From Selaginella moellendorffii (lineage: Eukaryota > Plantae > Lycopodiophyta), in NCBI RefSeq assembly GCF_000143415.4, contig NW_003314270.1, positions 1,286,806 through 1,350,805 on the forward strand: 64,000 bases of DNA, read 5' to 3'. The translations under genes were made by a program, and so were the position numbers. Each line of letters opens with the position of its first letter. The first letter of the stretch is position 1. Positions 1 to 64,000 of this stretch are shown piece after piece. The notes under the pieces are model-generated. The model did not search any database. It had not been told where the DNA came from and was given only the letters and a program-made list of their open reading frames with translations.

Positions 1-1197
1 TCCTCGTTGAGGTGGGGGTCGTCCAGCGGCGCCGAGGGATGGAGGCGGAGAACTTCCTTGGCGATGGCTTGGAGATAGGGGAGCGATGGAATGGCCGACT
101 CGTCCATGAGCCGTGATCTTCCCACGACGCTGTCAAGCTCCTGCTGGGCTCGCGACAGGGTGTGGGGATTTGAGGCCAGCTCCGCCATCGCCCACTCGAC
201 CGCCGCGGCGGTCGTGCCGATCCCCGGGAGCAAGGCGTCCTATAACATCAAAGCATGTTAGAGAGAGAATAAGAACATTCAAGAAGCCTACGCTGAGAAT
301 TCCCATGATTTGCTTGTCCGAGAGCTGGTTTTGCAGTAGCACGTCGATCACGTCCTTGCCTTTTTCATCCTGGATCATCACAGTGTTCTTCCTGTGCTCC
401 TGGATGATCATCGTGAAGAGAGGCTCGAGCTTGCTCATCAGTCTCTTGAATCTCCCCTCGAGCCCCTGGAGATCGAAAATGCCCAGCGCTGGAAAGTAGT
501 CTGCCAGATTGAGTTCTCCCCACAGGAAGTTCCCCTCTGCCAGATACTTCTCGAATTCTCGCTCGAGCTCGCGGGTGATCCTCTCGGCATCTGGGTTGTC
601 AATGTTCTTCCCGAGATAGTGATCGCCAAAGAGCATTCGCATGATGATCCTTCCCACAACTCCCTCCGCGATCTTCCTCACATCGACGCTCGCCCAATCT
701 CTCCCGTGGCCGGTGATTCCTAGCAGGGAGTCCACCGTCTTGAGGACCTCTTCTCGGCGAAGCCATGCCTGGGAGCTCAATCGCGACGGCGCCATGAGCT
801 CGTTGCTGAAAGCCTTGCGCACCACTCTCCAGTTCTCGTTGAGCGGGCAGAGATTGGGATCGCTGTGCTCGAATCCGATGTATTTCCCGGTCATGGACAG
901 CGGCCTGGACGAGAATTGCGCGTCCTTGAATCGGAGAACCTCCATAGCCAGATCTTTGCCGTGGACGAGGAAGATTTTGGAGGAGCCAATTGGCATGGTG
1001 ACAATGGGGCCGAATTTCTTGGAGAGCTCCAAGAATCCGCGGTGCCTCTGATGGAAGGGGAAGGAGGGCAAGCAGCCGATCAATGGCCATTGGAACGGAC
1101 CTGGAGGGAGCGCTGCTCGATCTCGCGATTTTCTTGCGCGTAACACGAACAGTAGAAACCCCAAGATGATCGCCGCGAAAGCAAGATGCCCTTCCAT
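1..1197 (-). CDS. Cytochrome P450, CYP71-clan (A-type); 3' end runs off the window
   Basis: N-terminal membrane anchor, LPPGP/WPLIG hinge, W-x3-R C-helix; GT-AG intron ~240-291; exon 2 reads DALLPGIGTTAAAVEWAMAEL...KEVLRLHP (I-helix, ExxR). Confidence 0.93.
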
Positions 1198-1296
1198 CGC
1201 TGCCAGTCGCAATCCCTAGCGCTAGACTGGACTATCGAAGTATCGCATTCGTGTCGTGATGCTCTTGACTCCAGAGTTTAGGGTTCATGGGTTTGA

Positions 1297-3090
1297 ATGG
1301 CTAGTCATGCCGCGCATTCCGTGCTCAATCGATCGATCGATCGATGGGCGCCAAATCCCTCCTCGCCAAGAGATCGATCCAACAGCAGCAGCGGGAAGGT
1401 TGGGATCAAGAAGAGCCTGCGCCGCGAGATCCCGACGCCGCAAGAATGGGCGGAGATGAAGCGGCTGCTGGAGCAGATGGAGGCCCGGGAGATCCAGGCA
1501 GAAATTTCGGCTTGCGCGGCGATTCTCACGGCTTGTAGCGATCTGCGAGCTCTTCCCGAGGGTAAGCGCGTTCACGGGCTCGTCATGAGGGAATCGCTCC
1601 TCCAAGACGAGAGGCCTGACGAATCGCTGCTGGAAAACATCGTCATCCAGATGTATCTGCGGTGTGGCTGCACGGATCTGGCGCTCGATGTCTTCGATAG
1701 GATGAAGGACCAGAACGTTGTGGCATGGACTTCTCTCATCTCGGCATTTACCTTTGCCGGGCATTTTGGCGATGCGATGGTCTTGTTCCGCAAGATGCTT
1801 CTCTCGGGGGTCTCGCCGGACAGGATCACTTTCACATCGATTGTCAACACCGCTGGGGCTCTAGGATCTCTCGGAAATGCCAGGTTTGTGCACGAATGCA
1901 TTGTAGAGGCTGGATTTGGATCTCACACCGTGGTTGGCACTGCAGTTCTTGGGATGTATAGCAAATGCCGGAGCCTGGAGCTCGCGAGAGCGGCCTTCGA
2001 GTCAATCGTAGCTCACGACCGGATCTCATACACCGCGATGATCACTGCTTACTCGGAGAACTCGTCCAGCGAAGCCTTGGTGCTCTTCCACAAGATGGTG
2101 CTCGAGGGCGTCACTCTGTGCGATATAACTTTGGCCTCGGCGCTCAACGCCTGTGGAGATCCGGCGATGCTACGCCACGGCAAAGTGATTCACGGGATGG
2201 CTGGCGAGAAAGGACTCGAGTCGGACATGGTGGTCGGGACTGCGTTGGTAAACATGTACAGCAAATGCGGAGAGATCCAGCAGGCGAAGGTGGTGTTCGA
2301 CCGGATGATCCAGCGAGACGTGGTTTTATGGACCGCCATGATCGGGGGCTATGCCGAGAACGGGCAGCCGAGGCTGGCGTTCGATCTTTTTCGGCAGATG
2401 CAGCAGCAAAGCTCTGTGAGGCCGAACAGGGTCACGTATCTCACGCTCGCCAACGCGTGCTCGGAGAAGGCAGCGCTTCCAGACGCGAGATTTCTCCACG
2501 CGAAGATCAGCTCCGAGAAGATCGACGACCCCGTCACTGGCAGCGCGGTTGTCTCCATGTACGGGAGGTGTGGGAGCGTCGGCGACGCGAGACAAGCTTT
2601 CGAGCAGCTCAAGAACAAGTGCGCGGTGGCCTGGAACTCGATCATCGCGGTGCACACCCAGATCGGCGACGCCGATGAATCGCTGGAGCTGCTGGGCCGG
2701 ATGCTGCTGGATGGATCCAAGCCGGACAGGGTGACTTTCATCAGCGTTCTCTCGATGTGTAGCCACGCCGGGATGGTGAAGCAAGGGTGCGAGATCTTTA
2801 CGTCGATCCGGGATGATCACAGGCTTGAGCCGGCGATGGAGCACTACAGCTGCGTCACGGATATGCTGGGACGAGCAGGGTGGCTGGAGGAGGCCGAGAA
2901 CTTTGTGAAGAAGATGGGCTTGGAGCCCGACGATGGGATCTGGGCGTGCTTGCTTGGAGCGTGTAGAATGTATGGCGATGTCGAGAGGAGCGAGAGGATC
3001 GCAAGGAAAGTTTTGGAGCTCCAGCCTCATAACAGCGAGGCTTATGTTGTGCTGTGTAATAGCCTAAAAGATTCGTTGAATATGCCTTAA
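1297..3090 (+). CDS. PLS-class PPR protein ending in an E domain (no DYW)
   Basis: Intronless 597 aa ORF with P/L/S repeats (MYxKCG, D/N-VVxWTxMI) and E1-like IWACLLGAC...AYVVLCN; stops before E2/DYW. Confidence 0.92.
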   Translation: MASHAAHSVLNRSIDRWAPNPSSPRDRSNSSSGKVGIKKSLRREIPTPQEWAEMKRLLEQMEAREIQAEISACAAILTACSDLRALPEGKRVHGLVMRESLLQDERPDESLLENIVIQMYLRCGCTDLALDVFDRMKDQNVVAWTSLISAFTFAGHFGDAMVLFRKMLLSGVSPDRITFTSIVNTAGALGSLGNARFVHECIVEAGFGSHTVVGTAVLGMYSKCRSLELARAAFESIVAHDRISYTAMITAYSENSSSEALVLFHKMVLEGVTLCDITLASALNACGDPAMLRHGKVIHGMAGEKGLESDMVVGTALVNMYSKCGEIQQAKVVFDRMIQRDVVLWTAMIGGYAENGQPRLAFDLFRQMQQQSSVRPNRVTYLTLANACSEKAALPDARFLHAKISSEKIDDPVTGSAVVSMYGRCGSVGDARQAFEQLKNKCAVAWNSIIAVHTQIGDADESLELLGRMLLDGSKPDRVTFISVLSMCSHAGMVKQGCEIFTSIRDDHRLEPAMEHYSCVTDMLGRAGWLEEAENFVKKMGLEPDDGIWACLLGACRMYGDVERSERIARKVLELQPHNSEAYVVLCNSLKDSLNMP

Positions 3091-4272
3091 TATTGTAGGG
3101 TTTTTTGAAAGCACAGAGGACGTATAACATGACACGTTTATCCCTTACGTCGCAAAGCTGCAGGAGAACGTGTTGATTGTGGCGATGAAGGTGGTTGCAG
3201 GGACAGCGGCAAGATCACCAGCACCTCATGTTTGTCACATACGATCCCAAATGATCTTAAACATGTAATAATAATTTGAATTGTAAAAAGAGATTTTGTC
3301 AATGCAAGCGCCAACCCAAAAGGGTTCTGCACGGGAACGCTGAAGGCATGGCGAGCATGATTTCTTCGCCGAGGGCTTTCGATGGGGAAGAGGTGGTGCA
3401 AGACAGGCTCACCATCAAGACGCAGAGCTGCTGGGTGACGACTACACCGAGTTTAATGATCATTAGCGGGACTACCTCAGAAATATCCCCTCTCTCACAG
3501 GAACTGCCCATGCCGCGGGTACGCTCTTCTTCTTTACATGTTTTGTTACAGTTGTGAGTTTTGTGGGTGTGAGTTTTGCAGCTTGATCTTGTTCGAGCGA
3601 TCAGAAGTATGGCTACAGCGAGGAGTCAAATCCTTGTTTCGACTTCGATTTCAAGAAGGTCGAGGCGCCTTTTGACACTGAGAGTCTGGTACCTGTATAT
3701 TTGTCGCAGCTTCAAATTTGGTGCTACTTCTGGGGTCTTGGAAGCGAGAGTTGTGGCCGGACCGATCACGATCACAGTTCCAAAATTTGATTCACGTGTT
3801 GTTACTCTGTTTTTAACAGAACTTTTCTCAGCCACGTCATTGTAGGTTAAGGTAGGAATGTGGAAGACATGCTTCGCTGGCTGGCCAGGACTTTCCAACG
3901 GGGAGCCAGGTCAACGAAGAGCCCACCGTTGACTAGAATATTCTTAGAGTATTTTGTTATACCAAAGAATATCCTCTCAAAGTTTTTTAATGAACAGTAG
4001 TTCATTATAATAATTAAATTTAGGAGCTAACTCTATTAATTATCAGTTTATTTCTCACTCAATTAAAATCTATTTTTCTAATAATATAAAATCCTTTTTT
4101 TCTGCCCAGATAAATGTATGGGACAAACTCGAAAACTTATCAAATCTGAAATAATGCGAAGAATTCAAAACAATCTCTACACTCCATAAATATAAATAAT
4201 TGAAAGATTTGAACACCTTTTACAAATAATTAATAAAATACGTGTGTGTCATTAACATAACGAGACAAAAAA

Positions 4273-4438
4273 GATCACAGGCTTCAGCCAGCAATGGAGT
4301 GGCTGGAGGAGGCCGAGAATATTGTGAAGAAGATGGGCTTGGAGCGCGACGATGCTTGGAGCTTGTAGAATGGCGATGTCGAGAGGAGCGAGAGGATTTT
4401 GGAGCTTATAGCTTGAAAGATTCGTTGAATATGCCTTA
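4273..4438 (+). pseudogene. Internally deleted copy of the 3' end of the PPR at 1297-3090
   Basis: Aligns by eye to 2815-3089 with six deletions (39, 17, 4, 12, 22, 15 nt). Confidence 0.93.
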
Positions 4439-4491
4439 CTACTATTTTCTCCTTAGGGTTTTTGAAAGCTCCGGCGAGGCGAGGCGATCGA

Positions 4492-6947
4492 ATGGTGCCT
4501 GCCCGGGCGCCGATGCTCCTAGATGTTTGCTGCAGTAGAATGGCGGCGATCCTCAGCGAAGGTGAGACTGGTGTGGATTATTCGCGGCGAGAGAGGACAT
4601 TTGATTTGATCGATCTATCAGATTTTAGCGCGCAGGCGCAGGCGCTGGATTTGCCTCTCGACTTGCTGTGCAAGATTTTGCTGGAGCTGCCTCCCCTGGC
4701 GCTGCATTATTTGGAGCAATGTGCCTCAGGGTAATGATTCTATCGGCAGTTCTTTGATTTTTTTTTCTTTGTTCACAGACAGTACGAGGAAGTCTTCTCG
4801 CTGGCATGGAAAAGTTTGGCTGAATGCCATCACAATACTTTACTCAAGCACGGTACCTGGAAGGATGCTTACTGGGAAGCTCACGTCCAAGCGTAAGGAA
4901 AAATGACTTGTTTGGTCTCTCCTGTTTACTCATCGCTTTGTATTTAGCTGCCTCAATGCTGTAACGACTGAGCTCTCTGCTCCAAATTTCGATGGCCAGA
5001 TAGGAGATCTTCTTGTACCAGGTATCAGTTTCTGGTGTCAAGCATTTTTATGTTTGTGGATTAGTTTTGAGTTGCCTGTAGAAATTCAGAGGCTTTGGTA
5101 TACAGGATTGGTGCGAGGAATGCTGCCTGCTGCGAGGAGAGCGATTTCACGTCCTTGAAAAACACGATACCTTTACTTTCGAGATATGTGAAGTAAGTTT
5201 TTTTCCGCTCACAAGAGTTCATTCTTGTTTAACATTGACTTTTGAAAGGTCCTTACGCTTACGGAGCGTTCTATGTTCCAGCGAACTAGTGGTAAAAATC
5301 TCTTGTTTGTTTTCAACTTTATTGATGTTTCTCTGCTTGACAGAGTCTATTTGATTCAGCCGAACTAGCGAGCCTTTCTTTCTTGAACATCAAAACATCT
5401 ACACAGGTTTGTGTCTTCAGGAAAGAAAATGCTCTAATTTTTTTCCTTCGGGCAGTTCGGTCTTATAGTTAAACTTCTAGCTCGTAACGTCAGAGCTCTT
5501 CGACGGCTTGAGTTTCATTACTGCAAGTTTTTTGAACAAGATTTCAACACTTTACTGGGCATGCTAAAATCAGCTGATGTTTTGAGTGATTTCGCCATCA
5601 CTTGCTCAAGCATTCAGGTTCCGTCGGCGTCGTTGGAAATGCAACAGTTTCTAAGAAGTTGCAGGCAAGCTTATTACCTCTTTCTTTACTTAGTGATCAT
5701 GGGAAAATGTTGTCTTACAGGTCTCTAGCATGCGTGCATCTCGTCAGCAATAGAATGCACACGCAATTTACAAGCTCTATCGTAGTCGAGCTGTTCTCCC
5801 TCTCTTCGCTTGGTACCCTTGATTTTGCAGACAATCTGGTAATAGCTTCTTTGATTAGAATGTTTTCTTCTCTAACGTCTTTCTGGCAGCTAGAAAGCTG
5901 TTTTGAATCTCCCACAGTCAACCAGTTTTTTATCAACTGTGCGGTTAAGCAACTCCCATTCACACCTGGACTTAAGGTTCTCAACCTGAAGTAAGAAAAA
6001 GAGTTTCAAAGGTGCATGATAGGTTCTAACCGCTTTACTTCATACAGATCTTGTTTCTTGAGTTCTGCGTGTGTTCAGAACCTTGTTCATTACTTGAAAT
6101 GTCTACCACACCTGCACACTTTAAACTTGAGCGACAATCCAGTGGCCGATGAGGGTATCAAGTAAGCTATTCAAGTATTTTGTATGTTCTCTTGCACATT
6201 TATATCTTTTCGATACAGGTCTGTTGCTTGCTGCTTACAGACAAGCCTCTCTGCACTTATGGAACTGAACGTCGCTGGCTGTGAATTAAGCTGGAACGGG
6301 CTATCTTCACTTTTGGATTCCTTGGTTTCAACCAATCACAGGTTGCGTTCCTTGTCCGTTGCAGATAACAGTTTTGGTAGGAGTGGCTCTGCGGTTCTTG
6401 CAAAATATCTTCAGAAAAGCGCCGTGAAAGAGCTTGATATTTCTGAGATTGGACTTGGTTCCCTGGGCTGCTCTTCGGAGCTAGCATCAGCTTTAATTCA
6501 GAACCAGACACTGGAACATCTGAACATAAGGTGGGATTTCCTAAACGAAACCATTATGTTATTAACCTTTGCGGTTTTGATCTCAGCAAAAACAGGATTG
6601 CTTTTCCTGGAGCAGAATTATTACATGCAGTCATCTCCAAAGGTCAGGGTGTACTTACAGACATCAATGCGAGCTTCAATCTTCTCAACGTTGAGGCTAT
6701 GAAGCGTCTTGCTTCTGCGCTGCAGACGAAGGCCGCCCTTGGTGGTACTTTTGACATCATTTTTTTTATGGATCCATCTCACATTCTTCGGGCTGCAGGG
6801 AGGATGAAGCGACTAGACTTGCTAGGAAATCCCGGAATCCCGCCTCCAGGCGCCAACTTGTTTGGCTCGTTCTCTGAAGGACCTGACGCCATTGTGCTTC
6901 TTTCGAGCTCCCAGTTTTATGTTCCACTGCACGACGATGATCCTTGA
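4492..6947 (+). CDS. RNI-like leucine-rich repeat protein (multi-exon)
   Basis: N-terminal APMLLDVC / LPLDLLCKILLELPPLAL motif; LRR segments LHTLNLSDNP, LMELNVAGCEL, LRSLSVADNSF, LEHLNI, LDLLGNPG split by short GT-AG introns. Confidence 0.75.
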
Positions 6948-6956
6948 ATTCTGCAT

Positions 6957-9182
6957 ATGGACACGCTGGTTTTAGCATCTTGGCCGACAAGGCTCAAAGG
7001 TAATGACGCCCGACAAAGCAGAGCAGCGGCTACCAGGATTGCTAGCTCGGAAATCGAGGCAACTATAAACAACAAATTGGGATGGGTGGAAAATCTAGCA
7101 GAGGCAGTAAATCAGCTATACAGCGGCGCTACAGTAATAGATCCCGGGGTTTACGTGGAGCTCTTGAAATGGTCCGGCAGGGAACGGAATTTAGACGAAG
7201 GAAAGCGTGTTCACTCCCACATCATGCAAACTGGATACGAAGGGGATCGTATGGTGATGAACTTGGTGGTGGAGATGTACGGGAAGTGTGGGGATGTGGA
7301 GCAAGCGGGAAACGTCTTCGATAGTATACAGGATCCCAACGTGTTTTCGTGGACCATCATCATCGCTGCGTATGCCCAGAATGGTCATTGCATGGAGGTC
7401 TTGAGGCTTCTTTCGAGGATGAACCAGGCGGGTGTCAAACCAGATGGTTATACGTTTACAACTGTTCTGGGAGCATGCACGGCCGTTGGGGCACTCGAAG
7501 AGGCCAAGATTCTTCATGCAGCTACGATCTCGAGCACCGGCCTGGACAGGGACGCTGCAGTCGGCACTGCTCTCATAAATCTCTATGGGAAGTGTGGAGC
7601 ACTCGAGGAGGCTTTTGGAGTTTTCGTCCAGATCGATAACAAGGATATCGTCAGCTGGAGCTCCATGATAGCAGCATTCGCTCAGAGCGGGCAAGCCAAG
7701 TCCGCGATCCAGCTCTTGATGCTCATGGACTTGGAAGGTGTCCGTCCCAACAACGTCACCTTTGTCAATGTCCTGGAGGCTGTCACGAGCTTGAAAGCCT
7801 TCCAATATGGCAAAGAGATCCACGCCCGTATCGTCCAAGCCGGTTACAGTGACGACGTCTGCCTCACAAGTGCGCTGGTGAAGATGTACTGCAACTGGGG
7901 CTGGGTCGAGACTGCAAGGTCCATCTTTGAGAGCTCCCGTGAAAGAGACGTTGTTTCCTGGAGCTCGATGATAGCAGGCTACTCTCAGAACGAGTCGCCC
8001 GCAAGAGCACTGTCACTGTTCCGCGAGATGGAGGTTGACGGTGTCCAGCCAAACTCTGTCACTTTTGTGAGCGCCATCGATGCCTGTGCCGGGGTTGGAG
8101 CTCTCCGACGAGGAACGCAGCTCCACGAGCGGGTCCGGTGTCTGGGCCTGGACAAAGACGTCCCCGTTGCGACCGCTCTCGTCAACTTGTATGGGAAGTG
8201 CGGCAGGCTGGAAGAGGCCGAGGCCGTGTTTCTGGGGATGAAGAAGAAGAACTTGCTCACTTGGACGTCGATAGCAATGGCCTATGGTCAGAACGGGCAT
8301 GGAAGCCGGTCACTCAAGCTCTTGCACGGGATGGAGCTTCAAGGCATGAAACCCGACGGGATAGTGTTTGTGGCCATCCTTGTCTCGTGTAACTACGCCG
8401 GGCAGATGAGCAAGGGACTCCACTACTACAATCTGATGACCCAAGACTTCGGCATTGCTCCAGCAGTGGAGCACTGCGGCTGCATGGTTGATATCCTGGG
8501 ACGAGCGGGGAAGCTGGAGGCGGCGGAGCAGCTGATAAACACTATGAAGTTCGAGTCAAGCCTGGCGTGGATGATGCTTCTCACCGCTTGCAAGGCGCAC
8601 AACGATACCGCTCGAGCCGCCCGTGCCGCAGAGAAGATCTTCCAGCTGGAGCCCAAGAACGCGACGCCTTACGTCCTTCTCTCGAGCGTCTTCTGCGCCG
8701 CTGGGAGCTGGGAGGCCGCTGAGGAGACGAGGAGGAGGATGGATGGCCGGGGGGTGCAAAGGCTGCTGGGAAGGAGCTCGATCGAGATCGGGGACAGGGT
8801 GCACGAGTTCGTAGCGGCCAGCGATGTGCTGCCTCACCACTTGGTCGGGGAGATCTTCGCGGCCTTGGAGAAGCTAGGCAGGGAGATGCAAGGCGCTGGC
8901 TACGTCCCGGATGCTACTGCGGTGCGCTTGCGGGATGTGGAGGAGGGTGGCAAGGAGAACGCGGTGCCATACCATAGCGAGATGCTGGCGCTGGGACTGG
9001 GGATCATCTCCACGCCCGCTGGAACGCCGCTCCGGATCACCAAGAACTTGAGGATGTGCTCCGACTGCCATATCGCCACCAAGTTTGTGTCCAAGCTCGT
9101 CCACCGGCGTATCAGCGTGAGAGATGGAAGGCGCCACCACCACTTTGAGAATGGAGTTTGCTCGTGCGGGGATTACTGGTAG
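6957..9182 (+). CDS. PLS-E-DYW PPR protein (candidate C-to-U RNA editing factor)
   Basis: 741 aa intronless ORF; HSE, KNLRMCSDCH, RDGRRHHHF and terminal CSCGDYW. Confidence 0.95.
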   Translation: MDTLVLASWPTRLKGNDARQSRAAATRIASSEIEATINNKLGWVENLAEAVNQLYSGATVIDPGVYVELLKWSGRERNLDEGKRVHSHIMQTGYEGDRMVMNLVVEMYGKCGDVEQAGNVFDSIQDPNVFSWTIIIAAYAQNGHCMEVLRLLSRMNQAGVKPDGYTFTTVLGACTAVGALEEAKILHAATISSTGLDRDAAVGTALINLYGKCGALEEAFGVFVQIDNKDIVSWSSMIAAFAQSGQAKSAIQLLMLMDLEGVRPNNVTFVNVLEAVTSLKAFQYGKEIHARIVQAGYSDDVCLTSALVKMYCNWGWVETARSIFESSRERDVVSWSSMIAGYSQNESPARALSLFREMEVDGVQPNSVTFVSAIDACAGVGALRRGTQLHERVRCLGLDKDVPVATALVNLYGKCGRLEEAEAVFLGMKKKNLLTWTSIAMAYGQNGHGSRSLKLLHGMELQGMKPDGIVFVAILVSCNYAGQMSKGLHYYNLMTQDFGIAPAVEHCGCMVDILGRAGKLEAAEQLINTMKFESSLAWMMLLTACKAHNDTARAARAAEKIFQLEPKNATPYVLLSSVFCAAGSWEAAEETRRRMDGRGVQRLLGRSSIEIGDRVHEFVAASDVLPHHLVGEIFAALEKLGREMQGAGYVPDATAVRLRDVEEGGKENAVPYHSEMLALGLGIISTPAGTPLRITKNLRMCSDCHIATKFVSKLVHRRISVRDGRRHHHFENGVCSCGDYW

Positions 9183-9277
9183 AATGGCAAGAATCTCGGC
9201 TGTGGAGATTAACGTTTATGTATGGCCTGATGCGTTGACCTTATTTAACTTTACATTGACTTTCTTGGCTTTGTATT

Positions 9278-9360
9278 TGACGTCATTTGAGCTAAATGGG
9301 CGACGTGGCGTATAACACGTGGCATTTTAGTGACGGGGCAAGTACGTGGCTGTCACGTCA
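9278..9360 (+). promoter_or_regulatory. Cluster of ACGT elements (G-box/ABRE-like) upstream of cpSRP54
   Basis: TGACGTCA 9278, ACGTGGC 9303, CACGTGGC 9316, ACGTGGC 9344, CACGTCA 9354, all within 140 nt of the ATG. Confidence 0.55.
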
Positions 9361-9416
9361 CTACCATTCAAATTGCAGATAATGGAACATTTGGAGCTAG
9401 GGCTCTTTCTTGCTCG

Positions 9417-11836
9417 ATGACGGCCCCGGCGCTGGCGGCATCTCAATGGCGCTGTTTCGCGTGTGGATCTAAGCTCGGCGCGGCCAATGCGGAGTTTGTA
9501 TCGGTAAGGTGTCGGCATGAGTGTATGAAAATCTTCGTCATCGGGTTCCTCTTCCCAGCCGCAATTCCTGAGGCTCTCGGCGGCGCCAAGGAGGCCGTGG
9601 ATTTCTATCAAGAAGAGCTGCGGGCGTGGGGGATTGGCGATTCGTGCGGCCGTTTTTGATCAGCTCTCGACGAGCTTGGAGAAAGTATGGACAAAGCTCC
9701 AAGGAGAAGGTGATATGATAGAGGAAAACGAGCTCTTCCTTATGCTGACACTGTGTGTTCGTCTTATAGAAACGCTAACCAGCGAGAATATGAAAGAGCC
9801 ATTGCAGGATATCCGTCGAGCCCTGCTCGAAGCAGATGTAAGTAGCTCAAGGAAACTTTAGACATTCTTGCTTCTTTCTTTTGCTAGGTGAGCTTGCCAG
9901 TGGTTCGAAAACTCGTGGGCTCTATCGCGGAGAAAGCTGTCGGCACAGGCGTTATACGTGGAGTGAGGCCGGACCAGCAGCTTGTCAAGGTATGTGGCTC
10001 ACTTTGATTCCAATTAGTTTTCCTACTTGAAGAAGTTCCAGGATGCAGGTTGTGTATGACGAGCTCATATCTCTCATGGGTGGCCAAGCGGCACACATTG
10101 AGTTTTCTGGAACGCCTCCCACCGTGATTCTTATGGCTGGGCTTCAAGGTGTGGGAAAAACCACCGCTTGCGGGAAACTGGCGCTTTACATGAAGAAAAA
10201 GGTACTACGCAATGTCTGCGTCTGGTTTGTAGATAAGATTTTTTCTTCAGGGAAAGAGCTGCATGCTTGTGGCTACAGACATTTACAGGCCTGCTGCAAT
10301 TGAGCAACTGATTACTCTAGGAAAACAGGTGATTATTCTATAGTAGTCTGAAATGGAAGTCTTACTTCTGTGGGAACAGGTTGAGGTTCCTGTGTTCGAG
10401 GCAGGGACTGAGCTAAGTCCTGTAGAGATTGCGAAAAGAGGTCTGAAAGAAGCAAAGGAGAAAGGAACAGACGTTCTTATTGTGGATACTGCTGGACGCC
10501 TTCAGGTATTGTCTGTTTTTCAAAATCTCGTGTCTCACAGTTTACATCGTCTGCCAGGTTGATGCCACAATGATGGACGAACTAAAGCAAATGAAAAAAG
10601 TCCTTAATCCAAACGAGGTGCTACTGGTTGTCGATGCCATGACGGGCCAGGAGGCTGCTGGTGAGTATCTTCAGTTCAGTAAGCTCATGCAAATCCTGAG
10701 TTATTTCTTGCCGTTTTCCAGCTCTGGTATCTGCTTTCAATTTGGAAGTGGGAATCACTGGAGCTATAATGACAAAGGTCGATGGGGATTCGAGGGGTGG
10801 AGCCGCGTTAAGCGTGCAAGAGGTAAGCTTAACGTTTATAAACAAGTGAGCTATCTGGTTGATAACTTGCATTGGTAACCAGGTTTCTGGAAAGCCCATC
10901 AAATTCGTTGGAGAAGGTGAGGGTATGAACGCTCTGGAGCTCTTTTATCCCGATCGTATGGCTAGTCGAATTCTGGGCATGGGAGATGTACTGTCGTTTG
11001 TAGAGAAGGCCCAAGAATCGGTACGAGAGATCAGTTTTACAGTGATTTTTTCTAACGGTTTTTTGTTTTGATCAGATGATGAAAGAAGATGCCGAAGATA
11101 TGCAAAAGAAGATTATGGAAGCCAAATACGATTTCAATGACTACTTGAAACAGCTGAATGCACTAGCCCGTATGGGATCAATGGGGGGAGTTTTGAAACT
11201 CATACCTGGGATGAACAAGGTGGACACCATTACTATTTCTCACCATTTTCTGCTGTCTAACGTTTGGGTTAAACAGGTCACTCCTCAGCAAATCCGTGAA
11301 GCTGAAAGGAGCTTGAGTATAGCAGAAGCAATGATAAACGCCATGACTCCTGGTAAGACCATGCCTGCTGTTCTCTCGTTCTCAGTCATTGTTTCTGCAG
11401 AGGAAAGAGAAGATCCAGAGCTTCTTGCCAAGTCGCCCGTTAGAAGAAAAAGAGTTGCCACGGAATCTGGTAGAACGGAAGCACAGGTAAACTGCAAATC
11501 TAGTTTTCGAAGCAGATATCTGTACAGTGTCGCGATTTTTGCAGGTTGGCCAGCTTATATCTCAACTATACCAAATGCGTGCTCAAATGAAGAACTTGGC
11601 AGCAAGAATGCAGGACGGAAAGATGCCAGGACTGGAAGACCTCGAGGAGCTAAGCAAAGGAGCGAAGGTAAGGTCATGGCATCCATATCTTTATTATGAG
11701 CTCTAACACACGGCTTGGATTGTAGCTTCCACCCGGCACAGCAAGAAGGAAGAAAGGCAAATCCGAGCTCCAGAAGCAATTGTCTGCCATTGGAAACAAG
11801 CAGTCGGCTCCCAAGGGATTTGGATCGAAAAACTAG
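9417..11836 (+). CDS. cpSRP54: Chloroplast signal recognition particle 54 kDa subunit (multi-exon)
   Basis: Transit-peptide-like N-terminus; [37 protein letters not shown] domain, C-terminal PPGTARRKK. Confidence 0.95.
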
Positions 11837-11921
11837 TCAACACTCAACTAGGACAAAGTAAGAACTGGAAGCATCACTTTGTAGAGTCTTATCACTATTA
11901 ACCAGAATTACTTTGTGTGAT

Positions 11922-11993
11922 GGAGGTATAGCTCAGTGGTAGAGCAATCGGCTGCAGTCCGATAGGTCACTAGTTCGATCCTGGTTGCCTCCT
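11922..11993 (+). tRNA. tRNA-Cys (GCA)
   Basis: Acceptor GGAGGTA/TGCCTCC plus U discriminator, D-arm GCTC/GAGC, anticodon arm ATCGG-CTGCAGT-CCGAT, T-arm ACTAG-TTCGATC-CTGGT. Confidence 0.93.
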
Positions 11994-12005
11994 GGAGTGA
12001 AAAGA

Positions 12006-12012
12006 TTTTTTT
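12006..12012 (+). terminator. Pol III oligo-T terminator of tRNA-Cys
   Basis: T7 run 12 nt after the tRNA. Confidence 0.7.
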
Positions 12013-12287
12013 CGCGGGATGGCCATGGAGCTTGGCGTGCTTCTAGTGGGCGATGAAGAGATTTTGAGGTAATTCGTCTCTAGATTTTGGGTGTCACACC
12101 TCTATTGCAGATTGTGCAGGCATTGGCATTCGAGGATGAACTTGTTCGTTCTTGATGGAATGGAATTGGACGAAGACGGTAGCTCACAAACTCACTCCCA
12201 AGGTAGAAAAAACCAATAACGTCAAGATTGCTTCCTCATTTTCTTTTCAGGAAACATTCCATCTAAGCTGGAAGAGGAGCAACAACA

Positions 12288-14522
12288 ATGACGATGCAGC
12301 CCAGAATCCAGCACAGAAACACCAACTCAAGCTCCAGGGAGAATTCCATCGCTGCCTACGAAGAACTCAAGCAGCGGGGTGTGAGACCGAGCATCGGGGT
12401 GGTGCTGGAAGCTCTCAAGCAATGCAAGAACAGCAGGGACATAGAAACCGGCAGAAGAATCCACAGGGACGCCCTCGTCACCGGGGACTACTCCAACATC
12501 TTCGTGAGGAACGTCTTGAGCGACATGTATTGCAAGTGTGGGAGCCTGCCGGATGCTCGTCAAGTCTTTGAGAGCATGGAGTACCGCGACGTGGTGTCCT
12601 GGAACTCCATCATCCTTGGCTACGCCCAAGCCGGAGACTCCAGCACCGCTCTAAAGCTCTTCTCGCGGATGCAGAACGAGGCCACTTGCAAGCCAAACTC
12701 GGTCACGCTTCTCGCCGCTCTGAAGGCCTGCTCGAAGCTGGCGGAGCGAGCACAGCACGAATGCTTAGACAAAGTGAGATCGATCCACTCGGTCGCTCTC
12801 CATCGGATCGAGAGAAAAAAAGAGGAGAGCGAGCTGGAGCTCTTTCTCGCCAGCAACTTGGTCCATATGTATGCTAGATGCGGCAGTATGGTGGAAGCTC
12901 GCGGCGTGTTTGACAGCATGAAGAGACACGACGTGGTTTCCTGGACAGCGATCATCCTGGGATACGCTCACGCCGGCAACGCAAAGTTGGCTCTGGAGTT
13001 TTTCGAGCTCATGCAAGCTCGGGGCTTTCTCCCGGATCGTGTCACGGTTCTCGCTGCACTCAAGGCCTGCGCTGTTCTAGCTGAGAAGGAGGAAGCCAGG
13101 CTGCTGGGTGGAAGATTTATCAAGCTCGAGTGCCTGGAACGGGGACGAGCTCTCCACTCGCAGATCACTCGAGCTCATGGAATGGATTGGAAAGACACGG
13201 TCTTGGCGACTGCGCTGGTGGATATGTACGCCAAGTGTGGCAGCCTGGTGGAAGCTCGAGAAGTCTTCGATGGAATGAAGCAGCACGACGTGGTTTCGTG
13301 GACTGCGATGATATCCGGCTACGCTCAAGGTGGCGATGGCGAGCTGGCTCTCGAGTTCTTCTCCCGGATGAAGGAGCACGGCTGCGTTCCAGATGCCGTC
13401 ACCTTTGTGGCTGCGCTGCAAGCCTGTGGAAGCCTGGCGGCGCTGGAGAGTGGAAGAGAGATCGAGGCTCAAGTCAGGGGTGCTGGACTGGGAACCAATC
13501 TCGTCGTCGCGAATGCGCTGGTCGATTTCTACGGGAAGTGTGGCTGCATGGAGGACGCTCGGGAGGTGTTTGAGCTAATCCCGCGAAAGGATCTGGTATC
13601 GTGGAGCTCTCTCGTGACGGGATACAGCAGCCAGGGCGACACAAGAAGCGTTTTTGAGCTCCTCGAGAGGATGGAGAGGGAGGAGAGACACTTGCAGCCG
13701 GACGAGATCATGCTCCTGTCGATCCTCACGGCTTGCAACCACGCGGGTCTCGTCGAGCAAGGCAAGAGATACTTCTCGTCTCTACGATCGCCGACTGTTC
13801 AGCACTACACCTGCATGATCGATCTCCTCGGACGAGCGAACCATCTCGACAGTGCTGTGGCGTTGCTGCGATCCATGCCCTTTCCTCCCAACGAAGTCAC
13901 CTGGACAACACTGCTGAGCTCCGCTCGAAAGTGGAAGAACGTCGGAGTTGGACGCATGGCCTTCGAGGCCCTCGTGAAGCTGGACGATACAAACTCCTCA
14001 GCCTACATTCTCATGTCGAGCATCTACGCAAGCGTCGGCAACTGGGACGAGGCCGCCAGAGTCCGAGCTTTGAGGATCAAAGCCGGGGCCTGGAAGAGGG
14101 AGCCCGGATTGAGCTCCTGGACTGACAGCTCCACTGGAAGAGTACACAAGTTCTCGGCCGGGGACGCCAAGCACCATCCACAGGGCGAAGAGATCCACTT
14201 CAAGCTCGATCATCTCTTGTCCAGGATGAAGCTCCAGGCCGGTTATGTTCCCCGCCTCTCGAGTGTTCTAGCAAACGTGCCCGACGAGGAGAAGGAGTGG
14301 GCTCTTTGCGGGCACAGCGAGAAGCTGGCCATAGCCTGTGCCCTCGTCAACTCGGCTCCAGGGACGGCCATTCGCATTGTCAAGAACCTGCGGGTGTGTG
14401 ATGACTGTCATGAGGCTACTGCTTTGATCTCCAGGCTCGAGGGGAGGACCATCGTTTGCAGGGATGCTGTTCGTTTCCACAGGTTCGTGGATGGAAGTTG
14501 CTCGTGTGGAGGCTTCTGGTGA
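12288..14522 (+). CDS. PLS-E-DYW-type PPR protein (terminal GFW variant)
   Basis: 744 aa intronless ORF; PG box EPGLSSWTD, HSEKLA, KNLRVCDDCH, CSCGGFW. Confidence 0.95.
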   Translation: MTMQPRIQHRNTNSSSRENSIAAYEELKQRGVRPSIGVVLEALKQCKNSRDIETGRRIHRDALVTGDYSNIFVRNVLSDMYCKCGSLPDARQVFESMEYRDVVSWNSIILGYAQAGDSSTALKLFSRMQNEATCKPNSVTLLAALKACSKLAERAQHECLDKVRSIHSVALHRIERKKEESELELFLASNLVHMYARCGSMVEARGVFDSMKRHDVVSWTAIILGYAHAGNAKLALEFFELMQARGFLPDRVTVLAALKACAVLAEKEEARLLGGRFIKLECLERGRALHSQITRAHGMDWKDTVLATALVDMYAKCGSLVEAREVFDGMKQHDVVSWTAMISGYAQGGDGELALEFFSRMKEHGCVPDAVTFVAALQACGSLAALESGREIEAQVRGAGLGTNLVVANALVDFYGKCGCMEDAREVFELIPRKDLVSWSSLVTGYSSQGDTRSVFELLERMEREERHLQPDEIMLLSILTACNHAGLVEQGKRYFSSLRSPTVQHYTCMIDLLGRANHLDSAVALLRSMPFPPNEVTWTTLLSSARKWKNVGVGRMAFEALVKLDDTNSSAYILMSSIYASVGNWDEAARVRALRIKAGAWKREPGLSSWTDSSTGRVHKFSAGDAKHHPQGEEIHFKLDHLLSRMKLQAGYVPRLSSVLANVPDEEKEWALCGHSEKLAIACALVNSAPGTAIRIVKNLRVCDDCHEATALISRLEGRTIVCRDAVRFHRFVDGSCSCGGFW

Positions 14523-14649
14523 TATTGAATCTTATGTGTGTTCATGTGTTTTCCTTGTTTTTAGAATACACTTGCTATTATCTTTGAACAAAATCCTTAA
14601 GAAGGAGAATATATTACTAAAACTCGATAGTCCAATTAATTAAATCTTG

Positions 14650-16100
14650 TTCGAGGATGACTCTCATGGTTTCTCGGTCCTGGTAGAAAGAAAAACCAAA
14701 CAACCTTCGTAAATTGACGAACCGAGAGAGATGCCGTCAAGGTGAGCCTCAGTACTGCATCAATGTAGTCTTCGCTGCTCATAACGAAAGAGAAATAGCT
14801 CGTCTTGCGCCTGTGTTCATTCTTTGGGCAGCTGCTAGCTTGTGCACTTTTTCAGCTTCAAATACCCCAGAGTCAATCAGATCCACCACTTGTGGAACTT
14901 CGGCGTCGTCTGCTTCATTCGAGACTGTCCCGAGCCACCACTGACCTCTCTTTTGAGGACCGAGTAGCTTCTTTCAGGGTATCGAACGCAGTTGTATGTC
15001 CTCGACTTTTAGCTAGTAACAAAGCTATTAAAATGCAAGTAAAGCGAATGTGATATACACCTTTTGAAGCCATTTCCTCATCCTTGGATGACGAGCATTG
15101 TTTTTAACTTCGAAAAATCCCCTCGAGCATAAAGTCCACCTACAGGAGTTCCGTGCGTGTGTACAAACAAAAATAAAATTAAAAAAACGTTTTGACAATT
15201 GCTTACTCGTTTCGGCATTTCTCCATTGGCACCCACGGTCGTGGAACGCTTAAATCCGACGTGCGTTCTTGAACAGCAAGAACGAACTCTTTCATCGATG
15301 GGCATCTATTTCCTGGAATCGTTTGCAGAGGAGGTGCAAAAGTATACCAGCTCGCTGTTTCATTCAAGAACAAATGTGTTAAACCGAAAAAGAAAGACCA
15401 CAAGCGCACCTTGTAATCAATCCCAAGCTGTAGAGCGAAGAATCAAGAGGCGTAAGGTTGCGAACAGCTAGACCATCCTTTTCATATTGTCTCTGCAGAA
15501 AAACGTACACTTAAGAACCGAAAAATCAGCGCGTCGTCCCATTTGAAAAACGCCTCCAGGAGTTTCACCTCAAAGCCCCGCCATAAAATTAGCACCGAAA
15601 TCCATCCCGACGAGACAAGCGATGCCAGAGATGCTCGCTGCAAAGACGGCTTCGTAAATTATCCATGAAACTATAATATGTGAGGACAGAGAGCAGCGTG
15701 AGAGAAGCATTACTGTGCTCACTGCTCGTTACCACGGGGACCACTGGAGCAAGACTTCAAGACATGATCAGTGATCGTCTCGGTCATGAAGCTCCTGCTA
15801 TAAAATCACCCCTCGTAGAAACAACAGGGCTTTCAAGTGCGTTTTACCTGCAAGAACTCGGCAATCTCCTATGTTAGTTGAAGCAAGGAACTAAGCAAAG
15901 AGAGCGAGAAGAAAAACGGCCTCTCCCATGAGAACGTACCTTTGATTCTTCTTTTGACGCGAACTTCATCCTCGGAAGGATCTCGCTTTCGCTGGTGAGG
16001 AGGAACGTATTTAGCACTTGAGGTTTGCTCCGGCTCACCCTCCAATTCAACTAGATTGCTCACCGGACTCGCGCCATCGGAATCCTCATCCTTGCCCCTA
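14650..16100 (-). pseudogene. NOM1/Sgd1-like (MIF4G-MA3 nucleolar protein) degraded gene
   Basis: Minus-strand fragments AKYVPPHQR, GQWWLG, AAAQRMNTGARRAI-(frameshift)-VMSSEDYIDA, DRETMRV; stops, frameshifts and missing segments. Confidence 0.75.
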
Positions 16101-16530
16101 GAGTTCCACGAGCATCAAGCTAGAGCACATAGATCCTGCATGATAAATAGAGGAAGCTTACCAAGCCATTTGGAAGGCATGGAAAATCACCCCATGGGAA
16201 ATCCACATAGCCTTGACATCGACTGAGGAAGATAGATCTCGCCTGTTTTCTGCCATGCAGTCGAGCGTTACTTTGGAAACACTAGGCAGATTCCGCAATC
16301 GTAATAGGATCGCTCGACGAAACAGATTTTAAAAGCGATTGCTACCTGGTAAACGTAGCCTCGAGTGATGGCTCCTTCCCTGTCAAGGAAAACACCATCG
16401 CGAAGCGAAGGAATGAAGCTGCAGCCAAAAAATAAAATAAAATAAAATAACAAATAAATCAAAGCAAAACAACTTTGTATCAAAGCTTAGCTTACGAACC
16501 CTGCGAGATAAGTTTTGAGTATTTCCTCTC
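16101..16530 (-). pseudogene. Inverted, rearranged partial copy of the neighbouring Hsp33 gene
   Basis: 16101-16217 is the reverse complement of ~20647-20782; ~16225-16530 matches ~20941-21260; intron sequence retained. Confidence 0.88.
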
Positions 16531-16602
16531 TTGCACTGGCCTCCCCTCGTTTAGAAGAAAAAACTTGGAGAGAAAAAATATAGAAAAACAGAAAACCATA
16601 TA

Positions 16603-19600
16603 TTAACTAATTATAGCATCTACTTTCACTCCAAGTTTCTCCCGGAGAAACTTGTTCTCCTTCTCCAGGATTTTCTTCTCGCTCTCCAGTGTCTGTTGCG
16701 CACACTCTTTAGAACAACAAAGAATAATATGACTAGACAAACCTTGAGCTTCTTCCTAATTTCAGCATCATCAAGGACGCGCTGCTTCTTCTCTTCCTCG
16801 AGCTCTCGCTTGTATTTGTTGCACTCCTCTAGCAGCCCACTCTGTACAAAAGCTAACTCCATTTCAAGCCGATGAACCTGTAACAATGCAAATCAGAGAG
16901 GGAAAGGGAGAGAGGGACGGAGAGTACCGTTTCTTCCAGCTCCTGTGTTCGAGCAACCCCTACTTCTAGCTGTGCATTTCCGGCTTCCTCCAGCCTCTCC
17001 ATTCTGAACGGGAGACTGAAAGTGAGTTTTGAAGGCAATAAAATAAAATAAAATAAAATAAAAACAAAAATTCACAAACCGGGTAGCTAAAACGTTCGTC
17101 TCTTCCTCTAGCTCCCTCAGCTGATGATCCGTTGGTTCGACCTGTTCCTCAGCTTCAAAGTCATCGAGTATCAGAGAATCCTTTGCTGTCGCTACTGGTA
17201 CTACAGCTACGGCAGATTCCTTAGATTTGGATGGGACATGGGGAACTGGCTTTGGTTTTGATGGGATTGTTTCCTTTGGCTTCGCAAACTGCATATTACT
17301 AAGTTAATGCTGCTCATGAGATTTGCACCACATACCCGGCTTCCAACGTCCACTTCATCGACAGCATTTGGATCCCTGAAGGCCTTCTTTGCCTGTATCT
17401 TGGCCTTTCGAGGAAAAGCTTCTTTCACTGGCCTCTCATCTTCATCGTCTGAAACTTCCGAGGATGATGATGAGCATCTTCTAGAACTCCTGATGGCTTT
17501 GTCTAAAACGAAGAAACATCATTCTGGTGCTGAAGGTAAAAAGTCCTACCTTGGAGACGATCAGCTCTCCGTGGTCGATATAAAATCTCGTCCTCATGCA
17601 TCGTCTTCCTTTTCTTGGTAGCAGAACCAGTAGCAGGAGGTCCCTGATATCCCACCTTCTGGCAGTTGTTATTCCTGCATAGAAAACCATTAAGAAGAAC
17701 AAACGGCAACAAGGGGAGTGCTAACCAGAATTTCTTCTGCATAAGTTGCAGCCGATGCTCAAGTCGTTGAAGAACGGGTGTCCTTTCAAATCCTTGTTTG
17801 TCATGAGCAGGTTCCACAAAATTTGCCTCCAAAACTCCTAAACCACCAGAAAAAAATGTAAGAGACCAAAATAAAAACTGCAAAACTCACCAATGACACC
17901 TCGTCCTTGACTGCTCGACGAATTCCATATTCTCCAGAATGGCTGTTACAGATCGAATGAGAAAAGAAGCTTGCGAGCCATTGGCTACCTTTATAAGCCG
18001 ATTTTTGTGATAGACATTGAATCCTTGCACATCTATGTGCTCACGGGCATCCTTTAGAAAACCGAGGTGTACTTTTGCAGACATCTGCACCCAAAAGACG
18101 CATGATCTCAAAGGGAAACAAAAAGAAAAGAGATGCCCACGTTTACCCCGTTTTGTCCATCCTTTTGAGGCTTGTAAACAAGCTCCTCAATGTGCATTAC
18201 GTCGCTCAGGATATTATGGTGTTTGATCTCCTGGTTTCGAAGGGTGATCTTGAAGTTCTTTGGCAGATGCAAGTACAAAATCGAAGCATATATCTGCAGA
18301 ACCAAATGGATGAATTTATGACAGCAAAACACATGTTCTTTCTCACCCTGAGAGAATTTTGGTACAAAAAGAAGTGCTTCGCACTGGGATATTTTTCCGC
18401 CATATCACGTTGAGAATCATCACGGCCGCCCCTGATTTGAATGTCCTTGAAGGAGGTCAGTGAAGCAAACCAAAAACAATTTCAAAGCATACTTGAGGAT
18501 CTGATTCAAAGTCTAGTTCCAGCCGCTGCTGCTCATCCTCCCAGAGATTGTAGATAATGATTCTAGTACCTTGGCCCTTAATTTTCTTGAACTAGCATCA
18601 CAGAGAGACACATAACTTAAGATTGGATGTAGATCCAGAGTGCTTACTTGGCTGCGAATCGATTCTTCAGACTGATAAGGACTCCATTTCGTGATCGCGT
18701 CCATGCGATATTTCCAATCCTGATGTGTGCCTCGTTGGACCTCTTTCAGCTCACCCCCGTGCTCTTCGTAATCCAGCTGCAATCAAGAACAAGGTGAATT
18801 CACACCCCAGAGAATTTCTCTATTAAGAGTACCGTAGGAACTATGATGTCCTGCTGCATTGTGTCACGCAGGAAACTGTAGGAGAGGAACCCGACACTCC
18901 GTGTAGGCCTGTATCAAACGTAAAGAAGAATGGGAAATGGGAAATACTTTGGCAACCAACTCTTATACCTGCCGCCTCTCTTTGCATTCGATTTCGAAAA
19001 AACGATGACATCAGCACCCAGGCGCATGGTACTCGTCTTAAAACCGTTTCCATCTGAATAGATTTCCAAACTGAGATGGAGAAAGAGAAAACGAAATAGA
19101 GCACATACATTGTCCAATCATGTTAGCGGCTTTATCCTTCGCAGAGTACCCAAAGGACATGCATTCTCGCAAACGCTCCTGGGTCATTCCTCCGCCGTTA
19201 TCTGGATCAACAAACAAAGCGTTGCTGCAAGAAGAAAACACAGCTAGAAAACATCTTGCGAACCTTCAAAGAGAAGCATTGGCGAGCCATCAACCGGATT
19301 CTTGAGAACGTTGATGTTGACAAACGTCGCTCCATTTTGAGCCTCATCGAGCGCATTGTCCAGCAGCTCCGCTATGGCTGCGAACCGAGCAAGAGATCAC
19401 AGATTAAAACACAAAGAAGAAAACTAGCAAGACTTTTCTAAGTACCGCCGAGAGCCCACTTGTGGCTTGTTGCATTGGAATGGAGGAACTTTGGATGCAT
19501 GCGTACGTGATCCATGCTAGCTACACAGCAAAAGAGAAAGGATTGATCGCAAACAATCGAAACAATTACTACCTGGCATTGTTTGCGCGCCGGAACCGTC

Positions 19601-19864
19601 GTAATCTCCAGCCTTCCAAAACTGGCGACAGCGATTCGGCCGCGGGGCACTGACGACGGCGTCATCGTCCGGGGAGGCATCGTTCGCGTTGGGCAGAAAA
19701 TCGAGAAAATCGGCGGGCATGTCCTCGATCTTCGGCTTCTTGCGCTGATCGTCGTCGCCTCCGATCCCGCCGGCTCCTCGTTTCCTCAAATCCGTGGCGA
19801 TACCTGTGATCCGGCTGGGACCGGCGCCACCAGCATTGCGCTCTTCCTCCTCCTCCACCGCCAT
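16603..19864 (-). CDS. MORC: MORC family GHKL ATPase (plant CRT1/MORC type, multi-exon)
   Basis: CRQFWKAGDY, HPKFLHSNATSHKWALG, AELLDNA, DNGGGM, GNGFKTSTMRLGAD, GFNVYHKNRLI, C-terminal coiled coil. Confidence 0.95.
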
Positions 19865-20099
19865 GCGATCGCCCGCAAACCCTATCGACGAGAATGGTTT
19901 TTATTCCATTTCGTGGTTTTAAGGGCTTATGGCCTTGCCGAGATTTTTCGTGCGGCATTTCACTCTGGGCGGACGTGGGCGTTTCGCGTTGCCACTGAAC
20001 ACTCGACCCATTGCTGGTATGTCGATGATCTTCTCATTCTTCCCTCGATCTCGAGTAATTCTCGAGCTTCTATAGAGGATTTTCAAAAGGGTCGCTCTA

Positions 20100-21658
20100 C
20101 ATGGCCTTGGGGGAGCTACAGCGTTGTTGGAGATCGCGTTCCAGTGGCTCCGATTGGTTTAAGCTGCGATCGGATCCTACATTGCGTATCGGAGAGCGAC
20201 GAGGTTCTCTTTTTCTAATTCCTCGGCGCGTCTTGTTCTTAGTTTTTTTTGAGAATCTTTCGTCAATGTTCTTAGTTTTTTTTTGAGAATCTTTCGTCCA
20301 GGTATCAGTGGTCAGTGTCACAGCGACCAGTGTTGTCCGAGAAGCCCAGCGTCGCTTTTCCACTTCCCGAGCGGTACGATCAGAGCCAAATTGTTATTCT
20401 CATTCCTTCCGTAGTTTTCATCCTTTGTTCTTCTTGTTCCAGGCAACTGTGATTCTCGGACAAACTTTGATGGCAACACTTCTTCTCCACGCCATTGAAG
20501 CCGCTGCCGAGAATATAAAGGTGGCCATTTTGTTTGCTTGCTTAGCCTCTGTTTTCGTCTCCTTCTCATTCAAGTTCTAGATCACGATTGCTGGAAGCGG
20601 TGGACCACTTGGAGGAATCACAGCAATCGGCTCAAACACCGGGCTTGTCAAAGGCTATGTGGATTTCCCAAGGAGTGATTTTCCATGCCTTCCAAATGGC
20701 TTGGTAAGCTTCCTCTATTCGCAGTCTTGCTTATAATCGTCTCCTATAATCTATGTGCTCCAGCTTGATGCGCGTGGAACTCTTGGCGAGCGTGGCAACT
20801 TAACAGTCACGCTCCACAATTCTTCGTGGAAGAGACTTAAAGTGTATGCTTCGTTTTTGCTTGTTCTTCTTTCTAAGTTTTTTCCTTCTAAACCACAGCT
20901 TTTTGACACCGGGGTTATAGGAGGCCTGTGCAACTCTCTCGAGGAAATATATCAAAAGGAGTCGAGACTTATCTTGCAGAAGCTCGGAAGGTAGGCTTTC
21001 ACGTCACGAAAACAACTTTGTTTTGCTTGTTCTCTTTTGATTTTGTTCTTGGCTGCAGCTTCATTCCTTTGCTTCGTTTGGTGTTTTCCTTGACAAGCAA
21101 GGAACCATCACTTGTGCTCGAGGCTACGTTTACCAGGTAGAGAACGCTCTTAAAAATTTAAAAGCGATTCCAAAACGTTTTACTTGAGTTCCAGGCTCTG
21201 CCCAGTGTTTCCAAAATGACGCTCGACCGGATGGCGAAAAACACGCGAGATCTTCCTAAGTGGAACATAAACGCTGACGAGATTTGCGAGCTCCTGTTCC
21301 AAGGAATTGGCCGTGGCGAGACCATCCGCACGGTGAGCGAAATCTTCTCAAGTGTTCCTCTCCTCGTAAAACTTCTTACGCCTTGCAGATAAATCCTAGA
21401 TTCGGTCCTTGCGGCCTAGAGATGAAACAGCGCATACTGGAGAACGAGATCTCTAGCAAGGGATTCTGGCAGATTCGACAGGCACTCAAGTCAAAAGGTG
21501 GTTTGTTTCTTTCGTTGTTTCTCGAATCATGGCGTTTAATCTTTGTAGGCTACATTGAGGCATTTTGTGACGCTTGCGGTGAAGAATACCGATTTACAGA
21601 GGATGAATTGGGAGAGCTGATTGGTAAAAGCATCAGCGACAGTGAAGAAGAAGAGTGA
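20100..21658 (+). CDS. HSP33: Hsp33 (HslO)-family redox-regulated chaperone; start codon uncertain
   Basis: Spliced reading: VVREAQRR..ATVILGQTLMATLLL..GPLGGITA..GLVKGYV..QLSRGNISKGVETYL..RGYVYQALP..RFGPC..FCDACGEEYRF, collinear with the Hsp33 family. Confidence 0.8.
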
Positions 21659-23023
21659 ATCATACAAAGTTCAGCTTGTCAATACGTTTTCTTCCAGATC
21701 TTTCTGTAAAGAATATGCTTTGGGAAAGAGCATCAAAGTCATAATCGAGTGGGAAAAAACCAGCGCTGAAAGCACCCAGGGCCTAACACTCCAGCGACGG
21801 AATACGAATAAAATTTTCCTTTTATAAACGTAAGAATCACACCAGTTAAGATTCTCAAAGCGCTCCAGCTTTTCCTTTGATCTCAAGCCATCGCTTTGCA
21901 ATCAGCCTCCTAAAAGAAAGAAGAAAGATAAAAGAAAAAAAAAAACACTATAGCTTCGATTCGATGGACGACTCTCGATATCTCCATCACACGTCTTAAA
22001 TGCCAACAGCTGGTTTCGAATCCGTGCTCGTCCAGAGAGCAACACAGCGATCACCTTTTGATCCTGTCCAAAGTTCCAAAGTCCAATCCCCAGATGTAAA
22101 CAACTCGGAAGAAAAAGCCCCCCATCCCATCCCATCCATCCCATAGCCTCTTCGTCGTCTCGTCTCGTCTCGTCACCAATGTGTGTCGCTTTCCTGTGGC
22201 ACCACTGCCGTGGAGTGAAAAAGTCGTCCAAGCTCTCTCGTCCCCGCTAAAGCTGTCGACGAGAAATCGCCTCTCCATAAACGCCGTGCCGCATTTTGTC
22301 GTGTGATTCACTTCAGCCTGAGCTAATCCTTCAGACTTTCTCCACTGATCGTAGAAAACAAGTCACTGCCCTGTAGCGTGCTCTCCTGCCTCCACTTGTA
22401 CTCGTAGCAAATGGCTACCTGGCAGCAGCAGCAGCAGCAGCAGCATCATCCCTGGTCGCCCACGATATCCATTTGTTTTCTCCTCCCTATTAGCACCATC
22501 TATGTCGCCTGTTCCCGAGGCGTATAGCCAGCGCCGCCTTGATCCTGCTGTTGATAGCTTGGAACAATTCTTACTTAATCCCACAATCTGAGGAGGAGAG
22601 AGAGCGAGAGAAAAAGAACCCCTGCGCTGCGCCTGCCTGCGACTGCCTGTGCACTCTATCCCATAAGAAAACCTGTTCTGCTTCCCCTGTTATCTAGCTG
22701 CCTCCGGCCTATATATCTGGAGCACGGGAGTAACACGCGACGGATGATCCAAATCCGGATTCCAGGAGAACTTACTTCCTCCTCCCCGAAGTTTGAATGG
22801 ACGTAGCTTATAAGTAGTGTTGGATCATATCTTATCATCACCAAAGAATATGAGAACCACAGCAGTTTTCCCAATCGAAGCTTGTTAAGTACCTTGGTTT
22901 GTTTGTTTCTTTCGTGTAGCTCGTCAGCACGCACGGCGCGTACCTCTCCAACCCGAAACTGTACACAGGATTTTCCCCTCCCCTCCCCTCCTCTCCTCTC
23001 CTTCTTTCGCTTTGGATCCTCGA

Positions 23024-24046
23024 TCAGGTGAAGATGCGACGAAGTTGATTGCAGATCTTCTCCCTGAGCTGGCCAAGCGCTTTCGAAAGGCCGCACGGTA
23101 TCCTTTGCCTCCGAAACCAGGAAGTGCGCTTCTTCTTCTTCGTGGCAATGGGAGGAGGAGGCGACGGCAAGCCCAAAGCAAAACTCGTCTCGCTCAGAGC
23201 CAAAACCTGTTGTGTGGAGGCCGCTGCGGAAGGACCAACCAGCTCAACGAAACAAGCGTTGCTGTTCCTTGTAAACGCCTTCTCGGTCGTAGCACAGCCC
23301 GCATTGTCTTCAGCACGGGTCACGCTGCATGAAGCGAGCTCGAGCAGCGCTGCGTCCTCTTTGTCACCTTCCGCCACCGGATCCAAGCTCACGATGCCCG
23401 TTTCGGAGTGTAACGCAGGCTCCTCGTCGGCCTGCTTGACTTCCACAAGCTCCAGATGTTGGCACTCCTCTTCAATTAGCCTGTCAGCTTCCCCGGGATT
23501 GTCTACGTCACAAAGGCTGGCGGCGGTGGCTTTCTCCAAACTGAAAGCACCGCCCTTGGAGGAGCACAAATCTTCCGGAGCCATCGCGATGCCGCCATCT
23601 TCGTGAGAGAAATCCGACTTTAAGCCTTCCTCCGCGATGTCACGCATGATATGGCTCTCGGACAGCCAAATCGTGTGGCCATGGATCTCTATTCCTTTCA
23701 CCCAATCGCTCCATCTTCGACCCCCTCCGCCACCGCCGCCGAGCCGCATTGCCGGTCTTTGGGGCCGCCCCTGGCTTATAACAATGTACCTGTTCGCCGG
23801 CCTCTCGGGCGCCGCTACCACACTCCTGGAGCTCATGGACATCTTAAATTGGCGCTCCTCCCTTATCTTCTCGATCTGAGGCCCAATGCTGATGAGCGCG
23901 ATCACGCACAGCGCCGTGGACATGAGCAGCGGCGTGAAGAAGAGGACGATGTGGAACAGGGGCGTGGTGAAGAGCAGGATGAGGAGCCCCGCGAGGATAG
24001 GGTGGCTCCACAGCAGCGACACGATCTCCAGCACCACGATAGCCAT
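23024..24046 (-). CDS. Uncharacterised protein with N-terminal hydrophobic (TM) domain and acidic tail
   Basis: 340 aa ATG ORF; HPIL...PLFHIVLFFTPLLMSTALC...GP domain shared with the ORF at 45966-46625. Confidence 0.75.
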   Translation of the reverse strand: MAIVVLEIVSLLWSHPILAGLLILLFTTPLFHIVLFFTPLLMSTALCVIALISIGPQIEKIREERQFKMSMSSRSVVAAPERPANRYIVISQGRPQRPAMRLGGGGGGGRRWSDWVKGIEIHGHTIWLSESHIMRDIAEEGLKSDFSHEDGGIAMAPEDLCSSKGGAFSLEKATAASLCDVDNPGEADRLIEEECQHLELVEVKQADEEPALHSETGIVSLDPVAEGDKEDAALLELASCSVTRAEDNAGCATTEKAFTRNSNACFVELVGPSAAASTQQVLALSETSFALGLPSPPPPIATKKKKRTSWFRRQRIPCGLSKALGQLREKICNQLRRIFT

Positions 24047-24673
24047 CTGCGAGCGAGCAAGAATGGAGCGTGAGTCCGCGCAAGTCTAGGCGTGGAATTT
24101 CGATCGATCGAGGGAAATTTACCAGATGACGCAAGAATTTCCGGCGCAAGGAAGAAGAACCGGCGCATCTGACGATCAAATCCGCCGCCGCTGCGCCGCC
24201 GTCGGGCAAATCGCCCTATCGCGCCTCCTTTCTTTGGAGCCGCGCTAGCGCCATAGCTCTCCCCTCTCTATGAAATGCGAGAGAAAAGAAAGAATAGAAC
24301 TTGCAAGTATAACCCTTCCTCTCCACGTCTTCTCTGGCCGCAGCATTTACACTGGAGTCCTTGGCCCGGTGTCCTACATTGGGTGCATGGACGCATGGGG
24401 CATCATACCTATGGCGTTTGTGCGCCATCCATCGACCCAGTCGCATGTGCGCCGTATGAGGCGCCATGATGGCCATGATGGAGACCATGTATGGTAGCCA
24501 CTCACCGGCTGATGCCGGTCGGTGGGGTGGGTGAAACCGGCATCAGACGCGTGACCCACGGTTAAAAAAAAAGCTACCTAGCAGGGGGACAGTTTCTGTA
24601 GCAGCCCTAAATTCGGGCATTTTCTCAAGAAAGAAAATGCCCTAAACCGGCATTTGCAGCAAATGCCGGTTTA

Positions 24674-26275
24674 TCACCTATTTACCCTCAGGTCTTCCAT
24701 GTGGCGGTTAAGCGCCAGGAGCCTCTCACGGACTTGTTTGGATTCCAGCTCTAGGGTTTCTTTGCTCACGGCATCCATCGCCCAGCTCTTCCCCAGGCGC
24801 CGCTCCTTCATGAGCTTGCGGACCTTGTCCAGCTCATCCAGCCGTCCGGCTGCCGCGTGGAGATTGGACAGGAGAATGTAGGGCCCCGATTCGTCGGGCT
24901 TGAGCTCGATCACCTTTAGGGCAGCCCTCGTCCCGCGCTCGGTGTCGCCATGGATCTTGCAAGCGCCCAGCAAGCTCCTCCAGATCACGGCGTCGGGCTC
25001 CACCGGCATGGCGGCGATCAGGCGCTCCGCCTCCTCCAGCTTCCCGGCCTTGCCGAAGATCTCCACCATGGCGCTGTAATGCGCGCGGCGGGGCTCGATT
25101 CCGTGCTGGGATCGCATCGACAGGAGGAAATCCCAGGCCTCATCCACCAGCCCGGCGTGGCTGCACGCTTGCAGCACCACGCAGAAGCTGATCCAGTCGG
25201 GCGGCATCGCGATCTTGGCGAAGAGATCCAGCGCCTCGGTCACACGGCCGTTTCCCGCGTAGGCCGCCAGGATCGTGTTCCAGGAGACGATGTTCTTGCT
25301 CGGCACAGCATCGAAGATCCTCCTCGCCTCCTCCACGCAGCCGCATTTGCCATACATGTTGATCAGAGGATTGGCGACCTGGAGCATCGCCTCGAATCCA
25401 CAGGCTTTGATCCTGGCGTGCAAGATCCGGCCCTTGTCTAGAGATTGCCTCATCGCAAACGCGGCGAGGAGGCCGCTGTAGCTCATCTCGTCCGCCTCGA
25501 TTCCTTCCTGGTCGAGGCGCCGGAAGATATCCAGCGCTTGCCGCGCTTGCCCTGTCCGGGCATACGCGGTGATCATCGCGTTCCAGGAAACGACGCTCTT
25601 CTCCTCGAGTCGATCGAAAAGTTCCCTGGCGCGGCGGAGGAAGCCGCATCGCGCGTACATGTTGAAGATCGCGGTGGCCGCGACGGTGTCGGCATCAAAC
25701 CCCAGCGCCACGATCCGGGCGTGGATCGTCTGGCCCTGCGCGAGGAGCTCCAGGCGAGCGCACACGCCGAGAATCTCGACCAGGACGATGCGATCGGCTG
25801 GCTCGCCGTGAAGATCCATCTCCCGGAAGAGCCGCAGCGCCGCCGCGTCGTGCCCGTTCTGGGCATATGCCGCGATCATGAGCGTCCAGGAGAAGACGTT
25901 GCGATCAGCAATGCGATCGAACACCGCGCGCGCGATCTCGGCCGCGCCGCACTGGCCATACATCTGGACGAGGAGATTGGCGAGGAATCGATCGTCACCG
26001 TGGCCGCGATCCACAATGTGCTGGTGGATGCGCTTGCCCTCGCCGAGCAATTGCCGACTCCCGCAGAATCTCATGAGGAACTCGTACATGGTGAAAGTAG
26101 CGCCGCACAGGAATTCGTCCAGGCGATCGGGAGTGAAGCCCTTCTTGGGGCGGCCTTGGAGAATGCATCCTCCTCCACGATTGTGGGAGGAATACTGCTG
26201 GTGGCTCGATGACTTGGATCCTGCCGTGTTGAAAATCGCGCACGCTGCCATAGGATGAGGACTCCACTGTATCAT
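24674..26275 (-). CDS. PLS-E(+) PPR protein without DYW
   Basis: Intronless ORF with PPR repeats, E1/E2 (PDAVIWRSLLGAC..PYILLSN) and a degenerate E+; first ATG at 26275. Confidence 0.92.
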   Translation of the reverse strand: MIQWSPHPMAACAIFNTAGSKSSSHQQYSSHNRGGGCILQGRPKKGFTPDRLDEFLCGATFTMYEFLMRFCGSRQLLGEGKRIHQHIVDRGHGDDRFLANLLVQMYGQCGAAEIARAVFDRIADRNVFSWTLMIAAYAQNGHDAAALRLFREMDLHGEPADRIVLVEILGVCARLELLAQGQTIHARIVALGFDADTVAATAIFNMYARCGFLRRARELFDRLEEKSVVSWNAMITAYARTGQARQALDIFRRLDQEGIEADEMSYSGLLAAFAMRQSLDKGRILHARIKACGFEAMLQVANPLINMYGKCGCVEEARRIFDAVPSKNIVSWNTILAAYAGNGRVTEALDLFAKIAMPPDWISFCVVLQACSHAGLVDEAWDFLLSMRSQHGIEPRRAHYSAMVEIFGKAGKLEEAERLIAAMPVEPDAVIWRSLLGACKIHGDTERGTRAALKVIELKPDESGPYILLSNLHAAAGRLDELDKVRKLMKERRLGKSWAMDAVSKETLELESKQVRERLLALNRHMEDLRVNR

Positions 26276-26400
26276 GCATAGGAGAAACTCCCACTCCAAG
26301 AACCCTAATCCTAAAGGCGGCAAAAGCTTGAGTTTTAAAACGCAAACTTTTGGCGGGCGAGGCTAGGGTTTGGAAATATTTTGGGGCAAGAGAAAGAAAG

Positions 26401-27046
26401 ATGAGCGCTCGACGGGGCCGGAGAAGGAATGCCGCCACTGCGCCATCGCCTGCATCGCCGCTGGCGCCTTCTTCTCCCGTGAAGAATGTCTCCGATCTCG
26501 CCGCCTTGCGAGCTTGCTTGGATTCTCGGATCGAGAGCCTGCGCGCCGATGCGGACAAGATCCAGGCGGCTTGTGGCAAGGAGCTGGAATCGACACGCCA
26601 GAAGCTCAGGAAGCGAGTGGAGGTAAGCAGTCGCTGAGCTAGCTATGCCGATCGTGCTGCGGTGGGATGAAACTTCTTTCACAGGCAGAGCAGGAAGAGG
26701 CGGCAAAGCGCGCCGATGCGGCCAATCGGGCGTGGAAGATCTTTGCAACGGAGTACGAGGAAGATCTCCTGGATATCGAGGTAACACATAGCTGGAAATA
26801 TTTCTTGTTTGTTTCTTTTGACATTCTTTTGCTAGCAGAACACGTACAAGGAGCTTGCCGCAAAGTTCCAGCGTAAGATCCAAATTCTTGACATAGTTTG
26901 CTGTGACGAGCAAGATCTAACAAATGTTTCCATTGTTCTTCTCTGTTCCCCTTGCAGCTACAAAGGCGCCTTGCAGTGAGGTCGTAAAATCGGCCGAGGA
27001 CCAGATCGAAAGCCTTCGTCGCAAGTATGTGAGAGCTGGATTATAG
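26401..27046 (+). CDS. Small coiled-coil protein of unknown function (about 4 exons)
   Basis: MSARRGRRR (NLS-like), helical exons joined by GT-AG introns, ends ...IESLRRKYVRAGL*. Confidence 0.65.
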
Positions 27047-27324
27047 CCTTCGTTTTTCTGATCGATGGTCACCATGATCGATTCCTATTCTTTTCCTTTG
27101 CTACATAATCTCTCATCCGCTACTCTACAGGTTTTCTGAAAATAAAACCTTCACAGATCGAGCTTCTCTCATGGTTGGATTTTCTTCGCATTTTTTTAAC
27201 GTTCTTATTGGCACCCAACAAAAAACTGACATGTGGCATTTGGGCGCGCTGACATGGCACTTTATTGGTGCTGGATTGTCTTGCTGTGACCTTTTAAAAA
27301 TCTCTGGCCTTGCTTCTATGGAAG

Positions 27325-28218
27325 ATGAATCTCCACGACCTAATAATGGAGGCATTGCCCGAGGATGCCCTGGCGGAGGAAGAGGAGAGCCACAGCGACG
27401 ATGGAGTACCGATTCTCTTCCAGGGATGGCGATCCACTCCGAATTTCGTGACGAATTCCTCGTCCAGGCCGCTGATCAGGTTCGTCGATGGCGTGGATCT
27501 AGATTCAGGGAGCCAGGACGCCGCTGCCGCCGCGGCTCCTCCTTATCTGGCAGACATCGCTTTGGATCACGCGTCCTTCTCAGCGATCGCAGCGGAATTC
27601 GAGCAGAATTTGCAGGAGGCGGATCGACACCGCGGTGCCAGGGTTTCTCCGGATGATCGTCGAGAAATTCCCAACCATTGCTTATCCGGGGCTGATCGGG
27701 AGGATATGAGGCCCAAGATGGGATCGTCGGATAGATGGGTTGTGATGAACGTTGGGGGCATCCGGTGGACAACTACGGTGGAGACTCTATGCATGGATTC
27801 CGGATCCATGCTCGCTGCCTGGGTGCTCCGGTACCGCAGCGACGAGGAGGAGGAGCTGCGAATCGATCGAGATGGCAGCCGATTCGCTCATGTCCTGAAT
27901 TACCTCAGGGAGGGGACGCTGTGGCTGGAAGATTTGCCATCACTCAGAGGAATCTACGAAGAGGCAAAGTTCTACCAGCTCAAGGGACTCAAAGCTCTTT
28001 GCGAGGAAAGGATGCTCGAGGTGGAGGCCAAACACGCGGCCGAGTCCAAGAGGCGGAAGGAGGAGATCGAGGAGGCTCTCAAGGGAGCATTCTTTCGGTG
28101 GGAGAGAGATCGAGCGTACCACTTTCCCAAAGGAAAGAACGACGTGCTAGCGATTTTGCGAGGCAGACGACTGGGTATAAGCGAGCCACCAAGATTCGAC
28201 ATGAACGAGGACTTTTAG
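27325..28218 (+). CDS. BTB/POZ (KCTD/T1-type) domain protein, intronless
   Basis: VMNVGGIRWTTTVETL...IDRDGSRFAHVLNYLR...EEAKFYQL. Confidence 0.88.
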   Translation: MNLHDLIMEALPEDALAEEEESHSDDGVPILFQGWRSTPNFVTNSSSRPLIRFVDGVDLDSGSQDAAAAAAPPYLADIALDHASFSAIAAEFEQNLQEADRHRGARVSPDDRREIPNHCLSGADREDMRPKMGSSDRWVVMNVGGIRWTTTVETLCMDSGSMLAAWVLRYRSDEEEELRIDRDGSRFAHVLNYLREGTLWLEDLPSLRGIYEEAKFYQLKGLKALCEERMLEVEAKHAAESKRRKEEIEEALKGAFFRWERDRAYHFPKGKNDVLAILRGRRLGISEPPRFDMNEDF

Positions 28219-28259
28219 AATTTCTTGTGTTCTCTCATAGATCCAATTTCGATAGGTCG

Positions 28260-29500
28260 TGAGTGTAATTTTTCTTATTGGTGCATACCTGAAATAAATG
28301 ATATTCAACTAGTTAAATGAACAATTTTTTCTCAAATAATTAATAATGTTTAAGTTTAAACAAGGAAGGTTTCTTATAATTAATAAAGTTAATTTATTTT
28401 TTTATCACAATTCATATATTAAATTTCAAGGTCTGTCATTTGTAACATTATAATATAAACTATTTATAATCAAATATAATTATAAATGTTCTGATATAAA
28501 GTTTTAAATATTAAAAAAACATAAAGAAGAAATATTTTCTTCCATTTTATCAATATAAAAATAGCAATTACTCAAATTTATGTATTGACTGCATGTGAAT
28601 TTTTAAAACTGTTTCGAATGCTTGAAAAAAGCTATATACCACACAATGATGAAGATTATCACCTTGCATTTAGGTATAAAACTTTTGGTTACCTTAATTT
28701 TTAAAAGATTTTTAATATATTATCTTGAAAAAACACTAAACCTTTTAGTAACACGATTATTTTACATTTTCACCAACCAATGATAAAGATTTATATTTAT
28801 TAAATCTCAAATATTTTATTTACATAATTTAAATTTTTATATTGTGAAATAAGATACCAAAAAAATATATTTATTATAATTAAAAAATATAAAAATATAT
28901 TAACTGAGAAATAAAATAACTTCCTACTTTATATTTCCAACAAAAAAATAAATAAATTAAAAATATAATAAAAAAACAAACTACTACAAAACTAAAAACT
29001 AAGTAAAAAAGATATTTGTATTTACTAGTTAGCTCTTACAAATTGAACATCAATATTTTCAATTACTTTAAAAAATACCATCTTAAAATTTATTTATTAA
29101 AAAATAATAAATTTATTTTATAAATAATTAAAAAATTAATATATAATTTAATCTATAAAGTATAATTACATTTTTCCTGTAAAATCTCATATAAATTTTT
29201 AAAATACAATTATTAAAATTCATATCACCTAATAAAATTGAAAAATGTTACATTATATAACCATGAAAGTTCATTTAGTTCTAGATGAATAGTGTAAAAG
29301 AAGTTAAAGGAGAAATTATAAATTGAATTATGTTATATATATAAGGTTTAAGTATAAGTGTATAGTTTCAATGCCATATATTAATATTAGCATAGTGAGA
29401 TTTCGGTAACCGTTGGATTGATTTCAATTCGGACTACTATAAATTAAGGTTTTTTGGGTAATGGATATGCACATTTTCTATATTTATTTTCATATTTCAT
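28260..29500. other. Extremely AT-rich non-coding block bordering the TE island
   Basis: Abrupt compositional switch, no ORFs of 60 aa or more. Confidence 0.7.
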
Positions 29501-29549
29501 ACATTCACATTGGTGGAGGTGTGGTGCAATTTTGATTATCCCTAATGAG

Positions 29550-30865
29550 TTCTTGGATTTGGGATTCTGCTATATATCTAACTTTTATATTATCTAGATC
29601 TCCTTTTCCTTATAGCTTTTTTAATTTCTTCTCTTTTGGTCTTTTCCTTTTCATTCATTTTTATAGTAAAGTAATAGTGTCCTCCTTTTTTGACTCTGGA
29701 GTAGCAATTGGTGCAATTACTCGATGTTATATAGTTGTATTTAAACAATCAAACTCAATTAACAATGGAATTTACAATATATGGTATAACTCATTTTACT
29801 CTTGTTGCCAATCCTTGAGTCCTACTAGAGTTCTTCCGTGGGAACCTTGGGGATTATATATACCACTAGTTTGATCACTTCATGATGATTGCTATATATC
29901 ATTTTTGTGATGATGCTTGGCATTTCTATGAATTTGCCATGTGTTTTTAAAAGACAGTGTTGTAATGGTACAATAATTTAAGTGCAGCCACTCGTGAGGA
30001 TTGGAGTATTCTCCCAAACATCTTCAAATATGCATTTGAATATACCAACAATTGTGATAATGCCTTTCAACAATTATATCATTCTTGTTAAGATTTATCT
30101 GAGTCTATGATACAATTTGGCATTTGTTTTTTAAGCTTCTTGCTCCGTGCAGAGCCAAATATATCAGAGTGGATCAAGTTGGGAATGTTATGGCCAACAC
30201 TTTATCAAGATTTTGTAGAACTTGTGTATGCACTTGCTTTCGCCGTCCTTAGCAATGCTCTCACTTGGCACAATGTTATAAAATGTCACTTTTTCCACTT
30301 CTCATTGCACGTCTTTGAACTCCACTTTTTATGGGAGATAATCCTATTCCAATGGAGGTTGATGTTGTTGTTGCCCAAGTTCAAGGACAAGGACAAGGAT
30401 GTGGTCGTGCCTATGATATCCACTATTGAGTGTATAATAAAATTCATCACACTTATCGGCATTGTCGGCATTTTCTGGATTGTCAACCTCTATTTCCTAA
30501 GTGGAGACCTTGGCATTAATAATATTTTGTTGGTGTTGTTGCAGTGGAAAGTCTTGACATTGAGATGCTTTCAAGAAATGAGGAGTTGCATAAGTAGCAA
30601 AGGTACCTTGTGCAAATAAATCAATGACCCCTTTATCTTTTTTTTGAGAGTATTATCAAGGGGTTCATTCGACACAAGTGCATCCAATGTTCACTTTTTA
30701 AGTTTATTTTTATAATAAGAGGTCTTTTATGCTTCTCTTTGTGTTGGTTATACATGCTCGAGTTTATCTTTTATTGTTTAGCATGTTATCACACATTATC
30801 GTCTACATTTGCATCGTGTGTGTAGCGCATGTGATCATAGGATGAGATTTGGATATACTGTCACC
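29550..30865 (-). mobile_element. Possible fragment of a second LTR element (putative LTR ~30688-30863 followed by decayed internal sequence)
   Basis: Minus strand TGACAG...GTGAACA followed by TTGG (PBS-like), CpG-poor decayed sequence; no clear gag motif seen. Confidence 0.3.
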
Positions 30866-31099
30866 GTGGATCCTTGAAACTTTAGGCGATAAATGGGGAT
30901 AAATAGCCACTAAAGGCTCTCTCATCAAGCAATTGCCCCTTTTCTAGTTGGCTTAAGGGGAGAGAGATAAGGTGCGCTACAGTGTGGTAAAGCCAGTTTT
31001 CATTATTTATGGCAATAGCCATACACACCTATATACACGGGATGAGGCAAACTTAGTTGTGTGTATGGGCGGTCTCAAGTTTGAGTTGCAATTATTGCT

Positions 31100-34000
31100 G
31101 GTACTATTGACTCAAGTTTTTAACTTCATCCCTTGTATGGATTGGTTGTGGCATAATTATGCCACGTGTGACTTTGAGGCCTTTTTATATTTCTATCTTA
31201 TTCTCCTATTCCCTCTTCTGATCCCTCCAATAGTTTTTGTATTGTAATGGTTAACCGACTCATGAAAAAATATGCCGATCTCTATTGTTTAGGGCTAAAA
31301 TTGCAACACATCATCCTATTCCAACTGGGGATGCTCGTCCAATCAAGGTTCACAAGATTTTGTGTGCAAATGTCAAAGAGATGTTAGAAAAGGGTGTTAT
31401 TTAAAAGTTCTAAAGTCCTTAAGCATGTGAATCTCATCTTGTGACAAAGTTTGATGGGAGTATTTATTTTTACATCGATTATCATCAATTAAATGAAGTG
31501 ACAATCCCAGACATATACCTTCTTTCTCACACTACTGATCTCTTAGATCATTTTAAGAGAAGTCTTTAATTCACCAAGTTAGATATTGTTTTTGGGTACT
31601 GGCATGTACCAATGGCCGAGAAAAATATTCCTAAGATTACTTTTCATACACCATTTGGTTTATACAAGTTTTTAATGATGCCATTATAAACAACTAAAGA
31701 GAACGACTTGAAAGGCAATCCATGGGGTTCAAATATAAAGGGAAAGAGCCCACTTCCAATCGGTTAAGGGTTTTGCGATATTTGGGGTTAAGTGTCATTG
31801 GGTTTAAATATTATTGGGTTGGGTGACCTCTCAAAAAATCCAAATTCAAGAGGTTATATTTTATATCAAAGAAGGTTTAGGGTCTGACTCTATTGGTTCG
31901 CTTAGGGGAATCACACCATATATTGATTAACATTTAATAAGTCTAATTTACTCCGAGGGGTAAGGTGTTAAGATAGCAAAGCTTTTAGGAGAGTTATAAC
32001 TCTCAACTTTCATTCACGAGGGTATAAATTTACAAGGAAGTGTGGTGAATTATAAGCAACTAAAGAGAATAGTTTAATTTTCTCCAGTTGGGCTTGACCC
32101 AAGGGGTAGAGTGTCAAAAGAGCAGGGCTCTTAGAAGAGTTCCAACTTTTAGCTTTTGTTCACGAGGGTACGAACTTGTAGGGAAGTGTGGTGAATTATA
32201 AGTAACCAAAGAGAACGGTTTGAGAAATGATCCATGGGGTTCAAATATATAAGGAAAGGGTTTATGAACAATAATGCACCTTCTTTTCCAATCAGTTAAG
32301 GGTCTTGGGATATTTAGGCTTAAACATCCTTGGGTTTAAATAGTATTGAGCTGGGTGATCTTTTGGGAAGTTTAAATTTAAGAACTTACAGCCATTTGAT
32401 TTGAATAATGCTCTAACAACTTTCTAATGAATGATGGATATAATTCTTTATGATATGCTAGGAGTGACTACTGACTTCATTGATAATGTCTTGATTCACT
32501 CGGAAAGGACATGAGAAGAACACATCCATGATGTTTGTAAGGTGTTGGATCAACTCACCTACAAATCTACTAATGCCTCCTTTTGATCTTCTTTCATATC
32601 CCAGCCCATCCACAAGAGAATTTTGACATCTTAGTGTCACCATGGATCTTATAAGTGCTTAATAAGTTCCTCTAGATCATGGCATTGGGTTCCACTAGCA
32701 TGGTGGCGATCAAGTGTTTAGTGACTTCTAACTTCATTAATGATGTCTTGATCCACTCGGAAGGGATATAAGCTTGCAAGTTGATTTTGACAAACTGGTG
32801 GTTGTTCCAAGGTTTCCCTACTCTAAAGTGTGTGAATGATATGCAACATTTCTTGGGCAAGGTGTAATATTTTAGTTATTTTATTGATCATCTTTTTTAT
32901 CACATTACACCGTTACAAGTGTTGCTCAAGTTGTCAATGTTATTTTTCATCTAGTATGTGGACTATGAGCGGGTGTTTTATTGACGACTCTTCCAATTTT
33001 GGTGTATCCTAACTACACTTGATTTTTCATTTTATGCATAGATGCTTTTGATATTGGTTTTAAAGGTGTGTTAATACAAGAGAGTTTGAGTGTGCCTGGT
33101 CAACACCATTTTGTTGCATATATCAACACAACCAAGTGAAGTGAACTATTCCATAACATAGAAGGAGTGTTTAGTAGTAGTTTAGGGTTTCAAGAAATTT
33201 CATACATGTCTATATGATTCTCGAACATTACTAAAAGGTGATCATGTTGCATTTACTTCATTATTAAAGTAGAATAACTTGGCTAGTCGTACTGCTCAAT
33301 GGGCTTTTAAACTTCACATATATAATTTTGATGTTGTTCATCACTTGGGGAGTTTTATGGCTGATGTTGATGCCCTTTTTTGAGCTCCTTTTCCTTCTTC
33401 ACTCTTTTCTCATGTTTTTTACGAGCCTATTATTCTAGCATCTGTGCATTTTTTAAATGAGAATTTTGTACCATATATGGTTGCTATACTTGATGTTTAA
33501 TGTCCATAAGATGCAGAGCAAGATTTACCTTCCATTGATGAGGTTTGTGAGGCTCAAGAAATTGAACTGTGGATTCGAAGTCTTTGCAATGGGTTTAAGA
33601 GTATTGCATCACTTATTAATGATTTAACATTTTGGCGTTTACATTCTTAATATTACCTTGAGAACAGTCTTTTTTATTTTATGGGGATATATCTTGATGA
33701 TCATTTATGGCTAGTGGTGCTTTCAATATTTATTCTATATTTTCTCCATACCTACTATAATTCTTTTGTTCTAGACAAGCATATGGGATATTGTCATGTG
33801 ACCAAGAAGTTACAATAGTTTTTATATTGGCCAGAGGTGTGATATAATATTATTTAGTATATGCATAACTGCATTTGGTGCTAAGCTCGTAATATTCCCC
33901 CTCGTATTGCAAAACGATAGTTAGAGTCAATTATAATTTCCCATCCATTTGAGTTGATGACATTTGATTTAATAGGGCCTTTTCCATGGTCGACTGTTAA

Positions 34001-34955
34001 CAATAAGTATATCATTATTGCTTTTGATTATTTGACTTGCTAAATGGAAATCAATGTTCTTATTAGTGCATCTGCAACTGTTATTGGATACTTCCTCCTT
34101 AATTAAGTGGTGTTTTAGAAATTTTTTCTGGAGTGGATTCGTTCATATAATGGTCATGCATTTATACGCTGAAGCATTTCAAGTTTTGACGTCTCGGTTA
34201 GGGATATGCCACACTTTCATGAGTGTTTATCATCTAATTAGATGGTAAGGTGGAATGTCTTATTTGAACTTTCGAAGGGATGATCATGAAGTATATAAAC
34301 TTTTAGCGTTTAGATTGGGATTGTTATTTGCTATCTTTTCGGTATACGCATGCCACAAGGGTGTAAAGTTTTGTTGATGCTTCACCTCTATATAATCATT
34401 ATCCAATATTACCAATGAGATTTGGTTTACTTATGCAATTGCCATGAATTGTTCATGTTAGGTCGTGGGATCAATATTTAATGAGCATTCTTCCATTTTT
34501 CCGAGTAAAGTCTACTAAACACTTAGGCTATATACAAATAGGACAACAACAACATTATAACTCCCATCATTGTCCATTTGTAAAGTACAAAGTAAATGAT
34601 TTGGTGTTAGTCTATTTCCCAATTTTACAATATATGGTTTATCTAAGGGGCTTCTTAATCAGTGGAAATGACAATATGGTATGTTGAACCTTATAAATTT
34701 GTGGTTCAGCTTGACATCCAACAACCTGATCCTCTAGAAAATTTGCCTATACAATGCTTAAAATGTTTTGCACAAAAGGATTAAAAACAACTAACACCAT
34801 CTATAAATTTACTAATGCCTCCTCCTGATATTCTTCCAAATCCTAGTCCATTCACAAGAGAACCTTAACAGTCTTCCATCATTTCGAGAGGAGGGGATGA
34901 TATGAAGTCTAAATATACATCTACAATGCCATATAATGTAAGATTGATGCTATCA
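31100..34955 (+). mobile_element. Degenerate Ty3/gypsy LTR retrotransposon (pol and 3' end)
   Basis: Broken PR-RT-RH-INT order: MDWL; HPIPTGDARPI, IDYHQLN, FTKLD..GYWHV, TPFGLYKF, FIDNVLIH; IDAFDIG; YWPEV..CIWC, PFELMTFDLIGPFP; polypurine tract GAGAGGAGGGGA at 34886 then TG. Confidence 0.9.
31685..32390. mobile_element. Solo LTR nested in the gypsy RT
   Basis: Splits the RT MP|FDL motif; flanked by direct repeat GCCAT (31680-31684, 32391-32395); ends TATAAA...CTTACA (mutated TGTAAG/CTTACA); internal repeats at ~31690, 32051, 32197. Confidence 0.7.
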
Positions 34956-35012
34956 TGGAGGCTGCCAGATTGTGAAAACTACAAGCCTAAGCGGCTCTGT
35001 CATCAATGATCC

Positions 35013-36358
35013 TTGGCTTGCCGATCCAACACGGACGAAAGTCAATCAGGACCTCTGTGCCGCTGTTGGTATTTTCAAGTGGCTTTGGATCAGACGAAGG
35101 CAATCTCAACAGAAGGCCGAGAAGAAGAGTTGGCGCTGCTGCTTCAGCTACACAGATTGTACGGCGACAAGATCAGCAGCTGGATAGTTTTATCAACCAC
35201 TGGGAAAAGCAAATACGGGTTCTACTGCAGTGAGACTCTAGCCAGGGGTATTGAGTGGCTTGCGACTTTAGTGCCGGCTCAGCCAGAGCTTCATGCTGTG
35301 GATCTCCGCGACTTGGTGGCAGAAAAGCTCTACTCTACGTTAAACTCGTCACGTGAAGAAACCAAAGCCGGGCCCGGAGACTACGTCTTCAGCAAAGCGC
35401 TCCACGACGCTACAGCGGAGGTGACAAATGCTGCCAGTACGAGTCCCAGTCACTGGCCTCCTCCCGACCTTGCGACTTCGTCGGAAGATTGGTATAAGGA
35501 TCAGGACACTCCTCCCGCGGGCTGGAACAGCTTTGCGACTTAGCAGCCAATTTTCTATGCGCTGGAGCTCTGCCGACTGCGTCCCTTTCCTCGTCTTGAC
35601 GAACGAACCACGTTTGCTCTGGCTCTCTCACCATTGTCGGCGGTGGCTCCCCGACTGCGTGAGAGCTCAATACATGTCTCTACTGGAAGTGTACCTGAGG
35701 AAGCTCGGCTACGAAGAACTGGAGGCTAACCGTGTCGCAGCCAGCATTTTGGATGGAGCAGTGAGCCTCGAGTGGTCGGAAGGTGGCCGCGCGGGCGTCG
35801 GGTGTTTCGGAGCATTTTCTGGACGAAGCTGATGCGTCCCAACAGCGAGCCTCCCCGACGGTTTATCTCTTGCGCGAGATCTCCTTTCACAGAGACGTGG
35901 TAGGGGACTACAAAAAGAGTCTCGCGTTTGCTTCTCGGCTCCAAGGTGGCAACTTCCCCGAGTCGATCCAGGTGAGTTTTGTGGAAAGATACAACCAGCA
36001 GTACACCGAGACTGCCTGTGATACTGCAACTTCAAAGCCAGAGGACGTTATGCTCAGGCACGAGCTCAAGTACCTGAGAAGCGGAGATGAGCTCGAGCTA
36101 CTTCCGAAGGCAGTGCTACCTCAGCCGGAGCCAGAGGCACGACTGGACGAGCTAGTGGCAAGGCTGGACAAAAGGCTGGATGAAAACACTCAGGCAGCAG
36201 CGACTGGACTGGAAGAAATTCCTCAGCCGTGGACAGAGGACACGAAGCTGCTCGTGCTCACGCCAGAGGGGATCGACTTGGAAGTTTTGGAAGTGACGAG
36301 CCCGAGGTCTTCAAGCTCGGACAGCTACAAGAGGTTTAACGAGCTCTTGAGTAGCTAG
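35013..36358 (+). pseudogene. Frameshifted coding-like region of unknown family
   Basis: Three overlapping GC-rich ORFs (35013-35543, 35428-35832, 35783-36358) in different frames; no recognisable domain. Confidence 0.45.
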
Positions 36359-36639
36359 ACGCTCGTCTCTGGCAAGCTACTTTGGTGTTTTTTAATAACT
36401 ACTTGGCAAATGTTTGTAAATGTATTCATTTCTTTTCAAGGAAACCACAGGGTAGCTTTGTGTAGGTCGTCTCGTTTTGCCACTGCCAAAGCGTACACTT
36501 CCATCTACCTATCGCTATGGAACATTGTTCTATGTCACCGTTGCAATCTCATGGCGTTGCAAAAACAAAAGGAAGTTAGAGAAACTATAAAGAAAACTAA
36601 AGAGAACATAGACCTGGGGTTGAAGCCTCTCAGTTCGTT

Positions 36640-38760
36640 AAAACAAGCATTTTGGTTAGAACAAGCACCTGTCAAACTTCGACTTCCATATCCTTGAACA
36701 GCCGGAGTTTTCATGATCGTTGTTTTCATTGAGGTTGGACCATTGTCATGAACGTCTTCAACTGGATTGAAGTTCTGAAGTCGCAGATGCCCAACGTTGT
36801 TTCTCAGCTCGCAGGTCTTGCGTTGAGCGCAGCAGCAACATCGCTGACAATCTCTCCAAAATGTTGACACAGAATCTCTCCAATCTCGTAGCATTTTTCT
36901 TCTTGGACACAGCGTTTTTTAGTTCTTATCGTGGTTGAACAGCACCAACATGTCACTTGTCTTTTTCATGACAAGAAATTAGAACAAATTGAAACACACA
37001 CAAACCTGACAACATGAAGCTAAGTTTGTCAACTTTCAATGATCGTTAGTTTCCCTTCCCGTTGAAAGTTTCTTGGGCCGTTGTTTGCACTTAGTTTGTT
37101 TGAGTTGTTTGAGCATATCATCTTAGCTTGACTGTGTCACTGGCTCCCTTTTGCGTTGAGCATACCCCGTCGACAATCTCAATCGAAAAGAAAGAGCGTC
37201 TTCAAACGTTGAGAGTTTCAACAAATTCTTGATTGCTTCTAGCCTCTCTTTTATCGTTGATCATTCTAGAGCATATTTCTTGTCTCCGGCAAATCTCTCT
37301 TGTTTCGTTGTCTTACTCACTGAACTTACCTTGCGAGGTGGAGAGGTGCGAGAGTGGACCGGGCCTGTCAAGGATCAGCGACGGATCATGATCGTTGCTT
37401 TCATTGAGGTTGGACCATTGTCATGTACATTTTCAACAAACGTTTTGGTTAGAACAAACAGCTCACGAACCTGTTAAACTTCGACTTCCATATCGTTGGA
37501 CAGCCAGAGTTTTCATGATCGTTGTTTTCGTTGAGGTTGGACCATTGTCATGTACGTCTTCAACTGGATTGAAGTTTTGAAGATTGCAGATGCCTTACGT
37601 TGTTTCTCAGCTCCCAGGTCTTGCGTTGAGCAGCAGCAACATCGCTGACAATCTCTACAAAATGTTGACATAGAATCTCTCCAATCTCGTAGCATTTTTC
37701 TTCTTGGACACAGCATGTTTTAGTTCTTATCGTGGTTGAGCAGCACCAACATGTCACTTGTCTTTTTCATGACAAGAACTTAGAACAAATTGAAACACAC
37801 ACAAACCTGACAACAAGTTTCCCTTCGCGTTGAGAGTTCCTTGGACCGTTGTTTTGCACTTAGCTTGTTTGAGTTGTTTGATCAAGCATATCATATTAAC
37901 TTGGACTGTGTGCGTTGAGCATAGCATCGAAAAGAAAGAGCGTCTTCAAACGTTGAGAGTTTCAACACGAATTCTTAATCGCCTCTAGCCTAGAGAATAC
38001 CTCTTAGCTCGTTGCAAGCAGCTTCGCTTTCTTGCCTCCAGCAAATCTCTCTTGTTTCGTTGTCTTACTCTAAACGAACTTACCTTGCGAGGTGAGAGTG
38101 GACTTGATCCGTCGCTGATCCTTGACCGGCCCTGATCGTTGTTTTCATTGAGGTTGGACCATTGTCATGTAGAACTTCAGCTGGATTTAAGTTCTGAAGA
38201 TCGCAGTTTCCCAACGTTGTTTCTCAGCTCGCAGATCTTGTGTTGAGCGCAGCAACAACACAACTCAAAGCTCCAAAACGTTGACACAAAATCTCTCCAA
38301 TCTCTTCTCTTCTTGGCACACACTGTGACATGGGAGTTTTTCAGTTCTTATCGTCGTTGAGCAGCACCAGCATGTCACTTGGCTTCTTCATGACAAGAAA
38401 TTAGAACAAATCGAAACACACGCGAACCTGGCAACGTGAAAATAAGTATCGTTGATCGTTAGTTTTGTTCGTATTCAAACAGCGTTGTCCACATCGGTGA
38501 GTTTCCCTTCGCGTTGAGAGTTCCTTGGCCCGTTGTCTTGCACTTTGCTTGTTTGAGTTGTTTGTGTTACTGGCTCCCTTTTGCGTTGCAATCGAAAAGA
38601 GGTGTCTTCAAGCGTTGAGAGTTTCAACACGATTTCTTGATCGCCTCCAGCATACCTCTTAGCTCGTTGCAAGCAGCTTCGCTTTCCAAATCTCTGTCTT
38701 ACTCCTAACGCAAAGAAAAGCCCTACCTAAACAAACTTACCTTGCGAGGGTGGAGAGAGG
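36640..38760 (-). repeat. Three diverged tandem copies of a ~0.65-0.8 kb exon/intron-like unit
   Basis: Anchors CTTACCTTGCGAGG at 37325/38079/38736; TTAGAACAAAT at ~36979/37780/38401; GAGGTTGGACCATTGTCATG at 36731/37406/37533/38150. Confidence 0.9.
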
Positions 38761-39619
38761 CGAAGCGGCCTACCTGGAGCTCCGATCAATGGGCAGAGTG
38801 GAAGGGTCGCGAAACCCAAGACGCGGCATCCATCACTGCTCTAGCCCTTTATCACCGATGAGCCCTAAACTTGAGCTAAGTACCACTGTTTTATATAGAC
38901 AGGGCAAAAAGGGGAAGTTCTCAATTAGTGCAAAACGAAGAATCTTACTTGATCCAGAAGCTTCCCGTGCTGGCAACAGCAGCACGGAAGAGCCAACCAG
39001 CAGGCTCCGATCAGCAGGATTCCTCGAGCCGGCGATAGGATCCGTATGCATCGTGTTAAACAAACACAACATGAAATGCGTCTCCGACGAGCAGCATGTC
39101 GCCTTCCTTATACAGCTTGCCACGTTCAGGTTCTCGTCAATGCTGAACAGATGCTGCAGATCCTCCAGGAGTTGCGTGTTGCATGTATAATCCCCAAAAC
39201 TTGGACAAGTCCAAAGCTCGTCCCACTGCACCCTGTTTGTGAACTTTTGAAAAGTAGAAGATTCAGAGTTTGGCTCTTCAAATAAAGAATGAGATCTTAC
39301 TTTGGTGCACGTCCTGCTTGGTTGCTGTTGTTGCTGCTGCTGGTTCCAGTTCTGGCCAGTAAAACACTTCCTGAAGCCAGAAGTTTCCAACTTGAGATCC
39401 TTGTGGACGTTGTCTTTGGCAGTGCTGGCCAAAGCTGTCTTTGGTTTCAACGAGACGAGAAACCAAATAGTTTGCACTTGCGGTGAGAATTGTTTGCATT
39501 ACCTCTCGTAAGGGGCTCTTCACCTCCTGAAAGGGTGGTAATTGTTGGATTGATTTGAATGTAAATTATTTGCTTATGTATATACGTTAGGGTTTTTGGG
39601 CTAATGGATGTGCATATTT

Positions 39620-39685
39620 TTATATGTATATATGTATGTATATGTGTATGTATGTATGTATTTATATTTGTATATGTGTATATGT
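39620..39685. repeat. (TATG/TA)n microsatellite
   Basis: tatatgtatatatgtatgtatatgtgtatgtatgtatgta. Confidence 0.85.
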
Positions 39686-39699
39686 CCTTGCGATCATTA

Positions 39700-41400
39700 A
39701 CAGGTAATATATTAATTATATTAAGTTTAGGATTAAATCTACTCCATTCATTCATGTATATAAGGAGAAGTTTAAATACCTATTTCTAAATCTCAAGCAT
39801 TCACATCAGTGAAAAGTGAAAGTGAGGACCTTTGCAATTTATCTTTAGAGGGCAAGGTTTTTTTGGTAATGTTTTATATTCAGGGTTATGCTTTCATTTT
39901 TATTCTTTCAAATTTAAAATTGTAACTATCAGATTTGAAATTTTTTTTAATCTCTATTACATTCTCTTCTTCTATAATGCCAATTATCGATTAAAGAGTA
40001 TATCACTTTAAATTACTCCATTGAATTGAGTTTTTGATGTTATAATGTATGATTATATTGGTGTTATACCTATCCTTTGTGTATTATCATCTCTAACTCT
40101 CATAAGACGTGATTATATAGCTTCTATTCTTAGTGTCTTGCCATCTCCTATTGATATGGGTATAATTGTGATATTGTGATTGTAGAGATATTAATGATTA
40201 AATAATGTTTACAAGCTTAAATGGAATTCTATTGATAAAGAATTCAAGATGAGTTGAAGATTTAGTGGGGTAAGTGTTGATTTTTTAATCTACCATTTGA
40301 TCCTTTATATTTGTATATTGCTCTTTCTCAACTTTTTTTTTTAATTTCTCAGTTTAAGCCACTTTCTCATGTTTCTAATGCTTTTTTCTCATCTACAATA
40401 TTTTCTTTTCCTAAGATATCAATAATTTGTGACTTTTATCATTCTCATTTTTAAACCAGCATTGAGTTAAGTGTTTTTTGGTTTTTGTTATACAAAATCT
40501 GAATGTTGAGTATATATATAAAGTTGAAAATCTTGCTTTTGTTTTGTTAGTGGAGGTTTAAGGTGTGTGTTGAGGAAGTTCAACAATGTGAATCTGTTAT
40601 TTATGTTATGGTCATTAACATATTTTGTAACAAGAGGTCTTTTGTTTTCCAAGTGTTTGAACACATTTTCTTCTTTTTATTTTTTCATTTTTAATTTAAT
40701 AGTTTCTCTTATTTGCCTTGACATTTCAAACTTTCTTTTTTCAAAAAAAGAGGTGGAGGAGTGATGAGAATGATGGAGTGAGGATTTATTGATAAAGCAA
40801 AAAAGAACAACATGGATTGTAAGTGAGTACAAGTATAGTGAGTACAAAGATACTAAATTTGAATAAAACATCTACCACAAATCTAGTGAGGTTAAACAAA
40901 TATGGTAATAAAATGAAGTTGAATATAGGTAACAGAGTGAGGTTAAGTGTAATAAGTTTTTATGAAACTAGTGTTTCAGATTTTTTTTCTGTCAAGGAAG
41001 GTATATTGAGGATGTGAAAGATAAATAAAGCAAATTTAACTTATTATATGTAGTGTTGAATGTTGACAAGAAAGAAGACGCAAAGATAAATTTTATTGAT
41101 CAAGTTAATAATAGTCTTAAATGATGGCTAGCAAACAAATTTAGTGATGAAATATATTATTTATTACAATAATGTTTTGTGGATTATAATGGTTTTCAAA
41201 GTGCCTTGCTTTAGTTCAAAATTATAACTTTAAAATTAGTTCAAAAATTAAGCATTACACACAGAATTATAACTGATTCATTGGGGTTTTCTAATTAATT
41301 GATGCTTGTGCCATGACTTTGGGTTTTATTTTTGTTATGGTTGTCAGCAATTATATTAGTGGCAATTTTATAATTTTAACAGGCTAATTATATAATTTAT
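39700..41400. other. AT-rich, CpG-poor degenerate sequence, probably an old TE remnant
   Basis: Composition only; no diagnostic motif recovered. Confidence 0.35.
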
Positions 41401-41502
41401 TACACTAAGATTCTTTCAAAAGTAACTTCTTATGGCTGTGAGATTCTAACATCAGCTGAGGAGTAGATGGAAAGCCAGGTGAGACGGGATAACTTCTCCC
41501 TT

Positions 41503-42091
41503 TCACTGTGCTTTACCAGACTTCACATTATTGAGTATTTGCTCCAGCCTGAATTTCATCACTGGCTGCCCCTTGGAAGTTTTCTTAAACATCTTTGCCT
41601 TGGTCTGCTTCCTCAGCTTCTCCGAGTGCTCCCGAGCCTGCTGCCTCGCCGCATTCTCCTTTGCTCTCTCTTCCTTGACAACTTCCACCTCCTCTTTCTT
41701 CCTTTTATATTCGCCTCTCAGCCTCTCCAGGGAATTGAAGCCCCGTTTTCTGTGCCTTCTTCCACCAATTTGGCTACGGCTGCCCCCAGCACCATCTTCA
41801 TTCTCTGCCTCTGCGTGTGTAGCATCCTCTTCAGGTTTCTACAAGAAGCTCTCTCTCTCAGCAACGTTTTCTGCACCAACTACAAAACTTACTTGAGGAT
41901 CGAGCTCCTTCTTCAGCTTCTTATACTTCTGCACCTTCTTGGCGTTCTGGTAGAACTCGCGCTTCTTCTCTGCGCAGGGAAGAGCAAAAAGATTGATACT
42001 AAATGCGATCAAATGACTCACTGATTTCACAGGGGTTGTAAGACGACCGGGATTTCACTGCCTCCTTGCCGCCTGGCTGCCGCTTCTTCAT
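41503..42091 (-). CDS. rRNA-processing protein FYV7/CCDC59-like
   Basis: Basic coiled-coil exons; EKKREFYQNAK; C-terminal KTSKGQPVMKFRLEQIL. Confidence 0.75.
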
Positions 42092-42124
42092 TTCCAACCC
42101 TAAAAAAGGTGGGCTTGTTTCTTC

Positions 42125-44767
<2,643 letters not shown>

Positions 44768-44778
44768 TGCAAAGCCCT

Positions 44779-44787
44779 AAACCCTAA
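44779..44787. promoter_or_regulatory. Telo-box (AAACCCTAA) in a bidirectional promoter; others at 4453, 47650 and 58009
   Basis: Exact AAACCCTAA/TTAGGGTTT next to gene starts. Confidence 0.5.
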
Positions 44788-44905
44788 GCCAACTCATAAG
44801 CCCGCGCGACGAATATTCCATCAAGTGATTAGCCCTAACGTAAAGCGCATATTCTGTGATCCTAGGATCGTCGTCGTTCGTGAAAACCGCAGGGAGGGAA
44901 GAGCC

Positions 44906-45675
44906 ATGGCGCCCAAGGCCGCTCCAACGCCGTCGCCGCCGCCGCCGCCGCCAGCCCCGGAGCCAGCGGCTGTAGGTATTTCACTGCCGAAGCTATCGAT
45001 TCTGACGAAATGCAGGCTGGGAATCGATGCTGACAAGCCCCTGTTGTTCTTGCTTGCCAGAGGCGCCCGAGGCGCCGCCGCCGGAGCCGACATTCACAGG
45101 CACCTGGTTCGATGATCCTGTTGAGGTGCGTTTCTCTTTCACTCGATCCATCCTTTCGGGAAGAAATCGTTCTTTTCATTCTGGTTTTCAGGGAGAAGCT
45201 GCTCAACAGGCAGCATTGGAATTGAAAAACAGGATAGAGATCAGAGCCTTGTCCGTGCGGCAATTCCTGGTAAGATTTTCTCTTCTTCTTCGTGTTTCGT
45301 TTGGAGAATTTACCTTGTATTCGATCTCTCATAGGAAAAAACGGTGGTACCTCTCCTATTGCAAGGCATGCACCACCTTGTTCTTGAAAGGTACGTGGTT
45401 TTGACCCCTCAGTCTTCCTATAAGCAGTGCACAGTGAAGCGAGGTCTTAGCAGTCTAGCCAGTCTTTGTTTCTCGTCGGTTTTCTTTTGTTTTGCTTCCC
45501 ATTGCATTTGTCTCTGTCCAGGCCGTCGAATCCAGTCGAGTATTTAGCTGCTTTCTTGCTTAAAAACAATCCACAGGGGCCTGAGCCTCCGTTGCCCGAA
45601 GAGCCGCCTAAGGAATCTGCCGCTGGCGCTACTCCTACGGAAGCTCCTCCGGAAGCTCCTGCTGCTCCAAGCTAG
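44906..45675 (+). CDS. DPY30: DPY30-domain protein with Pro/Ala-rich flanks
   Basis: Spliced LSVRQFL|EKTVVPLLLQGMHHLVLER|PSNPVEYLAAFLLKNNP matches the Dpy-30 motif. Confidence 0.85.
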
Positions 45676-45965
45676 ACAAATTCTAGTTTATTCTCGTCCT
45701 GATCTTCTAGTTATCCTGATTCAGTTTTGTATGCATGCGGTGCTAGATACTTCAAACAGACTGAGTGACCGTTTTGATCCTTCGCGTTCTGTATGCATGG
45801 ATCTTAGAATGCATGAGAAGTTGCGAAAAGAAGAAACATGAGAAGTTGCGGTAAAAAGATTTTCTACTTCCTGCTGTGTGGAGCTGCCAGTTTTACTGGC
45901 TGACAAACACGCAGCAGCATCTTTGGAAGTGACTACTGCCTGGAACTGACATAAGCAATCAGTTG

Positions 45966-46625
45966 CTAAACTTTTTGTGCTTCTGGATGCTCCACCTGTT
46001 GCCATGAAGTTGAGTCCTCTGGCAAGTTTTCCTCTTGATTTTCAGATGCTTCTCTATTTGTTGGAGGGTCATTGATTTCGTGCTCCTCCGTGTGAGTTTG
46101 ATTTTCTGCTCGCTGAGCATCATTTTCTGCTGCTTTTGGAGCATCATCACCATCGTTGTTGAAGCTCGAGTCGTCCATGTCTATGAGTGACCCGTCGCTC
46201 GCGAAAATCCCCTCATAGGATACAAAGGAGAGCGATCTTAAGGTGCGCTCTAATTGATGGACTCGTTTCTCGTGTTCGGTTTTAACGATTGGACTGTCAA
46301 AACATTCTTCCTCAGGCAATTCTTCGGTATTGCTCTCTGCGATTTTCAACTTGGATTCACACCAGACTCTCGCACTCTCCTGAAGGCATCTAACCCGTCC
46401 CAGCCAGGACTTATCGTCCTTCTGAGGCGGTGTGTGCTCGCCGTCCTGGAAGCTCGGCCCGAGCGTTACAAGCGCAGCCACGCAGAGAGCGGTGGAGAGG
46501 AAGAGGGGAACAAAGTAGACAAGGACTTGGAAAAAAATCGGAAGTACAAAGAGGAGCAGCAGGCCAGAAGAGATGAGTGGATGCTTCAGAGGCGCATTGA
46601 GGATGTTAGAAACTTGGACAGCCAT
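45966..46625 (-). CDS. Uncharacterised TM protein, paralog of 23024-24046
   Basis: HPLISSGLLLLFVLPIFFQVLVYFVPLFLSTALCVAALVTLGP, acidic tail. Confidence 0.72.
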   Translation of the reverse strand: MAVQVSNILNAPLKHPLISSGLLLLFVLPIFFQVLVYFVPLFLSTALCVAALVTLGPSFQDGEHTPPQKDDKSWLGRVRCLQESARVWCESKLKIAESNTEELPEEECFDSPIVKTEHEKRVHQLERTLRSLSFVSYEGIFASDGSLIDMDDSSFNNDGDDAPKAAENDAQRAENQTHTEEHEINDPPTNREASENQEENLPEDSTSWQQVEHPEAQKV

Positions 46626-47666
46626 GTCCTGGGTGAAGCTTGCGAATCCTTAAGCGCTCGCAAACTTACCTCGGAAAAAGTCAACACTCTCGCTTCGAGA
46701 TCGAGATCTAGATCTTCCCGGTAAGCCGTAGCCGTTGCTGCGTCGCGAGTTTCTTTTCTAAATCGTGAATCTCATGATCTTACCATGCAGGAGTCAGGAC
46801 TCGCTGAAGAACAAGGAAACAAGGAAAGAGAGATCTCTCCAAGAAAAACTGTGCAGCCAACGAACGAGAGAAGACGAGTAGCTCTGGACTTTGAGGTCTG
46901 CTCCAGCTTAAAAAGGCTGCTGGGACGTAAAGATAAGCTCTTCACTGGACCCACGACCGGCCTTATGTTTGTTTATGCTTTTTTACAGGCCTCGGGAAAA
47001 GCTGGCCAGGCAAATGGGCTTTCGAGCAGAAGAAGACACATGAACAATGCAGGGATCGCAGTATGGTCGTTTCAGGCTCTTTGGGTGCTCGTACCATCGA
47101 CACCATGTGATGGAAGAATACGATTCCAGTGAAGGTAAAAAAAAAAGAAAAAGGTTTTTATTTTCTGGTAAGATTTCGTCTTTCGCGTTGGCAATGCGTT
47201 TCATAGTGATACGTGTTCTTGTTTTTGTTTGTAGGATGGAAGACGGGGAGAGAGGACGTAGGACCGTTTTGATCGTGAATTATTTGGCCGCGTGGATGGA
47301 TGGCTTCCTTTTTCTTCGAGCTTGTTCGGCTCTAAGGTTAGCTATCAATCAGAGGGACCCAAAGGCTGCCTGATTTCAAAAGGTATGGTGTCTTTTGCTT
47401 GGATTTGTGGCCTGTTCATAGATTGAGATTGTCCAGAGGGGCTTTCTCGATCGATCGAAGTGGCGCGAGAGTGACTGACTTTAAAATAAATGGATGGTCT
47501 TGCGGGAATCGGAGGAGTGGCGCTAGCATCTGGAAATGAGTTTGTTTTGGGAATCCTCGTAGCCATGAATGCACGGAAAGAGCTAGAGCTTGTCTTAACT
47601 TAATTAACCAGGTTAAATCTAAATTAGTCACGTTAACTAATCCTAGGGCTTAGGGTTTTTGTGGCT

Positions 47667-49145
47667 ATGGCGGCCAGCGAGAAGAAGAAGAAGAAGAGGC
47701 GGAAGGGGCCGTCGCTCAATGACACTGGGCTCAAGGACAGCGATCTCCAGGAGGCTGAGCGGCTGCACGGATTGCTGTTTGGAGCGCTCGAGAATGCGGC
47801 AGAGGGTCTGGGCAAGGAGATTGAGGTAGGCGATGGATTTCGGAGGGATGTGCTAGGGGTCGATGCCGGGGAGGAGCCGGCCGCGGAAGAATGTGAGAGG
47901 AAGCCGGCATGGATCGACGAGGAAGAGAGCGAAATCCAGGTGAAAGAGGGCAAGGCTGTGTCGGCGGCGGAGTATGTTGCTGGGTTGAGGGCACAGCACG
48001 CGAAGCTCAATCCGGGGACCGACTGGGCAGCGCTTCCATCGGAGAAGAAGAAGAGAAAGAATTTTGATTCGGAGCTTGATTCCGATGTGGAGGAGGACGA
48101 GGACGAAGATCACACGAGAATTCTTCGAGAGAACGATGAGTTAGTCGTGAAGAGCAAGGTCCGGTTGCCGCAGGGATTGATCGAAGTGTCGAGGCTCAAG
48201 GATGGAAATGCCGATGAGCCTTCCAGCGCAGTGGTGAGGTCCGTGGAGTTCCACAGGAATGGCCAGATTTTGATGACGGCCGGGTTTGACAAGAGGCTGC
48301 GCTTCTTCCAGATCGATGGCAAGAAGAATCCCAAGATCCAGAGCGTCTTCCTGGACAACTTCCCCGTCCACAAAGCGAGCTTCGTGCCCGACGGATCCAA
48401 AGTCGTGGCTTCCTCGCGGAGGAAGATGTACGTCTTGTATGATCTTGCTCACGCCAAGGTGGAGAAGGTGATGCCTCCGGTCGGGAGAGACGAGCAAAGC
48501 CTGGAGAGCTTCGAGGTCTCTCCGGATAGCAAGGTGGTGGCTTTCATCGGGAACGAGGGATACATCCTTTTGAGCTCGCTTGGAACGAAACAGCTCATTG
48601 GAACGCTGAAAATGAATGGCTCTGTGCGATCGCTGGCGTTTGCGAACGATGGTCGCCAGCTTCTCAGCTGTGGCGGCGACGGGGAAGTCTACTGCTGGGA
48701 CTTGAGCACCAGGAGGTGCTTGTACAAGATCAGGGACGATGGCTGTGTCAACAACACGGCGCTGTGCGTGTCCCCGGCAGCAAACGAGTACTTCTCCACG
48801 GGATCTTCCAGCGGGGTTGTCAACGTTTACAAGTACCAGGGACTCGCGAGCGGTGGTGCCGCCGCCGGGCCCGTCAAGACGCTGATGAACTTGACGACGG
48901 CGGCGGACACCTTGAAGTTCAACCACGACGGCCAGATCCTCGCGATGTGCTCGAGAATGAAGAAGGACGCGGTGAGGCTCGTTCACGTCCCTTCCTTCAC
49001 GGTCTTCTCCAACTGGCCGACGCCGAAGACGGGCTTGCAGTACGTGCACTCGCTCGACTTTAGCCCCGGGAGCGGATATCTAGCAGCAGGAAACGCCGCG
49101 GGGAAGGTTTTGCTCTTCAGGCTTCGTCACTACGAGCACGCGTGA
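47667..49145 (+). CDS. UTP18: U3 snoRNP-associated protein 18 (WD40), intronless
   Basis: KPAWIDEE, YVAGLR..H..LNP..WA, RFFQIDGKKNPKIQS, VHVPSFTVFSNWP. Confidence 0.93.
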   Translation: MAASEKKKKKRRKGPSLNDTGLKDSDLQEAERLHGLLFGALENAAEGLGKEIEVGDGFRRDVLGVDAGEEPAAEECERKPAWIDEEESEIQVKEGKAVSAAEYVAGLRAQHAKLNPGTDWAALPSEKKKRKNFDSELDSDVEEDEDEDHTRILRENDELVVKSKVRLPQGLIEVSRLKDGNADEPSSAVVRSVEFHRNGQILMTAGFDKRLRFFQIDGKKNPKIQSVFLDNFPVHKASFVPDGSKVVASSRRKMYVLYDLAHAKVEKVMPPVGRDEQSLESFEVSPDSKVVAFIGNEGYILLSSLGTKQLIGTLKMNGSVRSLAFANDGRQLLSCGGDGEVYCWDLSTRRCLYKIRDDGCVNNTALCVSPAANEYFSTGSSSGVVNVYKYQGLASGGAAAGPVKTLMNLTTAADTLKFNHDGQILAMCSRMKKDAVRLVHVPSFTVFSNWPTPKTGLQYVHSLDFSPGSGYLAAGNAAGKVLLFRLRHYEHA

Positions 49146-49481
49146 CTACACAGGTCTTTTCTTCTATCTTTGGCGGTTTGCTTCCATGCTTCCATGACTC
49201 TCCTCTTGGGTCCCTTTGCAACTTCCAGCGGAATGCGCTCGCACAGGTCTCTCTTAGTAAAATTCCAGTTTTGCTCCGCCAACTTTTGCTCTTGTTAGCA
49301 GAGGGGATTGGCGCTGATGTAATGACTAGTGCAAGATTAATCCAGATCCGGGAGTTTTTTTTATAGTAAGCAGTCTCAAGCTCACGGGCTGGATCAGTAC
49401 AGCAGACAGGCAGCAGGCTTAAAAGGACTCTCCACCACCCGAGTTGCCAGTAGTGGATTTTCAACTCTTCCTTCGACGAAG

Positions 49482-52265
49482 ATGGCTCAGCTGAGTTCCG
49501 GTATCTCTCTTGGGCTTGCAGTTGTGCTGCTGTCGCTGGTCTCGTCTTTGCAAGCTCCTCCTGCTCGACTGGATCATCGGAACTCTGCCTTCGGTTCTAT
49601 CACCAGGCGGACACTGCTGGAATGCCGCGATCCAAATCCGTATCTCAACTTCACGCTTGACACCGCAGGGCCGCTTGCGAATGTTCAAACAGTGGTGGCG
49701 ACCGTGAGTGGTGTTCTTCAGCCGAGTGCCAGCGATTGGATTGGAGTATTCTCGTCCGCAACTCACAAGTAAGTGGACCTCAGTTTGCGTTCTTTCTTTG
49801 CTTTCTTTGGTTTTTATCTTGTTTTTTGTTTTGTACCTCTTTGGTGTAGTGCGAGTTGATAGAAAATGACTCGTACTAGCAACCCGTGTTTTCCCAGGAA
49901 CTCTTTTACAGGTCTTGTCCTTTTATTTTTGGATCTTGGCGGAGTTTTCTTCTGTTTTGCTGTCAAAATTCGCGTGGATTGAGTGAGCTAATCAACTGAA
50001 ACTCTTTCTTCTTTTTGGCAGCTACTCTGATTGCCCCGCCAAGGCAGTCTTATATTCTCAAACAGGTGATATAGCCAGCTTGCCTTTGCTGTGTGACTAT
50101 CCTCTAAAGGTGAGATTTTGTAATTTCTTTTCTCTTTCTTTTCTTAAGACTCTTTCGATTTTGCAGTTCAAATTCTTGTCTAGTGATCCTGGATACTTGA
50201 TCTGCTCAAACAAGACTTGTGCTGGCAAGCAGTGTGCCGTGAAGACGTGCTCTGGATCTGTATCTTTCCGTCTTATCAACATAAGGACCGACGTCACCTT
50301 TGTGCTCTTCAGTGGGGGCCTTGCAGTCCCCTGCATTCTCAAGGTGTCGCAGACTCTACCCTTTGCAGCGCCAAATTTTCCACTGTATGGCCATCTTTCT
50401 CTCGAGGATTCCTCGGGCACATCTGTAAGTTTTCAAAGATTGGATGCGTTGTTGTTATAACCTTTTTTTTGTTTTTACTGCTAGATGGTATTGGCGTGGG
50501 TCAGCAGGTCCTTCGATATCCACTACGTGGAGTTTGATCACGGCCGGAAATCCATGGATGAAGTGACAAGTTTTCAAATAGGAGATTTGTGTGGTATGAT
50601 GTCGATTTCTATTTTTTCTCTTGGCTTCCTTTTATATTTGATTTTCTTTTTCCGCTGTAGATGCTGTCCCGGGACCAGCTAAGGACTTCGGTTGGCACGA
50701 CCCTGGTTTCATACACATTGCGCGAATGCAAAATCTTAGGCCTGGTACAAGATACTCGTATCGGTATGGAAGGTAAGGAAGCTTCTTTTTATATTAAATT
50801 TTTAGCCATTTATTTGCAGCGATAATTCTGGCTGGTCCAACTTGAAAACGTTCACTACTCCTCCGGCTGGAGGAGCATACGGTACGAAGTTTCTAATCTT
50901 TGGAGACATGGGAAAGGCCGAACGAGATGGCAGCTTGGAGCATTACATTCAAGTAAGTTAAATCTCCAAAAGTCTTACGTCTTTGCGCTCCCGATTTTTT
51001 AATTTTTTGGCAGCCTGGAGCACTGCAAGTTATTGATGCCATGGCAAATGAGGCCGTAGATGCGATTTTCCACATTGGAGACTTGAGCTATGCTACCGGA
51101 TTCCTTGCAGAATGGGACCATTTCCTGGAGATGATCGAGCCAGTAGCATCGAAGACTGCCTACATGACAGCAATTGGAAACCACGAGAGGTACTGATAAA
51201 GGTTTACTAAAACTTATAGATTGACTTGTGTGGCTTTTCAGAGATTATCCAGGCTCGGGATCCATGTATAGCACTCCAGACTCGGGTGGCGAGTGTGGGG
51301 TCCCATATCGATCTTACTTCCGGATGCCTGTCCAAGACATCGACAAGCCGTGGTACTCAATCGCCATTGGTCCCGTGCATTTCACAGTCATCTCCACAGA
51401 ACATGACTGGAGCTCGACCAGCGAACAAGTATGCATTCTTATTCTTTTTCATGTTTACTCCAACGAAACCTTCTTCTACAGTACGCTTGGATGAAATCCG
51501 ACCTTGAATCTGTCGACAGATTCAGTACACCATGGATAGTTTTCACAGGGTAACTGTTTTTATTCACATTTTCATTCTGTAAACTCAAGTGTGCGATTTT
51601 TCTTTCAGTCATCGACCTATGTACTCCACTCAACTGCCGGGAATTATTTCTAAACTTCTACCAGGTGTGGATCCGAAATTTGTAGCAGCTGTGGAACCAT
51701 TGCTCTTGAGAAACAAGGTAAAACACGAGCTCTTCAAAGGAAAAACTAGAATGAAACTGTCTTTTTTTTTTTTTTTTGCACAGGTTGATTTAGCAGTGTG
51801 GGGACATGTTCACAACTATGAGCGAACTTGTGCTGTGTTTCAGGGCCGCTGCCTGCAGCACCCGATCAAGGATTTAGCGGGCGTTGATTTCTTTGACACT
51901 ACAATTTACTCGGCTCCAGTTCACGCCGTGGTTGGCATGGCCGGATTCAGCCTGGATGACTTCCCTCGTAATGTAAGCTTGCAGCTTTGTTTAATATTAT
52001 TTATTTCTGTTCAAGCTCTTTATATTCTACCTTTTCTATATTTTTTGTCGACAGTTTAGTTCATGGAGCTTGATTCGAAGGTCGGCATTTGGATATGCAA
52101 GAGTGACAGCCGATAAGACAAAGCTACTCTTTGAGGTAGATGAATTGCATTCTTGGTTCTTGCATGTTACTTATGTATTTTTCATTCCAGTACATTACAA
52201 CGGACGGAACAGTAGCTGACCGGTTTAAAATTGCCAAGCTAGACTGGGGATTTTCCAGGCCGTGA
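49482..52265 (+). CDS. Purple acid phosphatase (large PAP / nucleotide pyrophosphatase type), secreted
   Basis: Signal peptide; GWHDPG; metal-ligand blocks GDMG, GDLSY, GNHE, GHRPMY, GHVH all present. Confidence 0.93.
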
Positions 52266-52302
52266 ACGATTTCAAGCCTTACAAGTTCAATCCAGTTGGC
52301 TT

Positions 52303-54351
52303 CTAGAGCTTGCTGATTTGCTTGACGCTGCCAAAGGCTCTTGCTTTGCTGCGCAGCACCTGTTTCTGGATCTTGCCAGTCGCAGTTTTGTCCAAGGCCG
52401 CGAGAATGACGACGCTCTTTGGCACCATGAACTTTGGCAAATGCTGTCGACAGAACGAGAGTATCTCCTCCTCGTTGCTCCTCACGCCGTACTTGAGAGA
52501 CACAAACGCGCATGGAGACTCGCCCCACTTCTCGTCTGGCCGCGCCACCACAGCAGCTTCTAGCACTGCTGGATGCCTGGAAGAAAAAACGAAATGAGAA
52601 ACAAGCAAGAAATAACTCTTCTTTTACCTGTACAAGATGCTCTCCACTTCCAGGCTGCTAATGTTCTCCCCTCCAGAAATGATAATATCCTTTGCTCGAT
52701 CCTTGATCTCGATGTATCCATCGGGATGCCAAACTGCCAAGTCCCCGGAGTGAAACCATCCTCCTCTAAAACTCTCCAGCGTCGCCTCTGGATTGTTCAA
52801 GTAGCCCTTGAACACCATGTTCCCGCGCATGCAAACTTCGCCAATGGTGACACCGTCCTTGGCAACCGGTTCCAGAGTTTCCGAGTTGAGCACCTGTAAG
52901 CCGTCGAGGCCGACGTATTTCACGCCCTGCCGAGCCTTTAGCCTGGCCTGCTCATCGGGCGAAAGGCTGTCCCATTCGGGATTCCACTCGCACACCATAT
53001 GTTTCCGTGAGCCCGTAGACGTGCGTCACATGAAACCCGAGAGCTTCGATTTTAGCCAGAACTGCTGCCGGAGGAGCCGCACCCGCGGTCATTATCCTGA
53101 CTTGCCTGTGTTGGAGCCGCGAGAACGTTGAGCCCGTTGCCGCACTTATGATCGTGCTGAGCACCGTGGGAGCAGCGCAAAAGTTGGTCACGTTGTGCTC
53201 GGCTATGGCGGCAAAGATTCCTTTGGCCGTCACCTGTGGAAACGAGGAACTTTACTGCTATACGAGCGTAAATGAAGAGAAACGAGGAAAAGCAAACCTG
53301 GCGAAGACATATGTTGGTCCCGGCCAGAGCTGCGACTGCCCAAGGAAAGCACCACCCGTTGCAATGGAAGAGCGGGAGAGTCCAGAGATAGATGCAACCG
53401 TGCTTCATCTCCCAAGTCACGCACTCGCTTAGAGCCGAGAGATAGGCTCCACGGTGTGTAAGCATGACGCCTTTCGGGCTAGCAGTAGTTCCTGACGTGT
53501 AGGACACGGAGATAGTCTCGGTCTCATCCTCTGGCCTGCTCCACTCGAAACTTGGATCCCCTTCGCGGAGAAAATCTTCGTAGTCGCTGCTGCCGGGAGG
53601 CCACGAATTCTCCATGCCTTGGAAAAACTCGTCTCTTATCACCACCACGAAGGGAGCTTGGAACAAAGTCCCTGCTTTCGCTGTCCAGTCACGTAAAGCA
53701 CCGCTAATCAGGTGGAGAAACTCCTCGTCAACAAGAACAGCTTTCACGCCGGAGTGATGGAAGAGCGTCGCGACGGTGCGCTGGTCTAGGCGGATGTTGA
53801 CGCAATTGAGCACGGCCGAGGCCATGGGAACTCCAAACTGGACCTCGTACATGGCAGGAACATTGGGAGCCACCACAGCAACCTTGCAAAACAAGAAAAA
53901 ACTTTTCCATCAGTCCTCACTAGAAACAAACAAGCCATGGATCGTGCAAATCAACGCATGGATTTTGCAAAACAAGAAAAGCGATCCATCAGCCTTCTGC
54001 TTCCTATAGAAAAAACCACTCTCAATCTAGAAACAAACAAGCCATGGATCTTGCAAAACAAGAAAAACTTCTTCTCCTTCCTCTAGAAAAGATCGCTCTC
54101 AATCCCAACAAGCCAACCAACTTCTTGGAATCTCTATCACGGGAACAAGGAGAGACACTTACAACATCGCCAGGGCCAATGCCTCGTCTTCGCAGTGCCG
54201 ATGCTAGCCTCCTGCAGCGCTGGAGCTCCTGAGACCAGGTAAACCGCCGAGAATTGTAGATCACGGCCGGACGCTGGGGATGGATTTGAGCCGCGCGCTC
54301 CAGGAACACAAGCGGGCTAAGCGGCGCGTAATTCGCCTCTCCCAGATCCAT
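52303..54351 (-). pseudogene. Peroxisomal acyl-activating enzyme (AAE clade I) with an apparent frameshift
   Basis: ANYAPLSPL, YTSGTTASPKG, YGLTETYG, GWFHSGD, KDIIISGGENISSLEVE, C-terminal PTS1 SKL; frame changes at ~52996 with no room for an intron. Confidence 0.8.
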
Positions 54352-54607
54352 GGCTCGCTGCGATGCTGCTGGTGGAATCCTCACTCACATCGCGAATCGA
54401 TCGTTGACCGAAACCATAAACCCTATTCCAAAAGGGCAAAGACTAAAACCAGCCGCTATTCGTTCTAGGGTTCCTCCTTAGTCGTTGAGAGTACTAAGGT
54501 TTTCTGTGCCGGAGAGGAGAAATCGAGAGAGGGAGAGGGATTGATCGCTACTGCTGCTAAGAGAACGAGGGATTGACGCACTAGGGCGTGGCGATTAGCG
54601 CAGAGAG

Positions 54608-57567
54608 ATGAGCGGCGCTCGAGGATCGTCATCGTCGGCGACGCCGGCAGCGGCGGCCGCGGCTCCAGCGGCGGCCATCCCAGCCAGCGCGCGCAAGGTC
54701 GTCCAGAACCTCAAAGAAGTGGTCGGGGTAGGGCACGGCGAGGAGGAGATTTTCGCGACGCTCAAGGAGTGTAACATGGACCCTAACGAGACGGCTCAGC
54801 GGCTCATGAGCCAAGGTAAAGCATCCAATGCCTCTCTAGCTCAAAACATTTATCCTCCCTTCGCGCAGATGCCTTCCACGAAGTGAAACGCAAGAGGGAC
54901 AAGAAGAAAGAGGTGTGTTCTCGTCTCTCTTTTGGGTATCTGCATTGTCTCACGCCCTCTCGCAGGCTCCTGCCGGCAGCAAAGACTTGGGCGATGGTAG
55001 ATCGAGAGGCACGACAGCTTACAGGGGCGGGAGAGGATCTGGAAGACTCACGCGCCACTCTCAAAACGGTAGTCCTCTCTCGGTTCTTGGAACGAAAGCT
55101 GATGTTTGCGTGTGTGTTTCCAGAGTCGAATGGTCGTGGCAAGGCTCTGCCTTCCAAGGAAAATGGAAACCATGCGCCTGTTCCTTCGGCTCCACAGTCT
55201 GGGTGAGTTCTATAGAAAAACTCTCTTCCTCCTCTAGCGGCATGGCGTTAAATCTCGAGTTACAGGAGCGCAGTGTCATCAGCTACTCCAGTACTTCCGA
55301 ATGGATCCGTGCAGTACTCCTCGTCAACGGGACTTGTCACGCATGGGTCGTGGAGTAAAATCTCTGGTCACGCAACAATGGCCGAGATGCTAAAGTCCAG
55401 CACCAGCAACGGGCCACACCTCCCACCTAATATGTTAACAGCGGGTACCGGACAGCAGTTCTCGTCTTCTGGAATGTACTCGTCCAGTGATCCTGTGCAT
55501 CATCCTTTTCCTGACCAACGGGTTATCAGGCGTGAGAAGCCTATAGGCGACAGGTCGGCGGCATCGGTTCCAGGCGGTGGATTGCCTTCGCCGCCTCACC
55601 TGCAAGATGATCGGTCCGGTAGTCCTCCTGGACTCCAAGAGACGAACAAGTTTCCAGATACAGGAGCTCGGCAGACTTCTGGATATCGATCGGCAGCACT
55701 TGGAAATGGAAGGCCTGCGTATCAGCAACAACAGTCTGTAAATAAAAGTAAGCTTCTCCTTTGCTCTTGGTTTTTGTTTCAGAGCGCTGATCTCGGTTAT
55801 AACAGCTACTGGACCCAACATGGAGTGGAAGCCAAAAGTAGGGGCTCAAGAAGCTGTCACGGCGTCTGGACTAAACTCTCTGGAGAGGGTTCTGACAGAG
55901 GCCCCAGCTTCGGATATCTCTGAGGCTGAGGTGTTGTCTGTTGCAGCGAAGTTCCAAAATCTTTCGGCCCGTGATGAGCAGCAAGTAATAATGCCTAACA
56001 ACTTTCAGTCTCAGGGAGATTTGGGCCTTAGTTTTGGTAGCTTTGGTGAGCCCCTTGGTTCTTCTCTTCCTTCTGGTTTCAGTTCGGAGGATGGTCTCGA
56101 CATCTCTGGCTCTTCTGAAGCGTCAGTGGCCAAGGATATCCTGCGTGAGCAGTCACCTTCTGGGTAAGAAACTCGTCGCTGTTTCCTTCTATCTTTATGT
56201 CTACTGATGGTTTTCGTGCAGAGTGGATGCCGTGGCTCCTGATGAAACCCCTTTGCATCAGGATGATGACATACCTGTTCAAAGAGAGAACGCGACTTCA
56301 GCTAGTATTCCTGCCACCTATACACAGGTCGACGTCACGAAATTGCGGTCGACTCAACAAGCTCCACAATACCCGTATCTGCCGTCGGCACCAAACTACT
56401 CTACAAGTATTGGGATGGTTTCTCAAGTTCCCAGTGGCCAACACAGTTTTGACTCGCAAGTCCCTCATCTTCAAGACATGTCCAGTGTTCCAACTTCACT
56501 GGTGAGTCGCATCAATTGATATTTTCTGGTCTTGACTTTTTATTTTTACAGAAGCAGCAATACGCGGATTCTGCTACGAGTTTTTACTCGCCATCTCTTC
56601 GGCCTGGTTCTGACGCTGACGCCCGTTATGCGCAATACAGTTCTACCGCGAAGTACAATGGAGGAGTAGTGATGTCTGCTCAACACCTTCCAGCGCACGA
56701 GGTACTAAACCGCAGTTTCCTATGATTGATTTCTTATGTTTAATCGTTTGTTTTCAGGCATCCAATTCCACTGCCTTGTCAACCAGTAGCACAGTGTCTC
56801 AAGTGCCACAGGCAAGTGCGCCTACAGCTCCTCAGCAACCGCTTCAAGTTCACGCTTACCCGGCTCAGCCAACCGGTATGCCAGTGGGTCACTATGGCAA
56901 CGTTTTCGGATACCAGTACCCGAGCTACACCTTCGTGCCTTCGCCATATCAGCACAGCTACGCAGCTAATTATCCACAGCCCCCGGTCAGCAGTTACTCA
57001 CCATCAGCTAATTACGCCCCCGCCATGAAGTACACGCTACCTCAATACAAGCCAGGGAGTGCCACAGCCAATGCTCCCACTGGAGGCTACGGCGGATACG
57101 GCACTGCGTCGTCAATGTACGCGGCAAATCCGACGGCAACGGCCTCAAACACGCCCGGGTACGAGGATGGCAGCGCTGCTCAATACAAGGACAGCAACCT
57201 TTACGTCCCCGGTCCACAGGTGCCGAGTGTTTCTATTCGTTTTCATTCATGTAGAGATGATTTTTTTCTCGACAGGGAGACGGTGCAAGGCTGTGGCAAC
57301 TGACAAACGACATAGCGGCGGCACAACAGACGAGCTCGTTCTACGCCTTGTCCAGCCAAAACCAGCACACGTACACGCAACCGAGCAGCCACACGCATCC
57401 GATAAACGGCTACACGAGCTTGTACCACCAGCCGGGGCCTGCCGGGAGCGCTCACCAGGTGATCCAACAGCCTCAACCTTTGGGCGGTGCTGCCGGGAGC
57501 ACCCAAGTTGGAGCCACTAATTATCACCAACAGCTACAACGGATCCAGCAGCAGCAGCAGCAACAGC

Positions 57568-57598
<31 letters not shown>

Positions 57599-57614
57599 GA
57601 GCTGGAACTACTGA
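54608..57614 (+). CDS. GBF-interacting protein 1-like (DUF1296, UBA-like N-terminus), low-complexity, C-terminal polyQ
   Basis: IPASARKVVQNLKEVV..EEIFATLKECNMDPNETAQRL..FHEVKRKRDKKKE; MEWKPK; LSFGSFG; KYTLPQYKP. Confidence 0.88.
57546..57596 (+). repeat. (CAG/CAA)n coding polyQ tract
   Basis: About 17 Gln codons. Confidence 0.9.
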
Positions 57615-58216
57615 TCCTGGCGAACGATGCAAGGCTTTTTTTTTTGTTCTTGGAGATCGATCGGCCGAAGATGTGGAGGTTTTCTCTTTACCACTGCTAC
57701 TGAATCAAACTAACCATTGTACTGTTTTCCTTGAAACTTGTAGGAAGTTTGTGGGAGCTCGTGCTTTTCTATCTTTTGCTTTGTTTCAGCCTAAAGAAAT
57801 CGAAGAGATGTATATATGGTTTTCACAAAATATATCAATACTATATAAATTTCGTGCTCGCACACACGCGAAAGATTCTCTCGAGCTGACAAGGTGTTAA
57901 TGTTTAATTGTGTGTTCTTTGGCGGGCATATTCCACCACTACCGCCGCCCGCCGCTCATATATATATCTTGCTGTCCTCAGTACCTGGTTTACTTTTCCC
58001 TCTTCTGGTTAGGGTTTGAGCGCCTAGGGTTATCGCCCCATTTCTGTTCTTGGGGAGAGAGCAGGGCTTGGCGGCGGGCATCCTTGTCATAATCGCGCGC
58101 CTCGCAGCTCCCGCAGCGATCTAGCGCCGAATTCCAGGTGAAATCTCGCTTCTTTGTCTCTTCTTTCCGCTGCGGGCGAGCTTGAAATGTGTGCGGGTTT
58201 CTTGGATTTCCAGGCA

Positions 58217-60409
58217 ATGGCGGTGGCGCACGCACAAATGGTAAGCTTGCTGCTGCGGTGGGAGATTGTGTGTTTTCTCACGCGAGAATGTAGGTCGGGA
58301 ACTCGTTCATCAACCAATATTACAATGTGCTCCACCAATCGCCACAGGTGGTGCATCGGTTTTACACCAATGCGAGCTGCCTCACTCGAGCAGAAGCCGG
58401 TCCAGAGGGCCAAGCGGACACTGTCTTCTCACAAAGTGTACGATTCTTTCTCGTTTCCCTGGCTCTAGCTGAGGATTGAGTGGTTTTTCTTTTTCCTTTT
58501 TTTTTTTTTGTTCTTGTTCTTGTTCTCAGGGGATTCATGAGAAGGTGATGTCTCTAGACTACGTCGGGCTCAGAGCTGAGATTAAGACTGTGGACTGTCA
58601 AGATTCGTATTCTGGCTCGGTTCTTGTGATGGTCACTGGATCGCTGTCAAACCGCTCCAATGGAAGGCGCGACTTTGTCCAGACCTTTTTCTTGGCACCA
58701 CAGGAGAAGGGCTATTTCGTACTGAACGACATTTTCCGGTATTTGGACGAGCCGCAGGTTTCGACCATGTCATACGTTGTGGCGAATGGTCCTCAAGAGC
58801 ATTCTCCGACTCCAGAGTCTGGTAAATTTGTCTGCTGTTTTTCGATTTGTGTGCCTTCGTTAAGCTGTTTCGTGCACTGTGTAGTTCCGGATACTACTCA
58901 TTTGGAAGTGAGTGAGGCTACGCCTGTTGCTACTGAAGAGCAAATAGATGAGGGATACGATATACCAGATGCGGACGAAGAGGTTTTGGTGGAGGAGACT
59001 GTCCAGAATACCGTACCTTTGGATGCTGACGAAGTTCTGGACATCGAGGATTCGCAATCGCAAGCAGACGAGCCAAAGAAATCGTACGCATCAATCGTAA
59101 GTTGATACTTACAAAGCTTCTCTTGAATGTAATGGGCGTAAGTGGCAATGCTGCAGTTGAGGGTTGTCAAAGCCGGAGGCGGTGACAGTGTCCAGCATGT
59201 TCTTCAACACAGCCCGAAGCCTCCGCCGTCAATTCCCGCTGAAAAACCTGCGTTGCCTGTGCCTCAAACAGTGGTGCAAGAAAGTCCAGTGGTATCTCCG
59301 CCGATCGAAACAACCGATGAGACTGCTGCAGCTCCCGACACACAAGGTATGATCAGTGAATACCATGCGGCTAGTGGTAACCATCGTCTTGTTGATCAGG
59401 TGATGGAAAATCGATTTACATCAAGAACCTCCCAATGTCCGTCACCACTGCGCAACTTGAGGAGGAGTTCCACAAATTTGGGACTGTAAAGCCGGGAACT
59501 AATATCAAAAAGGTAAATAGGCAAAAGATTATTCTGTAGTTCCTGCCAACCAAGTAATCCTGTTTTTTATCAGCAAAACAATGTTTGCTACGCGTTTCTC
59601 GAGTTTGAAGATGCAAGCTCGGCACGATCAGCGATCCAGGTAGTTGCCCGTGACAGTATTGCTGCATTGAATGTTTTCTAACAGTAATCGTTATTATTCA
59701 GGCCTCCGGCTCGTTTCAAATCAGCGGCAAGCCTGTCATGATCGAGGAGAAGAGGCCGCTTAGCGCTAGAGGTATTGTTTTATGGTTGATGGAGTCAATC
59801 CGTAACATGTTCCTTTCCTTGTCCTCTACCGTGCCAGGCTACCGAACAGGGGGCCGGGGAAGGGGAAATCGAAATGACGGGTCTCGAGGCAGGGGCTACT
59901 ACAACCGTGGTGCTGCTGGTCCCGCTCCTCCTACCGCTGCTCCTGGCGGTGGTGGCGGCGGTGGCGGCAGCGGCAGCGGTGGCAACAGGAACTACGAGCA
60001 GGGAAACCGGGGCCGGGGCTCTCGCGGGGGATACAACAGCGCTAACAACAATCCAGGGGACGGTGGCCGAGATGGTGGTCGCTCCAACAGCGAAGAATAT
60101 CATCCGCGGTACGAGAGCCAGGGCCACAACTACAACAATAACTACACCAACACCAACGCCACCAATGCTGCTACCAACAGTGGCAACTCGAGCGCCGGCC
60201 ACCACCACCACCAAGCCAACAGCAGCAACACCGGCAGCAGCAACAACCACGGCTATCCAAACTCGAGGCCTCCTCGCCGGTACGTCAGCCGCGGCAACAA
60301 CAACAACAGCAACAGTTCCAACAACAGCAACAACCCCAATTACAATCGAAGCTCCTCGTCCTCGACTGGCGGCGCTCCTGCTGCTCCTCCCGCGGCGGTC
60401 ACAGCTTGA
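58217..60409 (+). CDS. G3BP: G3BP-like NTF2 + RRM + RGG protein
   Basis: VGNSFINQYYNVLHQSP..RFY, FVQTFFLAPQEKGYFVLNDIFRY, KKSYASI, SIYIKNLP/CYAFLEF RRM, RGG-rich and Asn-rich tail. Confidence 0.92.
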
Positions 60410-60943
60410 TTGAGGCGAGATCTCTGGGGAGTGGAAGCAACTCCCCGGTTATCTCTGGTCTCTGTTCATCCGTGATCGTCGCGTCGTCGTCGTCATCGTC
60501 GCCTTCCTTCGGCTCTCTTGGTGGGATTGTATTCATTCGCAAAATTTTTGTCAGGCTTCTCCATACTACTACAGGCAAGCTCTCTTTCTCTCTTCCTCGT
60601 CTTGGTTTTTCTTCTTTCTATTTTCCTTGATTTTTCCTGTGTAGAAAGGTGCGTAGTTTTAGTTTTGGTAGCTCTACTATCATCGAGTGATTGACCGGGT
60701 TTGTGTAACGGGCATTAATTTTGTCAAAAAAGTGACTTCTTCGAATAATCAGGCATATTCTTTTAGGGATATTCTGTGTTGTAAGGAATATTCTGCTTCC
60801 ATCCCTCGTCGCCACACGGCTTGGGTAGGCCGTCTCGTTCCTTCGGTGCCCTGCCCTCGAAATTTCTTCCTCTAGGTCGGTTCCATCGGCGCCGATCAAT
60901 TCAATCGGCTCGATCGCGTCCCCCGGGCGCCGAAGCAGCAGCG

Positions 60944-62335
60944 ATGGGCGCGGGCTTTTCCAAGGAGGAGCAGCTGTATCAAGCCGTCCACAACGGGAAC
61001 CATCAGCTTGTGAAATCTCTCCGGCGCGATGGAGCGTCTTTGGAGGTTCGTGTAGAGATTTTGCTTCTTCTTCGTCTTCTTCTCATCAGTGGGGTGATAG
61101 TTTCTGGACAAGGAGGGCAGGACCCCCTTGATTTTGGCCTGTGCTCGCCAAGATCTGTTTGACATGGTCGTCACTTTGCTCAATCTCGGGGCTAATATAA
61201 ATGCCTATAGACCTGGTAAGTCAGCTCTCTCTTTCGTTCTAGACTATGTAGATAGTTTACTCTATCGCGTGGAATTTGTTCATGTAGGCTCGAATGGTGG
61301 ATTTCCATTGCATCATGCCGCGAAAAGGGGCCTGGAGAGAACTGTGATTCTGCTTATATCCAGAGGAGGTCGGGAAGTTTTTTTTTTCTGAGTCACTACT
61401 ACTGAAGTCATTCTGTGCATGCAGCTGATCCTTTATGCATCAATGACGATGGACAAACTCCTTTGGATATGGCCAGACTACGGGGACATACTTCGATCGT
61501 CCGGATTATAGAGGCAAGCGAGCGAGCGAAAATTCTATTTATTTTGACGAGGAAACTTTTTCAGGATCGGATAGCTCTGTTTACTGGGATGATTCGTGAA
61601 GTTTCGGGGCCTGGCTTGCTGGAGGTCTTTGTACCGCAATGGGTGACCAAGAAAGTGTAAGTTTTGCTTGGCTCTTGCAACGTCATGGACTGCTTTGTGT
61701 TTTTAGGTGGGTTGCCGTTGTCCCAGTTCAAGCTAACCAGAGACATCCTCCAAGGCACGAGCTCGCTATTTATCAGTCTCCCAAGGTCTGGGTGTTTACT
61801 TGCCCGATTGTTCTTTTGATGTATATGAAGGATTTCTTTGGTAGGTTGCGGCGCCGAGAACCGTCATTTCACTCTGGAAGGCGGATCTGGAAGAGCCAAA
61901 GTGGAACACTGGAGCACCAGTTTTGATAGTCACAGAAAGAGCTACAAGTAAGCTTCTGGTTTGCTTTCTTTTCTCTAGCAGCAAGCTTGTTTTTCTGTAG
62001 AGATGAAATACAAGTTCCTGTCTGAAGCGGACGGTGACACCGCTCAACTGGAGAAACTGTACAGAGCATGCAGAGGAATACCTCCGGTGAGACATCATCC
62101 CAGTTTTTCTTTCTGTCCGTCTAGACTTCGCTGTTTTTTTTCTTGGCAGGTGGTTCCAGCAATGGGATACCCTGTTCCTCCACTTCCTGACAACCAGGAC
62201 GACGTTGCACTGGCTATGGCATTAGATGCTTCTCTTCAGTCTGCTGGAGCGAATGGAGGATGGGGTGACCAACCCGGCAGTGAAAACTACAACGGATGGG
62301 GAGTTCAACAACAAAATCAACAACACCACCCCCAA

Positions 62336-62379
<44 letters not shown>

Positions 62380-62911
62380 GAAGCAGCAGCAGCAACAACA
62401 GCAACACCACCAACAAGAGCAGCAGCAGCAGCAGCCGGCCGGTTCAAAGAAGAATGACTGTGGAGGCTGGGCAGTCGATGGCAGCAGCAGCAGTACCAGC
62501 AGCTACAATGGTTGGGGAACTCCAGAGCCGGGGCAAAGCAGCTCAGAAGCTTCAGTGGCCACTCCCGCGGCACCGGAAGAACCTCCATCCGCTCCACCGC
62601 TGCCGGAGGACGACTTTGTTGTCGGTCCGATCCACTATCCCTCCATCGACACCTCTCCAGTGACTAATCCAGTTCCAGTTTCTAGCGTCGCAAAGGCCTC
62701 CACTGCCACTGCTGCCACGCCTGTGGCGGAAACGGAGAAAGCTGGTGGCCAGTGCGTGGTTTGCTGGGACGCTCCAGCACAGGGCGTGTGCATTCCGTGT
62801 GGCCATCTAGCGGGCTGCATGGGGTGCTTGCAGGAAATCAAGAACAAGAAGTGGGGGTGCCCGGTTTGTAGGAGTCCGATAGAGCAGGTGGTGAAGGTAT
62901 TCGCGGTATAG
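60944..62911 (+). CDS. XBAT34/35-like ankyrin-repeat RING E3 ligase
   Basis: MGAGFS (myristoylation-like), ankyrin TPLILAC/GFPLHHAA/GQTPLDMAR, C3HC4 CVVC..CIPCGH..CMGC..CPVCR. Confidence 0.92.
62305..62435 (+). repeat. Coding polyQ/His tract in the XBAT-like gene
   Basis: (CAA/CAG)n encoding a Q-rich run of about 40 residues. Confidence 0.9.
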
Positions 62912-63071
62912 AAAATATTATGGTCAGAGATTTGTACAGGGGGTGACAGGATAAAACAGGGATGGGAGTGATGACAACGCAGAGGCTTGACTCCCACGAG
63001 GATCTCGAGTCGAGCTTCTGGATCGAATATATAAGCGCAGGCAGAAAAGGGGTTACTTAGAGTGTGGAAGT

Positions 63072-63359
63072 ATGAAGGGAGCTTCTGCTCTGGTGGTTTT
63101 GGGAGTGGTGGCTTTTGTGGCTCTGGCTATGGTGGCTTCGTCTTCTCCACTGGGAGCGACTGAGGAAGGCTGTGGTGGCTACAAAGATCTCATCAACAAG
63201 TGCTACCAGATCGAGTTTGATGAGTGCTGCGCCAAGGCCAAGCAGGCGATGGCGGAGAAATGCGTGTGTAGTATCGATGGCGCCCGCGACGTGCTGCTCG
63301 AGGCGTGCGCGTTTGATCCAACAGATGCCAAGAGCTGTCCTGCTTTAGCAGCTTTTTAA
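63072..63359 (+). CDS. Small secreted 8-cysteine (nsLTP/prolamin-fold-like) protein
   Basis: Signal peptide; C-x9-C-x7-CC-x10-CxC-x12-C-x9-C; TATATAA ~45 nt upstream. Confidence 0.78.
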   Translation: MKGASALVVLGVVAFVALAMVASSSPLGATEEGCGGYKDLINKCYQIEFDECCAKAKQAMAEKCVCSIDGARDVLLEACAFDPTDAKSCPALAAF

Positions 63360-64000
63360 TTAATCTACGAAACATTGTTGTTGGTTTAAGTGAGCAGAGA
63401 CTAATCCTTGCGTAAAAATCATAACAATAAATATTAAGAAACAGTGATAAATTTGAATAACCATTTACTATGAAGAACCTTAAGTTGATTTTTTATAACT
63501 TTTAACTTTTATGATAATAATATCTTAATATATGTTTATTACTACTAAATTTACAATTCTGTTGCCGGCATTAGTTATATCATGTTAGAATCATTTGCAT
63601 TCAATTTATATATATTATTATTAATGTTTCTGTGTGTAATTTTTTAACATTAATTTGCTGGAAATTCTTCAACTCAAGCTTGGGAACAAAATTTTTTGCC
63701 GAATGAAATAATTTTATCTTTAATTTTAAAATATACTTGAGTAAGTTTTTCTATTATAGTAAAAAAGAAAATAATCTTTCTTATAAGAAATTTTAAGGAT
63801 TTTTAACTAAATAATTATCCTAAAAAATTATATAAATTACATATAATCATATTTTTATTTAATTGTAGCTAATGTTGGAAAAAATACACAAAATTGTTAT
63901 AAGTATAACTTGATATATTAAAATGCACCGAACAATTCAATTAAAAGGTGGAGTAATGATATGTGCAAATGCCAAGTATTGCATTAAAGAAATTCTTTTT

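Follow-up and report, generated by a model that had tools for sequence, protein, structure and literature searches.

The window analyzed here, a 64,000-nt stretch of Selaginella moellendorffii DNA, contains two genes arranged head to tail on the same strand (gene A and gene B; Table 1). Gene A codes for a DUF1296 protein, and its intact reading frame is distributed over 10 exons separated by introns of 50-63 nt, each of the GT-AG type. Exon 1 matches the Pfam family GIP1_N (PF06972) with an E-value of 9e-21. AlphaFold2 predicts three helices at the N-terminus (residues 26-39, 45-54 and 59-68; pLDDT ~90), and the top Foldseek matches of this three-helix bundle are UBA domains; the Tap UBA with an FxFG peptide is among the structural matches. 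The structure search, proposed in the preliminary description, did not single out UBAP2L, as the domain is not distinguishable from any other UBA. Further downstream, the YRGGRGSGR segment (residues 103-111, positions 55020-55046) overlaps a conserved island of the family alignment (residues 92-115; conservation 0.58 vs mean 0.47). Gene A also carries IMPNNFQSQGDLGLSFGSFG, in which L-S-F-G (Φ-x-F-G, where Φ is hydrophobic) occupies positions 56027-56038 and F-G-S-F positions 56033-56044. The tail, from residue 474 onward, is composed largely of Q (15%), S (13%), A (12%), P (11%) and Y (9%), includes 17 consecutive Q (57546-57596) and can be aligned to the tails of other DUF1296 members. All the elements originally noted in this protein (UBA-like N-terminus, RGG, FGSF, Y/Q/P/S-rich tail and polyQ) are therefore present at the positions first given.

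Gene B, likewise intact, is the NTF2-RRM-RGG gene that had been recognized downstream of gene A. Its NTF2-like domain is detected by Pfam in both contributing exons (E-values of 2.3e-7 and 4.7e-22), and its best relatives of known structure are the NTF2-like domains of Rasputin and human G3BP1/2 (E = 5e-12). According to the alignment, F13, H29, F31 and H58 of gene B correspond to human F15, H31, F33 and H62, while Y118 takes the position of human F124, as in Rasputin (KYYV). The putative FG-binding pocket is thus retained. The acidic linker matches the acidic/Pro-rich middle region of G3BPs (PMC8222905), and the first RRM exon matches RRM_1 with an E-value of 6e-6. Gene B is therefore a typical G3BP (NTF2-like domain, acidic region, RRM, RGG), sharing the domain order and the groove residues with the family (AtG3BP1-7, human G3BP1/2, Rasputin). 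It differs from other G3BPs in the long Asn/Ser-rich tail with HHHH after the RGG region, and from human G3BP in having Gly aligned with K123, the residue that contacts the motif Asp.

Table 1. Coordinates of the two genes and their features within the window
Feature	Position	Strand	Basis
Gene A coding region, DUF1296/GIP1_N protein, 834 aa	54608..57614	+	Spliced model without stops; ATG at 54608, stop ends at 57614
Gene A exons 1-5	54608-54815, 54869-54912, 54966-55068, 55124-55202, 55266-55747	+	Spliced model
Gene A exons 6-10	55806-56163, 56222-56501, 56552-56701, 56758-57219, 57276-57614	+	Spliced model
Gene A GIP1_N (UBA-like) domain, residues 24-84, split by intron 1	54677..54912	+	Pfam
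Gene A basic patch and RGG segment (KRKRDKKKE … YRGGRGSGR), residues 76-111, split by intron 2	54886..55046	+	Translation
Gene A FG block QQVIMPNNFQSQGDLGLSFGSFGEP, residues 364-388	55979..56053	+	Family conservation
Gene A Q/S/A/P/Y-rich low-complexity tail, residues 474-834	56367..57611	+	Composition
Spacer, gene A stop to gene B start, 602 nt	57615..58216	+	Contig depth in every bin
Gene B coding region, G3BP-like protein, 560 aa	58217..60409	+	Spliced model; ATG at 58217, stop ends at 60409
Gene B exons 1-5	58217-58240, 58294-58437, 58530-58821, 58885-59096, 59157-59346	+	Spliced model
Gene B exons 6-9	59400-59512, 59574-59639, 59702-59771, 59838-60409	+	Spliced model
Gene B NTF2-like domain, residues 9-130, split by one intron	58294..58751	+	Pfam
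Gene B acidic disordered linker, residues 164-219	58914..59081	+	Translation
Gene B RRM, residues 292-363, RNP2 IYIKNL, RNP1 CYAFLEF, split by two introns	59411..59749	+	Translation
Gene B RGG-rich region (370-436), then Asn/Ser-rich tail with HHHH (437-543)	59768..60355	+	Translation

Both genes are transcribed, because read-derived contigs lack their GT-AG introns. The sequencing runs were presumed to be RNA, and these intron-less contigs reveal the RNA origin. Among the joints listed (4 runs from 4 studies), 7 of the 9 gene A introns and 7 of the 8 coding introns of gene B were reproduced; three further joints were reported beyond those listed. All the introns reported from contigs agree with the two gene models, and the contigs fixed the one ambiguous gene A intron at 55748-55805. 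The spacer consists of the gene A 3'UTR and the gene B 5'UTR together with a 5'UTR intron (58138-58213), a 76-nt GT-AG joint directly upstream of the ATG. No contig piece among those listed spans both genes. Gene A and gene B are thus separately transcribed, ordinary genes.

The preliminary description went further and regarded the pair as a possible linked module. Such a module, in which two co-regulated genes would have been selected to adjoin for joint expression, could account for the common strand, the short spacer and the transcription of both genes in the same runs. Moreover, the DUF1296 and G3BP families interact functionally in Arabidopsis, and adjacency of members of two such small families by chance is a priori unlikely (by a rough estimate, ~1e-3 per genome), so that pure chance is not proven. 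However, the adjacency did not extend to any of the four other land-plant genomes in which microsynteny was inspected. Gene calls and tblastn revealed no NTF2/G3BP gene within 10 kb of the gene A homolog in two liverworts (Marchantia paleacea and Riccia sorocarpa), a moss (Ceratodon purpureus) or a fern (Adiantum capillus-veneris). There is also none beside the S. moellendorffii paralog of gene A, the neighbors of which are PIG-U and HD-Zip. In addition, all the neighbors in the window are only a few hundred bases apart, including an ankyrin gene immediately downstream of the pair and, on the upstream side, an AMP-binding enzyme gene in head-to-head orientation. The contigs listed are separate for the two genes, and the pair was picked post hoc out of thousands of windows. 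We therefore consider a selected module highly improbable; the head-to-tail arrangement most likely reflects a coincidence confined to this lineage, the genome being very dense in genes.

Within the DUF1296 family, gene A can be aligned over its full length to members of the 'like AT3G07660' clade (~31% identity, E ~1e-65). The phylogenetic tree groups it with members from lycophytes and bryophytes (support 97) and not within the seed-plant clade, to which both FUST1-like proteins and GIP1 proper belong. The latter is a derived angiosperm branch nested within the FUST1-like clade. Gene A is thus co-orthologous to the angiosperm FUST1/GIP1 group and not a one-to-one ortholog of FUST1.

FUST1 (AT3G07660, 'flocculation protein (DUF1296)') is an Arabidopsis protein described in Cell Res in 2025, which primes stress granules and recruits G3BP (PMC12205081). 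G3BPs are enriched with FUST1 in both TurboID and IP-MS experiments, with some interactors confirmed by co-IP; FUST1 condensates partition G3BP5 in vitro and precede its joining, and stress-granule assembly is delayed in fust1 mutants (PMC12205081). FUST1 needs an N-terminal positive patch to bind RNA, and a prion-like domain rich in Tyr makes it condense in a heat-dependent manner (PMC12205081). Gene A shares with FUST1 the GIP1_N UBA-like N-terminus, the positive patch, the disordered regions and the Tyr-rich prion-like tail; nevertheless, heat-dependent condensation has been shown for FUST1, to whose clade gene A is only ~31% identical. The stress-granule role of DUF1296 proteins is therefore already known. 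The FUST1 authors ascribed G3BP recruitment to condensate partitioning and mapped no G3BP-binding motif, and their paper mentions neither UBAP2L nor the FG block (PMC12205081); a link to UBAP2L and a mechanism based on FG, as considered here, are thus not part of it.

The FG block (conservation 0.65) is surpassed by only one other island of the family alignment. Its pattern, V-I-I-P-x-H-L-Q-V…L-S-F-G-S-F, has invariant F, G and F and nearly invariant V, P and H in 32 aligned sequences, so the FGSF motif highlighted at the outset is conserved in orthologs. FGxF occurs in 208 of 236 DUF1296 members, most of the rest having FGSL, FGSI or FGTY, and of the 248 long ones about 244 have Φ-x-F-G-[ST]-Φ. 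Judging from this alignment, the block is under selection. Φ-x-F-G is also the consensus bound by the G3BP NTF2-like domain, and the G3BP-binding motif has been defined as FGxF with x being D, E or S; FGSF itself is present in Arabidopsis USP10 and in Sindbis nsP3, a G3BP binder (PMC4450067). A plant G3BP likewise recognizes an FGDF-type motif in viral proteins. The plant motif resembles the nsP3, USP10 and HSV-1 ICP8 ligands in both the F-G-[D/E/S]-F core and the hydrophobic residue two positions upstream of it (consensus L-S-F-G-S-F-D/G vs I-T-F-G-D-F-D in SFV). Unlike in the viral and USP10 ligands, the acidic run after the gene A motif is weak, with a single acidic residue in the next five vs the two or more described by Panas et al.

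GIP1 proper has been described as acting in the nucleus as a co-factor of bZIP proteins. Gene A might accordingly be a GIP1-like co-factor or chaperone of bZIP (GBF) proteins, with the FG block serving a partner other than gene B's family, such as a transport factor that binds FG (NTF2, for example), or mediating self-association. The family owes its name to GBF-interacting protein 1, and a 2026 paper again assigns GIP1 a chaperone role toward GBF1 condensates. The FG block also extends beyond the FUST1 branch, as GIP1 proper keeps the variant FTFGSLD, and both NTF2 and the Tap UBA/NTF2-like domains bind FG motifs as well. Even in UBAP2L, deletion of the DUF region alters nucleo-cytoplasmic distribution (PMC7205891). 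On the other hand, DUF1296 proteins were repeatedly captured in plant mRNA interactomes (PMC7226388), and FUST1 is cytoplasmic, RNA-binding and associated with G3BPs by proximity labeling and IP-MS (PMC12205081). Since GIP1 proper is nested in the FUST1-like clade, the role common to the bryophyte and lycophyte forms is more likely to be the ancestral one. L-S-F-G-S-F also fits the G3BP ligand consensus closely. On balance, we regard a GIP1-like role as unlikely.

Animal UBAP2L, placed upstream of G3BP in the nucleation of granules, comprises a UBA domain (49-89), an RGG region (131-190) and a DUF region (495-526) that binds the G3BP NTF2-like domain (PMC7205891). Its peptide NLQFGALQFGSEPV, which binds NTF2 and is uncoupled by F518L/F523G (PMC8605023), resembles LGLSFGSFGEPL of gene A. 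Gene A and UBAP2L/UBAP2/Lingerer (UBA_UBAP2, PF28540, plus UBAP2-Lig, PF12478) have the UBA, RGG, FG block and low-complexity tail in the same order, and in UBAP2L/Lingerer the FG block binds the G3BP/Rasputin NTF2-like domain. Among 177,635 PDB sequences, the best match of the GIP1_N family profile is 1wj7_A (E = 0.058, ~3e-7 per sequence), which we take to be the UBA domain of UBAP2L. One paper labels 1WJ7 as a Hook1 domain. The FG block of the Selaginella paralog, NLNFGSLTFGSD, is identical to UBAP2L 515-526 at 8 of 12 positions without gaps, including the exact two-FG spacing (F-G-x-L-x-F-G-S). Its sole Pfam match is PF12478 (E = 0.3, ~1e-5 for that single model), at 11.7 bits compared to the gathering score of 22.2; typical plant FG blocks had no PF12478 match in the Pfam search. 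Hhalign placed the plant LSFGS on LQFGS of UBAP2L. Outside PF06972, the protein-language-model neighbors are clusters of UBAP2, UBAP2L and Lingerer, whether or not the UBA part is included, although one in three shuffled proteins also attains scores in this range (0.80-0.82). These signals are weak but mostly independent, and all of them point to UBAP2/UBAP2L/Lingerer.

The equation of DUF1296 proteins with UBAP2L, put forward as a possibility in the preliminary description, thus gains from the layout, the FG conservation and these signals, but does not extend to formal membership in the UBAP2 family by Pfam PF12478 or the 1wj7 match. There are also differences: the plant UBA-like domain is classed apart as GIP1_N; most plant members have F-G-S-F (FGDF type, F at +3), whereas UBAP2L has two FG five residues apart; and gene A has one RGG plus a basic patch vs ~60 residues in UBAP2L. 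It might therefore be argued that the likeness is convergent and the families non-homologous, even if their function is the same, the FG motif having emerged separately in plants as a fit to the conserved G3BP groove. Similarity could be demonstrated only for the UBA-like domain and ~12 FG-block residues, with every sequence signal under formal thresholds, and the four elements are common building blocks. Short linear motifs evolve easily, as illustrated by the independent acquisition of FGDF by viruses, and the FUST1 authors found homologs in land plants only, with none in green algae (PMC12205081). However, convergence would have to explain four elements that share their order and are similarly spaced, a GIP1_N profile that singles out the UBAP2L UBA among all solved UBA domains, the FG spacing of the Selaginella paralog and language-model neighbors that remain UBAP2 families without the UBA part. 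We consider it possible but rather doubtful. The DUF1296 family is probably a distant homolog and the plant functional counterpart of UBAP2L/Lingerer.

DUF1296 proteins likely resemble UBAP2L also in docking on G3BP via the FG motif. Under stress, the gene A protein would condense with RNA through its tail and basic patch, as shown for FUST1. The Φ-x-F-G-S-F block may then insert into the NTF2-like domain's hydrophobic groove and thereby recruit G3BP dimers, mirroring UBAP2L (peptide 515-528, F518/F523), USP10 and alphavirus nsP3 on animal G3BP. The DUF1296-G3BP link is well supported at the family level, and the binding itself, by this pair or by any plant FG block, is putative. Taken as a whole, an ordinary gene pair, coincidentally adjacent, coding for a UBAP2L counterpart and the G3BP it would recruit through FG is the reading we favor with moderate confidence. 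Unlike ligands of the nsP3/USP10/ICP8 type, which cap G3BP or hijack it and, in the case of USP10, inhibit granules, a scaffold that has condensing and RNA-binding regions would be expected to favor granule formation, as UBAP2L and Caprin-1 do.

We identified two complete protein-coding genes within 54608-60409, both on the + strand, and both are ordinary new members of known families. Gene A codes for a DUF1296/GIP1_N protein (ten exons, 834 aa) and gene B for a G3BP-like protein (nine coding exons, 560 aa). We modeled both manually, using GT-AG introns of 50-92 nt, and found the translations free of stops. Transcript support was sought in intron-less contigs of four public runs from four different studies, aligned on 5,951 bases of the window. 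Software alone guesses the runs to be RNA; their RNA origin is indicated by the contigs being without the GT-AG introns. The contigs confirm seven of the nine gene A introns and seven of the eight coding introns of gene B, with three more joints reported but not listed. They also settle the position of an ambiguous gene A intron (55748-55805) and add a 76-nt intron in the 5'UTR of gene B, immediately upstream of the ATG. The two genes lie on separate contigs. Neither one read-through transcript nor a gene fusion finds support, as no listed contig piece bridges them. Every feature that the preliminary description had attributed to the two genes was found in its place, including FGSF at 56033-56044. 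Database searches were queried with single exons or homologues, not with the spliced proteins, and the full-length gene A protein itself was not recovered from the protein collections searched. Feature coordinates are collected in the table.

Features of gene A, gene B and the S. moellendorffii paralogue of gene A
Feature	Location	Remarks
Gene A, DUF1296/GIP1_N protein	54608-57614 (+)	
UBA-like domain	gene A residues 24-84	
Basic patch and one RGG segment	gene A residues 76-111	RGG at 103-111
FG block	gene A residues 364-388	L-S-F-G-S-F at 380-385
Peptide around F382/G383/F385	gene A	GDLGLSFGSFGEPLGS
Q/S/A/P/Y-rich tail with terminal run of 17 glutamines	gene A residues 474-834	9% Tyr, 15% Gln
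Gene B, G3BP-like protein	58217-60409 (+)	602 nt downstream of gene A stop
Acidic linker	gene B residues 164-219	
RGG-rich region	gene B residues 370-436	
FG block of P0098 / P0357 (S. moellendorffii, XP_024529562.1 / XP_024519443.1)	residues ~340-370, locus L005	SVIIHNQFLASADLNLNFGSLTFGSDED

Three simple repeats occur in this region: a CAG run coding for polyQ (57538-57606), a T-rich intron tract (58480-58532) and a GGC run coding for polyG (59936-59988). The public contigs are interrupted at all three. Single-base differences among the runs, such as A>G at 56645 in three of the four, suggest strain or allele variation.

Gene A belongs to the DUF1296 family. Exon 1 alone, which spans positions 1-45 of the 60 in the GIP1_N profile (PF06972), scores 74.2 bits against a gathering cut-off of 26.4 (E 9e-21). 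Similarity extends over the full length of the protein: alignments with long members from all land-plant groups, including a eudicot clade annotated 'like AT3G07660' or 'flocculation protein', span residues 22-813 of 834. They cover a V-I-I-P-x-H-L-Q-V … L-S-F-G-S-F block, and the gene A tail aligns with the tails of other members. The annotation of AT3G07660 is itself 'flocculation protein (DUF1296)'. In a FastTree phylogeny of 60 members, midpoint-rooted and based on a largely disordered protein, gene A falls into a lycophyte-plus-bryophyte set (support 97). The FUST1-like proteins, typified by Arabidopsis AT3G07660 (FUST1), and GIP1 proper group together within a separate seed-plant clade. 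The tree thus gives no one-to-one orthology of gene A with angiosperm FUST1, and from its position outside the seed-plant clade gene A would at best be a co-orthologue of the FUST1-like/GIP1-proper group, not the 1:1 orthologue of either. This placement, like the very short introns, is consistent with S. moellendorffii as the source. Another S. moellendorffii DUF1296 gene, coding for P0098, shares 35% identity with gene A.

The N-terminal domain of gene A is modeled by AlphaFold2, using an alignment of 34 family members, as a confident three-helix bundle. The best PDB counterparts found by Foldseek are the UBA domains of EDD, hHR23A, EF-Ts and Tap. By this comparison it is indistinguishable from other UBA domains, and the PDB entry 1WJ7 is absent among the 50 matches listed. 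A Pfam scan of 34 GIP1_N domains gave, beside PF06972, only weak UBA/CUE-type matches, and a single-sequence search of the PDB with exon 1 gave nothing meaningful. In three Asteraceae proteins annotated 'GBF-interacting protein 1' (P0002, P0003 and P0004 from Taraxacum, Cynara and Lactuca) the GIP1_N query matches two separate stretches, so that their N-terminal domain may be duplicated. At the FG block they have the variant FTFGSLD.

Outside the N-terminal domain, the most conserved part of the family is the FG block. Exon 1 of gene A served as query against 1.84 billion representative proteins, and FGSF, embedded in V-I-I-P-x-H-L-Q-V-(7)-L-S-F-G-S-F, was found in 28 of the 38 matches of at least 580 aa. 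When 32 such blocks were aligned, F, G and F were invariant and V, P and H were nearly so. In view of the invariance, we reject the idea that FGSF is a tetrapeptide present by chance. After two further searches, FGxF was present at the block in 208 of 236 long members (FGSF in 198, FGAF in five, FGNF in three and FGTF in two). Almost all members without it have FGSL, FGSI or FGTY, and therefore the broader pattern Φ-x-F-G-[ST]-Φ, where Φ is a hydrophobic residue, holds in about 244 of 248 long members. The motif is followed by D in 118 and by G in 58 of the 208 members, and in many members a second FG occurs 5-7 residues downstream. Among the conserved islands in an alignment of 84 sequences, the FG block (0.65, where the mean is 0.47) is surpassed only by the GIP1_N domain. 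The preliminary description had named lack of FGSF conservation among the findings that would speak against its proposal; instead, the motif is kept across the family. Because so short a motif has persisted from liverworts to angiosperms amid a fast-evolving disordered region, its conservation marks the FG block as a functional site. Many angiosperm members (e.g. P0323, P0330 and P0334) have a conserved third block with FG, Y-[SN]-F-G-F-[MV]-P-P-M-L-G, about 100 residues past the FG block; its counterpart in gene A is only a loose one (NVFGYQY, residues ~616-622).

What might this site bind? The groove of the G3BP NTF2-like domain accepts ligands with the consensus Φ-x-F-G (PMC8605023), and Panas et al. 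defined the core motif as FGxF, where x is D, E or S (PMC4450067). Serine is allowed since FGSF occurs in the G3BP-binding nsP3 of Sindbis virus and likewise in Arabidopsis USP10 (PMC4450067). In plants, an FGDF-type motif was reported to mediate G3BP binding of viral proteins (PMC8222905). Gene A has the F-G-[D/E/S]-F core and, at the second position ahead of it, a hydrophobic residue (L-S-F-G-S-F), and the plant consensus L-S-F-G-S-F-D/G comes very near to I-T-F-G-D-F-D of SFV nsP3. Gene A falls short in the acidic residues after FGxF, having a single one in G-E-P-L-G behind FGSF. However, this is a tendency noted by Panas et al., who found mutation of D7 to be without effect (PMC4450067).

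Gene B has the features of the corresponding receptor. Pfam NTF2 is matched by its two NTF2 exons (E 2.3e-7 and 4.7e-22) and RRM_1 by the first exon of the RRM, all above the cut-offs, and the domain order is that of G3BP (NTF2-like, acidic linker, RRM, RGG). Among solved structures, gene B is closest to Drosophila Rasputin and human G3BP1/2 in their NTF2-like domains (E 5e-12), and NTF2 proper ranks behind these. The ligand groove of human G3BP1 consists of F15, F33 and F124 plus H31 and H62 (human numbering derived from chain offsets). According to the printed alignments, F13, F31, H29 and H58 of gene B are identical to their human counterparts, and Y118 takes the place of F124. A tyrosine at this position is shared with Rasputin (KYYV). 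In gene B, a Gly is aligned with human K123, the residue in contact with the FGDF aspartate (PMC4450067). From the motif consensus and the published FGxF/FGSF ligands we infer, on good grounds, that the FG block of DUF1296 proteins would bind the G3BP NTF2-like domain. On this view, L-S-F-G-S-F, conserved among DUF1296/FUST1 proteins, would be their G3BP-docking site. Behind its RGG-rich region, gene B has an unusual long Asn/Ser-rich tail of prion-like composition (residues 437-543; window 60035-60355, +), with an HHHH run and NNNNSNSSNNSNN.

A ligand of this kind is known from animal UBAP2L, which nucleates stress granules as do UBAP2 and Lingerer. UBAP2L is composed of a UBA domain (49-89), an RGG region (131-190) and a 'DUF' (495-526) that contains an FG repeat and binds the NTF2-like domain of G3BP (PMC7205891). 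Its peptide 515-528, NLQFGALQFGSEPV, binds NTF2, and F518L/F523G uncouples UBAP2L from G3BP (PMC8605023). Gene A and UBAP2L share the order UBA, RGG, FG block and low-complexity tail. We asked whether this likeness extends to sequence. The best and nearly sole match of the GIP1_N profile among 177,635 distinct PDB sequences is 1wj7_A (E 0.058), which we take to be the UBA domain of mouse UBAP2L, with which the aligned segment seems to agree. The depositors named the chain, of which residues 41-79 are concerned, just 'Hypothetical protein (RSGI RUH-015)', and it has been described as a Hook1 domain (PMC5137425). At the FG block, for which the UBAP2L side was represented by a published 17-residue human peptide, NLNFGSLTFGSD of P0098 is identical to human UBAP2L 515-526 at 8 of 12 positions without gaps, both having two FG five residues apart. 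Scanned against 24,736 Pfam models, the P0098 block matched solely PF12478 (UBAP2-Lig) at E 0.3, scoring 11.7 bits where the cut-off is 22.2. The same model gave no match at E up to 10 in the gene A block and 31 typical plant blocks, nor did an FG-block profile in the PDB at E up to 10. With hhalign, LSFGS of the plant block was placed on LQFGS of the UBAP2L peptide. Apart from GIP1_N clusters, the protein-language-model neighbours were UBAP2, UBAP2L and Lingerer clusters (scores 0.80-0.82, a range that shuffled proteins attain a third of the time); residues 100-789 of P0098 alone again gave UBAP2-family clusters.

Taken singly, each of these signals is weak, and the two sequence matches are below formal thresholds. 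Nevertheless, since UBAP2L had been named beforehand, a per-target probability is fair for these two matches. For 1wj7 it is about 3e-7 and for PF12478 about 1e-5, uncorrected for the ~35 blocks tried. The proposal that DUF1296 proteins are the plant equivalent of UBAP2L holds in part. It stands at the level of the family, on in silico grounds and partly on the Arabidopsis FUST1 experiments, and it does not extend to formal membership in the UBAP2 family, given the sub-threshold PF12478 scores. From the sequence comparisons, the DUF1296 family quite likely works like UBAP2L, of which it would be the plant counterpart. It is probably also a distant homologue, a judgment that we consider finely balanced.

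Part of this picture is already published. FUST1 was named in Cell Res 2025 and presented as a novel thermosensor, found only in land plants, that primes stress granules; UBAP2L is not mentioned (PMC12205081). The protein combines an N-terminal UBA domain with a positive patch, on which its RNA binding depends, and with a Tyr-rich prion-like domain that drives condensation upon heating (PMC12205081). G3BPs are enriched with FUST1 by TurboID and IP-MS, G3BP5 partitions into FUST1 condensates in vitro, FUST1 condenses earlier than G3BP5, and both timely stress-granule assembly and thermotolerance require FUST1 (PMC12205081). Taken together, these properties closely resemble those of UBAP2L, which forms cores upstream of G3BP1. 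The condensation and priming behaviour is known for the Arabidopsis, maize, soybean and Chinese cabbage proteins only (PMC12205081), and DUF1296 proteins are also known from mRNA-interactome captures (PMC7226388). Given the paper on AT3G07660, it is not new that the family acts in stress granules. UBAP2L homology and the FG-groove mechanism, on the other hand, appear not to have been published: our literature search found no publication linking DUF1296 or GIP1 with UBAP2L and none naming both FUST1 and UBAP2L, and 'GBF-interacting protein' occurred together with 'stress granule' only in a phosphoproteomics study.

A broader reading is possible, which we put forward tentatively and with some doubt. 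DUF1296/GIP1_N proteins, the heat sensor FUST1 included, might be true orthologues of UBAP2L/UBAP2/Lingerer. Eukaryotes would then have a single ancient nucleator of stress granules, built of UBA, RGG, FG block and prion-like tail. The FG block might have occupied the NTF2 groove of G3BP since before the plant-animal split, and FUST1 might recruit G3BP by this block and not by unspecific partitioning. The seven-residue L-S-F-G-S-F-D/G, conserved from liverworts to angiosperms, fits the ligand motif of the groove and is cheaply testable. If the binding is true, one ancestral scaffold-G3BP contact would be common to stress-granule nucleation in plants and animals, and many 'GBF-interacting protein 1-like' annotations would be due for revision. 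Moreover, a point mutant would then make it possible to study the condensation of FUST1 and its recruitment of G3BP apart from each other in thermotolerance work.

The adjacency of the two genes, from which the finding originated, contributes little to this argument. The preliminary description regarded the pair as a possible linked GIP1-G3BP module, and indeed the adjacency of two members of small families is unlikely a priori; we put its chance, roughly and from family sizes and gene number, at about 1e-3 per genome. However, the pair was picked post hoc among thousands of windows, and plants are not known to have operons. Nor is the adjacency conserved at five related loci, of which we inspected 10 kb on either side: the S. 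moellendorffii paralogue and the homologues in Marchantia paleacea, Riccia sorocarpa, Adiantum capillus-veneris and Ceratodon purpureus. No NTF2-domain gene was called within these flanks, and tblastn with gene B found nothing in them. In Ceratodon a caleosin gene is among the neighbours, and the S. moellendorffii paralogue is accompanied by PIG-U, HD-Zip and RRM-protein genes, with no G3BP. The linked module found no support in these five neighbourhoods, and we consider it very improbable that the pair was selected as such.

The surroundings of the pair are gene-dense, with four genes in ~9 kb. An ankyrin-repeat gene (~60941-61660 and beyond, +) begins ~530 nt past the gene B stop. Upstream, a gene for an AMP-binding (acyl-activating) enzyme (53052-54384, -) is arranged head to head with gene A. 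These distances indicate that close spacing is usual in this genome. As only ~220 nt separate their start codons, the AMP-binding gene and gene A may share a bidirectional promoter region.
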